DNA from: Bacteroidota bacterium
GTDB taxonomy: Bacteria; Bacteroidota; Bacteroidia; Palsa-948
Length of the DNA: 64,000 nucleotides
Assembly: GCA_016213435.1 (NCBI GenBank)
Contig: JACRAL010000093.1
Coordinates: 13,670 to 77,669, forward strand
Direction: 5' to 3'
In this document: in pieces, positions 1-64,000 of the stretch
How the letters are laid out: each line of letters starts with the position of its first letter
How positions within the stretch are numbered: the stretch's first letter is position 1
The notes under the pieces: model-generated
What the model was told of the DNA's origin: nothing
Database searches by the model: none
What the model saw: only the letters and a program-made list of their open reading frames with translations
Made by a program: the position numbers and the translations under genes

Positions 1-7
1 TCTCTCT

Positions 8-655
8 CTATGCTTCGCTCACCACTTCCATCACTTCAGGGACAAATTTTTTGAGGATTGCCTGTATCCCTGCTTTCAGCGTCACGGTTGATGAAGGGCA
101 ACCACTACAGGCACCACGCATCAAAAGAGAAACTACTCCGTCTTTATAGGAGCGAAACACGATCATTCCCCCATCCTGCTCAACTGCCGGGCGTACATAT
201 TGTTCCAGCGTATCAATGATTTTTTGTTCTATTTCGGTTTGAGGGATTGCGTGGTCAACAGCCGCCCCCTCTAAATCTCCCCCTTCAGGGGGGACTTCAA
301 TAACAGCCTTCCGCTCGTTAACAGGAAGAAGTTCAGTGAAACTTGATGTTGTTACGGCTTTGCCAGATGAGAGATATTCTCTTAAAAATTCTCTAAGCTC
401 CAATGTAACATCATCCCATTCTACAGAATCTACTTTGAAAAGCGTAATGTAGTTACCCGAAATAAAAACACTTTTCACGAAAGGAAATTTAAAAAGCTCC
501 GCAGCAAGCGGAGAAGATTTTGCATCGGAAGGATTTAGAAATTCGAGCGGAAGAGAATTCTCCAGCAATATTTTATTCGCCACAAACTTCATGGCAGATG
601 GATTGGGCGTGCTTTCCGCGTAAGTGATAATGGGTTGTTTCAAAGTGGTATTCAT
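8..655 (-). CDS. NifU-family Fe-S cluster scaffold protein with an N-terminal Nfu-type domain
   Basis: 215-aa ORF. The C-terminal GACSGCPSS...TLKAGIQ motif is typical of the NifU C-terminal domain. Confidence 0.7.
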   Translation of the reverse strand: MNTTLKQPIITYAESTPNPSAMKFVANKILLENSLPLEFLNPSDAKSSPLAAELFKFPFVKSVFISGNYITLFKVDSVEWDDVTLELREFLREYLSSGKAVTTSSFTELLPVNERKAVIEVPPEGGDLEGAAVDHAIPQTEIEQKIIDTLEQYVRPAVEQDGGMIVFRSYKDGVVSLLMRGACSGCPSSTVTLKAGIQAILKKFVPEVMEVVSEA

Positions 656-696
656 GATTTTTTACTTTTGTGGTACAAAGATAGTACGAATAGCAA

Positions 697-2265
697 ATGA
701 AACGGAAAATTGATTTCCTAATAATAGGCTCCGGCATAGCAGGATTAAGCTATGCATTGAAGGTTGCGCCTCACGGAAAAGTGTTAATCCTTACAAAAGC
801 AAACGAAGACGAATCAAATACAAAATATGCTCAAGGGGGAATTGCTGCGGTAATTCAGAATCCGGATACCTATGAAAAACATATTCAGGATACTTTGATA
901 TGCGGTGATGGTTTGTGCAACGAAGAAGTTGTAAGAATGGTTGTGACTGAATCTACCGAACGCATAAAAGAATTAATAGAATGGGGAGCGCGCTTTGATA
1001 AAAATACGAAAGGTAAATTCGATCTGGGAAAGGAAGGAGGTCATTCAGAGAACAGGGTTCTTCATCATAAAGACAACACGGGATTTGAAATTGAAAGAGC
1101 GCTTCTCGAACAAGTACATGCGCATCCGAATATAGAAATACTTGATCATTATTTTGCATTGGAAATTTTAACGCAACATCATCTCGGGAAAAGAGTGACC
1201 AGCAAATCTCGTGATACGGAATGTTACGGAGTGTATGCGCTCAACCTTCAAACCAAACGCATCGAACAAATTCTTTCGCGCACCACACTGATGGCAACCG
1301 GTGGTGCCGGACATGTGTATGCAACCACTACCAATCCTCTTATCGCAACAGGTGATGGTGTTGCGATGGTGTATCGCGCAAAAGGAAGGGTGGAGAACAT
1401 GGAGTTCTTCCAATTCCATCCTACTTCACTCTATAATCCGGATGAACGTCCATCCTTTTTAATTACGGAAGCCATGAGAGGTTTCGGAGGAATATTGAAA
1501 ACGATCGATGGAAAAGAATTCATGCAGAAATATGACAAGCGCGGTTCTCTCGCTCCGCGGGATATTGTTGCACGAGCCATTGACAATGAACTAAAGATAC
1601 GCGGGGATGATTTTGTGTATCTCGATTGCCGTCATTTAGATAAAGATGGATTGCTCAAACATTTTCCGAACATTCACAAAAAATGCTTGTCGCTGGGGAT
1701 TGGCATCACAAAGGACTACATCCCCGTTGTGCCCGCTTCGCATTACATGTGCGGAGGAATTAAAGTGGATATGAACGGAAGAAGTACAATAAAAAACCTA
1801 TATGCTGCCGGAGAATGTTCCTGCACAGGATTGCATGGAGCAAATCGTCTTGCTTCAAATTCTCTTCTGGAAGCTGTAGTTTATTCGCACCTCGCAGCGG
1901 AAGATTCAATTGCACAGTTCAAAAAAACAGAGCATTGCGAAACTATTCCAGAATGGAATGCCGAACGGACCGCATCACCTGAAGAAATGGTTTTGATCAC
2001 TCAGAGTTTGCGTGAAGTTCAAAGCATCATGACAAATTATGTTGGTATTGTTCGCTCTAATCTCAGGCTGAAAAGAGCATTTGACCGATTATTAATTCTT
2101 CATCATGAAACAGAAAGTTTATACGAGCGCACTACTGTTTCACCGGAACTCTGTCAATTAAGGAATATCATCAAAGTAAGTTACATCATCATCAAATGCG
2201 CCATGATGCGGAAAGAAAGCGTAGGGCTGCATTATAATATTGATTATCCGAAGAAAGAAAAGTAG
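697..2265 (+). CDS. nadB: L-aspartate oxidase
   Basis: 522 aa with an N-terminal FAD-binding GSGIAGL motif. Succinate dehydrogenase/fumarate reductase flavoprotein fold; HPT...RGFGG motifs are typical of NadB. Confidence 0.85.
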   Translation: MKRKIDFLIIGSGIAGLSYALKVAPHGKVLILTKANEDESNTKYAQGGIAAVIQNPDTYEKHIQDTLICGDGLCNEEVVRMVVTESTERIKELIEWGARFDKNTKGKFDLGKEGGHSENRVLHHKDNTGFEIERALLEQVHAHPNIEILDHYFALEILTQHHLGKRVTSKSRDTECYGVYALNLQTKRIEQILSRTTLMATGGAGHVYATTTNPLIATGDGVAMVYRAKGRVENMEFFQFHPTSLYNPDERPSFLITEAMRGFGGILKTIDGKEFMQKYDKRGSLAPRDIVARAIDNELKIRGDDFVYLDCRHLDKDGLLKHFPNIHKKCLSLGIGITKDYIPVVPASHYMCGGIKVDMNGRSTIKNLYAAGECSCTGLHGANRLASNSLLEAVVYSHLAAEDSIAQFKKTEHCETIPEWNAERTASPEEMVLITQSLREVQSIMTNYVGIVRSNLRLKRAFDRLLILHHETESLYERTTVSPELCQLRNIIKVSYIIIKCAMMRKESVGLHYNIDYPKKEK

Positions 2266-2361
2266 GGAGTAGGGAGTAGACAGTAGGCAATTGCCTGTAA
2301 GCGCATTAGGCAGTTTGTATTTATTAGTAAATTAGTACTGATTCGTAATTTAGTAGATACT

Positions 2362-2877
2362 ATGGCTCTAATAAAATCAGTTAAAGGAATTTCCCCAAAG
2401 TTCGGGAACAACATTTATTTAGCCGATAACGCAACCATTGTTGGCGATGTGGTGATGGGCGATGATTGCTCCGTGTGGTTCAACGCGGTGCTGCGCGGAG
2501 ATGTTCACTATATAAGGATGGGCAACAAAGTGAATGTGCAGGATGGCGCCATCATTCATTGCACCTACCAGAAAGCGCCAACAAACATCGGCAATAATGT
2601 TTCCATAGGGCACAGGGCGCTTGTACACGGATGCACGCTGCACGACAATGTGCTCATCGGTATGGGAGCCATCGTGATGGACCATTGCGTGGTGGGCAGC
2701 AATTCCATCATTGCAGCAGGCGCGGTGCTGCTTGAAAAAACAATTGTTGAACCCGGAAGCGTATGGGCAGGAGTGCCGGCAAAAAAAGTAAAAGATATAA
2801 ATCCCGAACTTCAGAAGGGGGAGATAGAACGCATTGCGAATAATTATGTGATGTATTCGGGATGGTTTAAAGAATAG
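2362..2877 (+). CDS. Gamma-carbonic-anhydrase-family / hexapeptide-repeat protein (YrdA/PaaY-like)
   Basis: 171 aa of left-handed beta-helix hexapeptide repeats. Histidine-rich (HxxxH-containing) stretches as in gamma-carbonic anhydrases. Confidence 0.7.
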   Translation: MALIKSVKGISPKFGNNIYLADNATIVGDVVMGDDCSVWFNAVLRGDVHYIRMGNKVNVQDGAIIHCTYQKAPTNIGNNVSIGHRALVHGCTLHDNVLIGMGAIVMDHCVVGSNSIIAAGAVLLEKTIVEPGSVWAGVPAKKVKDINPELQKGEIERIANNYVMYSGWFKE

Positions 2878-2998
2878 ATGCAGCCACCCCTTCCCTAAAG
2901 GGAGGAAATACAAACAGCCGCCATAATCCTAAAATGGTCAAAGGCGTAAAAAATAGAAACGAGATATAAATAAAAACTACAAGCCCCTCAAAGTCCCT

Positions 2999-4534
2999 TT
3001 AGGGATTTAGGGCAGCCGGTTTCGCCTTTTCCCTCACCACCTCCGCAAAAGTTTTATTTTGAATTTTGCTTTCCACCCAACTCAGAAAATCGAACTCCTC
3101 CATTGCAGCTTTCTCCATCGGATATTTTCTAAGTTTCAGCAAGTTTGTTTTTAATTCCTGAAGAGCAGCGCTGCGTTTTTTTTTGCTGATCGCCTTGCCC
3201 ATGATCTGACGCAGGCAATGCATAAATGCCTGTTCCATTTTAAAAAACCGATGACGTGTGGAAAGGAAATGCAGGGCGCTGCGTTTCAATGAATCTAACC
3301 ATTCTTCATCCTTATGCAACTCGTAGTGGATGAGCAGAGAGAGAATATGTGACAATGCTTGCGTATCCTTCCGTAGTTCGCTGGCGGGCTGATCAAGGAT
3401 TTTTCTGAGCCAAAGTAATGCTTCGTTATATCTGCCTGCTCCAAAGAGCATATAGGCGATATTATAATAGAGGTTTTTTTTTGTAATGGCAGTAGCTTCT
3501 TTCAGCAGGTCTTCATTTTCTTCTATCGCTTTTAATGTCGAGAATATTTTTTCAAAATCCCCCATACGCATGAGCACGTTTAATTCATTTATATAGGAAG
3601 ATATCCAGAAGGTGGCTTTGACCTCAGGGGAAGTAATGGGATAAGAGCGTATTTTCTGCAATACTTCCTGCATCTCTCCATACTTATTGCGGTGCGTGGG
3701 TACAATATCTTCTAAAAAGATACCTAATATATTTAACGCGAAAAGATATCTTTTTTCCGGATCTCTCAATTGATGTAAATGAGTTTCTATAAAACTACAT
3801 TGTTCTTTTGCTGTTTTGTATCCTTGAGTGAAATCACGTTTAAAGAAATAGTAAAGAGATCGTATTTCATAGTAATATGTTTTTGCTTCTGCGCAGGATG
3901 CCTGTTGGGGATTGCGCAAAAGAGGATGCCGCATCAGTTTTGCAGCAAGCACTTGTTCCTCTTTTGTACGCATGGATTCCCCTTCCTGAATCTGTTGTAT
4001 TATCTTATGGTGTATGGTTCGATAATCCTTAATGTTGCTTAGTTTTTGCTGTACGGCTCCCATTTCTTCGTTCAGATGAGGTATTTTTAACAGATCCATG
4101 GATGTACAGGGAATTCTTTCCATGGTCAATATTTCGATCAGCAATTCCCAGTGCTCATGATGATATGCACTAAGTTTGGCCTTCTTTAACAGAAGAAGCG
4201 CCTGCGCAGTAAGCCCTTTGCGTAAAAGAATTTCGGCTTTGTTGAGTTGGCTTCGCAGGTTTATATCCGTACTGCTGTGGTAGTTTTCCAAACTCCGGAG
4301 GATATTATTGTAAAGACGGCCATTGGCGACAGAAAGCCGCTTCAAAAACTTTTGTCCATGGCAGACGCTGCGTATAGCATCCTCATTATACCTGTCTTGT
4401 TTTTCTATCGCGTCATATAATTTCAGATAGCTTTTATCTCCGCCTTTTAAAGAGGAAAACATTTTGAAATACTTCTTTTCTGCCATAGCGAGCGAATGGA
4501 TCAACTCGAAAAGCGCAGTTCCTGTCTTTTTCAT
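2999..4534 (-). CDS. Hypothetical all-helical (TPR-like) cytoplasmic protein, paralog A of 59181..60737
   Basis: 511-aa ORF with no signal peptide. About 65-70 percent identical over the first 150 aa to the ORF at 59181..60737. No catalytic motif recognised. Confidence 0.6.
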   Translation of the reverse strand: MKKTGTALFELIHSLAMAEKKYFKMFSSLKGGDKSYLKLYDAIEKQDRYNEDAIRSVCHGQKFLKRLSVANGRLYNNILRSLENYHSSTDINLRSQLNKAEILLRKGLTAQALLLLKKAKLSAYHHEHWELLIEILTMERIPCTSMDLLKIPHLNEEMGAVQQKLSNIKDYRTIHHKIIQQIQEGESMRTKEEQVLAAKLMRHPLLRNPQQASCAEAKTYYYEIRSLYYFFKRDFTQGYKTAKEQCSFIETHLHQLRDPEKRYLFALNILGIFLEDIVPTHRNKYGEMQEVLQKIRSYPITSPEVKATFWISSYINELNVLMRMGDFEKIFSTLKAIEENEDLLKEATAITKKNLYYNIAYMLFGAGRYNEALLWLRKILDQPASELRKDTQALSHILSLLIHYELHKDEEWLDSLKRSALHFLSTRHRFFKMEQAFMHCLRQIMGKAISKKKRSAALQELKTNLLKLRKYPMEKAAMEEFDFLSWVESKIQNKTFAEVVREKAKPAALNP

Positions 4535-4615
4535 AACTGTGATAATTATGGATCGGAAAGGTATGCATAATTCTGCTTATTCGTAGCAGAAAAGAAGATC
4601 ATGGTGGATAAGATT

Positions 4616-4682
4616 CAAAATCATATTGGTGCAATAGTGCGAAACGTTATTTTGTATCCATCACTTCTTTGACCGAACTTTG
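4616..4682. promoter_or_regulatory. Conserved intergenic motif pair (AAAATCATATTGGT ... TTTGACCGAACTTT) shared with 60826..60890
   Basis: Two motifs with the same 38-39 bp spacing appear in both paralogous divergent intergenic regions. Confidence 0.3.
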
Positions 4683-4700
4683 GTATATAAAGAAAACAGC

Positions 4701-4760
4701 CACCCCTTCCCCTAAAGGGCGAGGACAAAAACAATAGCCCCCTTTAGGGCGGGGGGAAAA
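4701..4760. repeat. Two GC-rich palindromes (CCCCTTCCCCTAAAGGG... / CCCCCTTTAGGGCGGGGGG) inserted in the intergenic region
   Basis: About 60 bp present here and absent from the otherwise collinear paralogous intergenic region at 60890..60911. Confidence 0.5.
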
Positions 4761-4773
4761 CAACAACAACACT

Positions 4774-4944
4774 ATGATATCACTCGGAATTGAATACTCT
4801 CCTCCGCCCACCAAAAAGGAAATCCGCGAATGGAAAAAATGGAGAAAGGAGATGAACAGGATAGAGGAAATGTACATGCCGAAAGCTACTCCCCACAATA
4901 AGAAGAACATTAAAAAGAAAGACAATAAAAAACCAGGAAAATGA
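4774..4944 (+). CDS. Small basic protein (56 aa), paralog of 60912..61103
   Basis: Hand translation gives MISLGIEYSPPPTKKEIREWKKWRKEMNRIEEMYMPKATPHNKKNIKKKDNKKPGK. The N-terminal 30 aa match MISLGLELPSPPPSAKEIREWHKWRKEMN of the other copy. Its TGA stop overlaps the ATG at 4941 (ATGA). It is absent from the ORF track only because it is under 60 aa. Confidence 0.55.
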   Translation: MISLGIEYSPPPTKKEIREWKKWRKEMNRIEEMYMPKATPHNKKNIKKKDNKKPGK

Positions 4945-5378
4945 AAAAACTTTTAGCGCTTATCGCCACCATCATCTTATTTGCCATCGTTCTTTCTTCT
5001 TGCAAAAGTCATGAACTTTGTCCTGCTTATGGAAAAACGGATATGAAAATAATAACAGCGGGAAATACCCCATTTTCCACTGAAAACACATCAACTCAAT
5101 GTGTAAGCTCATTAACTCCGGGTGCAAGCGCATTAACTCCGGGTGCGAGACCTTCAACTCCGGGTGCAAGCGCATTAACTCCGAATGCGAGACCTTTAAC
5201 TCCGGGTGCAAGCGCATCAACTCCGAATGCGAGACCTTTAACTCCGGGTGCAAGCTCATCAACTCCGGGTGCAAGCGCATTAACTCCATGTGAAAACTCA
5301 TCAACTCCAGGTGCAAGCTCATCAACTCAATCTATAGTTAAAAGAAAGAATTCATCATTTACCATTCATAATTTATAA
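4941..5378 (+). CDS. Lipoprotein with tandem heptapeptide (LTPGASA/LTPNARP) repeats
   Basis: Signal peptide plus lipobox (VLSSC). The coding sequence contains ten or more 21-bp repeats. Confidence 0.6.
   Translation: MKKLLALIATIILFAIVLSSCKSHELCPAYGKTDMKIITAGNTPFSTENTSTQCVSSLTPGASALTPGARPSTPGASALTPNARPLTPGASASTPNARPLTPGASSSTPGASALTPCENSSTPGASSSTQSIVKRKNSSFTIHNL
5108..5330. repeat. 21-bp tandem repeat (TTAACTCCGGGTGCAAGCGCA-like), about 10 units, inside the lipoprotein CDS
   Basis: Direct reading of the sequence; the units stay in frame. Confidence 0.8.
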
Positions 5379-5390
5379 TTTACTGCACCA

Positions 5391-6647
5391 ATGACAACAA
5401 TCAAAAGAATTTACCATGTAGCTGACTCCACGATGCTGGATTCAGCCGATGTGTTTCATGCACTTTATGTAGTGGATGAAGCCGATTATTCGGGTTTCAG
5501 CAGCGCCATCTTTACGGCAAACTTTAAAACAGATTTTCTTGCCGAAATTAATGCTGCCCGAGCCGTAGTGCAAGATATGATCAACATAGATGAGATGGCA
5601 GAAGAAACCGCTTTGGTAACCGCAAAAACTAAAGAATGTGCCGACTATTTTATTTCCGCAAAATTTTTTATTGAAAAAGCATTCCCCGATAATCAGGCGG
5701 TGTGGAACCAGTTTGGATACAATGATTACCGAAAAGCAAGCCGATCGCAAAGCAAGATGATCGGCTTTATGGAAATGTTTTTTATAGTTGCAACAAAATA
5801 TACTGCCCAGCTGAACGCTCAGGGCTTCACCGCTGCAAAAATAGCGCAGATACAAACGCTGGAAACCCAGCTCCGCACCGAGCAATTAGATCAGGAAACA
5901 TTTAAAAAGAACCGCCCTCTGTGGACTCAGGACAGGATCATTATTTTAAACAAACCCTATCAAAGGATGGTAGATATTCACAATGCTTCCAAAACCATTT
6001 ATAAAAATAATTTCGCAAAGCTGCATCAATATGCCTTGCCGCACAGTGGAACAACTCCTCCGCCTGCACCAGCCGTTATAAGCATGGTTACCGACCAAAC
6101 TACTTTGCAGGCAATCATCCTCAAAATAGCCGGCAATGCTTTGGCAACAGACACCGAGCAATTCAAAATTGCTTTTGGCGATGGCAACGAAGGGATTGGC
6201 ACTTTAGCAAACGGAATCCTTGCCATCTATCCGCACGATTACAACATACCCGGTGCCGATGCATCGGGCATCTATACAATAACCATCACTCCCGTTACCG
6301 CAGGCGCTTTATCCCTCATGGGTGTTTTGCAGTTTGATAACTGCAAGTTTAAAGATGACGTTACTATCCCCGCTGCGGTGCAGGCATCGGGTATTCAGAT
6401 GCCAAATAATCATATAACAAATTTCAATATGCAGCCTGCTTCTTACAGCAAGCTCACTTCGCTTGTTCTTTTTAATAATGATATGACTGCGAGTAACGTA
6501 AACTTTAATCTGATCGGCTTAGATGACAGCGGCTTGCCTAATGGCTTTGCCAACTTTGGCGGTGGAACAAATGCGGCACCCACAGGAGCAGGAATTACAG
6601 CAAAGAATAATTTAATTGCAAAGGGATGGACGGTAATAACGAATTAA
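5391..6647 (+). CDS. Hypothetical protein
   Basis: 418-aa ORF with no signal peptide and no recognised motif. Confidence 0.45.
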   Translation: MTTIKRIYHVADSTMLDSADVFHALYVVDEADYSGFSSAIFTANFKTDFLAEINAARAVVQDMINIDEMAEETALVTAKTKECADYFISAKFFIEKAFPDNQAVWNQFGYNDYRKASRSQSKMIGFMEMFFIVATKYTAQLNAQGFTAAKIAQIQTLETQLRTEQLDQETFKKNRPLWTQDRIIILNKPYQRMVDIHNASKTIYKNNFAKLHQYALPHSGTTPPPAPAVISMVTDQTTLQAIILKIAGNALATDTEQFKIAFGDGNEGIGTLANGILAIYPHDYNIPGADASGIYTITITPVTAGALSLMGVLQFDNCKFKDDVTIPAAVQASGIQMPNNHITNFNMQPASYSKLTSLVLFNNDMTASNVNFNLIGLDDSGLPNGFANFGGGTNAAPTGAGITAKNNLIAKGWTVITN

Positions 6648-6869
6648 ATTGTCTAAACCATGATTAAAAGGATTAAAAGATTACCATGATATTTAAATCA
6701 AGAAATCCTATAATCAAGAAAATCAAGGTTCAGACAGGAGAGGGTCGGGATAGGCTTCTAAAACCAAACACAATGCAACCAACAATAAAAATTATTGCAG
6801 CAGCAGCATTATTGATATTCTTATTGAGTCTGTTTCTTTTAACACAAGCATTAAACTAAATTAATCACC

Positions 6870-9800
6870 ATGAAGAATAAGATCTTTACCCTTGCTCTAC
6901 GCTCAATCTCCTCCCCAATGGACAACCGTAGGTTGCGACCGAAGGTCAGTTGTGGTGGGACTTTACTTCTCCTCCTCTGCCAATTTTGCTTTTGGCAACA
7001 GGGGTATGCTGTAGTAACTACTTTAACATTGGCAAATCCAACAACTGCCGTAGGTGCTGCTGATATTTGTGCAGGCACACTAAAGGTTCCAATTCATGCT
7101 TTCAAAATAACTGCATCGGGTGGTGCAGGCAGTGGGGTGCTGACTAACTTTCAATTTACAACTACCGGAACTTATGTTGCCTCTGAAATCGTTAATTTTA
7201 AAATTTGGAAAAATACTGTAGATGATTTAAGCACGGCTACAGAACTATTAGCAGCGTATGCAGGAACTCCACCATCAACTAACAATACCCCTCTTGGTCC
7301 CGGCTTGCAAGTATACTCAGGAACGGGAGGACCGTCAACATCATTCCGGACATTTAGTTATGGAATTCCGAATACTGTAACTTGGTTTTTTTGGATAACA
7401 ATGGATGTTGCTGCCACCGTTACTGATGGTAGTACTATAGGCGTTATTGCTTCTGTTAATACAGACATGACTACTGCTAAAATCCAAGCCGGCAGTGCAG
7501 CTGCCAGCGGAACACAAACATTGCATACTTTTCCCGTCATCACGGTTCAACCTGCTGATCAGTCAATATGTACCAGCAGTCTTAGCGTTCCAGCTGCATT
7601 TAATGTTACCGCTACAGCAGGCAGCGGATTAACGTATCAATGGTATGAAAATGCGGTACTCATTACCAATGGAGGAATTTACAGCGGAGCCACTTCAGCA
7701 GCATTAACCCTTACCGGAGTAAATGCAGGCATGAACGGCTATCTGTATACCTGTGTAACATCCACCGCATTTTGCTCAACCACCTCCTCTGCGGCAAGTC
7801 TTAATGTTCCGGCACTTGCTCCTACCCGTGCTGTTACGCAAAATAATATTTCGGGTGTTTTGCAGGGAACAAACTACAATGAAATAATTGGCATCGAGAT
7901 CGATATAAACTGCGCCACCACAACTGCAACTTCTTTTATTTTAAATACAACCGGAAGCACTGCCCCGGGCACCGACATCAGCGCGGCAAGGCTTCTGTAC
8001 ACGGGCACTTCATCCATATTCACAACCTCAGCCCCTCAATTCGGCATACAGGCATCTCCCAGCGGAACATTCACCATTACGGGAACACAAAGCCTATCTG
8101 TTGGCACCAATTATTTTTGGCTGAGCTATGATGTTCCTCTCACCGCAGTGCTTGGCGATGTGCTGGACGGGCAATGCACTTCGATAACCATTGGAGGAAC
8201 CGGTACGGCACCAAGCCCTACTACCGTAGCAGGAAGCAGGCCCATAGTTGCCGTGAACAGCTGGCTTTGGGCACAGGGAGCGGTAGGTGATGGTACCGCT
8301 TTCGAAATACAAGATATATTGGACTGCGCCATTGATGCTTCAAACAGTGTATACACTGTGGGGTATTTTAAACTCAATGTTACTTTTGGTTCAACTCCCA
8401 CACTGTCAGCTCCTGTTGGCTATTCCCCGGTTATTGTAAAATACGATGCCGGGGGCAATGCTCTCTGGGCGAGAATGATAGGAAATGCTGCCGGTGGTTA
8501 TGTGGGGTCGTATGATGGTGTGGCTGTCTCGCCTGCGGGTTGGGTGTATGCAGTAGGAAATGTGAGTGCAGGCACCACCTTTGGTCCTTTTACAGCCACC
8601 ATGGGTGGTATGGTCGTTATGGTTTACGATGCTAATGGAAATGAGGCGTATATGTTTCCTCAAAACACAAATACCGGCACTTGCAGTGGCAGTAATTTGG
8701 CGGTGGATGCTTCTGATAATGTGTATGTAACAGGATATTATATTGGAGCCATCACCATAGGTGGATTATCTATTACTAGCAGTAATGGGGGTACACAAAC
8801 CGATGTCTTTGTTGTTAAATACGATGGAGTAACGGGCAATCCGGTCTGGCTGAAAAGCATAGGCGGAGGCGGAGGCGGAGCTCATGGTGTTTGGTTCAAT
8901 ACCTATGTGAACGATGCTATGAAAAGCATAGCTGTTGATGCTTCAGGTAATGTTTTTGTAGGGGGATATTCTGCTGCTAGCAGTCCTCTTGATGTTTGGT
9001 CGGGAGAACCCCGTATCACTGCGGGTGCGTTTACCACTACCTCGGTTCAACAACTTGATTTCTTTCTCGTTAAATACAATTCTTCCGGCACAGAACAATG
9101 GATGAAACAACCTACATCGGGTACCGGTGGCGGAAACGATATGAATAAGATGGCCGGTTTGGCTCTCGATGCTTCGGGCAATGTATATATAACAGGGTCC
9201 TTTGCATACAATCTCAGAATTGGAACAACCACCCTCACTAATACCGGTGCTGGCGGTAATCCGACATTTGTTTTGGATGTGTTTGTTGCCAAATATAATA
9301 ATGCAGGCACTTTTCAATGGGCAGTGAGTGGAGGAGGCTCTGGAGAGGAAAACGGTTACAACATCGCCATAAACCCGCTTAACAATCACCTGTTTGTGAT
9401 TGGGGATATAAATTTGAGCGGTGGCAATGCAACTTTCACCAGGATGGCAGCGGGTGGGAGTGGAGGAGGCGGAAATACTGTTTTCTCAACGATTACCCTA
9501 CCCGGTGGCATGGGAGATTTGTTTATTGTGGAATACACTGATGCCGGAGTTGCAGTTTGCGGGAGTTCATTAGTAGGTGGTGGAGAAGATGCAACGGGCG
9601 TTGCCGCAGATAACTTTGGCTTTGCGTATATAGCAGGAGATTTTGAGGGTGTCGATCCATTTATAGTTGGCTCAACCAGTTTACCATTTACTATGGGTGC
9701 TGGTCAGGAAAATGCCTATATCGCCCGATGGTCTTCTTGTGTTGCTGTTCCCCTCGGTGTGGAGTGGATGTCGTTCACGGCATCATGCAATGAGGGCAAA

Positions 9801-10310
9801 GCAAAACTGAACTGGAGCACCGCTTCGGAAACTAATAATGATTACTTTGCCATAGAGCGCAGTGCAGATGGAGTAAACTATGAGACAATAGGCACAGTAA
9901 AAGGTGCAGGCAACAGCAGCATGACAACAGATTATACATTCACGGATGCTGATCCTGTGGATGGAATTTCTTATTACCGCATCAGGCAAACGGATTATAA
10001 CGGAAACAGCACTGTTTCAAAAATTGTGAGTTACAATAAGAATGTCTGCGGTGTATCTGTTTATCCAAATCCATTTGATAAAACTTTGTATGTGAGCAGC
10101 CCAACTACTGTGAATGCATTATTCAGGATTGTAAATGTATTGGGGCAGGAGGTGTATTCTCAGCATATCTTCCTACCCGGAGATGGCACAAGCCTTGCCA
10201 TTGACTTACCTTTATTAGCCAGCGGAATGTATATAGTGCGGATCAGTGATACAGATAACTTAAATCTGTTGCTGAACACGAAAGTGGTGAGAGCGGGAGT
10301 GGCTGAGTAG
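6870..10310 (+). CDS. Large secreted protein with SBBP-type beta-propeller repeats and a type IX secretion C-terminal sorting domain
   Basis: 1146 aa. Repeated NVYVTGYY/NVFVGGYS/NVYITGSF motifs. The C-terminus (YPNPFDKTLYV...GMYIVRISD...KVV) matches the T9SS C-terminal domain. The true start may be at 6918. Confidence 0.7.
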   Translation: MKNKIFTLALRSISSPMDNRRLRPKVSCGGTLLLLLCQFCFWQQGYAVVTTLTLANPTTAVGAADICAGTLKVPIHAFKITASGGAGSGVLTNFQFTTTGTYVASEIVNFKIWKNTVDDLSTATELLAAYAGTPPSTNNTPLGPGLQVYSGTGGPSTSFRTFSYGIPNTVTWFFWITMDVAATVTDGSTIGVIASVNTDMTTAKIQAGSAAASGTQTLHTFPVITVQPADQSICTSSLSVPAAFNVTATAGSGLTYQWYENAVLITNGGIYSGATSAALTLTGVNAGMNGYLYTCVTSTAFCSTTSSAASLNVPALAPTRAVTQNNISGVLQGTNYNEIIGIEIDINCATTTATSFILNTTGSTAPGTDISAARLLYTGTSSIFTTSAPQFGIQASPSGTFTITGTQSLSVGTNYFWLSYDVPLTAVLGDVLDGQCTSITIGGTGTAPSPTTVAGSRPIVAVNSWLWAQGAVGDGTAFEIQDILDCAIDASNSVYTVGYFKLNVTFGSTPTLSAPVGYSPVIVKYDAGGNALWARMIGNAAGGYVGSYDGVAVSPAGWVYAVGNVSAGTTFGPFTATMGGMVVMVYDANGNEAYMFPQNTNTGTCSGSNLAVDASDNVYVTGYYIGAITIGGLSITSSNGGTQTDVFVVKYDGVTGNPVWLKSIGGGGGGAHGVWFNTYVNDAMKSIAVDASGNVFVGGYSAASSPLDVWSGEPRITAGAFTTTSVQQLDFFLVKYNSSGTEQWMKQPTSGTGGGNDMNKMAGLALDASGNVYITGSFAYNLRIGTTTLTNTGAGGNPTFVLDVFVAKYNNAGTFQWAVSGGGSGEENGYNIAINPLNNHLFVIGDINLSGGNATFTRMAAGGSGGGGNTVFSTITLPGGMGDLFIVEYTDAGVAVCGSSLVGGGEDATGVAADNFGFAYIAGDFEGVDPFIVGSTSLPFTMGAGQENAYIARWSSCVAVPLGVEWMSFTASCNEGKAKLNWSTASETNNDYFAIERSADGVNYETIGTVKGAGNSSMTTDYTFTDADPVDGISYYRIRQTDYNGNSTVSKIVSYNKNVCGVSVYPNPFDKTLYVSSPTTVNALFRIVNVLGQEVYSQHIFLPGDGTSLAIDLPLLASGMYIVRISDTDNLNLLLNTKVVRAGVAE

Positions 10311-10367
10311 TACAGAAAAGACACAGAAGCAGTTTGTGATAAAATAAAAAGCAAATCCGGATCTTCA

Positions 10368-10709
10368 TTGATTTCTTATATTTGCTTCATGATCCACAGA
10401 TTGAAATCGTATTTATCAGTTTTCTTTCTTGCAGTTTTTCTTACTCCTACAATAGTAAAGGAAGTCCACAGCATTTGCCATGATAAAGAATTTCACTGCA
10501 ATGCCGCAAGTGAAACTCACATTCATATTCTTCATCACGATTGTACACTCTGCAATTTCGTCATCCCTGTTATTTCTGTTCCTTCTAAAGATCAAACTAA
10601 TTTTACACTCCCGCATTTTGCGGAATATATTTTCCCACATTCAGCAAACTTTTATTTTTCTTCTTCTCAATTCTCTTCCGCTTCGCTACGAGCTCCTCCT
10701 TTTTGCTGA
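10368..10709 (+). CDS. Small His/Cys-rich protein, possible metal-binding
   Basis: 113 aa containing HSICHDKEFHCNAASETHIHILHHDCTLCNF. Lies upstream of a ZnuA/ZnuB-like locus. Confidence 0.35.
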   Translation: MISYICFMIHRLKSYLSVFFLAVFLTPTIVKEVHSICHDKEFHCNAASETHIHILHHDCTLCNFVIPVISVPSKDQTNFTLPHFAEYIFPHSANFYFSSSQFSSASLRAPPFC

Positions 10710-10764
10710 TTGCTTTGGTCTCCAGCAAAAAATTCATTTTCCTTTTTTTTAAATAAAACTTAGT

Positions 10765-11913
10765 ATGTTAAAATCAGGTTCTATAATTATAGTTTGTTTG
10801 CATGTATTTTTTCAATGTTATTCTCAGTCAGATTCTTCAAAAATTGCTGATTTACTTCTGCTTCAGAAAATACAGAATGAAATGCAGAAACCAACTTCTT
10901 CCCCTCAGCCTCGCGTTGCTGCTTCAGCAAATCCCAACTTAAGTGTTATAGGAGATTTCAGGGGATTGTATCGCAATTTTGGGCATCACAACTTTGACGC
11001 AGTGCTGCATGAAACAGAATTTTCTTTTCAATCCGTGGTTGATCCCTATGCCCGCGCTGATTTTTTTTATTCAGTGAAAGAAGATCACGCCACAGGAGAA
11101 TTTTCAAGTGAAGTGGAAGAAGGCTATCTCACTACCTTATCATTGCCAGCGCATCTGCAATTGAGAGCGGGAAGATTTAAACAGACCCTCGGAAGAATTA
11201 ATCCCGTTCATCCTCATGCGCTTTCGTTTGTGGATATGCCCGATGCATATGTAAATTTCTTTGGCGAAGAAGGATTGAAAGGAGACGGTGCATCGCTGAG
11301 TTGGCTGCTTCCCAATCATGTTTTTTTCCAGGAACTTACAGTGGAGGCTACCAATGTAGCAGGTGAAAGTCCTAGTTTTGAGCGAAGCAAAACAAATAAT
11401 TTCATTTATCTCGCGCACTTTAAAAATTTCTGGGATCTATCGGCTAACGCAACCCTGGAACTTGGCATTTCCGGTATTTCCGGAGAAAATCGGATGAAGA
11501 AGATCACAAACATTGGCGCTGTGGTTCTCACGTATAAATGGAAACCTGTCCGGTACAATACATACAAGTCCGTCACTTTTCAGAATGAATTGTATTACAG
11601 CCGCGCAATGCTCGACAGCAGCACGGTGAACGCCATCGGGTTTTATTCCCTGTTGAATGTGCAGATCGCAAAACGTACATTTGTCGCTGGAAGATTTGAT
11701 TATTCAAACCGACCTAACTCGGCACAATTTCTGCAGCAGTCAGGCTCACTTGCCTTGGGCTGGCTTGCAACAGAATTTCAGAAAATAGAAATAGAAGGAA
11801 AATACACAACCATGAATGAAGCGCTCCCGGAAAATAACAACGAGAAAAGTTTCGTGCAGGTATATCTAAGATGGATATTTGTAATTGGCTCTCATGGAGC
11901 ACATGTGTATTAA
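10765..11913 (+). CDS. Hypothetical secreted or outer-membrane protein
   Basis: 382 aa with an N-terminal signal peptide and beta-rich composition. Confidence 0.45.
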   Translation: MLKSGSIIIVCLHVFFQCYSQSDSSKIADLLLLQKIQNEMQKPTSSPQPRVAASANPNLSVIGDFRGLYRNFGHHNFDAVLHETEFSFQSVVDPYARADFFYSVKEDHATGEFSSEVEEGYLTTLSLPAHLQLRAGRFKQTLGRINPVHPHALSFVDMPDAYVNFFGEEGLKGDGASLSWLLPNHVFFQELTVEATNVAGESPSFERSKTNNFIYLAHFKNFWDLSANATLELGISGISGENRMKKITNIGAVVLTYKWKPVRYNTYKSVTFQNELYYSRAMLDSSTVNAIGFYSLLNVQIAKRTFVAGRFDYSNRPNSAQFLQQSGSLALGWLATEFQKIEIEGKYTTMNEALPENNNEKSFVQVYLRWIFVIGSHGAHVY

Positions 11914-11958
11914 AACAAGAAAAATAAATTAATAAGTCAAAAGTCAAAAGAAAACAAT

Positions 11959-12864
11959 ATGAAAATCAATATATATATCGCACTCAGTATTTTAATTGGA
12001 ACTATTTCTTTTTCCAAGGCAGGCACAATTCATGTGGTTACTACCACGCAGGATACAAAAAGTATTGCGGAAATCATTGGCGGAAACAAAGTTAATGTAT
12101 TCGCCATTGCAACGGGTTATCAGAATCCGCACTTTGTTGATCCAAAACCAAGTTATATAATCAAGCTTGCGAATGCCGATCTGTTCGTCACACTCGGTCT
12201 TGATCTGGAAAGCGGATGGTCTCCTTCTCTTCTTACAAGTTCTAAAAACAGAAAAATTCAAAAAGGAAGTGACGGGTATGTGGATGCATCGGTTGGGGTT
12301 TCTCTTATGCAGGTTCCATCCAGCATCAATCGTGCGGAAGGAGACATTCACATTTTCGGAAACCCTCACTACTGGCTCGATCCGCTCAACGGGAAAGTAA
12401 TCGCGCGGAATATCTGTGACGGACTTGCAAAAATTTCTCCGGAAAACAAAACCTTGTTCGAGGCGAACCTGAAAATATTTGATGACCAGATCGACCTGAA
12501 AATTAAAACATGGAGTGCAAGCATGGCCACTTTCAAAGGAGCAAAGGTGATTGCCTATCACAACGAGTGGTGTTATTTTGAAAATCGTTTCGGACTGAAG
12601 ATCATTGACTTCATGGAACCGAAACCCGGAATTCCTCCTACGCCAACCCAATTAGTAAAGATTATCAAAGCAGTAAAAGAAAACAAGATCAAAGTAATTA
12701 TCACCTCACCGTATTTCACAGCATCTTCATCGGATGTAGTTGCAAAACAAACGGGAGCGACAACACTTATTCTTGCAACTTCCGTAGGCGCTTTTGACTC
12801 AATAAAAAATTATTACGATCTGTTTGATTACAATATAAAATTACTGACCGATGCTTTAAAATGA
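11959..12864 (+). CDS. Metal (zinc/manganese) ABC transporter substrate-binding protein, ZnuA/TroA family
   Basis: 301 aa with a signal peptide. HIFGNPHYWLDP motif typical of cluster A-I metal-binding proteins. Confidence 0.75.
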   Translation: MKINIYIALSILIGTISFSKAGTIHVVTTTQDTKSIAEIIGGNKVNVFAIATGYQNPHFVDPKPSYIIKLANADLFVTLGLDLESGWSPSLLTSSKNRKIQKGSDGYVDASVGVSLMQVPSSINRAEGDIHIFGNPHYWLDPLNGKVIARNICDGLAKISPENKTLFEANLKIFDDQIDLKIKTWSASMATFKGAKVIAYHNEWCYFENRFGLKIIDFMEPKPGIPPTPTQLVKIIKAVKENKIKVIITSPYFTASSSDVVAKQTGATTLILATSVGAFDSIKNYYDLFDYNIKLLTDALK

Positions 12865-12895
12865 TTTATCAATAAAATACTAAATCTATTTTTCT

Positions 12896-13753
12896 ATGTT
12901 CGACATGTTTCAATTAGATTTTATGACGCAGGCGTTCATCGTCAGCATCATTATTGGCGTGGTACTCTCCTACCTTGGCGTACACGTGGTGGGAAGAGGA
13001 ATTGTATTCGTTGACCTCGCGCTCGGGCAGATCTCTTCTCTCGGTGTTGCATTTTCCGATTATGTCGGTTACGGAAAAACAATCATTCCCATTTTATTCG
13101 CACTCAGCGGAGCTCTGCTCATGGCACTCATCAACATTCGCGACAAACGGCTCAAACTGGAAGCCATCATCGGAATAATTTACGCGGTGTCATCGGCTGC
13201 AACGGTCATGCTTATTTCAAAAACGCCTCACGGAGATTCCGACATCCAGGAAGTACTCTTCGGGAATATCCTCTCTATAAACTGGGAACAAATACAGATC
13301 ATCGGAACTATCTTCGGAGCCATCGCTTTACTCCATTTTATTTTTCATAAAAAGTTCTTTCTGCTTACAGAAAGTTTTGAAAAAGAGGATTCTGATTTTG
13401 CCGCTTCCCACTTCAGCAAAAAAGGTTGGTTCAGTTTCTGGAATTTCCTTTTTTACTTAACCATCGGTCTTGCCATTGTTTTTGCAGTACGAGTGAGCGG
13501 GGTTATTCCTGTGTTCTCATTTCTTATTATTCCAGCAGTTGGAGCAATCATGCTGTCAAAGAAAGAACTGAACATAACAATTACTGCTGTCATCATCAGT
13601 GTACTGGGAGCCTTTTTTGGATTGAATGTTTCCTATCACTATGACTTTCCGGCAGGTTCATCATTAGTAGCGGTGCTGGGTGGAATATTCCTGATTATGT
13701 CTTTGCTATATCTTTTCAAAAACAGAAAGAAAGATCAGGAAGAGAATAATTAA
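12896..13753 (+). CDS. Metal ABC transporter permease, ABC-3/ZnuB family
   Basis: 285 aa, multi-pass membrane protein, immediately downstream of the binding-protein gene. Confidence 0.75.
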   Translation: MFDMFQLDFMTQAFIVSIIIGVVLSYLGVHVVGRGIVFVDLALGQISSLGVAFSDYVGYGKTIIPILFALSGALLMALINIRDKRLKLEAIIGIIYAVSSAATVMLISKTPHGDSDIQEVLFGNILSINWEQIQIIGTIFGAIALLHFIFHKKFFLLTESFEKEDSDFAASHFSKKGWFSFWNFLFYLTIGLAIVFAVRVSGVIPVFSFLIIPAVGAIMLSKKELNITITAVIISVLGAFFGLNVSYHYDFPAGSSLVAVLGGIFLIMSLLYLFKNRKKDQEENN

Positions 13754-13773
13754 ATAAGGAGTTCACAGACGTA

Positions 13774-15741
13774 CTATTTTCTGAATGATGGTGCGTAATA
13801 ATCATACTTGCTGTCAGCAAAAGAAGATACGGTGAAGTCGTCAAGGTAAAAAGAATTCTTGTTTTGATTCCATAGATATATTCTTACTTCATCATCGGGA
13901 TAAGCGGAGGAGGGCAATTCAAATGTGGCAAAAACTTCCTGCCACCTCACCCCATGCCCCTCTCCCACAGGAGAGGGGTGTTTCACAAATTGCTGAAGAG
14001 GTTTCCCCTGCCATTCTCTTTTCCCATTCGGATCGCCAACTTCCATTACAAGTTGTGCATAAATCTCCTCTTTCGAATAAATCCATGCATTAATATTTAC
14101 ACATCCTGAATTATCGCGGAAAAGTTTTTTAACGGTGGTTTTTAGCGTAATACAGAATTCATCTTTTGGTTCGATGTTCAGAGCATATTTTCCGGAATGA
14201 GAATAAGATGTATCGGCTTTGGCAGAATCCCAACTCAGTCCCTTTCCTGCTCCCAAAGAAGAAGAGCGATCAAATCCAACATGAGAATAAAAAATCGTAT
14301 CGCGCTTGCATGAATTAATTTTTCCAAACATGGTTATTTGCGAATTGAAATGCTTTTCATCGTATAAAATACAGGGATATTTGCGCTTTATCAATTCAGG
14401 GATTTCATATGGACTTCTGAAGTTTGACCAACCGTAAATAAAATAAGAGGTTTTGCATGAATCTACCTTCTTCATCATATCTGATACAAATAAAGAATCA
14501 TCTCCGGAAAAAAAATTAAAAGGAACATTAACATTCCATCGTTTAAAATAAAAATCCATAATGTCCTTGCCGGATGAATTCAAAACCGTTGCAACATTTT
14601 CTTTGCCGTATTTATTTTGAAGATTGATTACCGATTGATTGATCTCCTTAAACACGCCAAAGCACTCCCGTTTATAAAATTTCTCTTCCACAATGGTGCT
14701 GAATAATAAAATAATTCCCCACGAAACAAAAAGAATATTATTTAATTTCTTATGCCTCTCCTTAAAGAATGAGAAAAGAAATAACAGCAAAAACGGAAAA
14801 GAAAAAAGAAGCGTAGAATATTGCAAAACAGCATTCGCATTCACGGAATAATAATACCCTGCGACAAAGGGAAGAAAGAACCAAGCAACGCAGATGAACT
14901 GAAATTTTGAAAATGAAATATCCGGATGATAGACAAGCATCGACAAAAGAAAAAGTGTCGCCACCGTAATTACAACAAGTGATGAATCATTGAGTCCGTA
15001 CAAAATATATTTCCAGAGATACTCTTTTTCTGGTTTTGCAAGCCATTCACCCACTCCTCCCATGCTGAACTGATGAACAGAAACGAAAAAGTGAGGAAGA
15101 AAAAGAAAAATAGCAATCCCCCCTGAAAGCAAATAAGGTTTCCATGTTTCTTTTTTCAAAAACAGAAATCCGGTAACGGCAACGATCATGACAAAAAAGA
15201 AAGAAAAATAATGGGTATACATGCAAAGTGCAGTTGCAATTCCATACAAAATAGATTTCAGGTAAATTCTTCTTCCCGATCCAAATAAAAGATTTGTCCA
15301 GAACCAAACCGAAAGCAAAGAAAAAAATAATCCAAAAGAGTAAGGACGTGCCAATTGGCTGTAAAGGATCGGAAAATTAAGAATGGCAAGAGAGAGAGAA
15401 GAAAAACAGGCCGTGGCAAAACCAAACCATTTCTTTGCAACGAAATACAATAACACAACACTGCCAATTCCCGCGATAACAAATGGCAGCCGGATAGCCG
15501 CTTCTGATAATCCAAACAGTTTTGTCCATCCCCAAATAAAGACTTGTGCAAATGCAGGATGGGTATCGCGATCCCGCACACCTTGCACTATGAGTTCAGA
15601 AAAAGACGAATAGTTAAGACGCAGAAATGCTCCCAACTCATCATGCGTAAAAGACCAATTCCAATAATTCCACAACCTCAAAATAGAGGCGATGAAAATA
15701 ATAACGACAAAGACTATCCTTTCTTCAGAAAACTTTTTCAC
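13774..15741 (-). CDS. GT-C-fold membrane glycosyltransferase (PMT/ArnT-like family)
   Basis: 655 aa with about 11 N-terminal transmembrane helices and a soluble C-terminal domain. Contains an in-frame GC-rich palindrome at 13945-13979. Confidence 0.5.
   Translation of the reverse strand: MKKFSEERIVFVVIIFIASILRLWNYWNWSFTHDELGAFLRLNYSSFSELIVQGVRDRDTHPAFAQVFIWGWTKLFGLSEAAIRLPFVIAGIGSVVLLYFVAKKWFGFATACFSSLSLAILNFPILYSQLARPYSFGLFFSLLSVWFWTNLLFGSGRRIYLKSILYGIATALCMYTHYFSFFFVMIVAVTGFLFLKKETWKPYLLSGGIAIFLFLPHFFVSVHQFSMGGVGEWLAKPEKEYLWKYILYGLNDSSLVVITVATLFLLSMLVYHPDISFSKFQFICVAWFFLPFVAGYYYSVNANAVLQYSTLLFSFPFLLLFLFSFFKERHKKLNNILFVSWGIILLFSTIVEEKFYKRECFGVFKEINQSVINLQNKYGKENVATVLNSSGKDIMDFYFKRWNVNVPFNFFSGDDSLFVSDMMKKVDSCKTSYFIYGWSNFRSPYEIPELIKRKYPCILYDEKHFNSQITMFGKINSCKRDTIFYSHVGFDRSSSLGAGKGLSWDSAKADTSYSHSGKYALNIEPKDEFCITLKTTVKKLFRDNSGCVNINAWIYSKEEIYAQLVMEVGDPNGKREWQGKPLQQFVKHPSPVGEGHGVRWQEVFATFELPSSAYPDDEVRIYLWNQNKNSFYLDDFTVSSFADSKYDYYAPSFRK
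13945..13979. repeat. GC-rich palindromic element copy (CCTCACCCCATGCCCCTCTCCCACAGGAGAGGGG), in frame inside a CDS
   Basis: Sequence shared with 22050, 22170, 23091 and 46431. Encodes HPSPVGEGHGVRW in the host ORF. Confidence 0.7.
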
Positions 15742-15762
15742 ACTACAAACTTACGGAATGAT

Positions 15763-17241
15763 TTACATATATGGCTTTGCTACAGAATCGGTATAACTCA
15801 TCTGTGAGTACTGGTCGTTATAAATATTTTGTTCGGGCAAATATTTTATTTCATAATCTCTAGAAATATATTTCTCTATTGAATATTTATCTGCATAAAA
15901 CACAAGCACTACATTTTTATTCTCTTCAGAATGCCAATTTCTCACCTTTAATTCATTATACCACCATCCGCAAATTAAAAATGTTTTCCTCTGTTCGGCT
16001 TTAACTTTCCGGAATACTTCTTCTGTAAAAGCAATTTTATTTAAACGCTTCGTATAATCCGAAAAAACCGGACCCGTCAGAGGATCAATAAAAATCTCCT
16101 GTCCTGCTATCCTGAATTTCACCAAAAAAAGAGAATGTTCTGACCCGCGAAGCGGATCGGTGAGATTGATGCTGAATAGGAAAGAAGACATAGTCATCAG
16201 CACACAAAATGTTTTAAAAGCGCGACTCGAAAGAAAATATCCAAATAGCAGAATGATGAATGGAATTGCCGGTATGAAGTACGCAGATTTCTGGGGTAAA
16301 CGCAAATAGAAAATTATATATATGGCAATCGTAACCAAACAAGCCAAAAACAATTTAACAGGCATTCCTGCCGGAAGCAGTTTCTCTTTCAATGAAATTT
16401 TATCTATAAGATATTTTATCTTGTAAAAAATTATTGAAGCTATTCCAATCGTTCCAAAAACTCCAAATGTTATTATGTAAAATACTTTCGGAAGATTGGG
16501 ATAAGGAAACTGGTCAGCGAAAGTAAAAAAAGAAAATTCGTATGTTTTGACAACAGGAATGTATGTGAGAATTCCGATAGCAACTGTTGTAATACAGAGA
16601 ATAAAAATCCCTCTCGAACTATACTCCCTCCCGATAGCTATCCGGACTGCGGCTGTCCCTTTAGAAAGGGGGAAAAATAAAATACAAAATGGAATCAGCA
16701 TCGCTCCGGAAGTAATTCGAAAACCAATGGAAAATCCGAGCATTATTCCGGAAAGAATTAACTGTCTCAGAGCAAAAGGTTCAGAAGAAGAATTTCTCAT
16801 CCAAGTCAACAAGAAATAAAAACTTCCCATCACACAGGCCATTGCGAGCATGTAATCGATCGTATACGTGGAGGAAATAAAAACGATAGGAGTAAACGCA
16901 AACGCGAACGATGCAAATAAGTAATGCCTGAAGTCGAGCTGTCTGAGCGCTAATGCAAAAAATAAAACTGCGATCACACTCGCAATAGCAGTCAGAAGAT
17001 TGTAGGCGAACAGGCCTGCATTCCACATCAAAGAATAAATTATTTCCTGCAGCGGATGACCAGGAGCGCGTGATAATTCGTACTGACCGGAAAGAGCAAT
17101 ATTTTTTGCTGTAATCGGAAGCAACCATGAATCTTCTTCTGCGCCAAAACCCGCTGAGAGAAACGGAAGACGGGAAAGAAAAACTACAAGAGAAAGAAAA
17201 ATGAGCTGAACAGTTATGTTTTCAGAAAATAGTTTTCTCAT
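15763..17241 (-). CDS. GT-C-fold membrane glycosyltransferase (PMT/ArnT-like), paralog of the upstream gene
   Basis: 492 aa, polytopic membrane protein with the same topology pattern. Confidence 0.5.
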   Translation of the reverse strand: MRKLFSENITVQLIFLSLVVFLSRLPFLSAGFGAEEDSWLLPITAKNIALSGQYELSRAPGHPLQEIIYSLMWNAGLFAYNLLTAIASVIAVLFFALALRQLDFRHYLFASFAFAFTPIVFISSTYTIDYMLAMACVMGSFYFLLTWMRNSSSEPFALRQLILSGIMLGFSIGFRITSGAMLIPFCILFFPLSKGTAAVRIAIGREYSSRGIFILCITTVAIGILTYIPVVKTYEFSFFTFADQFPYPNLPKVFYIITFGVFGTIGIASIIFYKIKYLIDKISLKEKLLPAGMPVKLFLACLVTIAIYIIFYLRLPQKSAYFIPAIPFIILLFGYFLSSRAFKTFCVLMTMSSFLFSINLTDPLRGSEHSLFLVKFRIAGQEIFIDPLTGPVFSDYTKRLNKIAFTEEVFRKVKAEQRKTFLICGWWYNELKVRNWHSEENKNVVLVFYADKYSIEKYISRDYEIKYLPEQNIYNDQYSQMSYTDSVAKPYM

Positions 17242-18038
17242 TTAACAAAATTTCGCTGTCTTACTACTTCGTAAAGCGTGATACCCGCAGATACAGAAAC
17301 ATTCAATGATTCAATTTGACCATAAAGTGGAATTTTCGCTTTCTCATCCGAAATTTTTAGGTATTCCTCAGAAATACCATCTTCTTCCGAACCAAAAATA
17401 ATTGCAGTGGGAAGCGAAAAGTTCATTCCATAAATTGTAGTCTCTGATTTTTCTGTACACGATACAATATGCAGTCCGCTACTTTTCAAAAAGTCGATCG
17501 TTTGTTTTAGATTCTCGCTCCGGCATATCGGAATCTGGTAGATTGCTCCAGCAGATGCTTTGATCGCATCGTTGTTTATCTGAGCACTTCCGCGTGAGGG
17601 AACAATCATCGCGTGAACTCCAGCACATTCCGCGCTTCTGCTGATAGCTCCTATATTACGTACATCCGTAATCCTGTCAAGAATGATCACCAAGGGAATC
17701 TCTCCTTTTTCAAAAACTGTTGGAAGGATGTCTTCAATGTTACGATAAGTGACAGGCGAAAGCAGTGCGATCACTCCCTGATGATTGCGGGATTTGATGA
17801 GGTGGTTCAGTTTTTCAGCAGGAACAAACTGAAACGGAATCTTATATTTTTTTATCTCCTCGTTCAATTCGCTCATCAACTTACTCCCCGTTCCTTGCTG
17901 GAATAAGATTTTTTCAATCTCCTTTCCTGAACGTATCGCTTCAATGATCGGCCGAATGCCGAAAATCAATTTCATTGCAGTATCCTTATCTTCTCTTGAG
18001 TAAGAAGATTTTTTTCTCTCCGGCTTGTTGTTTTCCAT
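17238..18038 (-). CDS. rlmB: 23S rRNA (guanosine-2'-O-)-methyltransferase, SpoU/TrmH family (RlmB-like)
   Basis: 266 aa carrying the SpoU motifs NIGAISRSAECAG and SLNVSVSAGI. Confidence 0.8.
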   Translation of the reverse strand: MENNKPERKKSSYSREDKDTAMKLIFGIRPIIEAIRSGKEIEKILFQQGTGSKLMSELNEEIKKYKIPFQFVPAEKLNHLIKSRNHQGVIALLSPVTYRNIEDILPTVFEKGEIPLVIILDRITDVRNIGAISRSAECAGVHAMIVPSRGSAQINNDAIKASAGAIYQIPICRSENLKQTIDFLKSSGLHIVSCTEKSETTIYGMNFSLPTAIIFGSEEDGISEEYLKISDEKAKIPLYGQIESLNVSVSAGITLYEVVRQRNFVK

Positions 18039-18061
18039 ATTTATTTAAACTAAGTCTAAAA

Positions 18062-19354
18062 TTATTTTTCCGAATATATTCTCCCCTGCCTCCACATCTC
18101 CATCGAATTAAACCAGCTCGTTCTGAATACCTGCGAGCGGTCAAGACGGTAATCGTTATCCGTGAACGGATTGACAACTTTCAAAAAAGAAAATGTGAGC
18201 GAGTTAAAATTATTCTCTTCACCATAAATCCAATTTTCGGAATCAGCATTTTTATATACAATATTAGGTAGACCATAAATCAGGTAGATCAATCCGCGAT
18301 CGGTCTTCCATCCTTCAATGTAAGAAGAAAAATAATTGTTTGAATTCTGAATGCGGTTGTAGAATTTTTTCACCAGCTCACGTCCTCGCTCCTGACTGCC
18401 TCCTGCACTCACCCAGAAACTATCCACCGATGCTTTTAAATTTTTACCAGAGCTCATCGCGTCATATTCCTGTTTTGTAGTAAGAAATCTCAAGGGCTGA
18501 AGCAGAAGCGCAGGAGTTTTTACCTGAGGAAAATCATCGTAAAATCTAAATAGTGTCAAACCTTCTTTTGTATTGGTATCCGCCTGAATATGATAAAAAC
18601 CCTGCTTATTGAAAACATATCCTACACTATCTTTTTCATCCAACTGGAGTGTGAATAAACTATCCGCACGGTATTCAAAAGGAGTCATGTTGCCTATAGA
18701 GAAAGGTGGAGATGGAAGAGGAAAATCACGGTGATAATAACGGACAAAAACTTTTGTGCCAGGCGTCCTGTAATGGATAATAATTTTCTCATTCTCCCTG
18801 ACATTGTCTCTGAAAATAGGCGTTTTATTTTCTGCTGAAAACATTATAAAATTCTGACGGGTGCTATGGTTCATTTTATCGATGGTCATGAAGGTTTTTG
18901 ACGTAACATTCCTGTTCGCATCGGAAAAATCGATCTCAAGAAGATAGGTGTTCGTGAAGATTGCATTGAAATCTATCTTTCCTATCAGGTCTTTTGACGT
19001 TTTGGAATACGGATCCGTGAGATTAACCGTTGTACTGTCAATAATATCTTTTGTTTCATAAGCAGAAACCAGTTTATAATGAATGCTGATATGCGCTGAA
19101 AATTTTTCGCTACCTGTCTGTTTGCTGTATAAAAGCTCTTTGGAGTTGATCTTAAAATGCAATTCAGAGACTGTGTTTGTTCGATGGAAAACCGAAAACT
19201 TGGGATGAAGGACATCTTGCTCTGTCTTATATATATAAGAAAGATTTGGGGTGCCGGATGACCGAGGTTTTGTAGTGGAGCATGCGTTAAAATTAAGAAT
19301 CAGAAATGAAAGAGATAAAAGATATAAGATATAAGGGGCAAGGGACTTCATCAT
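18062..19354 (-). CDS. GWxTD-domain protein
   Basis: 430 aa. The C-terminal region contains GWKTDRG and the conserved surrounding pattern. Confidence 0.6.
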   Translation of the reverse strand: MMKSLAPYILYLLSLSFLILNFNACSTTKPRSSGTPNLSYIYKTEQDVLHPKFSVFHRTNTVSELHFKINSKELLYSKQTGSEKFSAHISIHYKLVSAYETKDIIDSTTVNLTDPYSKTSKDLIGKIDFNAIFTNTYLLEIDFSDANRNVTSKTFMTIDKMNHSTRQNFIMFSAENKTPIFRDNVRENEKIIIHYRTPGTKVFVRYYHRDFPLPSPPFSIGNMTPFEYRADSLFTLQLDEKDSVGYVFNKQGFYHIQADTNTKEGLTLFRFYDDFPQVKTPALLLQPLRFLTTKQEYDAMSSGKNLKASVDSFWVSAGGSQERGRELVKKFYNRIQNSNNYFSSYIEGWKTDRGLIYLIYGLPNIVYKNADSENWIYGEENNFNSLTFSFLKVVNPFTDNDYRLDRSQVFRTSWFNSMEMWRQGRIYSEK

Positions 19355-20568
19355 TCGTTTTCTTTTGCTCTTTCAAGGAGTGACTGCGAAATATCTTTGG
19401 TGGTTTTTGCTCCAAGTTCTTTAATTGTTTCTGCCCTGCGGACTAAATTTCCTTTTCCGGAAGAAAGTTTTTTCATCGCATCATCGTAGGAACTTTTTGC
19501 ATCATTCATTTTTTTTCCAATAGAAAGCAAATCTTCAACAAACCCGACAAACTTATCATACAGATCTCCACTTTGTTTCGCAATCTCAAGTGCATTACGC
19601 GTTTGCCGTTCCTGTTTCCATATGGAAGAAATAGTTCTCAAAGTAGCAAGAAGTGTGGAAGGGCTCACAATCACAATTTTTCTTTCCCATGCATAATTAA
19701 AAAGTTCGTTATCCGCCTGAACCGCCAAACTGAAGGATGATTCTATCGGAATAAATAGCAAAACAAAATCAGGAGTGTTCAGTTGCCCGAGCCCCTGATA
19801 ATTTTTTTCACTCAACCCTTTAATGTGATTCTTCACAGAAATAACATGTGCTGCCAGATTGGTTTCACGATCTTCTTCATCTGATGCATTTACAAAAGCT
19901 TCATACGCTACCAAAGAAACTTTTGCATCAATGATGATGTGCTTTTTATCCGGAAAATTAATGATAGCATCGGGCTGAACGCGCTTGCCGTCTTCTGTGG
20001 TAATGCTTACCTGCATTTCGTACTCAAGTCCTTTCTGCAGTCCGGAACGCTCCAATACCTTTTCTAAAATAATTTCTCCCCAGTTTCCTTGCTTTTTCGA
20101 GTCTCCTTTCAACGCTTTTGCCAGATTATTTGCCTCTTCGCTGATCTGCTTATTCAGTGTCACCAGCGCCTTGATCTCTCCTTTGAGGGAATTTCGCTCA
20201 GATGCTTCTGCTTTATATGTATTGTCAACTTTTTTTTCAAACTTGGCAATATTTTCTTTGAGAGGATTTAAAATATTTTCAAGATTGGTTTTATTTTGCT
20301 CAGTAAATTTTTTGCTTTTATCTTCAAGAATTTTATTTGCCAGATTTTCAAATTCAGTTGTGAAAGTTTTTTGCAGCGTATCCACTTCCTCCTTTTGTGT
20401 TTTAAGTTTTTCTTCCAGTCCTTTATTCAAAGCTGTTTGAGTCGCAAGATCACGGGTCAGATCAAGCAATTCTCCATTTGACAAATCGGGCGTTTGTTTG
20501 AATTTCGCCAAAAGCCATCCTATGAGAACACCAACTACTAATCCTATTATCAATAACAATATTTGCAT
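19351..20568 (-). CDS. rmuC: DNA recombination protein RmuC
   Basis: 405 aa with an N-terminal transmembrane segment, a coiled coil, and a C-terminal RmuC nuclease-like domain. Confidence 0.8.
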   Translation of the reverse strand: MQILLLIIGLVVGVLIGWLLAKFKQTPDLSNGELLDLTRDLATQTALNKGLEEKLKTQKEEVDTLQKTFTTEFENLANKILEDKSKKFTEQNKTNLENILNPLKENIAKFEKKVDNTYKAEASERNSLKGEIKALVTLNKQISEEANNLAKALKGDSKKQGNWGEIILEKVLERSGLQKGLEYEMQVSITTEDGKRVQPDAIINFPDKKHIIIDAKVSLVAYEAFVNASDEEDRETNLAAHVISVKNHIKGLSEKNYQGLGQLNTPDFVLLFIPIESSFSLAVQADNELFNYAWERKIVIVSPSTLLATLRTISSIWKQERQTRNALEIAKQSGDLYDKFVGFVEDLLSIGKKMNDAKSSYDDAMKKLSSGKGNLVRRAETIKELGAKTTKDISQSLLERAKENE

Positions 20569-20664
20569 TAAATGTTTATTTGTATAAATCTAAAAGCAAA
20601 GATAAGATACAATTCGGGATAAAGTTCTTCCCTCCAAACAAGCAAATTCATTTAGTTATGGACT

Positions 20665-22443
20665 TCAAAAGTAATTTACGATTCCAAAATTCACCTTGCC
20701 TGCTTTCAAATTAATGGGATTAGTAAACTCTCTACCCAGCGCGTAGTTAATGGAAAAAATTCCTGCCTTAGTTTCAAAACTAATGCCCGCACCAAAACCA
20801 TAAGGCGTATCATAGCGGTCACCGATAAAGGAAACGCTGTGATTTTCATAATAGGCTGCATCGCCAAAAAAATAGAGATAAGAATTTTCTTCAAGCAGGT
20901 AGCGGTATTCAAGTGTAAAAATAGAATACTGCGAAGCAAAAATAGATTCCTCATCAAAACCGCGCAAGGTTTTAAATCCACCGATCCTGTACAATTCATT
21001 CCGAAACATATTATCATTCTGCAGGTAAGCGGATCTGTTTCCTATTTTCAGCGTACTCCTGTTTTTTATCGGGACAAAAATCTCAGCTTCAAATTCAGAA
21101 GAGTACTGAACCGAATTTAATTTCAGTCCATTATAAATATTTGCATCGAGTTTCGGATTCTGCTTAATGGTTTTATTTCCCGCACCAATCGTTACAAAAA
21201 CGGAATATCCTCTTCTTGGATTCAGGCGATAATCTAATCTCTCGGATTTAAAGCTGATCCCGTATATAGAGGAAGTAATGTCGGCATACGGAGGAAGCGT
21301 GATGATGTGTTTTAATCCTGTCGTAGCAATCAGTGTCATCTGCCTGCGGTTGACGAATGCTTTGAAATAATTTCCTCCCGAAAGAAGATATTGTATTCCG
21401 AAGTTCGGATTCACTTCTAAATAAGTAGAATCCTTTTTGTAAAGTTTAAAACTGGCATCAATCCCAAACGGAGTTTTAAACAGGAATGGGAAAACGAAAT
21501 GCGTTTTTAGGTCCTGCGTACTTGCCTGCAAGCGCTTCCAGTTGAGCTCAAACAGTTCTCCGCGATAGAAAGCATTGTTGAGTTTCAGATGAGCATCTCC
21601 TGTAAGAAGAACTTTTCCGGTTTTGTTATCGGGAAGCAGACCCACAATTCCGTCAAACTGACTCGCATTTTTTTTCTCAAGAAACAATTCCAGTTTTGCA
21701 TTTGCTCCCGGAAATAAAACCCTGTATGGAATTCGTTCTTTTACAAACGAAAGCTCCTTGACTCGTGTACCGACCTTTCTTATCAGAGACTCATTATACA
21801 GATCACCGCTTTTAATGGAAAGATGACTTTGTAAATACACAGAGGAAATTTTCGCTGATCCATGATTTACTACGCTATCAATTTTAAGAAGATTATTTTT
21901 TTGCAGATTAATGCAAGCTGAAATCGAAACATTCGAAATAACAATGCTGTCTAATTTTACCGAAGCAAAAGGATAACCGTTGTTTTCGCAGTACGTAAGA
22001 ATTTTTTCTTGAAGTTTTCGGACATCCTTGAAGTAAAGCGGTTTCCCCGCCTCACCCCTAGCCCCTCTCCGAAGGAGAGGGGGATTTACTTCACGCAGAA
22101 TTGCTTCTTCCACATTTCCTTTTAGGAGCGTTGCCCATTTGTATTGTTCACCTGTTTTGATATAAATTACCTCACCCCATACCTCCTCTCCCACAGGAGA
22201 GGGAAGTTCGACCACACTATCAACTGAAGCTGAGAGATAAGCATTATCGTACAAGCTGAAAAGAACATTCTGAATTTCTTTGTCGCGTTCTGTTTCTGAT
22301 AGGAAAGTTTTTTTGTAGGAAATCTTGTTTAAAATTTCGCTTGATTGAGAAGGTTTTATCTCCAAAAAAAATAACTTCTGAGCAAATGCTTCAACTCCGC
22401 ACAGCATGACAAGAGAAAAAAGCAAAAGAAAAAACCGTTTCAT
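20665..22443 (-). CDS. Omp85-family outer membrane protein (BamA/TamA-like)
   Basis: 592 aa with a signal peptide. The C-terminal beta-barrel ends in GKVNFGIVNYF. Contains two in-frame palindromic elements. Confidence 0.55.
   Translation of the reverse strand: MKRFFLLLFSLVMLCGVEAFAQKLFFLEIKPSQSSEILNKISYKKTFLSETERDKEIQNVLFSLYDNAYLSASVDSVVELPSPVGEEVWGEVIYIKTGEQYKWATLLKGNVEEAILREVNPPLLRRGARGEAGKPLYFKDVRKLQEKILTYCENNGYPFASVKLDSIVISNVSISACINLQKNNLLKIDSVVNHGSAKISSVYLQSHLSIKSGDLYNESLIRKVGTRVKELSFVKERIPYRVLFPGANAKLELFLEKKNASQFDGIVGLLPDNKTGKVLLTGDAHLKLNNAFYRGELFELNWKRLQASTQDLKTHFVFPFLFKTPFGIDASFKLYKKDSTYLEVNPNFGIQYLLSGGNYFKAFVNRRQMTLIATTGLKHIITLPPYADITSSIYGISFKSERLDYRLNPRRGYSVFVTIGAGNKTIKQNPKLDANIYNGLKLNSVQYSSEFEAEIFVPIKNRSTLKIGNRSAYLQNDNMFRNELYRIGGFKTLRGFDEESIFASQYSIFTLEYRYLLEENSYLYFFGDAAYYENHSVSFIGDRYDTPYGFGAGISFETKAGIFSINYALGREFTNPINLKAGKVNFGIVNYF
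22050..22084. repeat. GC-rich palindromic element copy, in frame
   Basis: CCTCACCCCTAGCCCCTCTCCGAAGGAGAGGGGG; encodes LRRGARGEAG in the host ORF. Confidence 0.7.
22170..22203. repeat. GC-rich palindromic element copy, in frame
   Basis: CCTCACCCCATACCTCCTCTCCCACAGGAGAGGG; encodes PSPVGEEVWGEV. Confidence 0.65.
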
Positions 22444-22491
22444 GAAATAAAGATACGAGTAATAACGGGAAATATTGTTTGTAGAATCAAA

Positions 22492-23166
22492 TCAATAAAC
22501 CACCCCTGGGCAACTGTCATGCCCTCCCGGGCGATAAATCAATCCGATGCGGAGTTCCCATGCACGATTGCGAATGTCAAGAGGAGGAGTTTTGTAAGCA
22601 TAATAAAAAGGAGTATCCGGATTGTAGTGAACTTCAATAAATGGCTTGAAATTACCGTAAACAATCTTCTCAAATCCCGCTCCAATTGACCAACTGAAAT
22701 TAAACTTTTGGAATGCGCCTGTAATGGCTGTGGATTTAGTGCCTTGCGTGAGCAGGTATTCAACGCGTGGTCCCATAAGCAAATATGGAAATCCATCAAA
22801 GGTTTCGTACTGGAATTTCAAAAAATTATTCCAGCAGATGTAGTTCAATCGGTTTTTGAAAGTGGCGCTGTCGGTTTTGTCTTTGCATCCTTTCTGGTCG
22901 TATTGAATTTCCGTTACCCAGCGTATATTTTCGTTATCAATAAATTCTGCTCTGAGTGAACCATTAAATCCGAAAATATTTTTTTTACGTTCAGTGGCAG
23001 AAGAACCATCGGGGTAATGCAGAAACCATTTTTCTTTTGCAAGATCTACTCCGGCTGTTGCCCCTATTCCCTGAAAGAACTGAGCAGCAGCCTCACCCCC
23101 CACCCCTCTCCAAAAGAGAGGGGAGAAAAAAATTATTATAGCGAGTGTAATATTTTTTTTGTTCAT
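22492..23166 (-). CDS. Hypothetical outer-membrane beta-barrel protein
   Basis: 224 aa with a signal peptide and alternating hydrophobic pattern. Contains a palindromic element at 23091-23124. Confidence 0.4.
   Translation of the reverse strand: MNKKNITLAIIIFFSPLFWRGVGGEAAAQFFQGIGATAGVDLAKEKWFLHYPDGSSATERKKNIFGFNGSLRAEFIDNENIRWVTEIQYDQKGCKDKTDSATFKNRLNYICWNNFLKFQYETFDGFPYLLMGPRVEYLLTQGTKSTAITGAFQKFNFSWSIGAGFEKIVYGNFKPFIEVHYNPDTPFYYAYKTPPLDIRNRAWELRIGLIYRPGGHDSCPGVVY
23091..23124. repeat. GC-rich palindromic element copy, in frame
   Basis: CCTCACCCCCCACCCCTCTCCAAAAGAGAGGGGA; encodes WRGVGGEAAAQ. Confidence 0.7.
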
Positions 23167-23219
23167 TGAGTTTGTTTTTTCCTTCCCTCCCCAATGGGGA
23201 GGGAAGGGTGGGGCTTCTG

Positions 23220-24104
23220 CTATGCGCTGATTGCCTCCGCTTCTTTATTTACTTTCTTCACCAGCCCCTGCAAAACTTTTCCGGGACCAACTTCCACGTA
23301 AGAATTTATTCCATCGGCTGTCATTCGCTGAATAGTTTGTGTCCAGCGCACAGGAGATGTAAGTTGTTGAATCAAATTCATTTTTATTTCATTCGGCTCT
23401 GTTACCGGACTCGCATTTACATTCTGATAAACCGGACAAATAGGTTTTGAAAAACTGGTTGCATTGATGGCAGCTTCCAATTCTTTCTTTGCGGGCTCCA
23501 TCAGCGGAGAATGGAAAGCACCACCCACAGGCAGCACCAATGCGCGCTTTGCTCCTGCAGCTTTCATTTTTTCGCAGGCAATGTTCACTCCTTTGATCGA
23601 ACCTGAGATCACCAATTGTCCGGGGCAATTATAATTTGCGGCAACCACCACTTCGCCTGAGTTTGATATCTCAGCACAAATGTCTTCAACAATTTTATCG
23701 TCAAGATTTAAGATAGCAGCCATGGTGCTTGGATTTGCTTCACATGCCTTTTGCATTTCCATGGCGCGTTTGTAGACCAGCGATAATCCGTCTTCAAACG
23801 TGAGCGCATTTGCAGAAACAAGAGCAGAAAATTCTCCAAGAGAATGTCCGGCCACCGCATTCGGCAGAAATGCGTCTCCCAACGTCTTAGCAAGAATTAC
23901 CGAATGAAGAAAAATTGCCGGTTGAGTTATTTTAGTTTGTTTTAGCTCTTCATCTGTTCCGGAAAACATGGCATCTGTGATCCGAAAACCAAGAAGTTCA
24001 TTTGCCCTTGAAAAAAGTCCGTTAGCAAGAGAGGAGTTTTCGTAAAGCTCTTTACCCATTCCTGAAAACTGCGAACCCTGACCTGGAAAAATATATGCTT
24101 TCAT
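23220..24104 (-). CDS. fabD: Malonyl-CoA:ACP transacylase
   Basis: 294 aa with the GHSLGE active-site motif and GQGSQ. Confidence 0.9.
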   Translation of the reverse strand: MKAYIFPGQGSQFSGMGKELYENSSLANGLFSRANELLGFRITDAMFSGTDEELKQTKITQPAIFLHSVILAKTLGDAFLPNAVAGHSLGEFSALVSANALTFEDGLSLVYKRAMEMQKACEANPSTMAAILNLDDKIVEDICAEISNSGEVVVAANYNCPGQLVISGSIKGVNIACEKMKAAGAKRALVLPVGGAFHSPLMEPAKKELEAAINATSFSKPICPVYQNVNASPVTEPNEIKMNLIQQLTSPVRWTQTIQRMTADGINSYVEVGPGKVLQGLVKKVNKEAEAISA

Positions 24105-24128
24105 ACATCAATGAATTACAATCTTTTC

Positions 24129-24216
24129 AGGACTTACGCAAAAGTTGGAAATTGCAGACTTTTAAGTGCGAAATTTTAACAAAAAAAGCATTTTATCGTT
24201 TTTTTGCGTAAGTCCT
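24129..24216. repeat. Large hairpin element with AGGACTTACGCAAA arms
   Basis: Arms at 24130-24142 and 24203-24215 are reverse complements. The same arm sequence occurs at 44007-44021. Confidence 0.6.
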
Positions 24217-24331
24217 GCTTTTTACGAAAATACGCATGATCGAATCAGCAAATACTCAGAGAGATCACAAAATATCAACATGTATTTTTTCACAAACCAT
24301 CTTCTCTTCAGAAAGGACGAGGATAAGTTTT

Positions 24332-26014
24332 TTATATCTTAAAGTAGATCGTGTGATCTTCATCTTCAGGATTTGCATTTCGTTTTTTCTTCTTAAAGAA
24401 ATGTATCTTCGGAAAAATATGTTTGCGAACCTTATGTTCAGAATCCTTTGCAGGCATATCCGACTTGGGGTGCTTTCTCCTTTTTCCTTCCTTATTCTTA
24501 TTAAACCTACTCTTACTTTTTGAATTTTTATTTTTCTTATTAAATGCAATGTGCGGAACTTTCAACAGGAAATGAAAATCCAAGCCGTAAACATCTTTCT
24601 TAGTAATGAGAGGAAGAACATTTGATGTGCCAACGATGAGCGGACCAAGACGCAAAGAAAATCCGGCACGCACATGAGAATATTTATTGTAAGAAACAGG
24701 AAAATAAGTCCCAAGCCATTTCCAGTCCCAGCGTGGAGTGATGCTGAAAGCAGTTACTTCGTGAATTTTGTCTTCATTATTCTTGAACTGGAAAGCGTAA
24801 TTCATAGTGGAGTTCACGGAAATATTTTTTCCCACATAATAATCTCCCTGCACACTCACCATTGTGGGAAGGTTCATCCTGAACTTTTTATCCACAGCGA
24901 GCATAGAGAATTTTTTCTTCAACGTGTCATCAGCACTGGCAAGAGGGGTGCTTCCGGGCGTACTTAGGGAGCTTAGATTGATCGTGTTATTAAACTCTGC
25001 AGTAAAGTCATGCCCATTGGAAGGCTTCAGGTAAGTAATCCACCCAAGATCCTGAACTGAAAATCCAACTTTATATCTGTATTCGTGCGATAACATAGTT
25101 TCTGTGGACTGCGAAACTTTTTTTGAATGCGTATTTTCTATAGGATGAAATTCATAGGTTGCACCAATATCAAGACCAACAGAGGGCTTTCCTCCAAAGC
25201 CAAACTTCAATGCATTTTTACTGAATTCAAGATTTTTGGAGTGCCCATAATTTACATGCGGACTAATTATTAAAAGACTATCAGATGTATTAAATTTATA
25301 ATCAACATTGTCTATATATATGTAAGCAGCATATAATCCCTGAAGCAATTTTAACCTCCCAGCAACATTCAATCGCCCATTACTTGACTCCATAATCGTT
25401 TTTCCATAGGTAACTCCGTATTCAGTCCACACCATGGTTTGTGTGCTGAGTTTTGGAGAAGAAAGTTGGTTTCCAAACATTGTGCTGTCTGTAGCACCCG
25501 CAACCATCATGTGCGCAAGTGACGGGTCAATGCCGTCAACATTCACATACGCTCTGGTTCGACAGGTAAAGGCAAAAGCATCTTTGTGTTTTTCGCGTGT
25601 AAACATGAACGATGGCAAAGAAATATTCGCTGCAACAAAAACTGAAGCTGCCTTAATTTTCATGCGCTGAGTCAAGTAATCATTGGCGAAATTATTATCG
25701 TTAAAGGCAGGATAATTACCACTTGTTAATCCTCCCGTATGATTAAGGGCTTTTTTTTGAAAACCAATGAAATTATTTGCCACTCCCACGTTCAGACCGA
25801 TGACACTCACATCCCATTTGCGGGGATTATTCACAATACATGCTGGGTTCAAGTCTATTCCGTTCACACCGGAAAATGGGCTATTTGTGTAGCCAAGAAA
25901 ATCTTGGGAATTACAAATTGTAAAATAAAGATTGCAGATTACAAAAAGTGAAATCCCAAAATACTTCTTTCTGCTTTTAATGAAATTTTCCTGCAACAAG
26001 CTGAATAAACTCAT
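24332..26014 (-). CDS. Hypothetical secreted protein with an extremely Lys-rich C-terminal tail
   Basis: The ORF-track span is 24332..26068. The ATG at 26012-26014 gives a signal-peptide-like N-terminus. Overlaps the folE 3' end by about 38 nt. Confidence 0.45.
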
Positions 26015-26579
26015 CTCTGGTTTTTGAATTATCGAGAAATCCTCCTGTAAATGCTGAAGTGGTAGCAACCGAATTTTGTTTTTGCACTCCGCGCATCAAC
26101 ATGCACAAGTGCTTTGCTTCAATCACCACTGCCACTCCAAGCGGTTTTAATGTATCCTGAATACAATCACGAATTTGCACAGTAAGTCGTTCCTGCACCT
26201 GTAATCTTCTTGCAAATGCATCCACTACTCTTGGAATTTTACTGAGTCCAACAATTTTTCCATTCGGAATGTAAGCAATGTGCGCTTTTCCAAAAAACGG
26301 AAGTAAGTGATGTTCGCATAAGGAATAAATTTCAATGTCTTTTACAATCACCATCTCTTTATATGCTTCTTTGAATATGGCTGATTTCAAAATGTCAGCA
26401 GGGTTCAGGCAACTTCCATGCAAAAGATATTGCATTGCTTTTGCCACACGCTCGGGAGTTTTCAAAAGCCCTTCGCTTGTCATGTCTGCACCTGAAAGTT
26501 TCAATATCTGCCTGTAATGCTCTGCAAGCTTCCCCGTAGTTTCCGGATTATACTCGTCAATTTTTTTATAGTTGCTCAT
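25977..26579 (-). CDS. folE: GTP cyclohydrolase I
   Basis: 200 aa with the CEHHLLPF motif. Confidence 0.9.
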
Positions 26580-26670
26580 GGTTACTAATTACGAATGGTT
26601 ACGAATATACTAATCATTATTTTTGTAAACATAATTGTTAACTACCTGCATGTATTCGCAATATTCGTAG

Positions 26671-27096
26671 TTATTCGTTATAAGTAACCCCGAAATATTC
26701 TACCGAATTATTTTCTGTCTCCTGGATTTTCACACAATGCAGTTCGCATCCGAGTTTTTTTATTGAAGTTTCAAGTTGTTTCCATATCTCAACTACCAGT
26801 GTTTCTGTTGTGCTGAGTTTCCCTTTCATGAAATCCACATCAAGGTTGATATTCTTATGATCAAGTTTAGAAATCACCTTTTCACGGACAATATCACTAA
26901 CATCGGAAAGGTTAGCCACAAAACTCGTATCCGGATCTTGTTCTCCCTTCACAGTAACAAATAATTGATAATTATGTCCATGCCAGTTAGGACTGGCGCA
27001 CTTACCGAATATTTTTAGATTTTTTTCTGCAGACCAATCTTCTCGCATCAATTTATGCGCTGCCGAAAACTGTTCCCTCCGTGTGATGTAAACCAT
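26671..27096 (-). CDS. queD: 6-pyruvoyl-tetrahydropterin / 6-carboxytetrahydropterin synthase
   Basis: CASPNWHGHNY (Cys...HGH) motif. The track ORF extends to 27144; the likely start is MVYITRR at 27096. Confidence 0.75.
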   Translation of the reverse strand: MVYITRREQFSAAHKLMREDWSAEKNLKIFGKCASPNWHGHNYQLFVTVKGEQDPDTSFVANLSDVSDIVREKVISKLDHKNINLDVDFMKGKLSTTETLVVEIWKQLETSIKKLGCELHCVKIQETENNSVEYFGVTYNE

Positions 27097-27164
27097 GTTT
27101 GTATAAAGAGTTGCAAATATAAAAACTCTCATCATTGGGCACATTACATTAGTATATTTGAAGA

Positions 27165-27824
27165 ATGAAAATCCTCATTGTTTCTGCTACAAATTTTGAG
27201 ATTGCCCCACTGCTGAAGAACGTTAAAAAGATTCGCTCAGGCAAGAATCTTCATACTTTTTTCTTCGAAAAACATACGATTGATGTTCTTTTTACAGGAA
27301 TAGGGATGACTTCCACCGCTTTTCATCTTGGAAAAACTCTGAATAAAAAATATGATCTGGCAATTAATGCAGGAGTATCTGGAAGTTTTAAGAGAGAAAT
27401 TCCACTCGGAGCGGTTGTAAATGTAGTGAGTGACTGTTTTTCAGATATTGGTGCCGAGGATGGGAATAAGTTTCTGACGTTGAAGGAAATGGGACTAAAA
27501 GAGGTCTCGAGTCTAAAGCCTCAAATCTCAAGTCCTAAGATCAGAAAAACATTATCCGATTTACCTCAAGTAAATGGGATCACCGTCAATACCGTTCATG
27601 GAAATTCTGCAAGCATTAAAAAAGTTGTACAAAAATTTCATCCTGATATTGAAAGCATGGAAGGCGCTGCGTTCTTCTTTTCCTGCAACCGCGAAAAGAT
27701 TCCCTGCCTGCAGATTCGCGCCATTTCAAATTATGTAAAAAAAAGAAATAAGAAAAACTGGAAACTGAATCTGGCAGTAAAAAATCTTTGCAACTCAATA
27801 GAGCAAATCTTGCAAAATCTCTAA
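27165..27824 (+). CDS. PNP/MTA-nucleosidase-fold protein (futalosine hydrolase-like)
   Basis: 219 aa. The N-terminus (KILIVSATNFEIAPLL) and the GIGMTS/AGVSGSF motifs point to this fold. Confidence 0.45.
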   Translation: MKILIVSATNFEIAPLLKNVKKIRSGKNLHTFFFEKHTIDVLFTGIGMTSTAFHLGKTLNKKYDLAINAGVSGSFKREIPLGAVVNVVSDCFSDIGAEDGNKFLTLKEMGLKEVSSLKPQISSPKIRKTLSDLPQVNGITVNTVHGNSASIKKVVQKFHPDIESMEGAAFFFSCNREKIPCLQIRAISNYVKKRNKKNWKLNLAVKNLCNSIEQILQNL

Positions 27825-27886
27825 ATGAGATTTTATGGAAACAGCATACTAATTGTATCATAACAATAACTTTTAAAAACATCCCA

Positions 27887-29515
27887 ATGAAAAAGACTAT
27901 CTTCTCATCCATTATTTTTCTTCTCCCTCTTTTCCTGTTTTCACAAGAAAACGAGAAAAAAGTTAAATCAGAAATAAAACAGGTAACAGTTTTTTTAAGC
28001 GGTGCTTCGGTAAATAATACCGGAAACACAACGATTGATCCGGGTCAAAGCGATCTTGTTTTTGAAAACCTGTCGCCAAACATTGACGCTAACAGTATTG
28101 AAGCAAAAGGAGAAGGCGCTTTCACCATTCTTGCCGTTTCTTTCCGCACCAATTACCTGAACGATCAGCCAAAGACGAAAGAAATTAAGCAACTGGAAGA
28201 TTCGCTTGAAATACTTCAGCTGAAAATAGATGTGCAGAAAAATATGCGTACTGTTTACGAGAGCGAAAGATCCATGCTTCTTGCCAACAAAAATATAGGT
28301 GGACAAAATACCGGAGTGAATTCTGCTGAACTGGAAAAAGTAGCTAATATCCTTCGCACACGCCTCACCGATCTGAACAACAAACAAATGGAATGCAGCC
28401 TAAAAGAAAAAAAGCTAAACGAACAAATTGCCAAAACACAAAGCCAGCTCAATGAATTCAACGCAAAGAGAAATATAAATACAGGAGAGATCGTGGTGAG
28501 TGTGTCGGCACAATCGGCAGTAAATGCAAAACTTTCTTTGACGTATAATGTGTACAACGCGGGCTGGTCACCGATCTACGATCTGCGTGCAACCGACAGC
28601 AACAGCCCGGTAAAACTGGAGTACCGAGCAAACATCTGGCAGAACACAGGAGTGGACTGGAAAAATGTAAAACTTACTGTTTCAACAGGAAATCCATCAC
28701 AGGGAGGTACAAAGCCCACGATAAATCCATGGTGGTTGAGCTTTTATGCACCAGCGAATTATTACATAGATGGCATAAAAGCCAGAGGTGCGCGATCTGA
28801 AGCACCAAGTATGATGGTGCAGAAATCCTCCCCTGTTGCACAAGAAGAACTTAAAGAAGTCGTTGTGGCAGATAACGCTTCCAACTACACACAAGTTACT
28901 GAGAGCACAACAACTGTTGAGTACGACATCAGCATTCCGTACAATATTTCTTCTGATAATAAACCTCATTCAGTGAGCATACAGAGTTTATCGATTCCTA
29001 CAACCTATCGTTATTATTGCGCTCCTAAACTTGATCCGGATGCTTTCCTGCTTGCCAAAGTTACGGGCTGGGATAAATACAATTTACTCAGCGGAAACAT
29101 GAACATCTTCTTTGAAGGAACTTTTGTGGGCAAGTCCTATCTTGATACGCACACAACCAGCGACACGCTGGACATTTCTCTCGGCAGGGATAAAAATGTA
29201 ATAGTGAAACGAACCTTGCTGAAAGATTTTTCCGAAAAGAAAATAATTGCCACCAACAAAAAGGAATCACGCATGTATGAGATCAGTATCCGTAATAAGA
29301 AAAGCCAGCCGATAGAAATTGACATTGAAGATCAAATCCCCCTCAGCACCAATAATGAAATTACAATTGAAACACTTGAAACCGGTGGATCAAAATACGA
29401 TACAGAAAAAGGATCACTGCTTTGGAACATGAAAGTCGCTACCGGTGAAGAGAAGAAGTTCCGATTCGGATTTTCGGTGAAATATCCTAAAGACAAATCC
29501 ATTTCTAATTTGTAA
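27887..29515 (+). CDS. DUF4139/DUF4140-family secreted protein
   Basis: Signal peptide MKKTIFSSIIFLLPLFLFSQ followed by the family's characteristic N- and C-terminal domains. The track ORF begins at 27788. Confidence 0.6.
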   Translation: MKKTIFSSIIFLLPLFLFSQENEKKVKSEIKQVTVFLSGASVNNTGNTTIDPGQSDLVFENLSPNIDANSIEAKGEGAFTILAVSFRTNYLNDQPKTKEIKQLEDSLEILQLKIDVQKNMRTVYESERSMLLANKNIGGQNTGVNSAELEKVANILRTRLTDLNNKQMECSLKEKKLNEQIAKTQSQLNEFNAKRNINTGEIVVSVSAQSAVNAKLSLTYNVYNAGWSPIYDLRATDSNSPVKLEYRANIWQNTGVDWKNVKLTVSTGNPSQGGTKPTINPWWLSFYAPANYYIDGIKARGARSEAPSMMVQKSSPVAQEELKEVVVADNASNYTQVTESTTTVEYDISIPYNISSDNKPHSVSIQSLSIPTTYRYYCAPKLDPDAFLLAKVTGWDKYNLLSGNMNIFFEGTFVGKSYLDTHTTSDTLDISLGRDKNVIVKRTLLKDFSEKKIIATNKKESRMYEISIRNKKSQPIEIDIEDQIPLSTNNEITIETLETGGSKYDTEKGSLLWNMKVATGEEKKFRFGFSVKYPKDKSISNL

Positions 29516-29646
29516 TACGAGCCAAGTATTACTTCTTCAACTCGCAGATTTTTTACCGGAACAGGCAAAATAGAAATAGGATTTCCTCAGACATAGGGAT
29601 TTCGTACCCGTATTTTTATTACATTCGCGACCCTTTTAAACAAAGT

Positions 29647-31446
29647 ATGCAAAAAATCAGAAACATCGCCATTATCGCCCACGTTGACCACGGAAAAACT
29701 ACCCTCGTTGACAAAATTCTTCATCAGTGCCAGCTCTTTCGTGAAAACCAGGAGACAGGAGATTTAATTCTCGACAATAATGATCTGGAACGGGAGCGCG
29801 GAATCACAATTCTCGCAAAGAACGTTTCGGTAAAATACAAGGATACAAAAATCAACATCATTGATACTCCAGGCCACGCAGATTTCGGAGGTGAAGTAGA
29901 ACGCGTACTGAACATGGCAGACGGAGTTCTTCTGCTGGTTGATGCTTTTGAAGGACCGATGCCACAGACAAGATTTGTTCTGCAAAAAGCATTGGCGCAA
30001 GGATTGAAAGCAATCGTTGTCATCAATAAAGTTGACAAACCAAATTGCCGTCCGGATGAGGTGCATGATGCCGTGTTCGAACTTTTCTTTAATCTTAACG
30101 CTACCGAAGATCAATTGAATTTTCCTACGATTTATGGTTCATCAAAACATGGCTGGATGAATACAGATTGGAAAAATCCAACCACTACCATTCTTCCTTT
30201 GCTCGATGCTATTGTGGAGCATATTCCTTCTGCACCCATTCGCGAAGGCACCTTGCAAATGCAGATCACTTCGCTGGATTATTCATCTTTCATCGGCAGA
30301 ATCGCAGTTGGAAGAGTTTTCAGAGGAGAAATTAAAGAAAATATGCCTTTCTCTCTTGTGAAGAGAGATGGGAAAATTTTAAAACTCAGAATACGGGAGA
30401 TATTTACGTTTGACGGACTTGAAAAGAAAAAGGTTCCTTTTGTAAAATCAGGAGACATATGCGCTGTAACAGGCATTGAAGGTTTCGACATCGGTGATAC
30501 CATTGCTGATTTTGAGAATCCGGAAGGACTCATTCCCATTGCGATTGATGAGCCTACGATGAGCATGATATTTACCATTAACAATTCTCCTTTTTACGGA
30601 CGTGATGGAAAATTCGTAACCTCGCGCCACCTGAAAGAAAGACTGGACAGAGAGCTTGAAAAAAATCTCGCTCTCCGCGTAGAAGAAACAGGATCCCCTG
30701 ATTCTTATAATGTTTTCGGAAGAGGAATTCTTCATCTTTCCATTCTTGTTGAGACGATGAGAAGAGAAGGATATGAACTACAATTGGGGCAACCTCAGGT
30801 TATCATTAAGGAAATTGACGGAGTAAAACATGAACCTATTGAAGTGCTTACTGTTGATACACCGCAGGAATGCACAGGAAAAGTGATAGAATTTGTGAGC
30901 CAGCGCAGAGGAGAAATGCTGGTGATGGAACCTAAAGGAGACTTGGTTCGCATGGAGTTTGATATTCCAGCGCGTGGACTGATAGGATTGAGAAACGCCA
31001 TCCTCACAGCCACAGCCGGAGAGGCAATCATGGCTCATCGCTTAAAAGATTTTGAACCATGGAAAGGAGATATTCCGGGCAGAAATTCCGGAGTTCTTAT
31101 TTCCAAAGAAAAAGGACCTGCTGTTGCATTTTCAATAGACAGACTGCAAGACAGAGGAAAATATTTTGTTGAACCGGGAGATGAGATATATCCCGGACAA
31201 ATAATCGGGGAACACATTCGCCCCGATGACCTGGTGATAAACATCTGCACAGAAAAAAAACTGACTAACATGCGCGCTTCTGGAAGTGAAGAAAAGATGC
31301 GCATTGCACCTAAAATTAATTTCTCTCTGGAAGAAGCGATGGAATACATTCAGAAAGACGAATTAGTGGAAGTAACGCCAAAGCATATCCGCATGAGGAA
31401 AATTGTTCTCGATGAGAACGAAAGAAAGCGTTCCGAGAAGAAATAA
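29647..31446 (+). CDS. typA: Translational GTPase TypA/BipA
   Basis: 599 aa with the GTP-binding motifs AHVDHGKTT and DTPGHADF and EF-G-like domains. Confidence 0.95.
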   Translation: MQKIRNIAIIAHVDHGKTTLVDKILHQCQLFRENQETGDLILDNNDLERERGITILAKNVSVKYKDTKINIIDTPGHADFGGEVERVLNMADGVLLLVDAFEGPMPQTRFVLQKALAQGLKAIVVINKVDKPNCRPDEVHDAVFELFFNLNATEDQLNFPTIYGSSKHGWMNTDWKNPTTTILPLLDAIVEHIPSAPIREGTLQMQITSLDYSSFIGRIAVGRVFRGEIKENMPFSLVKRDGKILKLRIREIFTFDGLEKKKVPFVKSGDICAVTGIEGFDIGDTIADFENPEGLIPIAIDEPTMSMIFTINNSPFYGRDGKFVTSRHLKERLDRELEKNLALRVEETGSPDSYNVFGRGILHLSILVETMRREGYELQLGQPQVIIKEIDGVKHEPIEVLTVDTPQECTGKVIEFVSQRRGEMLVMEPKGDLVRMEFDIPARGLIGLRNAILTATAGEAIMAHRLKDFEPWKGDIPGRNSGVLISKEKGPAVAFSIDRLQDRGKYFVEPGDEIYPGQIIGEHIRPDDLVINICTEKKLTNMRASGSEEKMRIAPKINFSLEEAMEYIQKDELVEVTPKHIRMRKIVLDENERKRSEKK

Positions 31447-31629
31447 TTGAGCAATATATTTTTGCATTGTCATGATAAGCGTACCCGAAACATCTATTAT
31501 TAAAAAAAATCCTTCCATTATGTCCATGGTGACATTTGTGTAATGATTATGATTTTTGAGGTGTCTCTATGCAGATTATGTGGTTGATGCCACATCCTTT
31601 GCTCCACTTGAAGAAAGAAATGAAGTTGT

Positions 31630-32382
31630 TTAAAGTTGACGTAGTAAAATCACAGTACATGCTAATAGGTTGAGAGCTTTCCAATGAATTTTATTTGTTT
31701 CAAAACGCACCAAAAGTGCCTTGAATCCATCCATCCAAGCATTTGTTCTCTCTATGACAAATCTGCATTTGTAGAGCAAATCGTCAAAAATATATTCAGC
31801 AGGATTCCCGTTTCTTTTATTCTGGTCAATATTGGATATGATGTCATTTTGGTAGCAATAATTGCGAAACTCTTTTGTGTCAAAACCCGAATCAGCATTT
31901 AAAAACAGTCCCTCTGTAGGAATTGTTGAATCGCGTATGTCCTGCAACATGGTATCAACGGTCTTCTCTAAATTATAGGCATCATTATGATTGCCCTCTA
32001 CCGCTTCGCTGCAAGCCAATGGCGTGCCTTGATTGTCAGCTATGATAAGCATATTGCTTGTCTTGCATTTTTTTCTTCCTTGATATGCTACTGCTTCTCC
32101 TCCACGTTTGGAAGGGGTATGCGTACCGTCCAATTGTATGCTGGATAAATCAAGTATGCCCTTATGCTTTTCTAATGTCTTGTTCCAAACCATTTCCCAA
32201 CTACCATCTTTACACCATTTCTGAAAATGGTAGTAAACACTTTGCCATTTGTATCTGGTTCTAAAAAATTGCTTCATGGGTAATTCTCTCCATTGACATC
32301 CTGTTTTTAACCTGAATAGTATCGCTTCTACTACGTGTACTTGTTTTACTTTGGTGTTGCCTAAATGATTGCCAAATTTCAA
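31630..32382 (-). mobile_element. IS5-family (DDE) transposase gene, possibly 5'-truncated
   Basis: 250 aa containing LKTGCQWRELP and the C-terminal DDE region. It begins with TTG and lacks the usual ~25-aa N-terminal segment. No terminal inverted repeats were identified. Confidence 0.75.
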
Positions 32383-32559
32383 ATGTGGGCAAATCTCTTT
32401 TTTATTGTATTTTTGTTTATCATTTTTTTTCTTCTTTTTTGAAAGAAAGATGCGGATTATTGTTTAGCAATATTTTGTCGTCTTTCTTTCTTTTAAACAG
32501 CCAACCTTAAACAACTTCAATTAGTAAATCGGATTCAATACCTGTAATAATAAAGATAA

Positions 32560-32637
32560 CCGAACAAATAAAGGTACAGTTCCTATAAAACCTTGAACTG
32601 TTCTTGTTCAACTTTGAGTAGTTCCTGTACAACCTTA
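32560..32637. repeat. About 80-bp leader sequence, direct repeat of 39679..39757
   Basis: CCGAACAAATAAAGGTAC(A/C)GTTCCTAT(A/G)AAACCTTGAACTGTTCTTGTTCAACTTTGAGTAG... is about 95 percent identical in both copies. Confidence 0.8.
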
Positions 32638-33170
32638 AACTGCCCTTATGAAACCTTGCACTTCTTTGATGCAACATTGAGCAACTTCTGTGCAACCTTG
32701 AGCAACTCCTGTGTAACCTTAAACAGCCCCTACGCAACATTGATCAGTTCCTGTGTAACCTTAAGCAGACCCTACACAACCTTGAGCAGTTCCTGCGTAA
32801 CCTTGAGCAGCTCCTGTGTAATCTTGCACTGTCTTGATGTAATGTTGCGGAGGAGCAAATACACATGTGGAAGTAGCAAGCACATGTGTGGAAGGAGCTG
32901 ACACATGTGTGGAAGGAGTAAGCACACATGCGGAAGTAGTAGGCACATGTGTGTAATGAACGAGTACATGTGTGAAAGAAGCGAGTACACATGTGGAAGG
33001 AGCAAGCACATGTGTGGAAGAAGCTGGTACATGTGTGGAAGAAGCGAATACACATGTGGAAGTAGCAGTCATATGTGTTGAAGTAGCGAGTACACATGTG
33101 GAAGAAGACGGAACATGTGTTTTTGCACTAAAAACACATGTGTATGCAATAAATACACATACCTTAGCGT
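32592..33170. repeat. 21-bp minisatellite of about 27 units
   Basis: Strict 21-bp periodicity. The consensus switches near 32845 from ACCTTGAGCAGNTCCTGTGTA to ACATGTGTGGAAGNAGCNAGC. No single frame stays open across the array. Confidence 0.85.
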
Positions 33171-33191
33171 TAAAGCAATAAATCATTCGAT

Positions 33192-33830
33192 ATGAGAAAC
33201 ATTATTCCAAAGCTCGGACTCAAGTTTCTGCGCGATGCTGAGCTTACCGAGTATGCGTATGAAAAGGTGGAAAAGATAAACGCTGCTGCCGGGTTTGCCG
33301 GCATTGTTCCCTCCGCAGCCGATGTGAGAGCCAAAACCCTGCAATACGATGCCGCGCTTGTGAAAGCGGATAACGGAACAAGGGCGGACACTGCAAAGAA
33401 AAACGCCCTGCGCACAGAACTGGAACAAATGCTTATGTATCAGGCGTCAGATGCAGCCCGGATTGCCAGCGGAGATATGGCATTGTATTTAAGATCGGGG
33501 TATGCGGCAAAGAATGTGAAAGGGAGCCCGGGCGGTGAACTTCCTGAAGTAAGGGGAGTGCAGCTCTCTTATGGCAACAATACCGGTGAGCTGAAAATAA
33601 AATGGAATACGCTGCTCAAAGCGCAAAACTTCATTGTGCAGGTGTATGCGGACAACGCCCACCCCGAAGCATCCCTCATTAAAGAATATTTTTTCAATAA
33701 AATAGGAAGAAAGAAAACCACTCTGAGCGATCTGCCATCGGGGAAAATTGTTTTTGTAAGGGTAAGGGCTAATGGCGGAAGCACCGGGCAGGGACCCTGG
33801 AGTGACGTTACGGAGAAGAGGGTGCCGTGA
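33192..33830 (+). CDS. Hypothetical protein with a possible Ig/FN3-like C-terminal domain
   Basis: 212-aa ORF. Confidence 0.4.
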   Translation: MRNIIPKLGLKFLRDAELTEYAYEKVEKINAAAGFAGIVPSAADVRAKTLQYDAALVKADNGTRADTAKKNALRTELEQMLMYQASDAARIASGDMALYLRSGYAAKNVKGSPGGELPEVRGVQLSYGNNTGELKIKWNTLLKAQNFIVQVYADNAHPEASLIKEYFFNKIGRKKTTLSDLPSGKIVFVRVRANGGSTGQGPWSDVTEKRVP

Positions 33831-33922
33831 AGTATTATACGAAACGCTAAAAGGAACGAATGAACGAATAAATACAAGGGCTGTTATTCGCTGATTCGTT
33901 TTTGTTCGGGATTCGTCCCTTT

Positions 33923-36061
33923 TTATTTATTGATGATGAGCTTTTTTGTTGCTGTTCCTTGATCGGATTTTACTTGCAGGAAGTAAATTCCTTGCTCCAA
34001 CCCTGAAGGGAGAGAAACAGAAAATGTATCAGCGCCTTTTAGGGACGGAGCATCTTCATACACTTTTTCTCCCATTACATTATAGATACCTAATTCTCCT
34101 TTTGCCAACTGCCCATTGCTTATTTGTATTTGAAATGTTCCGCTCGTGGGATTGGGGAAAATAATAAAATCATTTTGCAGAGAAAAAGCAGGAACGTCAT
34201 TAGTACAACTTATAGTAGTTATAAAAGTGTCTATACAACTATGTGTATCTGTAATTATTAATGTATATGTGCCTTGAGTAAGTCCCGTTGACGTTGCCGT
34301 GGTTTGTCCATTGTTCCATGAGTAATAATATGGAGGGGTACCTCCTGTAACAGTAGCCACAATTTTGCCATCGTTACCAGTGCAAGAGGAAGCATTGGTA
34401 ATTGCAAGATTATTTGAAATGGCAAGTGGTTGTGTAATAGCAATTACATTTTGAACCGAACAACCAAAAGAATCGGTAACTGTTACCGTATAATTACCTG
34501 CTGACAAACCCGTAATAGCAGAAGTTGTTTGCCCGGTATTCCAAAGATAGGTATAGGGGGCAGTTCCGTTTGAGGAAATTTGAGTGGCATAACCATTATT
34601 TCCTCCGTTACAACTAATGTTAGTAGAAATATTATTAAGTGATATACAAGGAGGGTTTAACTTTGCGATAAAAATATCTCCTCCTCCTGCATCAACAGGA
34701 TTTAAAGTAGTGCTCCCAAAAGCATGTGTATTAATATCAAAACCTCCTGATAATAACACCTTGCTGTTAGGGTCTACACATATACTATACCCCTGATCAT
34801 AGAAATTTCCCGAAGGATTTGTGGCCCAAACCACATTACCTGAACTATCATATTTTACTACAAAAGTAACGGTAGCGTTACTCGGACCAGTATTGGGGAT
34901 AACATAACTGCCAAAGGTAATAGCGGAGCTATTAAAAGTTCCGATTATATATATAGTATTATTATTTGTATCAACACTTATACTAGTACCATAATCAGAA
35001 CCACTTCCTCCAGCATTTTTGGCCCACACTACATTGCCAGAAGCATCATATTTAGTTACAAAAAAATCTTCTGTATAGGGGTAAGTGTGTACGCCTGTTA
35101 AGGTTGTATTTCCTAAAAAAAGTTGGCTACTTATAAAACTACCTGTTACATATGCATTACCACCATTATCAGTGCTGATCCCTAAACCAGTGTCCCAATT
35201 ATCTCCATTACCACTTTTAGCCCATATCACATTACCCAATGAATCATATTTTACAACAAAAATATCAGCGCCACCGAAATTTAATAACGTATCGGTACCA
35301 ATTCTCATGGAGGCACCGCTATAATAACCCGTTATAAACACATTGCCGCTTACGTCTGTACAAATGCTATTGCCTGAATCGTTACAAGTGCCATAGTCTC
35401 TTTTCGCCCATACTGCATTTCCTGATGCATCATATTTTACAATAAAAACTTTGGTGGAATTTGTACCGTTTGGAAATACTGTACTGCCAAAGCTAATGGA
35501 AGAACTAACAAAACTTCCTGTTACATAAACATTACCACTATTATCAGTGCAAATGCTATTCGCAACATCGTCCATGGTTCCACCCACTCCTTTAGCCCAT
35601 AGTACATTCCCTAAAGAATCATACTTTACAACAAAAATATCTTCAGTACCGCTTCCGCCTGCATTTGTTAATGTAGTGCTGCCAAAAGTAATATTGGAAC
35701 TACTAAAAAATCCGGTAACATAGACATTTCCGTTAACATCTGTACTGATACCGTTGCTTACATCGATTTTCGTTCCCCCTGCTCTTTTAGCCCAAACAAC
35801 ATTCCCTGATGGATTGTATTTTACTATAAAGAAATCACTACTGTAAGATCCAGCATTTGTTAAAGTAATACTGTCAAAAGTAATAGTTGATGCAACAAAA
35901 AACCCTGTAAAATATACATTGCCATTAAGATCCGTACACAAATGATTACTATATCCATTGGATCGACCAATTACACCTTTAGCCCATATCCAATTTGGCA
36001 CTTGGGCATTTGCAACGTAAATACAAATCACAAACAAAGCAGCCGCGTAAAGTTTTTTCAT
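33923..36061 (-). CDS. Secreted SBBP beta-propeller repeat protein with a type IX secretion C-terminal sorting domain
   Basis: 712 aa. Repeated GNVYVTGFF/GNAYVTGSF motifs. C-terminal IIFPNPTSGTFQI...GIYFLQVKS...KLIINK. Confidence 0.7.
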   Translation of the reverse strand: MKKLYAAALFVICIYVANAQVPNWIWAKGVIGRSNGYSNHLCTDLNGNVYFTGFFVASTITFDSITLTNAGSYSSDFFIVKYNPSGNVVWAKRAGGTKIDVSNGISTDVNGNVYVTGFFSSSNITFGSTTLTNAGGSGTEDIFVVKYDSLGNVLWAKGVGGTMDDVANSICTDNSGNVYVTGSFVSSSISFGSTVFPNGTNSTKVFIVKYDASGNAVWAKRDYGTCNDSGNSICTDVSGNVFITGYYSGASMRIGTDTLLNFGGADIFVVKYDSLGNVIWAKSGNGDNWDTGLGISTDNGGNAYVTGSFISSQLFLGNTTLTGVHTYPYTEDFFVTKYDASGNVVWAKNAGGSGSDYGTSISVDTNNNTIYIIGTFNSSAITFGSYVIPNTGPSNATVTFVVKYDSSGNVVWATNPSGNFYDQGYSICVDPNSKVLLSGGFDINTHAFGSTTLNPVDAGGGDIFIAKLNPPCISLNNISTNISCNGGNNGYATQISSNGTAPYTYLWNTGQTTSAITGLSAGNYTVTVTDSFGCSVQNVIAITQPLAISNNLAITNASSCTGNDGKIVATVTGGTPPYYYSWNNGQTTATSTGLTQGTYTLIITDTHSCIDTFITTISCTNDVPAFSLQNDFIIFPNPTSGTFQIQISNGQLAKGELGIYNVMGEKVYEDAPSLKGADTFSVSLPSGLEQGIYFLQVKSDQGTATKKLIINK

Positions 36062-36159
36062 TGCATTAGTTTTAAGAAAAGAATAGATGAATGTAAGAAA
36101 TTAAGTGATTACTCAGCAGGAAAGATAAAACAAGGTTGATTAGAGATAGCGTAATTTTG

Positions 36160-36203
36160 TCCGAACAGTTCTCTCCGATGTTCATCGGAGAGACACGGAT
36201 GGG
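36160..36203. repeat. 42-bp direct repeat containing the perfect palindrome TCTCTCCGATG-TT-CATCGGAGAGA
   Basis: Matches 39603..39646 with about 5 mismatches. Together the two copies bracket the restriction-modification module. Confidence 0.8.
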
Positions 36204-36210
36204 AAGGAAT

Positions 36211-36672
36211 TTAAAACAGCGAAAGCTGTTCGGGCTTATCGGTAGAGGTCTTTTCTCCCGATAATTGTCGGGATTTCGCTTCGCTCAATTTTTCCTGAGA
36301 TTTTGTTTCTTCTTCTTCTTGAGATTGCTTCACTTCGTTCGCAATGACGGTGGAGCTTGCTTCCTTCAATATTTCCTGACGCTGTTCTACTTTTTCTTCA
36401 AAGAATTCCATATCGGCAATAGCCAGTTCCATTTCGCTGGGAACATCGGCAATATTGTTTATGGCTTTGCGAATGCGCGCCTCAATTACCTGACTGCGCC
36501 AAATTCTTAAAAGTTCAAGAGAAGATGTCATCTTTTCCTTCTCGGCAATTACGGATTGCTTATGAATAATATCAAGGTGTTTTTCTAACTTCTTGTCAGA
36601 AAATGTGGTCATCTGCGCAATATATTCTTCTGCGTGTTCAAGGGCTTGACGTATTTGGATTTCGGTGCTCAT
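36211..36672 (-). CDS. Acidic coiled-coil protein of unknown function, translationally coupled to the RM gene
   Basis: 153 aa. Its ATG overlaps the stop of 36669..39557 (ATGA). Confidence 0.5.
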   Translation of the reverse strand: MSTEIQIRQALEHAEEYIAQMTTFSDKKLEKHLDIIHKQSVIAEKEKMTSSLELLRIWRSQVIEARIRKAINNIADVPSEMELAIADMEFFEEKVEQRQEILKEASSTVIANEVKQSQEEEETKSQEKLSEAKSRQLSGEKTSTDKPEQLSLF

Positions 36673-39557
36673 TCTTGCTTGCCTTCAATTATTTTGATTT
36701 CCTTGTCGGTTAAATTATACAATTCATACACAAGCTGGTTTATTTTTTCTTCGCTATGTTCAATGCGTTGTTTTAAATGCTCAGTTTTGCTTTGGAGTTT
36801 TTCTTCTTGGAATTCTTCGTTCAATTTCAGAAGCAAATCAACGTGTTTTACAATTTCATCATGTTTTTCTTTATTAAATTTATTTTCAAAATCAATTTCT
36901 CTTATCGGTAAATTTGCTACGTTGGTTTTCTTTACTTCCGCTAGTGCTTCACCTTTTTCTGGATTCAGAGTTTGATAGTACCAATTTAAGGTTTTAGAAT
37001 TGATAATGCCAAGGAGAAAAAGTAAACTGACCTTTGTATTTTCTTTTGGAACAAGTACGTGCATATTATTCAGGCAGAGCAGTTTTGTTTTATCAAGAGT
37101 AGCAATTAAGCTATCTCCAGTTTGGCGCATAAATATCTTTTCAGGCGCGTCAAAATTGGCTGATTGTCTTGGCTCTGCAAGCCATTCACCGAACTTAATA
37201 TACCTTTCCTCGAGAGCATTTATAACATAGCGGTTCATGTCCTTCCCTCTTAAATACTTTCTATATGCTTTATCCTTTTTCTTGTCACTATCAAAAACAC
37301 GATTTTCAACATCTCCTCTGGTTTGCTTTGGATTTCCTTTACCAACTTGATAAGGTTTTATTCCGACATTAATATCAATATAGGTTTCGAGTGGTTTGGT
37401 ATGTTCTTGTGTTTTTTTGAAAAGCTTTTTTTCAAATTCATTCAAGAAAATATTTACCACTTCGCCATCTTGATCTATCCATTCTTTTTGAGAATGAATA
37501 AATTCGGTGTGCTTGCCATTAAATAATGGCTTTCCTTTCTCGACAACGGTAATTCTAACTTTGTTCGACTTAGGATTCTTTTTTGAAAGAAGAATAATTT
37601 CTGTATCTACAGTTACATCAGGAAATACGGGGTCTTTGAAATGCACGATTTCATTAACGGCTACAGTTTCAAAAATAAATTTTCTTAATCCTTTTTGCAA
37701 AAGATTAGTAAGCCAAGGATTAGGAATGATCATTCCAAAATTTCCATCATTTTTTAAAAGAACCTTGACGGATTGTTCGAGAAAGATTAAATAACTATCT
37801 AACTGATAATTTTGGTTAGAATATTTTTTAAGTAAATACTTTTTCTGCTCCTCTGAAAATTCTGCACCATACGGAGGATTACCGATAACTACATCAAAAG
37901 CTCCATTTTTAAATACATCAGGGAATCCTTTTTTCCAGTTGAACGGATGAATTTTTGATGAACTATCAAAATCAAATTCTTCATCTAAATCTATTAGACT
38001 ATTTCCATTCTTAATATTATTATCCAAATCGGGAAGAATGCGCTCGTGAAAAACACTTAACTGCTGTTTGATGCTGGCTTCGGTTTCGCCTTCCATACAC
38101 TTGAGGAGCAAACTTAGTTTGGTTACTTCCACCGCGTTTGCGTCAATATCCACTCCGAAAATATTATTGAGCAGTATTTTCTTTTTCTCGGAAGTGGTAA
38201 GCCCGCCTCCATTCTTTCCTGTGAGGGAAGGAGCTAATGCTTTTGCTTTCTTGGCTTCTGCGGGATGATGGTGATACCAGTTCACATGGTATTGAACCAA
38301 ATATTGAAACGCACCGATAAGAAACGAACCGCTTCCGCAGGCGGGATCAACTATTTTCAGTTGAGCTATTTCTTTCGGTGTTTTGCCTTCAATGAGTTTT
38401 CCGACTGTGTTTTTTACAATGTACTCCACAATGTATTGGGGCGTGTAATACACACCGCCTGCCTTGCGCACTTCGGGCTTTACTTCAATGCGTGCGCTGT
38501 GCGAAGATGTGATGCGTATTACTTTTCCGAGAAACTGTTCGTAAGCATTTCCGAGAACCTCCACGGGCATTACGCGAAAAACATAGGGAGAGGGGTAATA
38601 TAGATCCTCTATAATTTTTTTCAGCACTTTATTTTTTATCGTGAGCTTTTCCGAAATGCTGTCTTTCTTAAAATCAAATAACCCGCTGTTGTATTTATCA
38701 TCGGCTCGCTTGAATAAATCATACAAGTTGTCGTAAGAATTGCCGTGTGAAACTGCTTTTTGCAACTGCCCGTATTGCTCAACTCCCCGATCTTCACAGA
38801 AGCGAAGAAAAATCAGCCGGTCAATGGTTTGCTGAACGACAAAATTTATTTCTTCTTCATTCAGTTTTTTATTTTCAAGGGCAATGCTTGTCGCCAAATA
38901 TTTTCTCCAGCTATCGAGGGATTCAACAAAATCTTTGTCGAGCGTTTGTGTTCCTTTTTTGTAGGTGTCGCTCTGAACAAATTTATCGAAGTGTCCGCTG
39001 TAAACTGCTTCGTGCGAAAAAGTGTCGTAAAGAAAATCAAACTCTTTTATGTAGTCCTCGAAATGAATGTACTTGATGCGCGCAGAACTCGCGCTGTCGC
39101 TTTGCTTGGGGCTTCTGGTGCAATCGTAAATAATAAATTCTTCAAAGTTGGTAAGGATTGAAACGGGAGCTTGCGCGCTTCGCCCATAAATGCGCAACTG
39201 GTATGATGCTTCCCTGTTTGTCTTGAGTGAAACGGATGGCTTTTTTGCTTCCACAAAGAAAAGACGTTTGTCACTCTGCCCCGCTACGCGGAAACCATAA
39301 TCGGGGGCTTTCATTTGTCCCTTAACTCTTACTTTATCTTCGTGAATTACTTCGCGGTAAGATTCTATCCTGTCTTCTTCATGGCTCACGTCCCATCCCA
39401 AGGCGTGAAAAAACGGATTGATAAGTCCGATTCTTGTCTTGGTTTCGTTATAATCAGCAGTATGATATTCCTCCCGATGCTCTCGGAAGCGTTTAACAAG
39501 TCCTTCTATGGTGGCTTTCGCCTGGTCTCTGGTCATTTGCATAAAAAAAGCAGCCAA
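36669..39557 (-). CDS. Type IIG (single-chain) restriction-modification enzyme with an N-terminal PD-(D/E)xK nuclease, a gamma-class N6-adenine methyltransferase, and a target-recognition domain
   Basis: 962 aa. N-terminal D-YGFRV...FVEAKK. Methyltransferase motif I VDPACGSGSFL and motif IV NPPYG. Confidence 0.8.
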   Translation of the reverse strand: MAAFFMQMTRDQAKATIEGLVKRFREHREEYHTADYNETKTRIGLINPFFHALGWDVSHEEDRIESYREVIHEDKVRVKGQMKAPDYGFRVAGQSDKRLFFVEAKKPSVSLKTNREASYQLRIYGRSAQAPVSILTNFEEFIIYDCTRSPKQSDSASSARIKYIHFEDYIKEFDFLYDTFSHEAVYSGHFDKFVQSDTYKKGTQTLDKDFVESLDSWRKYLATSIALENKKLNEEEINFVVQQTIDRLIFLRFCEDRGVEQYGQLQKAVSHGNSYDNLYDLFKRADDKYNSGLFDFKKDSISEKLTIKNKVLKKIIEDLYYPSPYVFRVMPVEVLGNAYEQFLGKVIRITSSHSARIEVKPEVRKAGGVYYTPQYIVEYIVKNTVGKLIEGKTPKEIAQLKIVDPACGSGSFLIGAFQYLVQYHVNWYHHHPAEAKKAKALAPSLTGKNGGGLTTSEKKKILLNNIFGVDIDANAVEVTKLSLLLKCMEGETEASIKQQLSVFHERILPDLDNNIKNGNSLIDLDEEFDFDSSSKIHPFNWKKGFPDVFKNGAFDVVIGNPPYGAEFSEEQKKYLLKKYSNQNYQLDSYLIFLEQSVKVLLKNDGNFGMIIPNPWLTNLLQKGLRKFIFETVAVNEIVHFKDPVFPDVTVDTEIILLSKKNPKSNKVRITVVEKGKPLFNGKHTEFIHSQKEWIDQDGEVVNIFLNEFEKKLFKKTQEHTKPLETYIDINVGIKPYQVGKGNPKQTRGDVENRVFDSDKKKDKAYRKYLRGKDMNRYVINALEERYIKFGEWLAEPRQSANFDAPEKIFMRQTGDSLIATLDKTKLLCLNNMHVLVPKENTKVSLLFLLGIINSKTLNWYYQTLNPEKGEALAEVKKTNVANLPIREIDFENKFNKEKHDEIVKHVDLLLKLNEEFQEEKLQSKTEHLKQRIEHSEEKINQLVYELYNLTDKEIKIIEGKQE

Positions 39558-39602
39558 ATATACACTTTATGAGGGAGAAATTTGGATGGTTTATAAATTT
39601 TG

Positions 39603-39646
39603 CCCGAGCAGTTCTCTCCGATGTTCATCGGAGAGACTCTGATGGG
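39603..39646. repeat. Second copy of the 42-bp palindrome-containing direct repeat
   Basis: See 36160..36203. Confidence 0.8.
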
Positions 39647-39678
39647 TTATGCGCAGAGTTCCTGAACAGAAAACACTG

Positions 39679-39776
39679 CCCGAACAAATAAAGGTACCGT
39701 TCCTATGAAACCTTGAACTGTTCTTGTTCAACTTTGAGTAGCTCCTGTGTAACCTTAAGCAGACACTATGCACACC
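39679..39776. repeat. Second copy of the minisatellite leader plus about 4 repeat units
   Basis: See 32560..32637. Overlaps the 3' end of the cyclase gene. Confidence 0.75.
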
Positions 39777-41607
39777 CCTCCGCAATTAACACCCGATTCA
39801 ATCTTTCCAATTGTTTTTGTTTTTCCGGCTCACGCAGCTTCCTTGCAGTCTTGGTAAAATATGTATGCTCGCCCAAAAACTTTATCTGCATCCGGCTCCA
39901 TTGCTTTTCGTCAAGAGGTGTTCCGTTGGCATTTAATTCATCAAACAAGGTTTTTCCGATGGAAGAGAAATCGGTTCTGCCAAGGTAATCCAGATCGGCA
40001 TCCACAAGAATTTCTTCCAGTATATTTTTAGGAGACTGAGGGATTTTTGTTGCCATGATCATTCCGCAGATACCTTCTATTTCCTCAGAAGAATAGTTGA
40101 ACTTCGGTAGAATCTCACGGGCTATTTCACAGCCGATCACTTCGTTTTTCCAATACTGCTTAATAAAACCCGAATCATGAAACAGCGCTGCCACTTTCAC
40201 CAGTTCTGTTTTTTCCTTGCCGATGTTTTCTTTTAATGCCAATACGGAAGCTGCATCGCAAACATCCAGGGTGTGATGCAAGCCATGATAGTAAAGTTTC
40301 CCGGGCAGTTCTTTTTCCAGTTTGTCAAGGATATATTTTTTAACCAGAAGAAATCGTTCCGATGTTTTTTCGCTTGTCACAAAATACATATCCATATCGC
40401 CCATTCCCTTGGCGGCAAGTTTCCCGCGATACTCGCAATCAAAATGATCTTTTATAATCCGGTATGTTTCTTCCGAAACATTTACTTTGCCGGGCATACC
40501 GCTGCTTTCCATCCGCGAAGCAGTGTTAACGGTATCGCCCCAAACATCGTACGTAAATTTTTTAGTGCCCACCACTCCGGCTACTAAGGGGCCTGAATGA
40601 ATACCAACGCGCATTTCCCAAGCAATGTCAGATCTTCCTTTTCGCTTCTCGAGGAAATCGATCATCTCAAATGCCGCCCGAATGCATTGTATAGCATGTG
40701 TACCTGACTCTTTGGGAAGTCCGCATACAGCCATGTAGGAATCGCCAATGGTTTTTATTTTTTCAATATCATACTTTTCCATGATATGATCAAAGGCTTT
40801 GAAAATATCATTGAGTTCATTCACCAATTTCTGCGGAGAAATTTTTGCCGATGTGGCAGTAAATTCTTTAAAGTCAGTGAACAGAATAGTGGATTCATTG
40901 TAGCGCAAGGGTGTAATAAATCCTTTTTGCTTCAATTCTTCAGCTACTTCTTCCGGAAGGATATTGTGGAGCAGCCGCTCCGACTCTTCCTTTTCCGCAC
41001 GCAATTCCTTGGTTCGTTCCTGCACTAATTTTTCCAGTATCTCATTTTGCTTTTCCATTAACTCCCTGCGTTCCTGTTCCTGTTTAAACAGCTCTTTTGC
41101 CAGGCGCTGGTTTTCTATCGAGCTCACAGAAATATTGGTAAGTAATTGCAAAAAATTTAAGTGCTTAATAATATGGCTCACGTTAAGTTCATCATTGCTG
41201 ACATCGCCCAACAACAAATATGCAAGTGGCTTGTCCCCATGATACACTGGAACCACCATGTCAAAATATTTCAAGGAATCATTCTGATGAGAAGTGACTG
41301 AAGTAATTTCTTTCAGATGGATCAGATCGCGCTCCACATCAATTTCACCTAATTCCCCATCCATGAGTCCATGGGATAGCACACATCGCCACTGAGAGGA
41401 TTTGCTGAACAAAGCAAATTTCTCAATCTTTAAATGTTCTTTTAAGAAGCGTTTGAATTTTTCAAGTATGGTTTGCGTGGAAAAATTATGATTGATGGCG
41501 TTAGTAATATCAAGCAATACATCCAGCTGCAGTTCTTTAATTGTAAGCTTGCTTTTATAGCGCTCAATCTTTTTTCCGACAATATCTTTTATTTCAAATT
41601 TGTCCAT
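39766..41607 (-). CDS. GAF / class III adenylate-guanylate cyclase / HD-domain fusion protein
   Basis: 613 aa. Cyclase core FTDFKEFT...GDSYMAVCGLP...VGIHSGPLVAGVVG. C-terminal HD motifs HGLHHTLDV and ALFHDSG. Confidence 0.75.
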   Translation of the reverse strand: MDKFEIKDIVGKKIERYKSKLTIKELQLDVLLDITNAINHNFSTQTILEKFKRFLKEHLKIEKFALFSKSSQWRCVLSHGLMDGELGEIDVERDLIHLKEITSVTSHQNDSLKYFDMVVPVYHGDKPLAYLLLGDVSNDELNVSHIIKHLNFLQLLTNISVSSIENQRLAKELFKQEQERRELMEKQNEILEKLVQERTKELRAEKEESERLLHNILPEEVAEELKQKGFITPLRYNESTILFTDFKEFTATSAKISPQKLVNELNDIFKAFDHIMEKYDIEKIKTIGDSYMAVCGLPKESGTHAIQCIRAAFEMIDFLEKRKGRSDIAWEMRVGIHSGPLVAGVVGTKKFTYDVWGDTVNTASRMESSGMPGKVNVSEETYRIIKDHFDCEYRGKLAAKGMGDMDMYFVTSEKTSERFLLVKKYILDKLEKELPGKLYYHGLHHTLDVCDAASVLALKENIGKEKTELVKVAALFHDSGFIKQYWKNEVIGCEIAREILPKFNYSSEEIEGICGMIMATKIPQSPKNILEEILVDADLDYLGRTDFSSIGKTLFDELNANGTPLDEKQWSRMQIKFLGEHTYFTKTARKLREPEKQKQLERLNRVLIAEGCA

Positions 41608-41639
41608 TCCATAGATAAAAAGATGTTACTACTCAGCTC

Positions 41640-41735
41640 CAAAATACAATGGAACGCAGATGACAGAGATTCAGCAGATACTCGCAGGTTTTATCAATAG
41701 AAATCATAATAATCAGCGTCATCAGCGTTCTATTC
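41640..41735. repeat. Palindromic repeat element (AAATACAATGGAACGCAGATGACA...GTCATCAGCGTTC)
   Basis: 13-bp arms are reverse complements with 1 mismatch. Same family as 44018..44125. Confidence 0.65.
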
Positions 41736-41760
41736 TTTTATCACTAAAGAGATTCAACCA

Positions 41761-43977
41761 TCAACTCTCCTGCAATGTCTTCAATTCCTTATCGCTTTGC
41801 CGCAAGCGGTTTGAGATAACGAATGCCAGTTTTTCAAAAAACTTTCCTGCAACTTCAGGATGTTTGGCTGCTATCTCATTAAATTTCTTGCGCGATAAAA
41901 CATACAGCGTGGAATCATCCAGTGAAAGAGCATCGGCAGAACGTTTCCGGAAGTCCAGAAACGACATATCACCAAAGAAACCTCCTTTAGGAATAGTGAC
42001 TAAATGATGAAAAATACCGTGAGCCAAAGGAAGTACAATTTTTACGTTTCCATTTCGGATAAAATAAATTTCGTCACCTTCGTCTTTAGTTTTAAATATC
42101 CGCTCATCTTTCTTGTAAGTTTTCTCCTCCAGGCTTGATGCAAATGTTTTCAAAGCTTCTTCAGAAAATCCGTTGAAGAATTCTATTTCACTAAGAGATA
42201 AAAGCCGGTTATCCGTTTTCACTTTTTCCTGAAGCAGAATATCATCTTCCACCCATTCCATCGCACTATCCAGCTCGTCAAAAAATTTAAGATTTGCTGT
42301 TTCGGCTAAGCCAAGATATTTCAGGTATTCTTTTACATTTTGTCCGGAAGGTAAACTAAGAGGAACAGAAGTGAAAATTAAAAAACCATTCTTCTCTTTT
42401 ATCCGTGCCAAAATTTGTTTCATGCGGTTTGCTGCGGTAAAATCCATCGAGAGCACCCTGCGCATATCCATTAATATGTATTTACAATCGCCCATTACCG
42501 GTTCAATTTCACTGAGAAGCTGATCTGCCGTTCCGAAAAAAAGTTGTCCCTGTAATTCAACAATGAGCGTGTGCTGTCCTTTGTCTTCCAGAATTTTTCG
42601 CTCGTTCTCAAGCCGACTTTTCTTTGAGAATTTCTGATTGCCAAATGCTTTTCTGCGAATCACCGAAGTGCGCATCTGTTCCCTCAGAAAAAGAATGATC
42701 GCCATGGCAATGCCTACGCCCGCTGCTGTAATCAAACTCATGCTCACTGCTGAAATCACTACGGCAAGAATCACCACAAAATCAAATACAGTGGAACTAT
42801 GTTTCAGCAGGGAGAAACTCTTAAAATCGATCATGCGTAGACCAACCACAATAAGTATTCCTGCCAACGCAGCATATGGAATCCATGCAACTAATTTTCC
42901 AAGCAGAAGCAAAACAAGCAAGGCAGCAATCCCGACAAAAACTCCGGACAGTTTTGTTTTTCCTCCGCTGGTAAGGTTAACGAGTGTGGGTCCCATAGTT
43001 CCGCCACCCGGAATACCGCAAAGCAGCGCAGAACCGATGTTTCCTATTCCCTGACCGACCAATTCCTTGTTTGAATTGTGCCGCGACAAAGTGAGTGCAT
43101 CCAGTATCACGCAGGTCTTCAATGTATCTATCGAAAGCAACACAGCCAAAGTGAAAACAGGTGCAATTATTAAATTGATATTATGAAAATCAAGAGTAGA
43201 AGCAAGTGTCCACTGATTGACAAACATCCCGTACAGATCAGAAAGAGATGCTGATATCGGTCCGATGATAAATGGATTATGATCCAGCAAAAGCAAGGAT
43301 GGATTTATTGCAGAAGCGCTGAAATAACAAACGACTCCGGCAAACAGCGCGATGATAGCCGCAGGAATTGCCTTAATTATTTTTGGTGCAAGGTACATCA
43401 CCACAATGGTTGCAACACCCACGCAGATGCTTTCCCACTTCCAATCCTGTATCATAAAAATTCCCTGCCATATTTTTATTTCTTTCGGAAGTCCTAAAAG
43501 TTTTGGCAATTGCCCTGTAAGAATTAAAACTCCTACACCACTAAGATAACCTGCAACTACAGGATAGGGAATGTATTTGATTACTTTTCCTCCACCGATC
43601 TTTCCAATGATCAGTTGCACCACTCCTGCAAACAACGACACAAGCGTGATATAAACCGGGATGACATCAGCCGGAATGCTATTCTTGCTTACCAATTCCG
43701 TTGCAAAAACGGCAAGCACTGCAGCAGCCGGAGCACAAGGCGCAGAAACTAAACTTTTGGTTCCGCCAATAAGAGAGGCGATCAGTCCAAGCGCAACAGT
43801 TCCCATGATTCCGCCAATGGCAGCTTTGCCTGAGAAAGCAGGACCCAATGGTGCGTAAATGATCAAGCCAAATGCAATGGCGGCAGGAAGCGCAACCAGC
43901 ATGGCGGTTGTTCCTCCGAGAACATCTCCCACAAAAGTTCCGGAAGATGATTTTTTTTCTTTGATAATTGTTTCCAT
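41761..43977 (-). CDS. SulP/SLC26-family anion transporter with a STAS domain and a C-terminal cyclic-nucleotide-binding domain
   Basis: Polytopic membrane domain, STAS, and a cyclic-nucleotide-binding domain (FGDMSFL...RSADA). The track ORF starts at 44046; the likely start METIIKEKK is at 43977. Confidence 0.75.
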   Translation of the reverse strand: METIIKEKKSSSGTFVGDVLGGTTAMLVALPAAIAFGLIIYAPLGPAFSGKAAIGGIMGTVALGLIASLIGGTKSLVSAPCAPAAAVLAVFATELVSKNSIPADVIPVYITLVSLFAGVVQLIIGKIGGGKVIKYIPYPVVAGYLSGVGVLILTGQLPKLLGLPKEIKIWQGIFMIQDWKWESICVGVATIVVMYLAPKIIKAIPAAIIALFAGVVCYFSASAINPSLLLLDHNPFIIGPISASLSDLYGMFVNQWTLASTLDFHNINLIIAPVFTLAVLLSIDTLKTCVILDALTLSRHNSNKELVGQGIGNIGSALLCGIPGGGTMGPTLVNLTSGGKTKLSGVFVGIAALLVLLLLGKLVAWIPYAALAGILIVVGLRMIDFKSFSLLKHSSTVFDFVVILAVVISAVSMSLITAAGVGIAMAIILFLREQMRTSVIRRKAFGNQKFSKKSRLENERKILEDKGQHTLIVELQGQLFFGTADQLLSEIEPVMGDCKYILMDMRRVLSMDFTAANRMKQILARIKEKNGFLIFTSVPLSLPSGQNVKEYLKYLGLAETANLKFFDELDSAMEWVEDDILLQEKVKTDNRLLSLSEIEFFNGFSEEALKTFASSLEEKTYKKDERIFKTKDEGDEIYFIRNGNVKIVLPLAHGIFHHLVTIPKGGFFGDMSFLDFRKRSADALSLDDSTLYVLSRKKFNEIAAKHPEVAGKFFEKLAFVISNRLRQSDKELKTLQES

Positions 43978-44006
43978 AGTGTTATTCTTTGGAATTATTT
44001 TAATAC

Positions 44007-44125
44007 AGGACTTACGCAAAGAAATACAATAGAACGCAGATGACACAGATTGTTATGATTCCCGCTGATTTAATCCGCGATTATCTGTTTAATCAGCGTC
44101 ATCTGCGTTCCATTACGTAAGTCCT
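44007..44125. repeat. About 120-bp nested hairpin element
   Basis: Outer arms AGGACTTACG (44007-16) and CGTAAGTCCT (44116-25). Inner arms GAACGCAGATGAC (44032-44) and GTCATCTGCGTTC (44098-110). Confidence 0.75.
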
Positions 44126-44145
44126 ATAATACTTAAAAGAACTGT

Positions 44146-46863
44146 TCAGGATAGAAACTTCTTCGCAGTTGCTATCGCCTTATCAAGACCATCCGCATTT
44201 GTTCCTCCCGCAGTAGCATAAAATGGCTGTCCGCCTCCACCGCCATTTATTTCTTTAGCAAGTTCTTTCACAATATTTCCGGCATGAAGTTTTTTGTCTT
44301 TCACAAGATTATCGGAGAGCATAACGGTAAGTTGCGGTTTTCCATTCACGATTGCGCCAAGAACAAGAAAAAGATTTTCAACTTCACCTTTTAGTCCAAA
44401 GGCAAGATTTTTTATTGCATCAGAAGAGTCTAGATCAATTGTTTTTGCTATAAAATTTATCGTGCCAGATGGTTTTACTCCTGCGGTCATATATCTTGTT
44501 TCTAATCTTTCTATTTTACTAAGAAGATCACTCCTGATATCGTTAGTCCTTTCATATAACCATACCGCTATCTGCCTTTGAAATTCAAAATTTTGTTTCT
44601 GCAAATCCTGAATAGCAGCAATAACATCTTTCGGATGCTTGAGCAATTCTTTTAATTCGTTCAGCGTTCCAATCTGACGATTGATATATTCTTCCGCTTT
44701 CAGGGCGGTTACCGCTTCTATCCTGCGGATACCAGCCGCTACCGCGCTTTCAGAAGTAATTTTAAAATACCCAATTTGTCCGGTTGCGGGAACATGAGTT
44801 CCTCCGCAAAGTTCTATAGAGTAATTTTTGTCGAAAGTTACCACGCGCACTGTGTCTCCGTATTTTTCTCCAAACAAAGCCATTGCACCCGATTTCTTTG
44901 CCTGTTCAATTGGCATTACTTGAGTATGTCCAGAAATATTTTCACGGATTTTTTCATTTACAATTGCTTCGATCTTCGCCAGTTCTTCATCCGTAACTTT
45001 TGAAAAATGTGAAAAGTCGAAGCGCAAATGCTCCTCATTCACCAGCGAACCTTTTTGCTCCACATGTTTTCCAAGCACATGCCGTAAAGCCGCATGAAGC
45101 AAATGCGTTGCAGTGTGGTTGTTCATTATAAGCTGACGTTTTAGCTTATCTACTTTTGCTATTGCCTTGTTATCATGTGGTAATCTAGGTTTTGTATCTA
45201 CAATATGAATAATCATTCCATCTTCCTTCTTTGTACCTAATACTTTTAACTCTTGCTTGTTTTCAGGAAATATAATACTACCTGTGTCGCCAATTTGTCC
45301 ACCGCTTTCGGCATAAAATGGTGTTACACCTAAACAAATTTGATATAAGTCCTTACCTTTAATATTTACCTTTCTATATCTTGCAATTATTGTTTCGTTT
45401 TCAAGTGTGTCATAACCAATAAATGCCCCACCAACGGAACGGACTACTAAATCCGTCCAGTCACTTTTATCCACTTTCGCGTCTTCACGCGAGCGGAACT
45501 TTTGTTTTCCAAGTTCAGCTTCAAACGCTTCCTCATCAATGCTCAGTCCATACTGGCGCGCAATGAGCGAAGTGAGATCCACCGGAAATCCGTATGTGTC
45601 ATAAAGTTCAAAAACGGTTTTCCCGTCAATTACTTTTTCTGTTTTTGAGTTTGACAAAGGAATACAAACTGCATCGATTTTTTTCAACCCTTGTTCCAGT
45701 GTGCGGAAGAAAGCGGTTTCTTCTTCCTTAATTACCTTCTCTGTAAAAAGTTTTTCCTTTTCTATTTCCGGAAAAAATGTTCCCATCTGATTGGCGAGAA
45801 CAGGAACGATTCGGTATAAAAATGGTTCTTTAATTCCGAGCGATTGGTAGCCGTAGCGGACTGCTCTGCGCAAAATTCTTCGTATTACATAACCCGCTCC
45901 TGTGTTAGAAGGAAGTTGTCCGTCTGCAATTGCAAATGAAATGGCGCGGATGTGATCGGCAATTACACGCATGGCAACATTTGTAATTTCTGCCTGAGGA
46001 TTGCTGTCCTCTCCATGATAACGCAGTCCGCACAAGTCTTCAATTCTACGAATGATGGGTTGAAAAACATCAGTGTCGTAAGTGGATTTTTTATTCTGAA
46101 GCACCATGCACAATCTTTCAAATCCCATTCCGGTATCCACATGCTGAGCTGGAAGTTTTACCAGCGAGCCATCTGCTTTGCGGTTGAACTCCATGAAAAC
46201 AAGATTCCACACTTCTATCACTTGAGGATTCCCTTTGTTCACCAATGTTTTTCCATCCACCTTTTCGCGCTCGCGATCATCACGCATGTCAACATGAATT
46301 TCAGAACATGGACCGCAGGGACCGGTTTCTCCCATCTCCCAGAAATTATCTTTTTTAGAACCATTAATTATTCGAGATGGATTAATATAATTTTTCCAGG
46401 CATCAGCCGCTTCCTGATCGAAAGGAATCACCTCACCCCCACCCCCTCTCCCAGAGGAGAGGGGAGAAGTTCCTTCGAAAACTGTAACATATAATCTGTC
46501 TGGGGAAATCTGATACACTCCTGTAAGAAGTTCCCATGCCCATTTGATCGCTTCCTTTTTAAAATAATTTCCAAAACTCCAGTTACCGAGCATTTCAAAC
46601 ATCGTGTGATGGTAAGTATCGATTCCAACTTCTTCCAAATCATTATGCTTGCCGGAAACACGGAGGCATTTTTGCGTATCAGCAACACGCGGATATTTTA
46701 TCTTAGCATTTCCAAGAAAAAGATCTTTGAACTGATTCATTCCGGCATTGGTGAACATCAGCGTTGGATCGTTCTTTATCACAAGTGGAGCCGATGGCAC
46801 GATCTCATGGTCTTTCCCTCGGAAATATTCCAGAAACTTTTCTCTAACCTTAGCTGATTTCAT
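44146..46863 (-). CDS. alaS: Alanine--tRNA ligase
   Basis: 905 aa with class II aminoacyl-tRNA synthetase motifs, the editing domain and a C-terminal DHHA1-like region. Contains the in-frame palindromic element at 46431-46466. Confidence 0.95.
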   Translation of the reverse strand: MKSAKVREKFLEYFRGKDHEIVPSAPLVIKNDPTLMFTNAGMNQFKDLFLGNAKIKYPRVADTQKCLRVSGKHNDLEEVGIDTYHHTMFEMLGNWSFGNYFKKEAIKWAWELLTGVYQISPDRLYVTVFEGTSPLSSGRGGGGEVIPFDQEAADAWKNYINPSRIINGSKKDNFWEMGETGPCGPCSEIHVDMRDDREREKVDGKTLVNKGNPQVIEVWNLVFMEFNRKADGSLVKLPAQHVDTGMGFERLCMVLQNKKSTYDTDVFQPIIRRIEDLCGLRYHGEDSNPQAEITNVAMRVIADHIRAISFAIADGQLPSNTGAGYVIRRILRRAVRYGYQSLGIKEPFLYRIVPVLANQMGTFFPEIEKEKLFTEKVIKEEETAFFRTLEQGLKKIDAVCIPLSNSKTEKVIDGKTVFELYDTYGFPVDLTSLIARQYGLSIDEEAFEAELGKQKFRSREDAKVDKSDWTDLVVRSVGGAFIGYDTLENETIIARYRKVNIKGKDLYQICLGVTPFYAESGGQIGDTGSIIFPENKQELKVLGTKKEDGMIIHIVDTKPRLPHDNKAIAKVDKLKRQLIMNNHTATHLLHAALRHVLGKHVEQKGSLVNEEHLRFDFSHFSKVTDEELAKIEAIVNEKIRENISGHTQVMPIEQAKKSGAMALFGEKYGDTVRVVTFDKNYSIELCGGTHVPATGQIGYFKITSESAVAAGIRRIEAVTALKAEEYINRQIGTLNELKELLKHPKDVIAAIQDLQKQNFEFQRQIAVWLYERTNDIRSDLLSKIERLETRYMTAGVKPSGTINFIAKTIDLDSSDAIKNLAFGLKGEVENLFLVLGAIVNGKPQLTVMLSDNLVKDKKLHAGNIVKELAKEINGGGGGQPFYATAGGTNADGLDKAIATAKKFLS
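46431..46466. repeat. GC-rich palindromic element copy, in frame in alaS
   Basis: CCTCACCCCCACCCCCTCTCCCAGAGGAGAGGGGAG; encodes SPLSSGRGGGGEV. Confidence 0.75.
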
Positions 46864-46949
46864 ACTGTTAATAATCCTGTTAATGTGTAAATCTTAGTAT
46901 AGTTGCAAAAATAGATTTTTTATCTAACTTTGTGTACTATTTTACAGGC

Positions 46950-47918
46950 ATGACCAAGATTAAGTATCGTTTCGACATCCATTCGCTGACTTACGAAAAA
47001 GTAGGCTTCAGTTGGAAGAAGATTGCGTTGAAGCTGCTTTCCTCTCTTGCTATAGGAATTGTTTTTGCCGGTGTTATCGTTTTTATCGCTTTCACGTATT
47101 TCGATTCTCCTAAAGAAAAAATTCAAAAGCGTGAAATCCAATGGATGACCTATCAGTATGATATCCTCAATAAAAAACTCGGACAGGTACAAACCGTACT
47201 TGGAGATATTCAGAAGCGTGATGATAATATTTACCGGATGATATTTGAGGCTGAACCCATTGCCGATGAAATCCGAAAAGCAGGATTTGGAGGGGTGGAC
47301 AGGTATAAAGAACTCGAAGGATTTGAAAACTCAAAACTCATTGTTGAAAGCACGAAGAAACTTGATCAGATATCCAAACAATTATATGTGCAGTCCAAGT
47401 CCTTTGACGATGTGGTAAAAATGGCAAAGAACAAAGAAGTGATGCTTGCATGCATTCCTGCTATTCAGCCGATTTCCGGAAAAGATCTGATGCACGAGCC
47501 ATCAGGATTCGGAATGAGAACCCATCCTATTTACAAGACATTGAAATTTCATGCCGGAATGGACTTTACTGCCAATATTGGCACTAAAATTTACGCAACA
47601 GGTGATGGCGTGATTGTAACGGCTGAATATGTATCCGGGTATGGAAATCATGTGGTAATTAATCATGGATATGGATATGAAACACTTTACGGACACATGG
47701 TAAAAATAGTTGCACGTGTTGGACAGAAAATAAAACGAGGCGAACTAATCGGATACGTAGGGAATACAGGACTTTCTGCCGGACCTCATGTGCATTATGA
47801 AGTTCATAAAAACGGCAATCCGATTAACCCAGTTAACTTCTACTACAATGATCTTACTCCTGCCGAGTACAAGCAGATGATCGAAGCATCATCACATCCT
47901 TCGCAGTCGTTCGACTAA
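46950..47918 (+). CDS. M23-family (LytM-like) metallopeptidase
   Basis: HAGMDF...GNHVVINHG...GPHVHYEV motifs and an N-terminal transmembrane segment. The track ORF begins at a GTG at 46932. Confidence 0.8.
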   Translation: MTKIKYRFDIHSLTYEKVGFSWKKIALKLLSSLAIGIVFAGVIVFIAFTYFDSPKEKIQKREIQWMTYQYDILNKKLGQVQTVLGDIQKRDDNIYRMIFEAEPIADEIRKAGFGGVDRYKELEGFENSKLIVESTKKLDQISKQLYVQSKSFDDVVKMAKNKEVMLACIPAIQPISGKDLMHEPSGFGMRTHPIYKTLKFHAGMDFTANIGTKIYATGDGVIVTAEYVSGYGNHVVINHGYGYETLYGHMVKIVARVGQKIKRGELIGYVGNTGLSAGPHVHYEVHKNGNPINPVNFYYNDLTPAEYKQMIEASSHPSQSFD

Positions 47919-47983
47919 CAACCTTCCGATATAAATATTTTACCCATCTTTGCGCCCCTGATTTTTCTCTTTTCAGAATTGAA

Positions 47984-49321
47984 ATGAAATCAAAAAAATA
48001 TATCGGTTTTTTCACAGCCACATCCATTGTCATTGCAAACATGATCGGCACCGGTGTTTTCACAAGCATGGGGTTTCAGGTAATGGGCATTCACTCCGGA
48101 TTTGCATTGTTGCTGCTTTGGGTGATTGGCGGAGTTGCCGCACTGACAGGCGCACTTTGTTACGGAGAATTAGGAGCTGCGCTTCCGCGTTCAGGAGGTG
48201 AGTATAATTTTCTTTCTCAGATTTATCATCCCACAGTGGGTTTTCTTTCGGGCTGGGTTTCTGCCACGGTGGGCTTTGCTGCTCCGGTTGCCGCTTCTGC
48301 CATCGCATTGGGGAGTTATCTCTCGCGGGTTTTTCCTTCATTCAACCCGATGTATGTTGCTTCTTGCATTGTAGTGCTGCTTACAGTTGTTCACGTCAGC
48401 AATGTAAAAACGGGAAGAGGAGTTCAAAATTTTCTTACCACCTTAAATGTAATAGTGATCTTCGGAATTATTGTTTTCGGAATTTTTTCTGCAAGAACCG
48501 GCAGTGTCCATTTCATGCCTGCTCAGGATGCAATAAAAGATATTTTGAGTCCTGCTTTTGGCGTAGCGCTTTTTTTTGTTTCGTTTGCCTATTCAGGATG
48601 GAATGCTTCCACCTATATTACAGGAGAGATCGACAATCCACAGAAAAATCTTCCCAAGTCGTTGTTCATCGGCACAATGCTGGTTTTGTTTTTATATGTG
48701 ATGTTGAACTTTATTTTCCTTTACACTGTTCCTTTAAGCGAGATGAAAGATGCAGGAGGTAATCCTGTTGTTGATATCGGTTCTGTGGCAGCTGTAAAAA
48801 TTTTCGGAGAAACAGGAGGAAAGGTTATAGCAGTCGTTATTTCCCTGCTCTTGCTTTCTTCTGTCAGTTCCATGATCATGGCAGGTCCTCGGGTTACGCA
48901 GGTAATGGGGGAAGATTTCCATTTGTTCCGTTTCTTTGCAAAGAAGAATAAAAACAATATTCCTTTCATTGCAATTTTAGCACAAAGCTGCATCACACTT
49001 TTTTTTATTTTCACATCCACATTTGAAGCCGTGATTACTTACATTGGATTTACCTTGAACCTGTTTACCTTTCTCTCCGTACTCGGGCTGTTTGTCCTCA
49101 GAATTAAAAAACCTGGCCTTTCCCGTCCATACAAAACATGGGGCTATCCCATAACACCAATAGTATTTTTATGCATGGGCGGATGGCTTTTGGTGTATGG
49201 ACTCATGTACAAGCAAACAGAATCACTGGCAGGATTGGCAACCGTGGGTATTGGCCTGAGCGTTTATTTTTTAGATCCTGCCCGCTTAGTACAAAATAAG
49301 GTTAATAAGACCGAAAAATAA
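47984..49321 (+). CDS. APC-superfamily amino acid / polyamine permease
   Basis: 445 aa with 12 predicted transmembrane helices and typical APC motifs. Confidence 0.8.
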   Translation: MKSKKYIGFFTATSIVIANMIGTGVFTSMGFQVMGIHSGFALLLLWVIGGVAALTGALCYGELGAALPRSGGEYNFLSQIYHPTVGFLSGWVSATVGFAAPVAASAIALGSYLSRVFPSFNPMYVASCIVVLLTVVHVSNVKTGRGVQNFLTTLNVIVIFGIIVFGIFSARTGSVHFMPAQDAIKDILSPAFGVALFFVSFAYSGWNASTYITGEIDNPQKNLPKSLFIGTMLVLFLYVMLNFIFLYTVPLSEMKDAGGNPVVDIGSVAAVKIFGETGGKVIAVVISLLLLSSVSSMIMAGPRVTQVMGEDFHLFRFFAKKNKNNIPFIAILAQSCITLFFIFTSTFEAVITYIGFTLNLFTFLSVLGLFVLRIKKPGLSRPYKTWGYPITPIVFLCMGGWLLVYGLMYKQTESLAGLATVGIGLSVYFLDPARLVQNKVNKTEK

Positions 49322-49334
49322 AACCATACAATTT

Positions 49335-50591
49335 ATGAAATCATCCCTGCTTACTTTTTTATTGCCCGCGTTTTTATTATTTATTTTCACTTCCGGAACA
49401 AGTTGCGGATCCGAGAAACAAAAGCAACAACAGGCAGAAGTAAAGATAGATTCTGTGAAGAAAGATTCCGTGAAAGTTGTTCCAAAACAAACAATTTCAT
49501 ACGATCGGAAATACAATGACATTGCGCGCTTCATTGCCGGCATCAATCAAACTCCGGGAAGCAGTTTAACAGGACTTGAAAAAAAAGAAAGCTGGCTGAA
49601 ATTTCAAAAATCAATCGACAGCAGTTGGAAAAAACTAGAAGCAAAACGCCTGAAGCCCATGCGCGACTGGGCGCAAACAGAACTGGCAGCGGCTAACTCC
49701 AGCGGCTCGGATGTTTTTTATCCCTTTGGCGGTCCTGATTTTCTGAACGTATTTACTTTTTTTCCTAACAGCCGTAACTACACCATTATCGGACTGGAAC
49801 CTCCCGGTGAGATTCCTTCTGATTTTACAAAAAATTCTGATCAGGAATTAGAAAAATATTTTGATGACGTTCACGTGTCACTGAGTACTATTTTTAAAGG
49901 AAATTATTTTATTACGAAACGAATGATCAACGAATTAAAATTCAGCGAACTTAAAGGAACTCTTCCCCTACTCCTTTTATTTGCCGAACGAACCGGAAAC
50001 ACCATCACTGACCTCAAGTATCTTTCAATGAATGCCGACAGCTCACTTTCCGAATTTCCATTAAATGTAAGTAATGAACAAAAAGAAAAAATATCCGGAG
50101 TAGATATTTCCTTTTTTACTGCAACCGATTCCTCCACCCTGCGCCATTGCTATTACTTTAGAGTGAATCTGCAAGACAATTATTTTAAAAATAATTTTGT
50201 TTATCAGCATTACCTCAATAACCAGACACCGGTTGTCACCTATCTTAAATCTGCGTCTTATCTTATGCACTACCCCACATTCTCAATGATTCGAAAAATA
50301 ATTTTGCACAATAGCGACTACCTTCTGCAAGATGATTCCGGAATTGCATTTAAGTATTTTGAGAAAAAAGTGTGGAATTTTAAATTCTATGGAAAATATA
50401 TTAAACCCACGCATGATTTCAGTTGGATCGAACAAAATGATCTTCAAGCTATCTATGCAACGGATACCACAATACGTCCTTTACCATTTGCACTTGGATA
50501 CAATTGGTACCGCGATGGAGTAAGCATGCTGCTTGCTGTAAAAAAGCAGATAAGTAGTGCTCAACCGGCAGCAGTAGAAAACAAGAAATGA
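49335..50591 (+). CDS. Hypothetical lipoprotein
   Basis: 418 aa with signal peptide and lipobox (FTSGTSC). Confidence 0.5.
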   Translation: MKSSLLTFLLPAFLLFIFTSGTSCGSEKQKQQQAEVKIDSVKKDSVKVVPKQTISYDRKYNDIARFIAGINQTPGSSLTGLEKKESWLKFQKSIDSSWKKLEAKRLKPMRDWAQTELAAANSSGSDVFYPFGGPDFLNVFTFFPNSRNYTIIGLEPPGEIPSDFTKNSDQELEKYFDDVHVSLSTIFKGNYFITKRMINELKFSELKGTLPLLLLFAERTGNTITDLKYLSMNADSSLSEFPLNVSNEQKEKISGVDISFFTATDSSTLRHCYYFRVNLQDNYFKNNFVYQHYLNNQTPVVTYLKSASYLMHYPTFSMIRKIILHNSDYLLQDDSGIAFKYFEKKVWNFKFYGKYIKPTHDFSWIEQNDLQAIYATDTTIRPLPFALGYNWYRDGVSMLLAVKKQISSAQPAAVENKK

Positions 50592-50776
50592 AAAAAATAT
50601 TAGACATATTAGTCCCTGTCCTTGCAATAGTACTTATTATACTTTTTTATGCTGTTATAATAGATATTTCTAATAGAGCACTAACTGTCGAAAAATCAAT
50701 ATTTGTGATTGCGGTTTTAATAATAAATTTTAGCTTATATCGTTTAAATAAAAAAATAAAAAAGAATGATCAGTAG
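50588..50776 (+). CDS. Small two-helix membrane protein
   Basis: 62 aa. Its start overlaps the upstream stop (ATGA) and its own 3' end overlaps the next gene by 11 nt. Confidence 0.35.
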   Translation: MKKILDILVPVLAIVLIILFYAVIIDISNRALTVEKSIFVIAVLIINFSLYRLNKKIKKNDQ

Positions 50777-52106
50777 TGTATCAATTGCTTCATTAAAAAA
50801 AGCTGTTGATATATCCTTAAGACATTACTCCATTGTTATTCTACTACTTTCTTTTTTCTCCTTTACTGATCTTTCATTTGCGCAAACCGTTCAGCCAAAG
50901 ACAGATGATTTGATCGAACGCATAATGAAGGCGCATCCGGAAAAATTTAAAAATATTCTAGAGTCCCCTCAGCAGTATCGTGTGCAAATTATTTACACGC
51001 AGATTAAACGCGATAAAAATAACCTCCCCCATTTCAGTCAACACACATATCATCTAAATAAGTACCATTATTTTTACCCTGCCAGTCTTGTTAAATTACC
51101 TGTGGCTGCTTTATCCCTTGAAAAAATAAACCGATTGAAAGCAGACTCTTTAAAATATTACCCGAAACTCTCTGCCTTATTCAAAGAAACAAGAATGAAG
51201 ATTGACAGCACATATTATTGTCAATCTGTTGTTGAAAAAGACAGCACCTCTGAGACAGGGTTTCCTTCCATCGCGCACTACATAAAAAAAATGATGCTGG
51301 TCAGCGATAACGATGCCTACACCCATCTTTACGAATTTTTAGGACAGGAATATGCAAACAATCGTTTATGGGAAAAAGGATACACGAGTGCCCGTATCAT
51401 TCACCGTCTCAAAATGTGCGATACCCTGCAGAACCGATACACCAATCCGATCCTTTTTCTGCATTCTGGCGGAGACACTATTTACAACCAGCGCATGCAG
51501 TATAATCCGCAACAATTAAAAAAATTTCTGGGAGTGGTAAAAGTCGGGAAGAAAAATATTGAAAATGGAAAATTAGTCGCCAAACCCAAAGAGTTTACCT
51601 ACAACAACTATTTATGCCTGCAGGATATTAACGATGTATTACTCTCCATCATGTTTCCTCAGGCAGCAATAGAAAAAAAACGGTTTCAGCTCATTACGGA
51701 TGATTATCATTTTCTTCGGAAATACATGTCAATGTACCCGACAGAATGCAATGCTCCGAAATACGACAGCGCAAATTATCATGACTGCTATAAAAAATAT
51801 CTTTTCTATGGAAATTCGAAAGATTCCATAACTGATAAGAACATCCGTATTTTTAATGTAGTGGGACAGTCGTATGGTTTTCTTTCGGATGTTGCATACA
51901 TAGCAGATTTTCAAAACAAGATCGAGTTTGCAATTTCGGCAGTGATCTATGTAAACAGCGATGGGATTCTCAATGATGGGAAATACGAGTACGATACCAT
52001 CGGCTTTCCTTTTTTAGCCAACCTCAGCAGAGCAATTTATGAATACGAAAAAAAGCGTAGCCGCTCTACTGTTCCTGATCTCAGTGAGTTTAAAATAGAT
52101 TATTAA
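50766..52106 (+). CDS. Serine hydrolase related to class A beta-lactamases
   Basis: 446 aa with SxxK (ASLVK) and SDN (VSDND) motifs. Confidence 0.5.
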   Translation: MISSVSIASLKKAVDISLRHYSIVILLLSFFSFTDLSFAQTVQPKTDDLIERIMKAHPEKFKNILESPQQYRVQIIYTQIKRDKNNLPHFSQHTYHLNKYHYFYPASLVKLPVAALSLEKINRLKADSLKYYPKLSALFKETRMKIDSTYYCQSVVEKDSTSETGFPSIAHYIKKMMLVSDNDAYTHLYEFLGQEYANNRLWEKGYTSARIIHRLKMCDTLQNRYTNPILFLHSGGDTIYNQRMQYNPQQLKKFLGVVKVGKKNIENGKLVAKPKEFTYNNYLCLQDINDVLLSIMFPQAAIEKKRFQLITDDYHFLRKYMSMYPTECNAPKYDSANYHDCYKKYLFYGNSKDSITDKNIRIFNVVGQSYGFLSDVAYIADFQNKIEFAISAVIYVNSDGILNDGKYEYDTIGFPFLANLSRAIYEYEKKRSRSTVPDLSEFKIDY

Positions 52107-52296
52107 TCGTTTGATTACTTTTTTTTACCGCTAAGGCGCCAAGACGCTAAGTGCAGATGAATTCTTTGTGTTTGCTTTGCGACTTCGCGGTTATGGCTGT
52201 GTATTTTTCCGAACACTATTATTATTTCTCTTCGGAAAATTCCTACATTTGTTTTGTTCGTAATTCGTATATTCGTAATCAATTCGTTATTCGCTG

Positions 52297-52635
52297 ATGC
52301 CTCCCTACAAAGAAAAAGAACCCGAAAAAATTTTCTACACCATCGGTGAGGTGGCGAAGATCTTTAAAGTGAATACTTCGCTTGTACGCTTTTGGGAAAA
52401 AGAATTTGATATCCTAAAGCCAAAAAAAAATAAAAAGGGCAACCGCCTGTTTACCAAACAGGACTTAGATAATCTCCACATCATTTACCACCTCGTAAAA
52501 GAGCGCGGCTTTAAGTTGGATGGCGCCAAGAAAAAACTCAAGCAAAGCCACGATGAAGTGGTGAATTCTCTTGAAATGGTAAAGGCGCTGAAAAATATCA
52601 GGAGCTTTTTGGTGGAGATGAAGGAATCACTCTGA
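52297..52635 (+). CDS. MerR-family transcriptional regulator
   Basis: 112 aa with an N-terminal HTH (IGEVAKIFKVNTSLVRFWEKEF). Confidence 0.8.
   Translation: MPPYKEKEPEKIFYTIGEVAKIFKVNTSLVRFWEKEFDILKPKKNKKGNRLFTKQDLDNLHIIYHLVKERGFKLDGAKKKLKQSHDEVVNSLEMVKALKNIRSFLVEMKESL
52564..52635. repeat. 72-bp direct repeat, copy 1 (3' end of merR)
   Basis: Copy 2 lies at about 53240..53312 with 9 mismatches. Both encode NS(L/V)EMVKALKNI(R/K)SFLVEMKESL followed by a stop. Confidence 0.8.
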
Positions 52636-52640
52636 TTGCT

Positions 52641-53240
52641 TTACAGTATTGTCGTTATAATTGTCTTGTCCGCCTTAGCTTGTTTATATTCTTCGTTCAT
52701 TTCTGAAGTCATATTTGGACCATAATAAATTCCTTTTGATTGAATAAAACCGTCATAAATGATTTTGTCCTTGAACGGGATAATTGCCGTATGGCATAAT
52801 GCCGGAAAGCGAGAAAAAAATTCATCAAATCTGTCTCCCAATGCTTTTACTGCATATATTTTATTGTCTGCTGTGTCAATAAAAACTGCATGTCTAGCAA
52901 GACATTTAAAAATCACGAAATTGCTTTTTATTTTCTTTTTGAATCCTTCAAGGATTTTAATTTGATCAAGCGTCAAAGAGTCAACCCTGCTTTTAAGATA
53001 CTCTTCCAATAGCTCCATATTTTCAAATAATTTTTCCCGACATTTAAATTTGATTTGAGTACCAAGTTTAATGAACTTATTAACATCTGTACCTGCAGGA
53101 ATAATTTTTTCATTTTGTCCGACAAAATATAAGAGAGCAAGATGTGTTTTTAAGAATTCCTGATATTCATCTCTGTCAAGTGTCATTATTGGTATCTGAA
53201 AAGTGTAAAAACAAATATAGAAAAATTGACGGGATAGCAA
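52641..53240 (-). CDS. Hypothetical protein carried on an insertion
   Basis: 199-aa ORF; the likely start is MTLDRDEY. Flanked by the 72-bp direct repeats. Confidence 0.5.
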   Translation of the reverse strand: MLSRQFFYICFYTFQIPIMTLDRDEYQEFLKTHLALLYFVGQNEKIIPAGTDVNKFIKLGTQIKFKCREKLFENMELLEEYLKSRVDSLTLDQIKILEGFKKKIKSNFVIFKCLARHAVFIDTADNKIYAVKALGDRFDEFFSRFPALCHTAIIPFKDKIIYDGFIQSKGIYYGPNMTSEMNEEYKQAKADKTIITTIL

Positions 53241-53312
53241 ATTCTGTTGAGATGGTAAAGGCGCTGAAGAATATCAAGAGTTTTTTGGTGGAGATGAAGG
53301 AGTCGCTCTGAT
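53240..53312. repeat. 72-bp direct repeat, copy 2 (orphan merR 3' end)
   Basis: See 52564..52635. Coordinates here are uncertain by about 1 nt. Confidence 0.75.
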
Positions 53313-53367
53313 TGTTTGCTAAATTAGTTTAAATGATTTTCTTGCCGATTTAACTATCGAAGAATTT

Positions 53368-53604
53368 TCATGACGCAAAACGTTTTTCTAATTCGATTTT
53401 TAGCTCTTTCATCATATCTCCAAAAACCAAGCAATCTTTATGAAATTTCCTTTCATAAAAAGTACCTTCATCACTTATCCAATAGCATAGTACATTTTCT
53501 CCTTTAATTTCCCTAACAAGCATTTTTGCACCTCCAGATGAAAGTTTGACTTCTTCATTAGGCAAGAAATTTCTATCGGTTGATTTTAATTTTGAATTTT
53601 CCAT
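53368..53604 (-). CDS. DUF2158 (YodC-like) small protein
   Basis: 78 aa with the KLSSGGAKMLV...CYW pattern typical of YodC-like proteins. Confidence 0.5.
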   Translation of the reverse strand: MENSKLKSTDRNFLPNEEVKLSSGGAKMLVREIKGENVLCYWISDEGTFYERKFHKDCLVFGDMMKELKIELEKRFAS

Positions 53605-53636
53605 TTTAATTATGATTTAACATTTAGTGCAACGTA

Positions 53637-55130
53637 TTACAAATCCTCCTCAATATCATTCATCTTAGAACCGCGGATGATGCTGTTACCTCCACCCAAA
53701 TCAGATTCCGAGAATGCGATGGTAGAACCGGAAGGTTCTACAAATTTTGCAAACTGGCTGATGAACAACAGATTTTCAGAACCCACACGTCCGTTACGAT
53801 GCTTTGCAATAATGATTTCGGCAAGTCCTTCGGTGGAATTTCCATTTTCATCCTGGGTAATTCCCGCCATGTCCGCACGGTAAATGAACATAACCAAGTC
53901 AGCATCCTGCTCAATAGCTCCCGATTCACGCAGATCGGATAACTGAGGGCGCTTGCTTCCTCCACGCTGCTCCACCGCACGGCTCATTTGGGAAAGTGCG
54001 ATAATGGGAACGTCTAATTCTTTTGCAATCGCTTTCAGCGAACGGGAAATGTTGCTCACTTCCTGCTCGCGCGAAAATTTTCCTTCCTGCCCCGAAACCA
54101 TCAGCTGGAGATAATCCACTATGAGTAATGAAATATTATGCTGTGCTTTCAACCGCCTTGCCTTGGCGCGGAATTCAAAAATTGAAAGTGCGGGAGTATC
54201 GTCAATATATATAGGAGCCGTGGTTAGTTTTCCTATTTTGGCATTCAACTGATGAAACTCATCATCGCGTAATTCGCCTTTTCTTAATTTATCGGCAGGC
54301 AGTTCCGTTTCTGCGGCAACCAAACGACTCACTAACTGAACAGAAGTCATCTCAAGCGAGAAGATCGCAACGCCTTTATCATGATCCACCGCAGCATTTC
54401 GCGCAACGCTTCCTATAAACGCAGACTTACCTGTACCGGGACGAGCAGCAAGAATAATAAGGTCGGATTTTTGCCAGCCACCTGTGATCGCATCCAAACG
54501 CGTGAAACCGCTTGGCACTCCGCCAAATTTCTGATCGCGCGCTGCTTCGATCTGCTGGATGGTTTGCCCAAGGATCGGACGAATGTGTTCGAAGTCCCTG
54601 CGGATATTTGTTTGACTGATGGAAAATAAATTCTGTTCGGCTCTGTTCAGCAATTCAAAAACATCGGAAGTGTCTTCATATGCATGCTGAAGCGTGTCGG
54701 TAGAAATTCGGATAAGTTCGCGCTGAAGATATTTTTCAAGAACAATGCGCCCGTGCATTTCCACGTTTGCTGCAGAAGCAACACGGTTGGTCAATTGCGT
54801 AATGTAATATGCACCTCCGGCAATTTCCAGTTCACCTGTTTTTTTCAGTTCCTGAGTGACAGTGAGAATGTCTACCGGTTCGGATTTAGCAAACAAACTT
54901 TGTATGGCAGTAAATATATGCTTGTGCGCATCTTTATAAAACGCTTCAGGAGTTAACATGGCAACCACGTTGGTGAGCGCATCTTTATCAAGCATGAGCG
55001 CGCCAAGTACGGCTTCTTCCAGATCCACTGCCTGCGGAGGAAGTTTACCAAGTTCAAGTAATTGTGCAGGAGTTATAGTGGTCCTAGTTCTTTTGCGAGT
55101 GTCTTTGTTGTCTTTTGAGCGCGAGTCCAT
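53637..55130 (-). CDS. dnaB: Replicative DNA helicase
   Basis: 497 aa with Walker A (ARPGTGKS), RecA-like motifs, and an N-terminal DnaB domain. Confidence 0.95.
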   Translation of the reverse strand: MDSRSKDNKDTRKRTRTTITPAQLLELGKLPPQAVDLEEAVLGALMLDKDALTNVVAMLTPEAFYKDAHKHIFTAIQSLFAKSEPVDILTVTQELKKTGELEIAGGAYYITQLTNRVASAANVEMHGRIVLEKYLQRELIRISTDTLQHAYEDTSDVFELLNRAEQNLFSISQTNIRRDFEHIRPILGQTIQQIEAARDQKFGGVPSGFTRLDAITGGWQKSDLIILAARPGTGKSAFIGSVARNAAVDHDKGVAIFSLEMTSVQLVSRLVAAETELPADKLRKGELRDDEFHQLNAKIGKLTTAPIYIDDTPALSIFEFRAKARRLKAQHNISLLIVDYLQLMVSGQEGKFSREQEVSNISRSLKAIAKELDVPIIALSQMSRAVEQRGGSKRPQLSDLRESGAIEQDADLVMFIYRADMAGITQDENGNSTEGLAEIIIAKHRNGRVGSENLLFISQFAKFVEPSGSTIAFSESDLGGGNSIIRGSKMNDIEEDL

Positions 55131-55330
55131 AGAGCGAATGACAGATTACGTATTATGAATAAAATTTTAATTGTAGCACAAAGATAAATAAATCGTTTCG
55201 ACAATCCAAAGAAGATTCTACCACTAACTAACACCAATTAACACATAACCAACATACATTAAAGATAAATTTTTTCTCAAGTTGACACGAAACTGCTTAT
55301 GTTTGCTATGAAAAATAAAATCTTCATTTC

Positions 55331-56725
55331 GTGAAAGAAAAATTTGTCAACATCCTTGCATTGTTCATGATTTTTTATATGCAAGCGCCCGGCAACTCAA
55401 ACGGCAATTCATGCTTTGCTCAAACTTCGGATAAAAATATTACTTTTTACGGGCAACTCCGGCAAAGTGACAAGCGGCCGCTTCGTTCCTCCACTGTATT
55501 ATTACTGCAATACAATCCGGATACAAAATCGGTTTCAGTCGTTGACTCCGCTACTACTGATTTTGGCGGTGACTATCGGTTTAATAAGACGCAACCGTTT
55601 AACAAAACTCAGCAGTATTATATTCTTGCTTTACCAAATGAATCGTATGATTACGAATTTCCTACATACTATGGTACTTCACTTTTTCTTGAAAAAGCTA
55701 CCCCTCTTACTGTTCTGAATCCGGGAGAAGAAATAGAAATCAATTTCACTACAATTAAAAAGAAGTCTTCTTCAGGTCGGGGAGCTATTGGCGGGCACAT
55801 TACTACCAATGGCGCTCCTGTTCCGAGTTTACGCGTATTCCTTTTTAGTCAGAATAATAATCCTGCTGCATTTGAATCTACAGATTCCTCAGGTTATTTC
55901 AAGTTCAATAAGATTTCGTATGGCATTTATTTTTTATGGATTGATTTTCCGGGAGTGGATAATTCTGTTCCCGATAAAGTGACTATTCATTCGCTTAACC
56001 CCGTAAAAGACAGTTTGAATTTCCGTATAGAAGAAAGTAATCTGATTTGGACTGATAACGCATATACAAGCATTAAAGATGCACTCCTCATTAAAACGCA
56101 TGTGTACTATCTTCAATTAAATAGTTTGCAGTATAATGTCATGGAGCAGAGTTTGATTATCCGAACTGATGGTTCTGTTACTTTAAAGCCGGCAATTGGA
56201 GAATTAACAAATCTGGAAACTTTGGAAATTGCAATCAATCAAATCACCACTCTTCCTGCTGAAATCGGCAAGTTGACCAAGTTAACCTTACTGAATGCCT
56301 CTTTGAATAAACTCAGCACACTGCCTCCTACAATAGAAAATCTGAAAAATCTGGAAGTGCTCGATCTTGGGAAAAATAATTTTAAGAAATTTCCGGAAGT
56401 AATCTGCAAACTTTCTTCATTGGAAGTTTTATCCCTGCAGAATAATCCATTCGATTCATTGCCCGGTTCAATCAGCAATCTGAAGAATTTAAAAAGCCTT
56501 TCACTTGAAAATAATTTTGAACTACTGGAACTTCCTCCGCAGATTGGAAAACTACATGATCTTGAAACGTTAAAGCTTTCCAACTGCACGAAATTAAGAT
56601 CACTTCCAAAGGAATTAAATAATCTGAAAAATCTGAAAATGCTTGATATTACAGGAACAAAACTTAACGCAAAAGATTTCCAGAAAGCAGTTCCCGAATG
56701 CGAAGTGAGGGATGGGAAGAAATAG
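55331..56725 (+). CDS. Leucine-rich-repeat protein with an N-terminal beta-sandwich region
   Basis: 464 aa. The C-terminal half is made of LxxLxxLxLxxN repeats. Confidence 0.7.
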   Translation: MKEKFVNILALFMIFYMQAPGNSNGNSCFAQTSDKNITFYGQLRQSDKRPLRSSTVLLLQYNPDTKSVSVVDSATTDFGGDYRFNKTQPFNKTQQYYILALPNESYDYEFPTYYGTSLFLEKATPLTVLNPGEEIEINFTTIKKKSSSGRGAIGGHITTNGAPVPSLRVFLFSQNNNPAAFESTDSSGYFKFNKISYGIYFLWIDFPGVDNSVPDKVTIHSLNPVKDSLNFRIEESNLIWTDNAYTSIKDALLIKTHVYYLQLNSLQYNVMEQSLIIRTDGSVTLKPAIGELTNLETLEIAINQITTLPAEIGKLTKLTLLNASLNKLSTLPPTIENLKNLEVLDLGKNNFKKFPEVICKLSSLEVLSLQNNPFDSLPGSISNLKNLKSLSLENNFELLELPPQIGKLHDLETLKLSNCTKLRSLPKELNNLKNLKMLDITGTKLNAKDFQKAVPECEVRDGKK

Positions 56726-56773
56726 AGCAACCCCACCCCGAAAGAGAAGTTGGGAGGGGCTGAAATAACTATA

Positions 56774-58063
56774 TCAAATAGATTGCGCTCCTAAAAACAG
56801 AACTGGATTTTCTAAAAGTGTTTTTAGTGTCTGTAAAAAATCTGCGCCTGTTACTCCATCCACCACACGGTGATCGCAGGAAAGCGTAACTTTCATTACT
56901 ACGCCCGGAACAATTTTCCCGTCTTTCACCACAGGAGTTTCTGTAATTCCTCCGACTGCAAGAATGCAAGCATCGGGAGGATTGATAATGGCTGTAAACT
57001 CTTCAATACCATACATGCCCAAATTGGAAATTGTAAATGTGTTTCCTTCCCAGTCTTTTGGCTGAAGTTTTTTCTCTTTAGCTTTCTTGGAGAACTCTTT
57101 TACTTCTCCTGCAATCTGAGAAAGCGTTTTGCCATCGGCAAATTTTATTACAGGTACAAGCAAACCTTCTTCTACGGCTACCGCAATTCCGATATGAATA
57201 TGATTATTGCGTCTGATAACATCTCCCATCCAGGATGAATTCACCTTCGGATGTTCGCGCAGCGCGGAACTAACCGCTTTAATTACAAGATCGTTATACG
57301 ATATCTTCACAGAAGAAACTTCGTTGATGGTCTCTCGCACTTTTACTAACTCTTCCACACTGATCTCCATGGTGAGATAAAAATGCGGTGAAGTAAATTT
57401 ACTTTCGCTCAATCGTTTTGCAATGGTCTTGCGCATTTGAGAAACAGGCTCATCGGTAAAACTTTCTTTGCCCTCCCCCTTGCCTCCTCCAGAGGGGGAA
57501 ACTGAGAAGTGCAAATAATTTTCTATGTCTTTCCTCACCACTCTTCCGCCTTCACCACTTCCTCCAATCAAAGAGATTTTCAAATTTCTGTCCTTGGCAA
57601 GTTTTTTTGCAAGAGGAGATGCTTTGATGAAACCGGGTGCTGGATGCTGGATGTTGGATGTTGAAACAACCTGTTCACCTTGCATTACCTTCTGGTTTTT
57701 GACTTCTGACTTTTGACTTTCTTTTTGGGGTTCAGTTTTTTTTATTTCTTCCTTTTTGCCAACTGCCGTTTGCACACTGCCGACTTTTTTCTTTTCTTCT
57801 TCCAATATTTTTGCAACATTCTCGCCTTCTTTTCCAATAATAGCAAGAACCGAATCAACCGGTGCAGATTTTTTATCCGGAGTTCCTATGTAAAGCAGTA
57901 CGCCATCGTAAAAACTTTCAAACTCCATGGTGGCTTTGTCGCTGTCGATCTCCGCAAGAATATCTCCAGACTTTACTTTATCGCCAACTTTTTTTAGCCA
58001 CCTCGATACGGTTCCTTCCGTCATCGTGTCGCTGAGTTTGGGCATTCTAACTATTTCGGCCAT
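56774..58063 (-). CDS. 2-oxoacid dehydrogenase E2 component (dihydrolipoamide acyltransferase)
   Basis: Lipoyl domain (AEIDSDKATMEF) and catalytic DHRVVDG. Contains a palindromic element at 57471-57500. Confidence 0.85.
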   Translation of the reverse strand: MAEIVRMPKLSDTMTEGTVSRWLKKVGDKVKSGDILAEIDSDKATMEFESFYDGVLLYIGTPDKKSAPVDSVLAIIGKEGENVAKILEEEKKKVGSVQTAVGKKEEIKKTEPQKESQKSEVKNQKVMQGEQVVSTSNIQHPAPGFIKASPLAKKLAKDRNLKISLIGGSGEGGRVVRKDIENYLHFSVSPSGGGKGEGKESFTDEPVSQMRKTIAKRLSESKFTSPHFYLTMEISVEELVKVRETINEVSSVKISYNDLVIKAVSSALREHPKVNSSWMGDVIRRNNHIHIGIAVAVEEGLLVPVIKFADGKTLSQIAGEVKEFSKKAKEKKLQPKDWEGNTFTISNLGMYGIEEFTAIINPPDACILAVGGITETPVVKDGKIVPGVVMKVTLSCDHRVVDGVTGADFLQTLKTLLENPVLFLGAQSI

Positions 58064-58096
58064 GGGGGAATAAAAATTAAATTATGTATTGACTTA

Positions 58097-59155
58097 TTAC
58101 TCTTTGATGTAAGGATAATCCTTTTGCTCATAGACATCATTATAAATTTCACTCGGATCCGGAAATGGAGACTCTTCCGAAAATTTCACACTCTCCTCCA
58201 CAAGTGCTTTCACTTTCGCTTCCATTGCTTCCACGCCTTTTTCATCAATCCATTTGTTTTTTTTCATTACAGCAAGCACTTGCTCGATCGGATCCAGTTT
58301 TTTGTATTCCTCCACTTCGTCTTTCGAACGATACGTTCCTGGGTCGCTCATGGAATGTCCGCGATAGCGGTAGGTTTTTACTTCCAGCAACGTAGGTCCG
58401 TTTCCTTTTCTCGCTCTTTCTGCCGCAGAAGCAACTGCCTCATGCATCGTCTCACAACGCATGCCGTCCACCTGAAAAGAAGGCATATCGTATGCTGCAC
58501 CTAGTTTATATAAGTCGTGTACGTTGGAAGTCCGTTCAACGGAAGTTCCCATTGCGTAATTGTTGTTCTCAATAATATAGATTACCGGAAGTTTCCAAGT
58601 CATCGCCATGTTAAACGCTTCATGAAGCGCTCCTTGACGAACCGCGCCATCGCCCATCAGGCAAATGGTAACACTGTCGTTTCCATTGTATTTATCCGCA
58701 AACGCGATTCCTGCTCCCATAGGAATTTGTCCGCCTACGATTCCGTGTCCGCCAAAAAAGTTGAACTCCTTACTGAACATGTGCATGGAACCACCTTTTC
58801 CTTTTGAACATCCTGTTGCTTTTCCATACAGTTCCGCCATCACAAATTTTGGATGCATTCCCCTCACAATCGGATGAGCATGATCGCGGTAAGCGGTAAT
58901 GACTCTATCTGTTTTTTTGAGCGCTGTTTCCGCTCCCGCAGCAACGGCTTCCTGACCTATATATAAATGACAAAAACCTCGGATCTTCTGCTGAATATAA
59001 AGTTGTCCCGCGCGCTCCTCAAATCTGCGCATCAGAAGCATCTGCTCATACCACCAAAAATAAGTTTCTTTTCCCGAAGGGACAGAGACCTGCGAAAATT
59101 TTGTCTGCGTGTTCCGATAGCTATCGAAATTCTTATCAGCAACTGTTGTTGGCAT
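58097..59155 (-). CDS. pdhA: Pyruvate dehydrogenase E1 component alpha subunit
   Basis: 352 aa with the TPP-binding motif GDGA...N. Confidence 0.8.
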   Translation of the reverse strand: MPTTVADKNFDSYRNTQTKFSQVSVPSGKETYFWWYEQMLLMRRFEERAGQLYIQQKIRGFCHLYIGQEAVAAGAETALKKTDRVITAYRDHAHPIVRGMHPKFVMAELYGKATGCSKGKGGSMHMFSKEFNFFGGHGIVGGQIPMGAGIAFADKYNGNDSVTICLMGDGAVRQGALHEAFNMAMTWKLPVIYIIENNNYAMGTSVERTSNVHDLYKLGAAYDMPSFQVDGMRCETMHEAVASAAERARKGNGPTLLEVKTYRYRGHSMSDPGTYRSKDEVEEYKKLDPIEQVLAVMKKNKWIDEKGVEAMEAKVKALVEESVKFSEESPFPDPSEIYNDVYEQKDYPYIKE

Positions 59156-59180
59156 AACATTAAAATAAACCAGAGCAAAT

Positions 59181-60737
59181 TTATACTTTTTTTAAAGCCC
59201 CTCGAGAGATTCTAAATAGTTGTTTTGACTTCTCCTTCACCACATCCTCAAAAGTTTTATGCTGAATTTTGCTTTCCACCCAGCTTAGAAAGTCAAACTC
59301 CTCCATCGCTACTTTCTCCAATGGGTCTTTCATCAGTTTCAATAAGGTGGTTTTTAATACATGGAAAGCAAGAATGCGTTCATGTTTGTCAATAGACACT
59401 TTCATAACCTGATGCAGGCAATTCATCAAAGCTTTTTCCAATTTAAAAAGTCGGTTTTGTTTGGAAAGGAGATATAGAGTGCTTCGTTGTAATGATTTCA
59501 GCAGTTGAGCATCCTTATGTATTTCGTAGTGGATGAGCAGGAAAAGAATACGTGCCGCTGCGTACACATCATGCCGGAATGCGCCTTCGGGCTGTTCAAC
59601 TATTTTTTGGGTCCAGAATAATGCTTTGTTATAGCTGCCTGCACCAAAAAGCATATAGGCGATATTATAATAAAGAATAATTGGACTAACAGCAGGATCT
59701 TTGTTCAGAAAATCATTATTTGCTTCTATCGCTTTTATAACCGGAAATACTTTTTCAAAATCCCCCGTCCGCATGAACGCGTTTAATTCATTTATATAGG
59801 AATTTGACCAGTACGAGATTTTGAGTGAGTGTGAGGCAATGGGATAGGCACGTATTTTATTCAGCAATATCTGCATTTCTTCATATAAATTATGATTGAC
59901 AGATAAAAGATATCCTATGAAAATCACTGACATGTTCAGTCCGAAGAGATATCTCTTTCCATAGTCTCTTAATTGATGCGAGTGTGTTTCTATAAATTTA
60001 CATTGCTCTTTTGAGAGTTCATATCCTCGAATAAAGTCCCGCTTAAAAAAATAATAAAGAGACCACACTTCATAATAAGTTGCTTTTGCCTCTGCGCAGG
60101 ATGCCTGCTTTAAATTGCGTAAAAGAGGATGCCGCATAAGCTTTGTAATAAACACTTGTTCCTTTTTTGTGCGCATGGGTTCCGCTTCATGGATTTTCCG
60201 TGTTATCTTATAGTGTAGCGTTCGGTAGTCATCAATGTTGTTTAGCTTTTTGAGTACAGTTTTTATTTCTTCATTCAGATGAGACATTTTTAACAGCTCC
60301 TGTGCCGAATAAGGAATTCTTTCCATAATTAAAATTTCCATCAATAGTTCCCAGTGTTCATGCTGATATGCAATGCTCTTGGCTGCCCTTAATAGCTTCA
60401 GTGCCTGGTCAGTAAGCCCTTTGTCTAAAAGAATCCCGGCTTTGCTGATCTGGCTGCGCAGGTTTATATCCGTGCTGTTGTGGTAATTTTCCAAGCTGCG
60501 GAGAATACTATTATGAAGGCGCCTTTTAGCAACAGAAAGATGCCGCAGGAACTTTTGCCCGCGGCAGGTGTTGCGGATAGCGCCCTCATCATACCTGTTT
60601 TGTTTTTCTATAACATCATATAATACCAGATAGTTCTTGTCTCCACCTTTCAGCGAAGACAACATTTTGAAATACTTCTTTTCTGCCATGCTGAGGGAAT
60701 GGATCAAGTCAAAAATTGAAGTGCTTGTTTTTTTCAT
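59181..60737 (-). CDS. Hypothetical all-helical protein, paralog B of 2999..4534
   Basis: 518 aa, collinear with paralog A. Confidence 0.6.
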   Translation of the reverse strand: MKKTSTSIFDLIHSLSMAEKKYFKMLSSLKGGDKNYLVLYDVIEKQNRYDEGAIRNTCRGQKFLRHLSVAKRRLHNSILRSLENYHNSTDINLRSQISKAGILLDKGLTDQALKLLRAAKSIAYQHEHWELLMEILIMERIPYSAQELLKMSHLNEEIKTVLKKLNNIDDYRTLHYKITRKIHEAEPMRTKKEQVFITKLMRHPLLRNLKQASCAEAKATYYEVWSLYYFFKRDFIRGYELSKEQCKFIETHSHQLRDYGKRYLFGLNMSVIFIGYLLSVNHNLYEEMQILLNKIRAYPIASHSLKISYWSNSYINELNAFMRTGDFEKVFPVIKAIEANNDFLNKDPAVSPIILYYNIAYMLFGAGSYNKALFWTQKIVEQPEGAFRHDVYAAARILFLLIHYEIHKDAQLLKSLQRSTLYLLSKQNRLFKLEKALMNCLHQVMKVSIDKHERILAFHVLKTTLLKLMKDPLEKVAMEEFDFLSWVESKIQHKTFEDVVKEKSKQLFRISRGALKKV

Positions 60738-60825
60738 AATAGTCAGTTATCATGAATATAAAGTGGAAAGGTAGATATAATTCATCTTATAAATTAAAGA
60801 AATAGTGTTTTTTCTGATAAAATTA

Positions 60826-60890
60826 AAAATCATATTGGTTAGATACAACAAAAAGTTATTGTTGCGGCATTGTTTTTTTGACTGACCTTT
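60826..60890. promoter_or_regulatory. Conserved intergenic motif pair (AAAAATCATATTGGT ... TTTGACTGACCTTT)
   Basis: See 4616..4682. Confidence 0.3.
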
Positions 60891-60911
60891 ACTTTATTAA
60901 ATCAAACCTAT

Positions 60912-61103
60912 ATGATATCACTCGGACTTGAGCTTCCCTCTCCTCCACCCTCAGCAAAAGAAATCCGCGAATGGCACAAATGGAGAAAGGAGATGAACCT
61001 GTTGATGGAAGAAACCGCCTCGCGCAAAAAAAAAGCCCACCCCAAAAGGGTAAAAAACACAAAACAAAAATCAATAAATAAAACCAATCATGAAAACATT
61101 TAA
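60912..61103 (+). CDS. Small basic protein (63 aa), paralog of 4774..4944
   Basis: MISLGLELPSPPPSAKEIREWHKWRKEMN... Its 3' end overlaps the start of 61090 by 14 nt. Confidence 0.55.
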   Translation: MISLGLELPSPPPSAKEIREWHKWRKEMNLLMEETASRKKKAHPKRVKNTKQKSINKTNHENI

Positions 61104-62541
61104 AACAATACTCATCGGATGTATTATTGCTTTTGCAAACACAACTGCAATTTATGCTAATAATCTGCAGATAGGTATCCCTACTGTTGCAACCGCAACA
61201 ACCTTAACTTTTACTATCCAGTGGGATAATAGCTGGAGAGTATCTTCCGGCACCAATAATTATGATGCTGTTTGGATCTTTGCAAAATACCAGAATTGCA
61301 GCGGCACTAACGACTGGAACCATGTTACATTGGCTGCCGGCTCCAGCGTTTCGGGCGGGGTTTTACAGGTAGTGAATACATCGGATGGACTCTATAAAGG
61401 CATTTTTGTTCAACGAAGTGCAGATGGAATAGGAAATATTTCCAGCTCTACTGTTACCCTTCAAATGAGTTTCGCTGATGCAAGTTATAACTATCAGGTT
61501 TTTGCTATGGAAATGGTATATGTACCCGTTGGAAGTTTTTATGTAGGAGACAATACTTCGAATAATAGATGTTATTTGAGTCCAGCCGGAACTCCATTTA
61601 ATGTTACATCGGATGGCGCATTGGCACTCGGAGCAAATTTTTATGCTAATTCTACAAATTATGCTATAGCTTTAGCTTATCCTCTTGGATATGATGCATT
61701 TTATTCCATGAAATATGAAATTTCACAAGAGCAGTATGCTAAATTTCTCAGCACATTGACGTATGCTCAACAAACAGCCCGTATGGATATTCCGCCTACT
61801 TCTGCTCCCGGCACTTATGCTTTGGGAACAGGAGTCAATAGAAATGGAATTTGCATTAAAACATCCGGGGTTTTTAATACAGTGCCTGCCATAATGGGGA
61901 ATGATCTAACACCGGGTACTATTGACAATACCAACGATGGACAGAATATTGCCTGCAACTGGTTATCCTGGGAGGATTTGCTTGCCTATCTCGATTGGTC
62001 TGCCTTACGGCCCATGACAGAGTTTGAATTTGAGAAAATATGCAGAGGTCCCAACACAGCAGTTGCGAATGAATATCCATGGGCAACAACTACAATTACG
62101 CAAGCACCTTCATCTGCACTTACTAACCCACAATTAAGCACAGAGGTATCTACTGCTACGGGAGATGGCTTAACAAATTATGGAAATGGAACAGCCGGTA
62201 ATTATGGTCCCGGTCCAAATAGGGTTGGACAAGCAGCCAGAGCGGCAACTACACAACAGGGAGCCGGTGCTGCCTGGTATGGGGCATTGGATATGGCAGG
62301 AAATGTATGGGAACATTGTATTCTAGTGAATGCCACTATTACCAATGCAGCAGGCGATGGAGCAATTAGTGCAGCAGGTGCTCAAAATCAGGGCTGGCCA
62401 ACTTATACTAGTGCGACCAGAAGAGGTAGTGCTTATAGTCAAAGTTTTACCTATTGTAAAACAAGTGATAGGACATTCTATAACACTCCTACTAATACTC
62501 GAAATAGTGATGGTGGAGGCAGGGGTGTTCGTATGCCATAA
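61090..62541 (+). CDS. FGE-sulfatase (SUMF1) domain protein, GldJ/GldK/PorK-like
   Basis: Signal peptide. Motifs FYSMKYEISQEQYAKF, LRPMTEFEFEKICRG and RRGSAYS correspond to the FGE consensus FxMDKYEVTNxQYxxF / RLPTEAEWEYAxRGG / RGGSW. Confidence 0.5.
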   Translation: MKTFKTILIGCIIAFANTTAIYANNLQIGIPTVATATTLTFTIQWDNSWRVSSGTNNYDAVWIFAKYQNCSGTNDWNHVTLAAGSSVSGGVLQVVNTSDGLYKGIFVQRSADGIGNISSSTVTLQMSFADASYNYQVFAMEMVYVPVGSFYVGDNTSNNRCYLSPAGTPFNVTSDGALALGANFYANSTNYAIALAYPLGYDAFYSMKYEISQEQYAKFLSTLTYAQQTARMDIPPTSAPGTYALGTGVNRNGICIKTSGVFNTVPAIMGNDLTPGTIDNTNDGQNIACNWLSWEDLLAYLDWSALRPMTEFEFEKICRGPNTAVANEYPWATTTITQAPSSALTNPQLSTEVSTATGDGLTNYGNGTAGNYGPGPNRVGQAARAATTQQGAGAAWYGALDMAGNVWEHCILVNATITNAAGDGAISAAGAQNQGWPTYTSATRRGSAYSQSFTYCKTSDRTFYNTPTNTRNSDGGGRGVRMP

Positions 62542-62591
62542 TGTTATAGATAGTATCATGTTGATAATACTATTTATCTACAAATAAAAGA

Positions 62592-64000
62592 ATGAGAAAA
62601 ATCTATTTCCACCTAATTTTTATTACCTCTTTAATGTGTTATACATTATCGGGGTTTGCTCAATATTTAGGCGGTAATTATGGTGGGTTCTCTAATAACA
62701 ATAATTTTCCGGTTACCCGTACCTATGCCACATGGAATCCTTTAGACCAAGGAGCAGGAATTACTTTATCCGGTGGGAATCTGACAACTGCTAATACTGC
62801 AGCCGGTATGGTCAGGGCAACAATAGGAGTATTAAGCGGCAAATGGTATTGGGAAATTACCAGAAACAATCCGGCCGGAGTTAGCGGGATTGCTAATGCC
62901 TCTGCAGCGTTAACTACTTACCCGGGTGCTAATGTTAATGGGTGGGAATATGATGCTACAGGGTTGAAATATACGAATGCTGCCGGTGTTGCTTATGGAG
63001 CAACTTATACCACAGGCGATGTTATAGGCGTTGCTCTTGATATGGATGCGGGAACCATTACCTATTATAAAAATGGCGTTTCTCAGGGTATTGCCTATTC
63101 CGGATTAACAGGAATCATATACCCTGCATCGGGTGCAGGGGCTGGCGGTGCTTCTCCAAACGACCGTAAAATAACAGCCAACTTTGGAGCAACTGCTTTT
63201 GCTTATGCTGTTCCGGGCGGTTATAATTCCGGGTTATATACTGATTCTTATTTCAGTCCTTGCTCCGCTCCTGCAGGAATCAACTTTTATCTGGGGGGCA
63301 GCGGGGGAGGATTTTTGAGTGGAGAAAGGACACAAACAGTATGTACGCCTCCTGTGGGGATTAGTATTTGGAATGGCGGTATTGGTGATGGGTTTGCTAC
63401 CGCCAATAATTTTCCGGCAACTCCTGTGTATACCACATGGAACCCTTCAGACAAAGGAGCAGGAATTACATTAAGTGGTGGAGACTTAGGTGCTTTAAAT
63501 ACAGCAGCAGGTTTGGTTCGTTCTACAGTAGGTGTATCCAGCGGTAAGTGGTATTGGGAGGTAACAAAAACAGATGCTCCCGCAGGTGGTTCCATTGGTT
63601 TCGCAAAGTCAACTGCAGGAATAAATAATTATCCGGGTGCTGATGCAAATGGTTGGATGTATTCTGGAAGTAACGGCTACAAATATACCGGAGGTGTCGG
63701 AGTGGCGTATGGTGCTGCATACGTCCAAAATGATGTAATCGGGATTGCACTTGATATGGATGCAGGCTCAGTTACTTTCTATGTAAATGGTGTATCTCAA
63801 GGAGTTGCTTATAGTGGTTTAACAGGAACCATTTTTGCCTCTGTTGGTGCCGGTGCTGCCGGTAAATCTTGGACAACCAATTTTGGTGCTACAGCATTTG
63901 CTTATGCTGTTCCTTCCGGATTTAATTCGGGTTTATATTCAACCGATTATTTAAGCACATGTACTCCTCCTCCTGGTTTGAGTATATTCTTAGGCGGTCA
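62592..64000 (+). CDS. Secreted protein with at least two tandem ~215-aa SPRY/B30.2-like domains (partial, runs off the window)
   Basis: Signal peptide. Each repeat contains SGKWYWE(I/V)T and GV/IALDMDAG(T/S)(I/V)T(Y/F)Y(K/V)NGVSQG, which match the SPRY signature. The ORF is still open at the window end. Confidence 0.5.
   Translation, partial: MRKIYFHLIFITSLMCYTLSGFAQYLGGNYGGFSNNNNFPVTRTYATWNPLDQGAGITLSGGNLTTANTAAGMVRATIGVLSGKWYWEITRNNPAGVSGIANASAALTTYPGANVNGWEYDATGLKYTNAAGVAYGATYTTGDVIGVALDMDAGTITYYKNGVSQGIAYSGLTGIIYPASGAGAGGASPNDRKITANFGATAFAYAVPGGYNSGLYTDSYFSPCSAPAGINFYLGGSGGGFLSGERTQTVCTPPVGISIWNGGIGDGFATANNFPATPVYTTWNPSDKGAGITLSGGDLGALNTAAGLVRSTVGVSSGKWYWEVTKTDAPAGGSIGFAKSTAGINNYPGADANGWMYSGSNGYKYTGGVGVAYGAAYVQNDVIGIALDMDAGSVTFYVNGVSQGVAYSGLTGTIFASVGAGAAGKSWTTNFGATAFAYAVPSGFNSGLYSTDYLSTCTPPPGLSIFLGG

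Follow-up and report, generated by a model that had tools for sequence, protein, structure and literature searches.

In a 64,000-nt stretch of DNA from a Bacteroidota bacterium (here called the window), a gene for a secreted FGE-like protein (ORF1) is followed by a gene for a SPRY-domain protein (ORF2) that starts 50 nt past its end on the same strand, and the locus raises the question of what connects the two. Our analysis indicates that ORF1 and ORF2 make up a two-gene module found widely across Bacteroidota, and that the N-terminal GGxxDG repeat of ORF2 is the feature tying one to the other. The 483-aa ORF with three FGE motifs lies exactly where a first-pass annotation, made from the sequence, had placed it. 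ORF2 is indeed open to the window end, running to base 63998 with 469 aa inside the window. Table 1 lists the features.

Table 1. Features of the ORF1-ORF2 locus and of the regulator-like genes (positions in the window)
Feature	Position	Strand	Remarks
Paralogue of the 518-aa TPR-like gene	2999..4534		
518-aa TPR-like protein, divergent from ORF1	59181..60737	-	Distant full-length BT2802/RusR relative
ORF1, secreted FGE-like protein	61090..62541	+	483 aa
ORF1 signal peptide, aa 1-23	61090..61158	+	Hydrophobic N terminus is a helix in the structure model; putative cleavage
ORF1 N-terminal beta-sandwich domain, aa 24-146	61159..61527	+	Specific to the FGE-like family
ORF1 FGE-fold (C-type-lectin-like) domain, aa ~147-483	61528..62538	+	Pfam, fold match, T. 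curvata FGE alignment
ORF2 (initial 469 aa of a total of 1031), T9SS type A cargo, two SPRY domains	62592..64000	+	
ORF2 signal peptide, aa 1-23	62592..62660	+	Putative cleavage between Ala23 and Gln24
Repeat copy 1, first half only: YLGGNYGGFSNNN	62664..62702	+	Repeat HMM, aa 25-37, weak (E = 0.018), plus regular expression
SPRY domain 1, aa ~43-218	62718..63245	+	Pfam SPRY; phmmer RanBP10 (E = 1.7e-13), RanBP9 (E = 7e-12)
Repeat copy 2, complete: INFYLGGSGGGFLSGERTQTVCTPP	63282..63353	+	Repeat HMM, E = 1.7e-9, aa 231-254
Repeat copy 3, first half: ISIWNGGIGDGF	63366..63401	+	Repeat HMM, E = 4e-4, aa 259-270
SPRY domain 2, aa ~278-452	63423..63947	+	Best Pfam stretch aa 319-433; 60% identity with unit 1
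Repeat copy 4, only its start (IFLGGQSDGFSSGERTQTVCTPP) before the window ends	63984..64000	+	Repeat HMM, E = 1.5e-11, aa 465-487
Repeat copy 5	On contig L001, past the window		Repeat HMM, E = 3.7e-5, aa 491-505 of full ORF2

Judged from its sequence, ORF1 is a Sec-exported protein without a lipoprotein anchor. Its signal peptide would be cut before the invariant Asn24-Asn25, and the A-N-N at the end of this peptide is common to all 120 of the 120 homologs aligned; the same alignment has no conserved Cys in the signal-peptide region, and LIGC stands at residues 8 to 11 of ORF1. No T9SS signal was found in the protein. The N-terminal beta-sandwich holds the invariant motifs WDNSW, NWDAVWVF, and KYQxC(70). 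Further downstream, the Pfam model FGE-sulfatase (PF03781) matches residues 201 to 464 (E = 7.8e-12), the FGE-type motifs LRPMTEFEFEKICRG, GNVWEHC, and RRGS...GGRGVR are readable, and fold comparison gives ORF1 the fold of the enzymes FGE, EgtB, OvoA, and SenA. ORF1 is 45 to 55% identical over its full length to 119 homologs and keeps every invariant column. The family to which it belongs (~500 aa) comprises about 2000 clusters at 50% identity and occurs in at least 565 Bacteroidota species, cultivable carriers among them being Flavobacterium dankookense DSM 25687, F. solisilvae, Epilithonimonas hominis, Pedobacter psychrophilus, and Aequorivita viscosa. Invariant residues specific to the family lie in the segments DGQNIACNW, GPLR.GF, GDG, and WDNSW. 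Its NCBI name is "SUMF1/EgtB/PvdO family nonheme iron enzyme," a generic label that is probably misleading. Scans for sigma-70 and Bacteroidetes -7 (TAnnTTTG) promoters around ORF1 gave no excess over chance.

ORF2 had been proposed to be secreted, and it does carry a signal peptide, whose Ala23-Gln24 junction (SGFA before and QYLGGNYGGFS after the putative cut) fits the Q-rule for signal-peptide cleavage in Bacteroidetes (PMC5837995). Contig L001, which matches positions 59772-64000 of the window with 0 mismatches over 4229 nt and continues for 1739 nt beyond it, supplies the full protein. Past the window, ORF2 contains repeat copies 4 and 5, a Cys-rich region, DUF6923 (aa 645-837), an Fn3-like domain, and a Por_Secre_tail at aa 947-1017 (PF18962, E = 1e-9; TIGR04183, E = 1.4e-9), i.e., the predicted T9SS C-terminal domain (CTD) that the first-pass annotation had suggested looking for by extending the contig. 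A second protein with a T9SS CTD is encoded at 6870..10310 of the window, which suggests that the same genome encodes a T9SS. The SPRY assignment likewise held: Pfam SPRY (PF00622) matches two stretches of ORF2 (E = 3.2e-37), solved SPRY structures are matched too, and the signature motifs GKWYWE (nt 62838 and 63543) and ALDMDAG (nt 63033 and 63747) recur in both. These repeated units number two and share 60% identity across 213 aa (E = 3e-84), with the second beginning about nt 63294, next to the boundary of ~63296 given earlier; their period, however, is 235 aa (705 nt) and not the ~215 aa first estimated. The Pfam search reported no match of the PRY model to ORF2 at E ≤ 1.

The SPRY domains of ORF2 resemble eukaryotic ones (RanBP9/10 and, also matched by phmmer as structures, Ash2L, DDX1, and SPSB), with significant sequence matches down to E = 1.7e-13. 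The idea that such domains are rare in bacteria was nevertheless overstated, as SPRY of the ORF2 type forms at least 2419 clusters at 90% identity, phage virion/tail-fibre and bacterial surface proteins among them, and is thus not exotic in prokaryotes. Single SPRY units of these phage and surface proteins are 45 to 58% identical to those of ORF2, whose nearest relative is a protein with four SPRY units encoded on a phage-like contig; the SPRY units of ORF2 look to be reused receptor-binding modules of phage type. What distinguishes ORF2 from other SPRY proteins is that the units are embedded among GGxxDG copies in a T9SS cargo. There are five such copies with the SPRY domains between them, and the latter apparently sit inside repeat copies. 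The copies are degenerate, and two are half-copies with weak HMM scores (E about 0.02).

This repeat is ~27 aa long (consensus NIYFGGNADGYSNGTLIQSICPPPENL), directly follows the signal peptide, and occurs in 1 to about 70 copies per partner; no model in Pfam or NCBIfam covers it, and nothing specific on either the motif or the FGE-like family was found in the literature. The mature N terminus of ORF2 displays the pattern [FY]-x-GG-x-x-[DNG]-G. Just past the putative cleavage site, the motif "aromatic-x-GG-x-x-(D/N)-G" is the first half of the repeat. The pairing of repeat and FGE-like gene was assessed in the window together with 82 loci of other genomes (3373 ORFs in all), where an FGE-like gene almost always precedes a gene for a secreted protein, usually a T9SS cargo. 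The repeat HMM matched 55 of the 3373 ORFs, each of them a direct neighbour, in the same orientation, of an FGE-like gene, which it follows in 54 cases and precedes in 1. Similarly, Q-x(0-3)-[YFHW]-x-GG occurs within the first 75 aa of 55/74 downstream ORFs versus 8/1296 others (Fisher p = 8.5e-73), and 4 of these 8 are FGE neighbours themselves; the strict motif is missing from roughly one in four downstream ORFs, most of which have variants such as GGxGRGD or GGIGFG. A word-indexed protein search with the repeat region returned 15 matches, probably few owing to the low complexity of the repeats, and was used for a reciprocal test only: an FGE-sulfatase gene lies immediately upstream in 3/3 independently found repeat proteins, the other neighbours being unrelated. 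Regulator locus A in the window provides an internal control, with a T9SS cargo that lacks the motif and no FGE-like gene.

The N-terminal repeat is the constant part of the partners, whose passenger domains vary (PKD, Ig_7, BNR, SPRY, or none), and a T9SS CTD ends 30 of the 44 complete ones. The smallest (130 to 154 aa) consist of a signal peptide, one motif, and the CTD, and nothing else. Apart from the partner, no neighbour families recur across the 82 other loci except two-component regulators. Two apparent FGE-partner fusions were rejected as evidence, since P0319 reads through the signal peptide of the partner and the junction in P0394 contains a stretch resembling a signal peptide; both probably arose by read-through or frameshift. 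The strict pairing with an unannotated repeat provides the FGE-like family with a concrete partner, along with a simple sequence rule that finds both halves of the module.

Human FGE has two catalytic, copper-binding cysteines near its C terminus, Cys336 and Cys341. In a pairwise alignment with T. curvata FGE, the first catalytic Cys is replaced by Gln in ORF1 and the second corresponds to Cys456, which is not conserved across the family; the 120-sequence alignment has no invariant His either. ORF1 was ruled out as a true FGE because neither catalytic Cys is conserved. With the copper-binding pair lost, the FGE-fold domain of ORF1 most likely binds something instead of catalysing, and by the same reasoning from lost catalytic cysteines PorK has been called non-enzymatic (PMC12421860). 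Tandem duplication is frequent in the 82 loci and the window (2-3 FGE-like genes ahead of one partner), a pattern seen more typically with binding subunits than with enzymes. The best PDB sequence matches of the family are FGEs, and the likeness to FGE (SUMF1) extends to the fold, the motifs LRPMTEFEFEK.CRG, GNVWE, and RGG...GGRGVR, and PF03781; unlike FGE, ORF1 lacks the Cys-x4-Cys copper site, has an extra N-terminal domain, and is flanked by a RusR-like gene and ORF2 with no adjacent sulfatase gene. The missing catalytic site is shared with SUMF2, the inactive SUMF1 paralogue. PvdO and the DGR variable proteins (TvpA, TaqVP, and Mtd) also have the FGE/C-type-lectin fold and are non-catalytic or ligand-binding, but ORF1 is only ~20% identical to them and has no diversity-generating retroelement or pyoverdine genes nearby.

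In the reading that we consider the most likely, with roughly even chances, the FGE-like protein is a dedicated binding partner of the repeat; the folds, the domain architecture, the T9SS signal, and the pairing of gene and motif are observed, and the interaction, its direction, and its compartment are inferred. It would specifically recognise the GGxxDG repeat on the neighbouring cargo and act, for example, as a chaperone, an adaptor, or a co-assembled subunit, and the SPRY domains would be the ligand-binding heads of a surface adhesin. Binding, if that is what underlies the pairing, would amount to a novel mode of surface-structure assembly in Bacteroidota. Counting against binding, a maturase with its substrate would classically leave the same pattern of an enzyme-like gene beside a short motif in repeats, and ORF1, lacking a T9SS signal of its own, may encounter the cargo no more than briefly, in the periplasm. 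The degeneracy of the ORF2 copies and the downstream ORFs without the strict motif also weigh against it.

It is accordingly conceivable, albeit doubtful, that ORF1 is an active tailoring enzyme that covalently modifies the GGxx(D/N)G...C repeat while the partner is still in the periplasm, ahead of its export by the T9SS, e.g., by oxidation, cross-linking, or a change at Asp/Asn-Gly or Cys, comparable to the action of FGE on CxPxR of sulfatases or of a RiPP maturase on its precursor; catalysis would imply a new protein modification. The occurrence of the fold in known enzymes, the strict pairing of an enzyme-like with a substrate-like gene around a short repeated motif, and the peptide size of the minimal partners once the CTD is removed are all consistent with such a role, as is the repeat Cys with Pro at +3, which is present in 70% of repeat copies and loosely recalls the sulfatase CxPxR. 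These features are set against a domain in which both FGE cysteines are missing or unconserved, with no invariant His and no metal site of a known type. The iron site of EgtB and OvoA lies within a DinB domain, and ORF1 lacks this domain. Moreover, many single-motif partners (L041, L048, and L053) lack the repeat Cys, so that Cys modification cannot be the conserved function. Conversion of the repeat CxxP Cys to formylglycine was rejected as a conserved function on this ground and for want of a catalytic Cys pair.

Binding of the repeat by the FGE-like protein can also be cast in a sharper version, unlikely in our estimation, in which the FGE-like protein would be the functional ligand-binding surface component and its repeat-bearing neighbour the T9SS-exported anchor or stalk on which it, having no CTD, rides to the surface in the manner of cohesin and dockerin. 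Minimal partners made up of motif, linker, and CTD only would suit an anchor, and arrays of up to about 70 repeats could carry many FGE-like units. At four loci, the FGE-like/partner pair is contained in a cobalamin-riboswitch operon with a BtuB-like receptor, a setting that would suit a protein binding at the surface. In a sister clade, FGE-like proteins carry lectin-like domains fused at the C terminus (Lcl_C, LamG-like, and Gly_rich_2). However, piggy-back export was not met in the limited, non-targeted T9SS literature consulted, and the large SPRY/DUF6923 passenger suggests that the ORF2 cargo is itself functional. The parallel with cohesin-dockerin is one of analogy, in that a short, repeated Gly/Asp-rich segment of variable copy number would have a dedicated globular partner encoded alongside; the two systems have no sequence or fold relationship. 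Taken at its broadest, and tentatively, binding of this kind may point to a previously unrecognised Bacteroidota docking system made of Cys-less FGE-fold proteins and GGxx(D/N)G repeats, a generalisation that we regard as possible rather than probable. In it, a T9SS-exported protein, sometimes the motif and the sorting domain alone, would ferry FGE-fold binding subunits, singly or in numbers, to the cell surface, with reuse for adhesins such as the SPRY protein of this locus and, in some lineages, in uptake loci under cobalamin-riboswitch control.

The first-pass annotation had likened ORF1 to GldJ, GldK, and PorK, FGE-fold lipoproteins recently recognised as core structural components of the machinery for secretion and gliding in Bacteroidota. 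The likeness holds only for the fold; these proteins, too, are Bacteroidota-specific and T9SS-linked, with catalytic cysteines lost and the fold put to structural use (PMC12421860). GldK and PorK tether partner proteins via a conserved Cys in an R-G-C-F loop (PorK Cys356/GldK Cys343) (PMC12635249), and most FGE-like family members have G-P-L-R-C-G-F, which looks similar in sequence. Although the family is confined to Bacteroidota and adjoins T9SS cargo, it is very unlikely that ORF1 is a paralogue of these proteins that serves the ORF2 cargo from within the T9SS or gliding track, as a structural component anchored in the outer membrane: the Cys of R-C-G-F is Val, Thr, Gly, or Ala in several members (GPNRVGQ, with Val, in the window protein), no NCBIfam model, those for GldJ and GldK included, matches ORF1 at E ≤ 0.1, the 120-homolog profile does not match PorK (PDB 9mzu) at E ≤ 0.01, no lipobox Cys is conserved and signal peptides end in A before NN, nothing resembling gldL/M/N came up among the neighbours (for most of the 82 loci, inspection used ORF lists or family clustering only), and the family has its own N-terminal beta-sandwich in place of the PorK insertion domains. 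FGE-like genes further differ in standing beside a motif-bearing cargo gene, often in 2-3 tandem copies. The ORF1 family is a Cys-less FGE-fold family separate from Gld/Por, and membership of the latter is not automatic for an FGE-like protein adjoining T9SS cargo.

Finally, ORF1 and ORF2 lie downstream of the second regulator-like copy, as originally described, with this copy divergent from both. The 518-aa protein that it encodes aligns with the NCBIfam model NF058569 over 1-499 of 502 positions, with a score of 145 bits (cut-off, 550); RusR itself is regarded as a candidate for a positive regulator (10.1101/574913). The regulator was rejected as part of the module, being absent from 82/82 other FGE-like loci examined. 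The two copies in the window (511 and 518 aa) share 64% identity at the protein level and 74% at the DNA level.

The 483-aa product of ORF1, read by the first-pass annotation as an FGE-sulfatase-domain protein, indeed matches Pfam PF03781 (residues 201-464, E 7.8e-12) and has a 100% identical counterpart at NCBI, a MAG protein that bears the name 'SUMF1/EgtB/PvdO family nonheme iron enzyme'. Full-length homologs of ~500 aa number about 2000 or more and share 43-55% identity with ORF1, and all taxon-bearing source names among them lead to Bacteroidota. Searched against 1.84 billion representatives, a profile recovered 2000 clusters of this FGE-like family at E <= 1e-30; a scan of species-representative genomes placed it in at least 565 species, with cultured Flavobacterium, Aequorivita, Epilithonimonas, Brumimicrobium, Pedobacter and Phnomibacter among the carriers. 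The comparison list for ORF1 comprised PvdO (18.3), EgtB and CalU17 (17.8 each), ToxD (17.6), PorK (17.2; 24% identity), the DGR variable protein TvpA (17.1) and SUMF2 (16.9). Some sister-clade proteins (P0282, P0361, P0317, P0330, P0301, P0314, and P0315) carry C-terminal fusions to other putative binding domains: Lcl_C/DUF1566-like, Gly_rich_2, PKD/Fn3, and a region that by eye looks LamG-like. P0394 and P0319 apparently read through from the FGE-like gene into the downstream partner gene.

Exact-sequence look-up of ORF1 retrieved a 5968-nt public contig (L001) that matches window positions 59772-64000 without a single mismatch over 4229 nt and continues 1739 nt beyond, yielding a full ORF2 of 1031 aa. 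The extended protein does end in a T9SS type A C-terminal sorting domain (CTD), which the first-pass annotation had proposed to look for.

Features of the window and of the full-length ORF2 protein, with riboswitch loci of relatives
Feature	Position	Strand	Remarks
ORF1	61090..62541	+	ATG start, 483 aa
ORF2	62592 to open at 63998	+	469 aa inside window; start 50 nt 3' of ORF1
ORF2 signal peptide	aa 1-23
ORF2 SPRY domain 1	aa ~43-218
ORF2 SPRY domain 2	aa ~278-452
Further ORF2 repeat copies	aa 231-254, 259-270, 465-487, 491-505
ORF2 Cys-rich stretch	after aa ~505
ORF2 DUF6923	aa 645-837
ORF2 Fn3-like domain	before CTD
ORF2 T9SS type A sorting domain	aa 947-1017		Por_Secre_tail E 1e-9; TIGR04183 E 1.4e-9
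RusR-like TPR-like paralogues, 511/518 aa	2999-4534 and 59181-60737	-	64% protein identity, 74% DNA over 1641 nt
Conserved small ORFs (MISLGLELPSPPPSAKEIREWHKWRKEMN... / MISLGIEYSPPPTKKEIREWKKWRKEMN...)	60912-61103 and about 4774-4940	+	precede both RusR-like copies, divergent strand
145-aa putative lipoprotein (…LSSC…)	4941-5378	+	tandem 'TPGASALTPGARPSTPNARPL'-like low-complexity repeats; no Pfam match
464-aa secreted protein, C-terminal leucine-rich-repeat block	55331-56725	+	Xanthomonas XopAE/XopAC/XopL-type LRR likeness
Cobalamin riboswitch loci of relatives	L041:8334-15042; L048:6678-14975; L053:7392-14917; L064:8327-14852

The partners encoded downstream of FGE-like genes at two related loci (L002 and L003) start with a signal peptide followed by 8-19 tandem repeats of ~27 aa that read NIFFGGxADGYSxxxLxQSxCxxPEN, and the mature N terminus of ORF2 (Q-YLGGNYGGFS) displays the same motif. 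Across 332 instances of the repeat, conservation extends to an aromatic residue at the second position ahead of GG, to D/N-G at +4 and +5 (88%), and to Leu/Ile, Cys (70%), and Pro (51%) at positions 16, 21, and 24, respectively; the repeat falls outside all Pfam and NCBIfam models. An HMM built from these repeats and iterated over all 3373 ORFs that reach 60 aa or more on either strand of 82 loci and the window matched 55 ORFs in 54 sources, all of which directly adjoin an FGE-like gene on the same strand (54 downstream, 1 upstream). Likewise, the motif Q-x(0-3)-[YFHW]-x-GG within the first 75 residues was present in 55 of the 74 ORFs starting just after an FGE-like gene versus 8 of 1296 other ORFs (Fisher p = 8.5e-73), and four of these eight are also FGE neighbours. 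Most remaining downstream ORFs bear variants such as IFHGGISDGF, GGNGRGD, or GGIGFG. In the reverse direction, all three repeat proteins recovered by sequence search have an FGE-sulfatase gene immediately upstream, their other neighbours being unrelated. Regulator locus A (2999-10310) serves as an internal control, with T9SS cargo devoid of the motif and no FGE-like gene.

Beyond the folds, architecture, secretion signals, and very strong reciprocal gene-motif association that the data establish, the FGE-like protein would recognise the repeat. A true FGE was rejected, the catalytic cysteines not being kept: the first of T. curvata FGE aligns with Gln in ORF1 and the second with Cys456, which is not conserved in the family. 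The family alignment contains no invariant His, and its sole invariant Cys, Cys70, belongs to the N-terminal sandwich. We give about an even chance to the FGE-like protein being a non-catalytic partner of the repeat protein. This role is favoured because the family has lost the catalytic residues and offers no other invariant His/Cys site, because FGE-like genes duplicate in tandem (often two or three copies before one partner), and because the nearest functional precedents, the Cys-less FGE folds PorK/GldK/GldJ, PvdO, and DGR variable proteins, have binding or structural roles. PorK was judged non-enzymatic on the same grounds, i.e., missing catalytic residues (PMC12421860). In an attractive, sharper version of the partner role, the T9SS-exported partner would be an anchor taking the CTD-less FGE-like protein to the surface; its appeal comes from the partners reduced to motif and CTD. 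The main rival, in which the FGE-like protein would be a new tailoring enzyme that modifies the repeat, is less probable given the same lost residues. The earlier likeness of ORF1 to GldJ, GldK, and PorK holds for the fold and not for family membership, and a paralogue of these proteins is unlikely: NCBIfam models gave no match at E <= 0.1, the family profile reached genuine FGEs alone among PDB sequences (E about 1e-5, 33-residue stretch) and not PorK, the signal peptides share an A-N-N end with no conserved lipobox Cys, and no gldL/M/N was seen beside FGE-like genes in the window and 82 loci, most viewed as ORF lists/family clustering.

The SPRY assignment of ORF2 was borne out by two PF00622 stretches (E 3.2e-37) and by the quoted signatures, GKWYWE at nt 62838 and 63543 and ALDMDAG at nt 63033 and 63747. 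Between them, the two units share 60% identity across 213 aa (E 3e-84); the second starts near nt 63294, as anticipated, but the period is 235 aa rather than ~215 aa. By sequence, a single unit matches solved eukaryotic SPRY domains (RanBP10, 1.7e-13; also Ash2L, DDX1, and SPSB). The supposed rarity of SPRY in bacteria was overstated, with at least 2419 matching clusters, many joined to Laminin_G_3, DUF7483, bacterial Ig, pilin, YadA, or phage-tail domains, and cultured-phage virion or fibre proteins showing 34-46% identity to the ORF2 unit. The closest relative (46% identity) is a 722-aa protein with four SPRY domains and no signal peptide (L086:1645-3813), encoded on a phage-like contig beside Gp77, DUF4376, and Laminin_G_3 proteins. 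The setting of this relative suggests that receptor-binding proteins of phages and surface proteins of bacteria have exchanged SPRY modules. In ORF2, the units lie between repeat copies, and the two cysteines of the pairs 224/251 and 457/484 lie 27 residues apart. Repeats 1 and 3 appear to be interrupted by the SPRY domains, since each domain is followed by …Y[FL]S[PT]C[ST][AP]P[AP]G[IL][NS][FI], which resembles the second half of a split repeat, the first half preceding SPRY; the half-copies score weakly with the HMM. Most simply, the SPRY domains would be ligand-binding heads of a surface adhesin.

Partners range from 130 aa to > 2600 aa and differ in passenger domains (PKD, Ig_7, BNR, SPRY, or none); 30 of 44 complete ones end in the CTD, and the smallest comprise a signal peptide, one GGxGDG[FYH]A motif, and the CTD alone. 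We found no paper on the FGE-like family or the repeat, and database names are generic throughout. Since the individual domains are known, the window genes count as new members of established domain families. What appears undescribed is the conserved pairing between an FGE-fold family that is Cys-less and T9SS cargo whose N-terminal repeat is unannotated.

A two-component system adjoins the FGE-like locus in about a quarter of cases (23/82). In L039:5354-9922, L043:5579-9895, and L025:5486-9825, for example, one or two genes for ~590-650-aa sensor-kinase-like proteins and a gene for a ~215-aa response regulator lie directly upstream on the same strand as the FGE-like gene; such loci are mainly of Flavobacterium type, with a ~1038-aa PKD/Ig_7 partner. 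A cobalamin riboswitch (RF00174, 103-117 bits) heads the operon in four distant FGE-like loci, followed by genes for a T9SS-CTD protein, the FGE-like protein, a tiny partner (130-154 aa; signal peptide, GGxGDG[FYH]A, and CTD), a BtuB-like TonB-dependent receptor, and a DUF5074 beta-propeller. This order suggests a link between one branch of the module and corrinoid uptake; no riboswitch is present in the window.

The RusR-like gene beside ORF1 is absent from all 82 other FGE-like loci. Both RusR-like paralogues are distant full-length relatives of the candidate regulator BT2802/RusR (145 bits versus a family cut-off of 550), and each is divergent from a gene set ending in T9SS cargo; the C-terminal ~250 aa of the cargos are near-identical, those of ORF2 sharing 57% identity with the C terminus of the CTD protein at 6870..10310. 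Each of the small ORFs by the two copies sits immediately 5' of the first downstream gene; neither has a Pfam match. Copy A has a ~71-nt insertion with an inverted repeat, and the 145-aa putative lipoprotein is encoded downstream of this regulator copy. The LRR block of the 464-aa secreted protein matched at E 1e-30 to 8e-25, far under the Xop family cut-offs.
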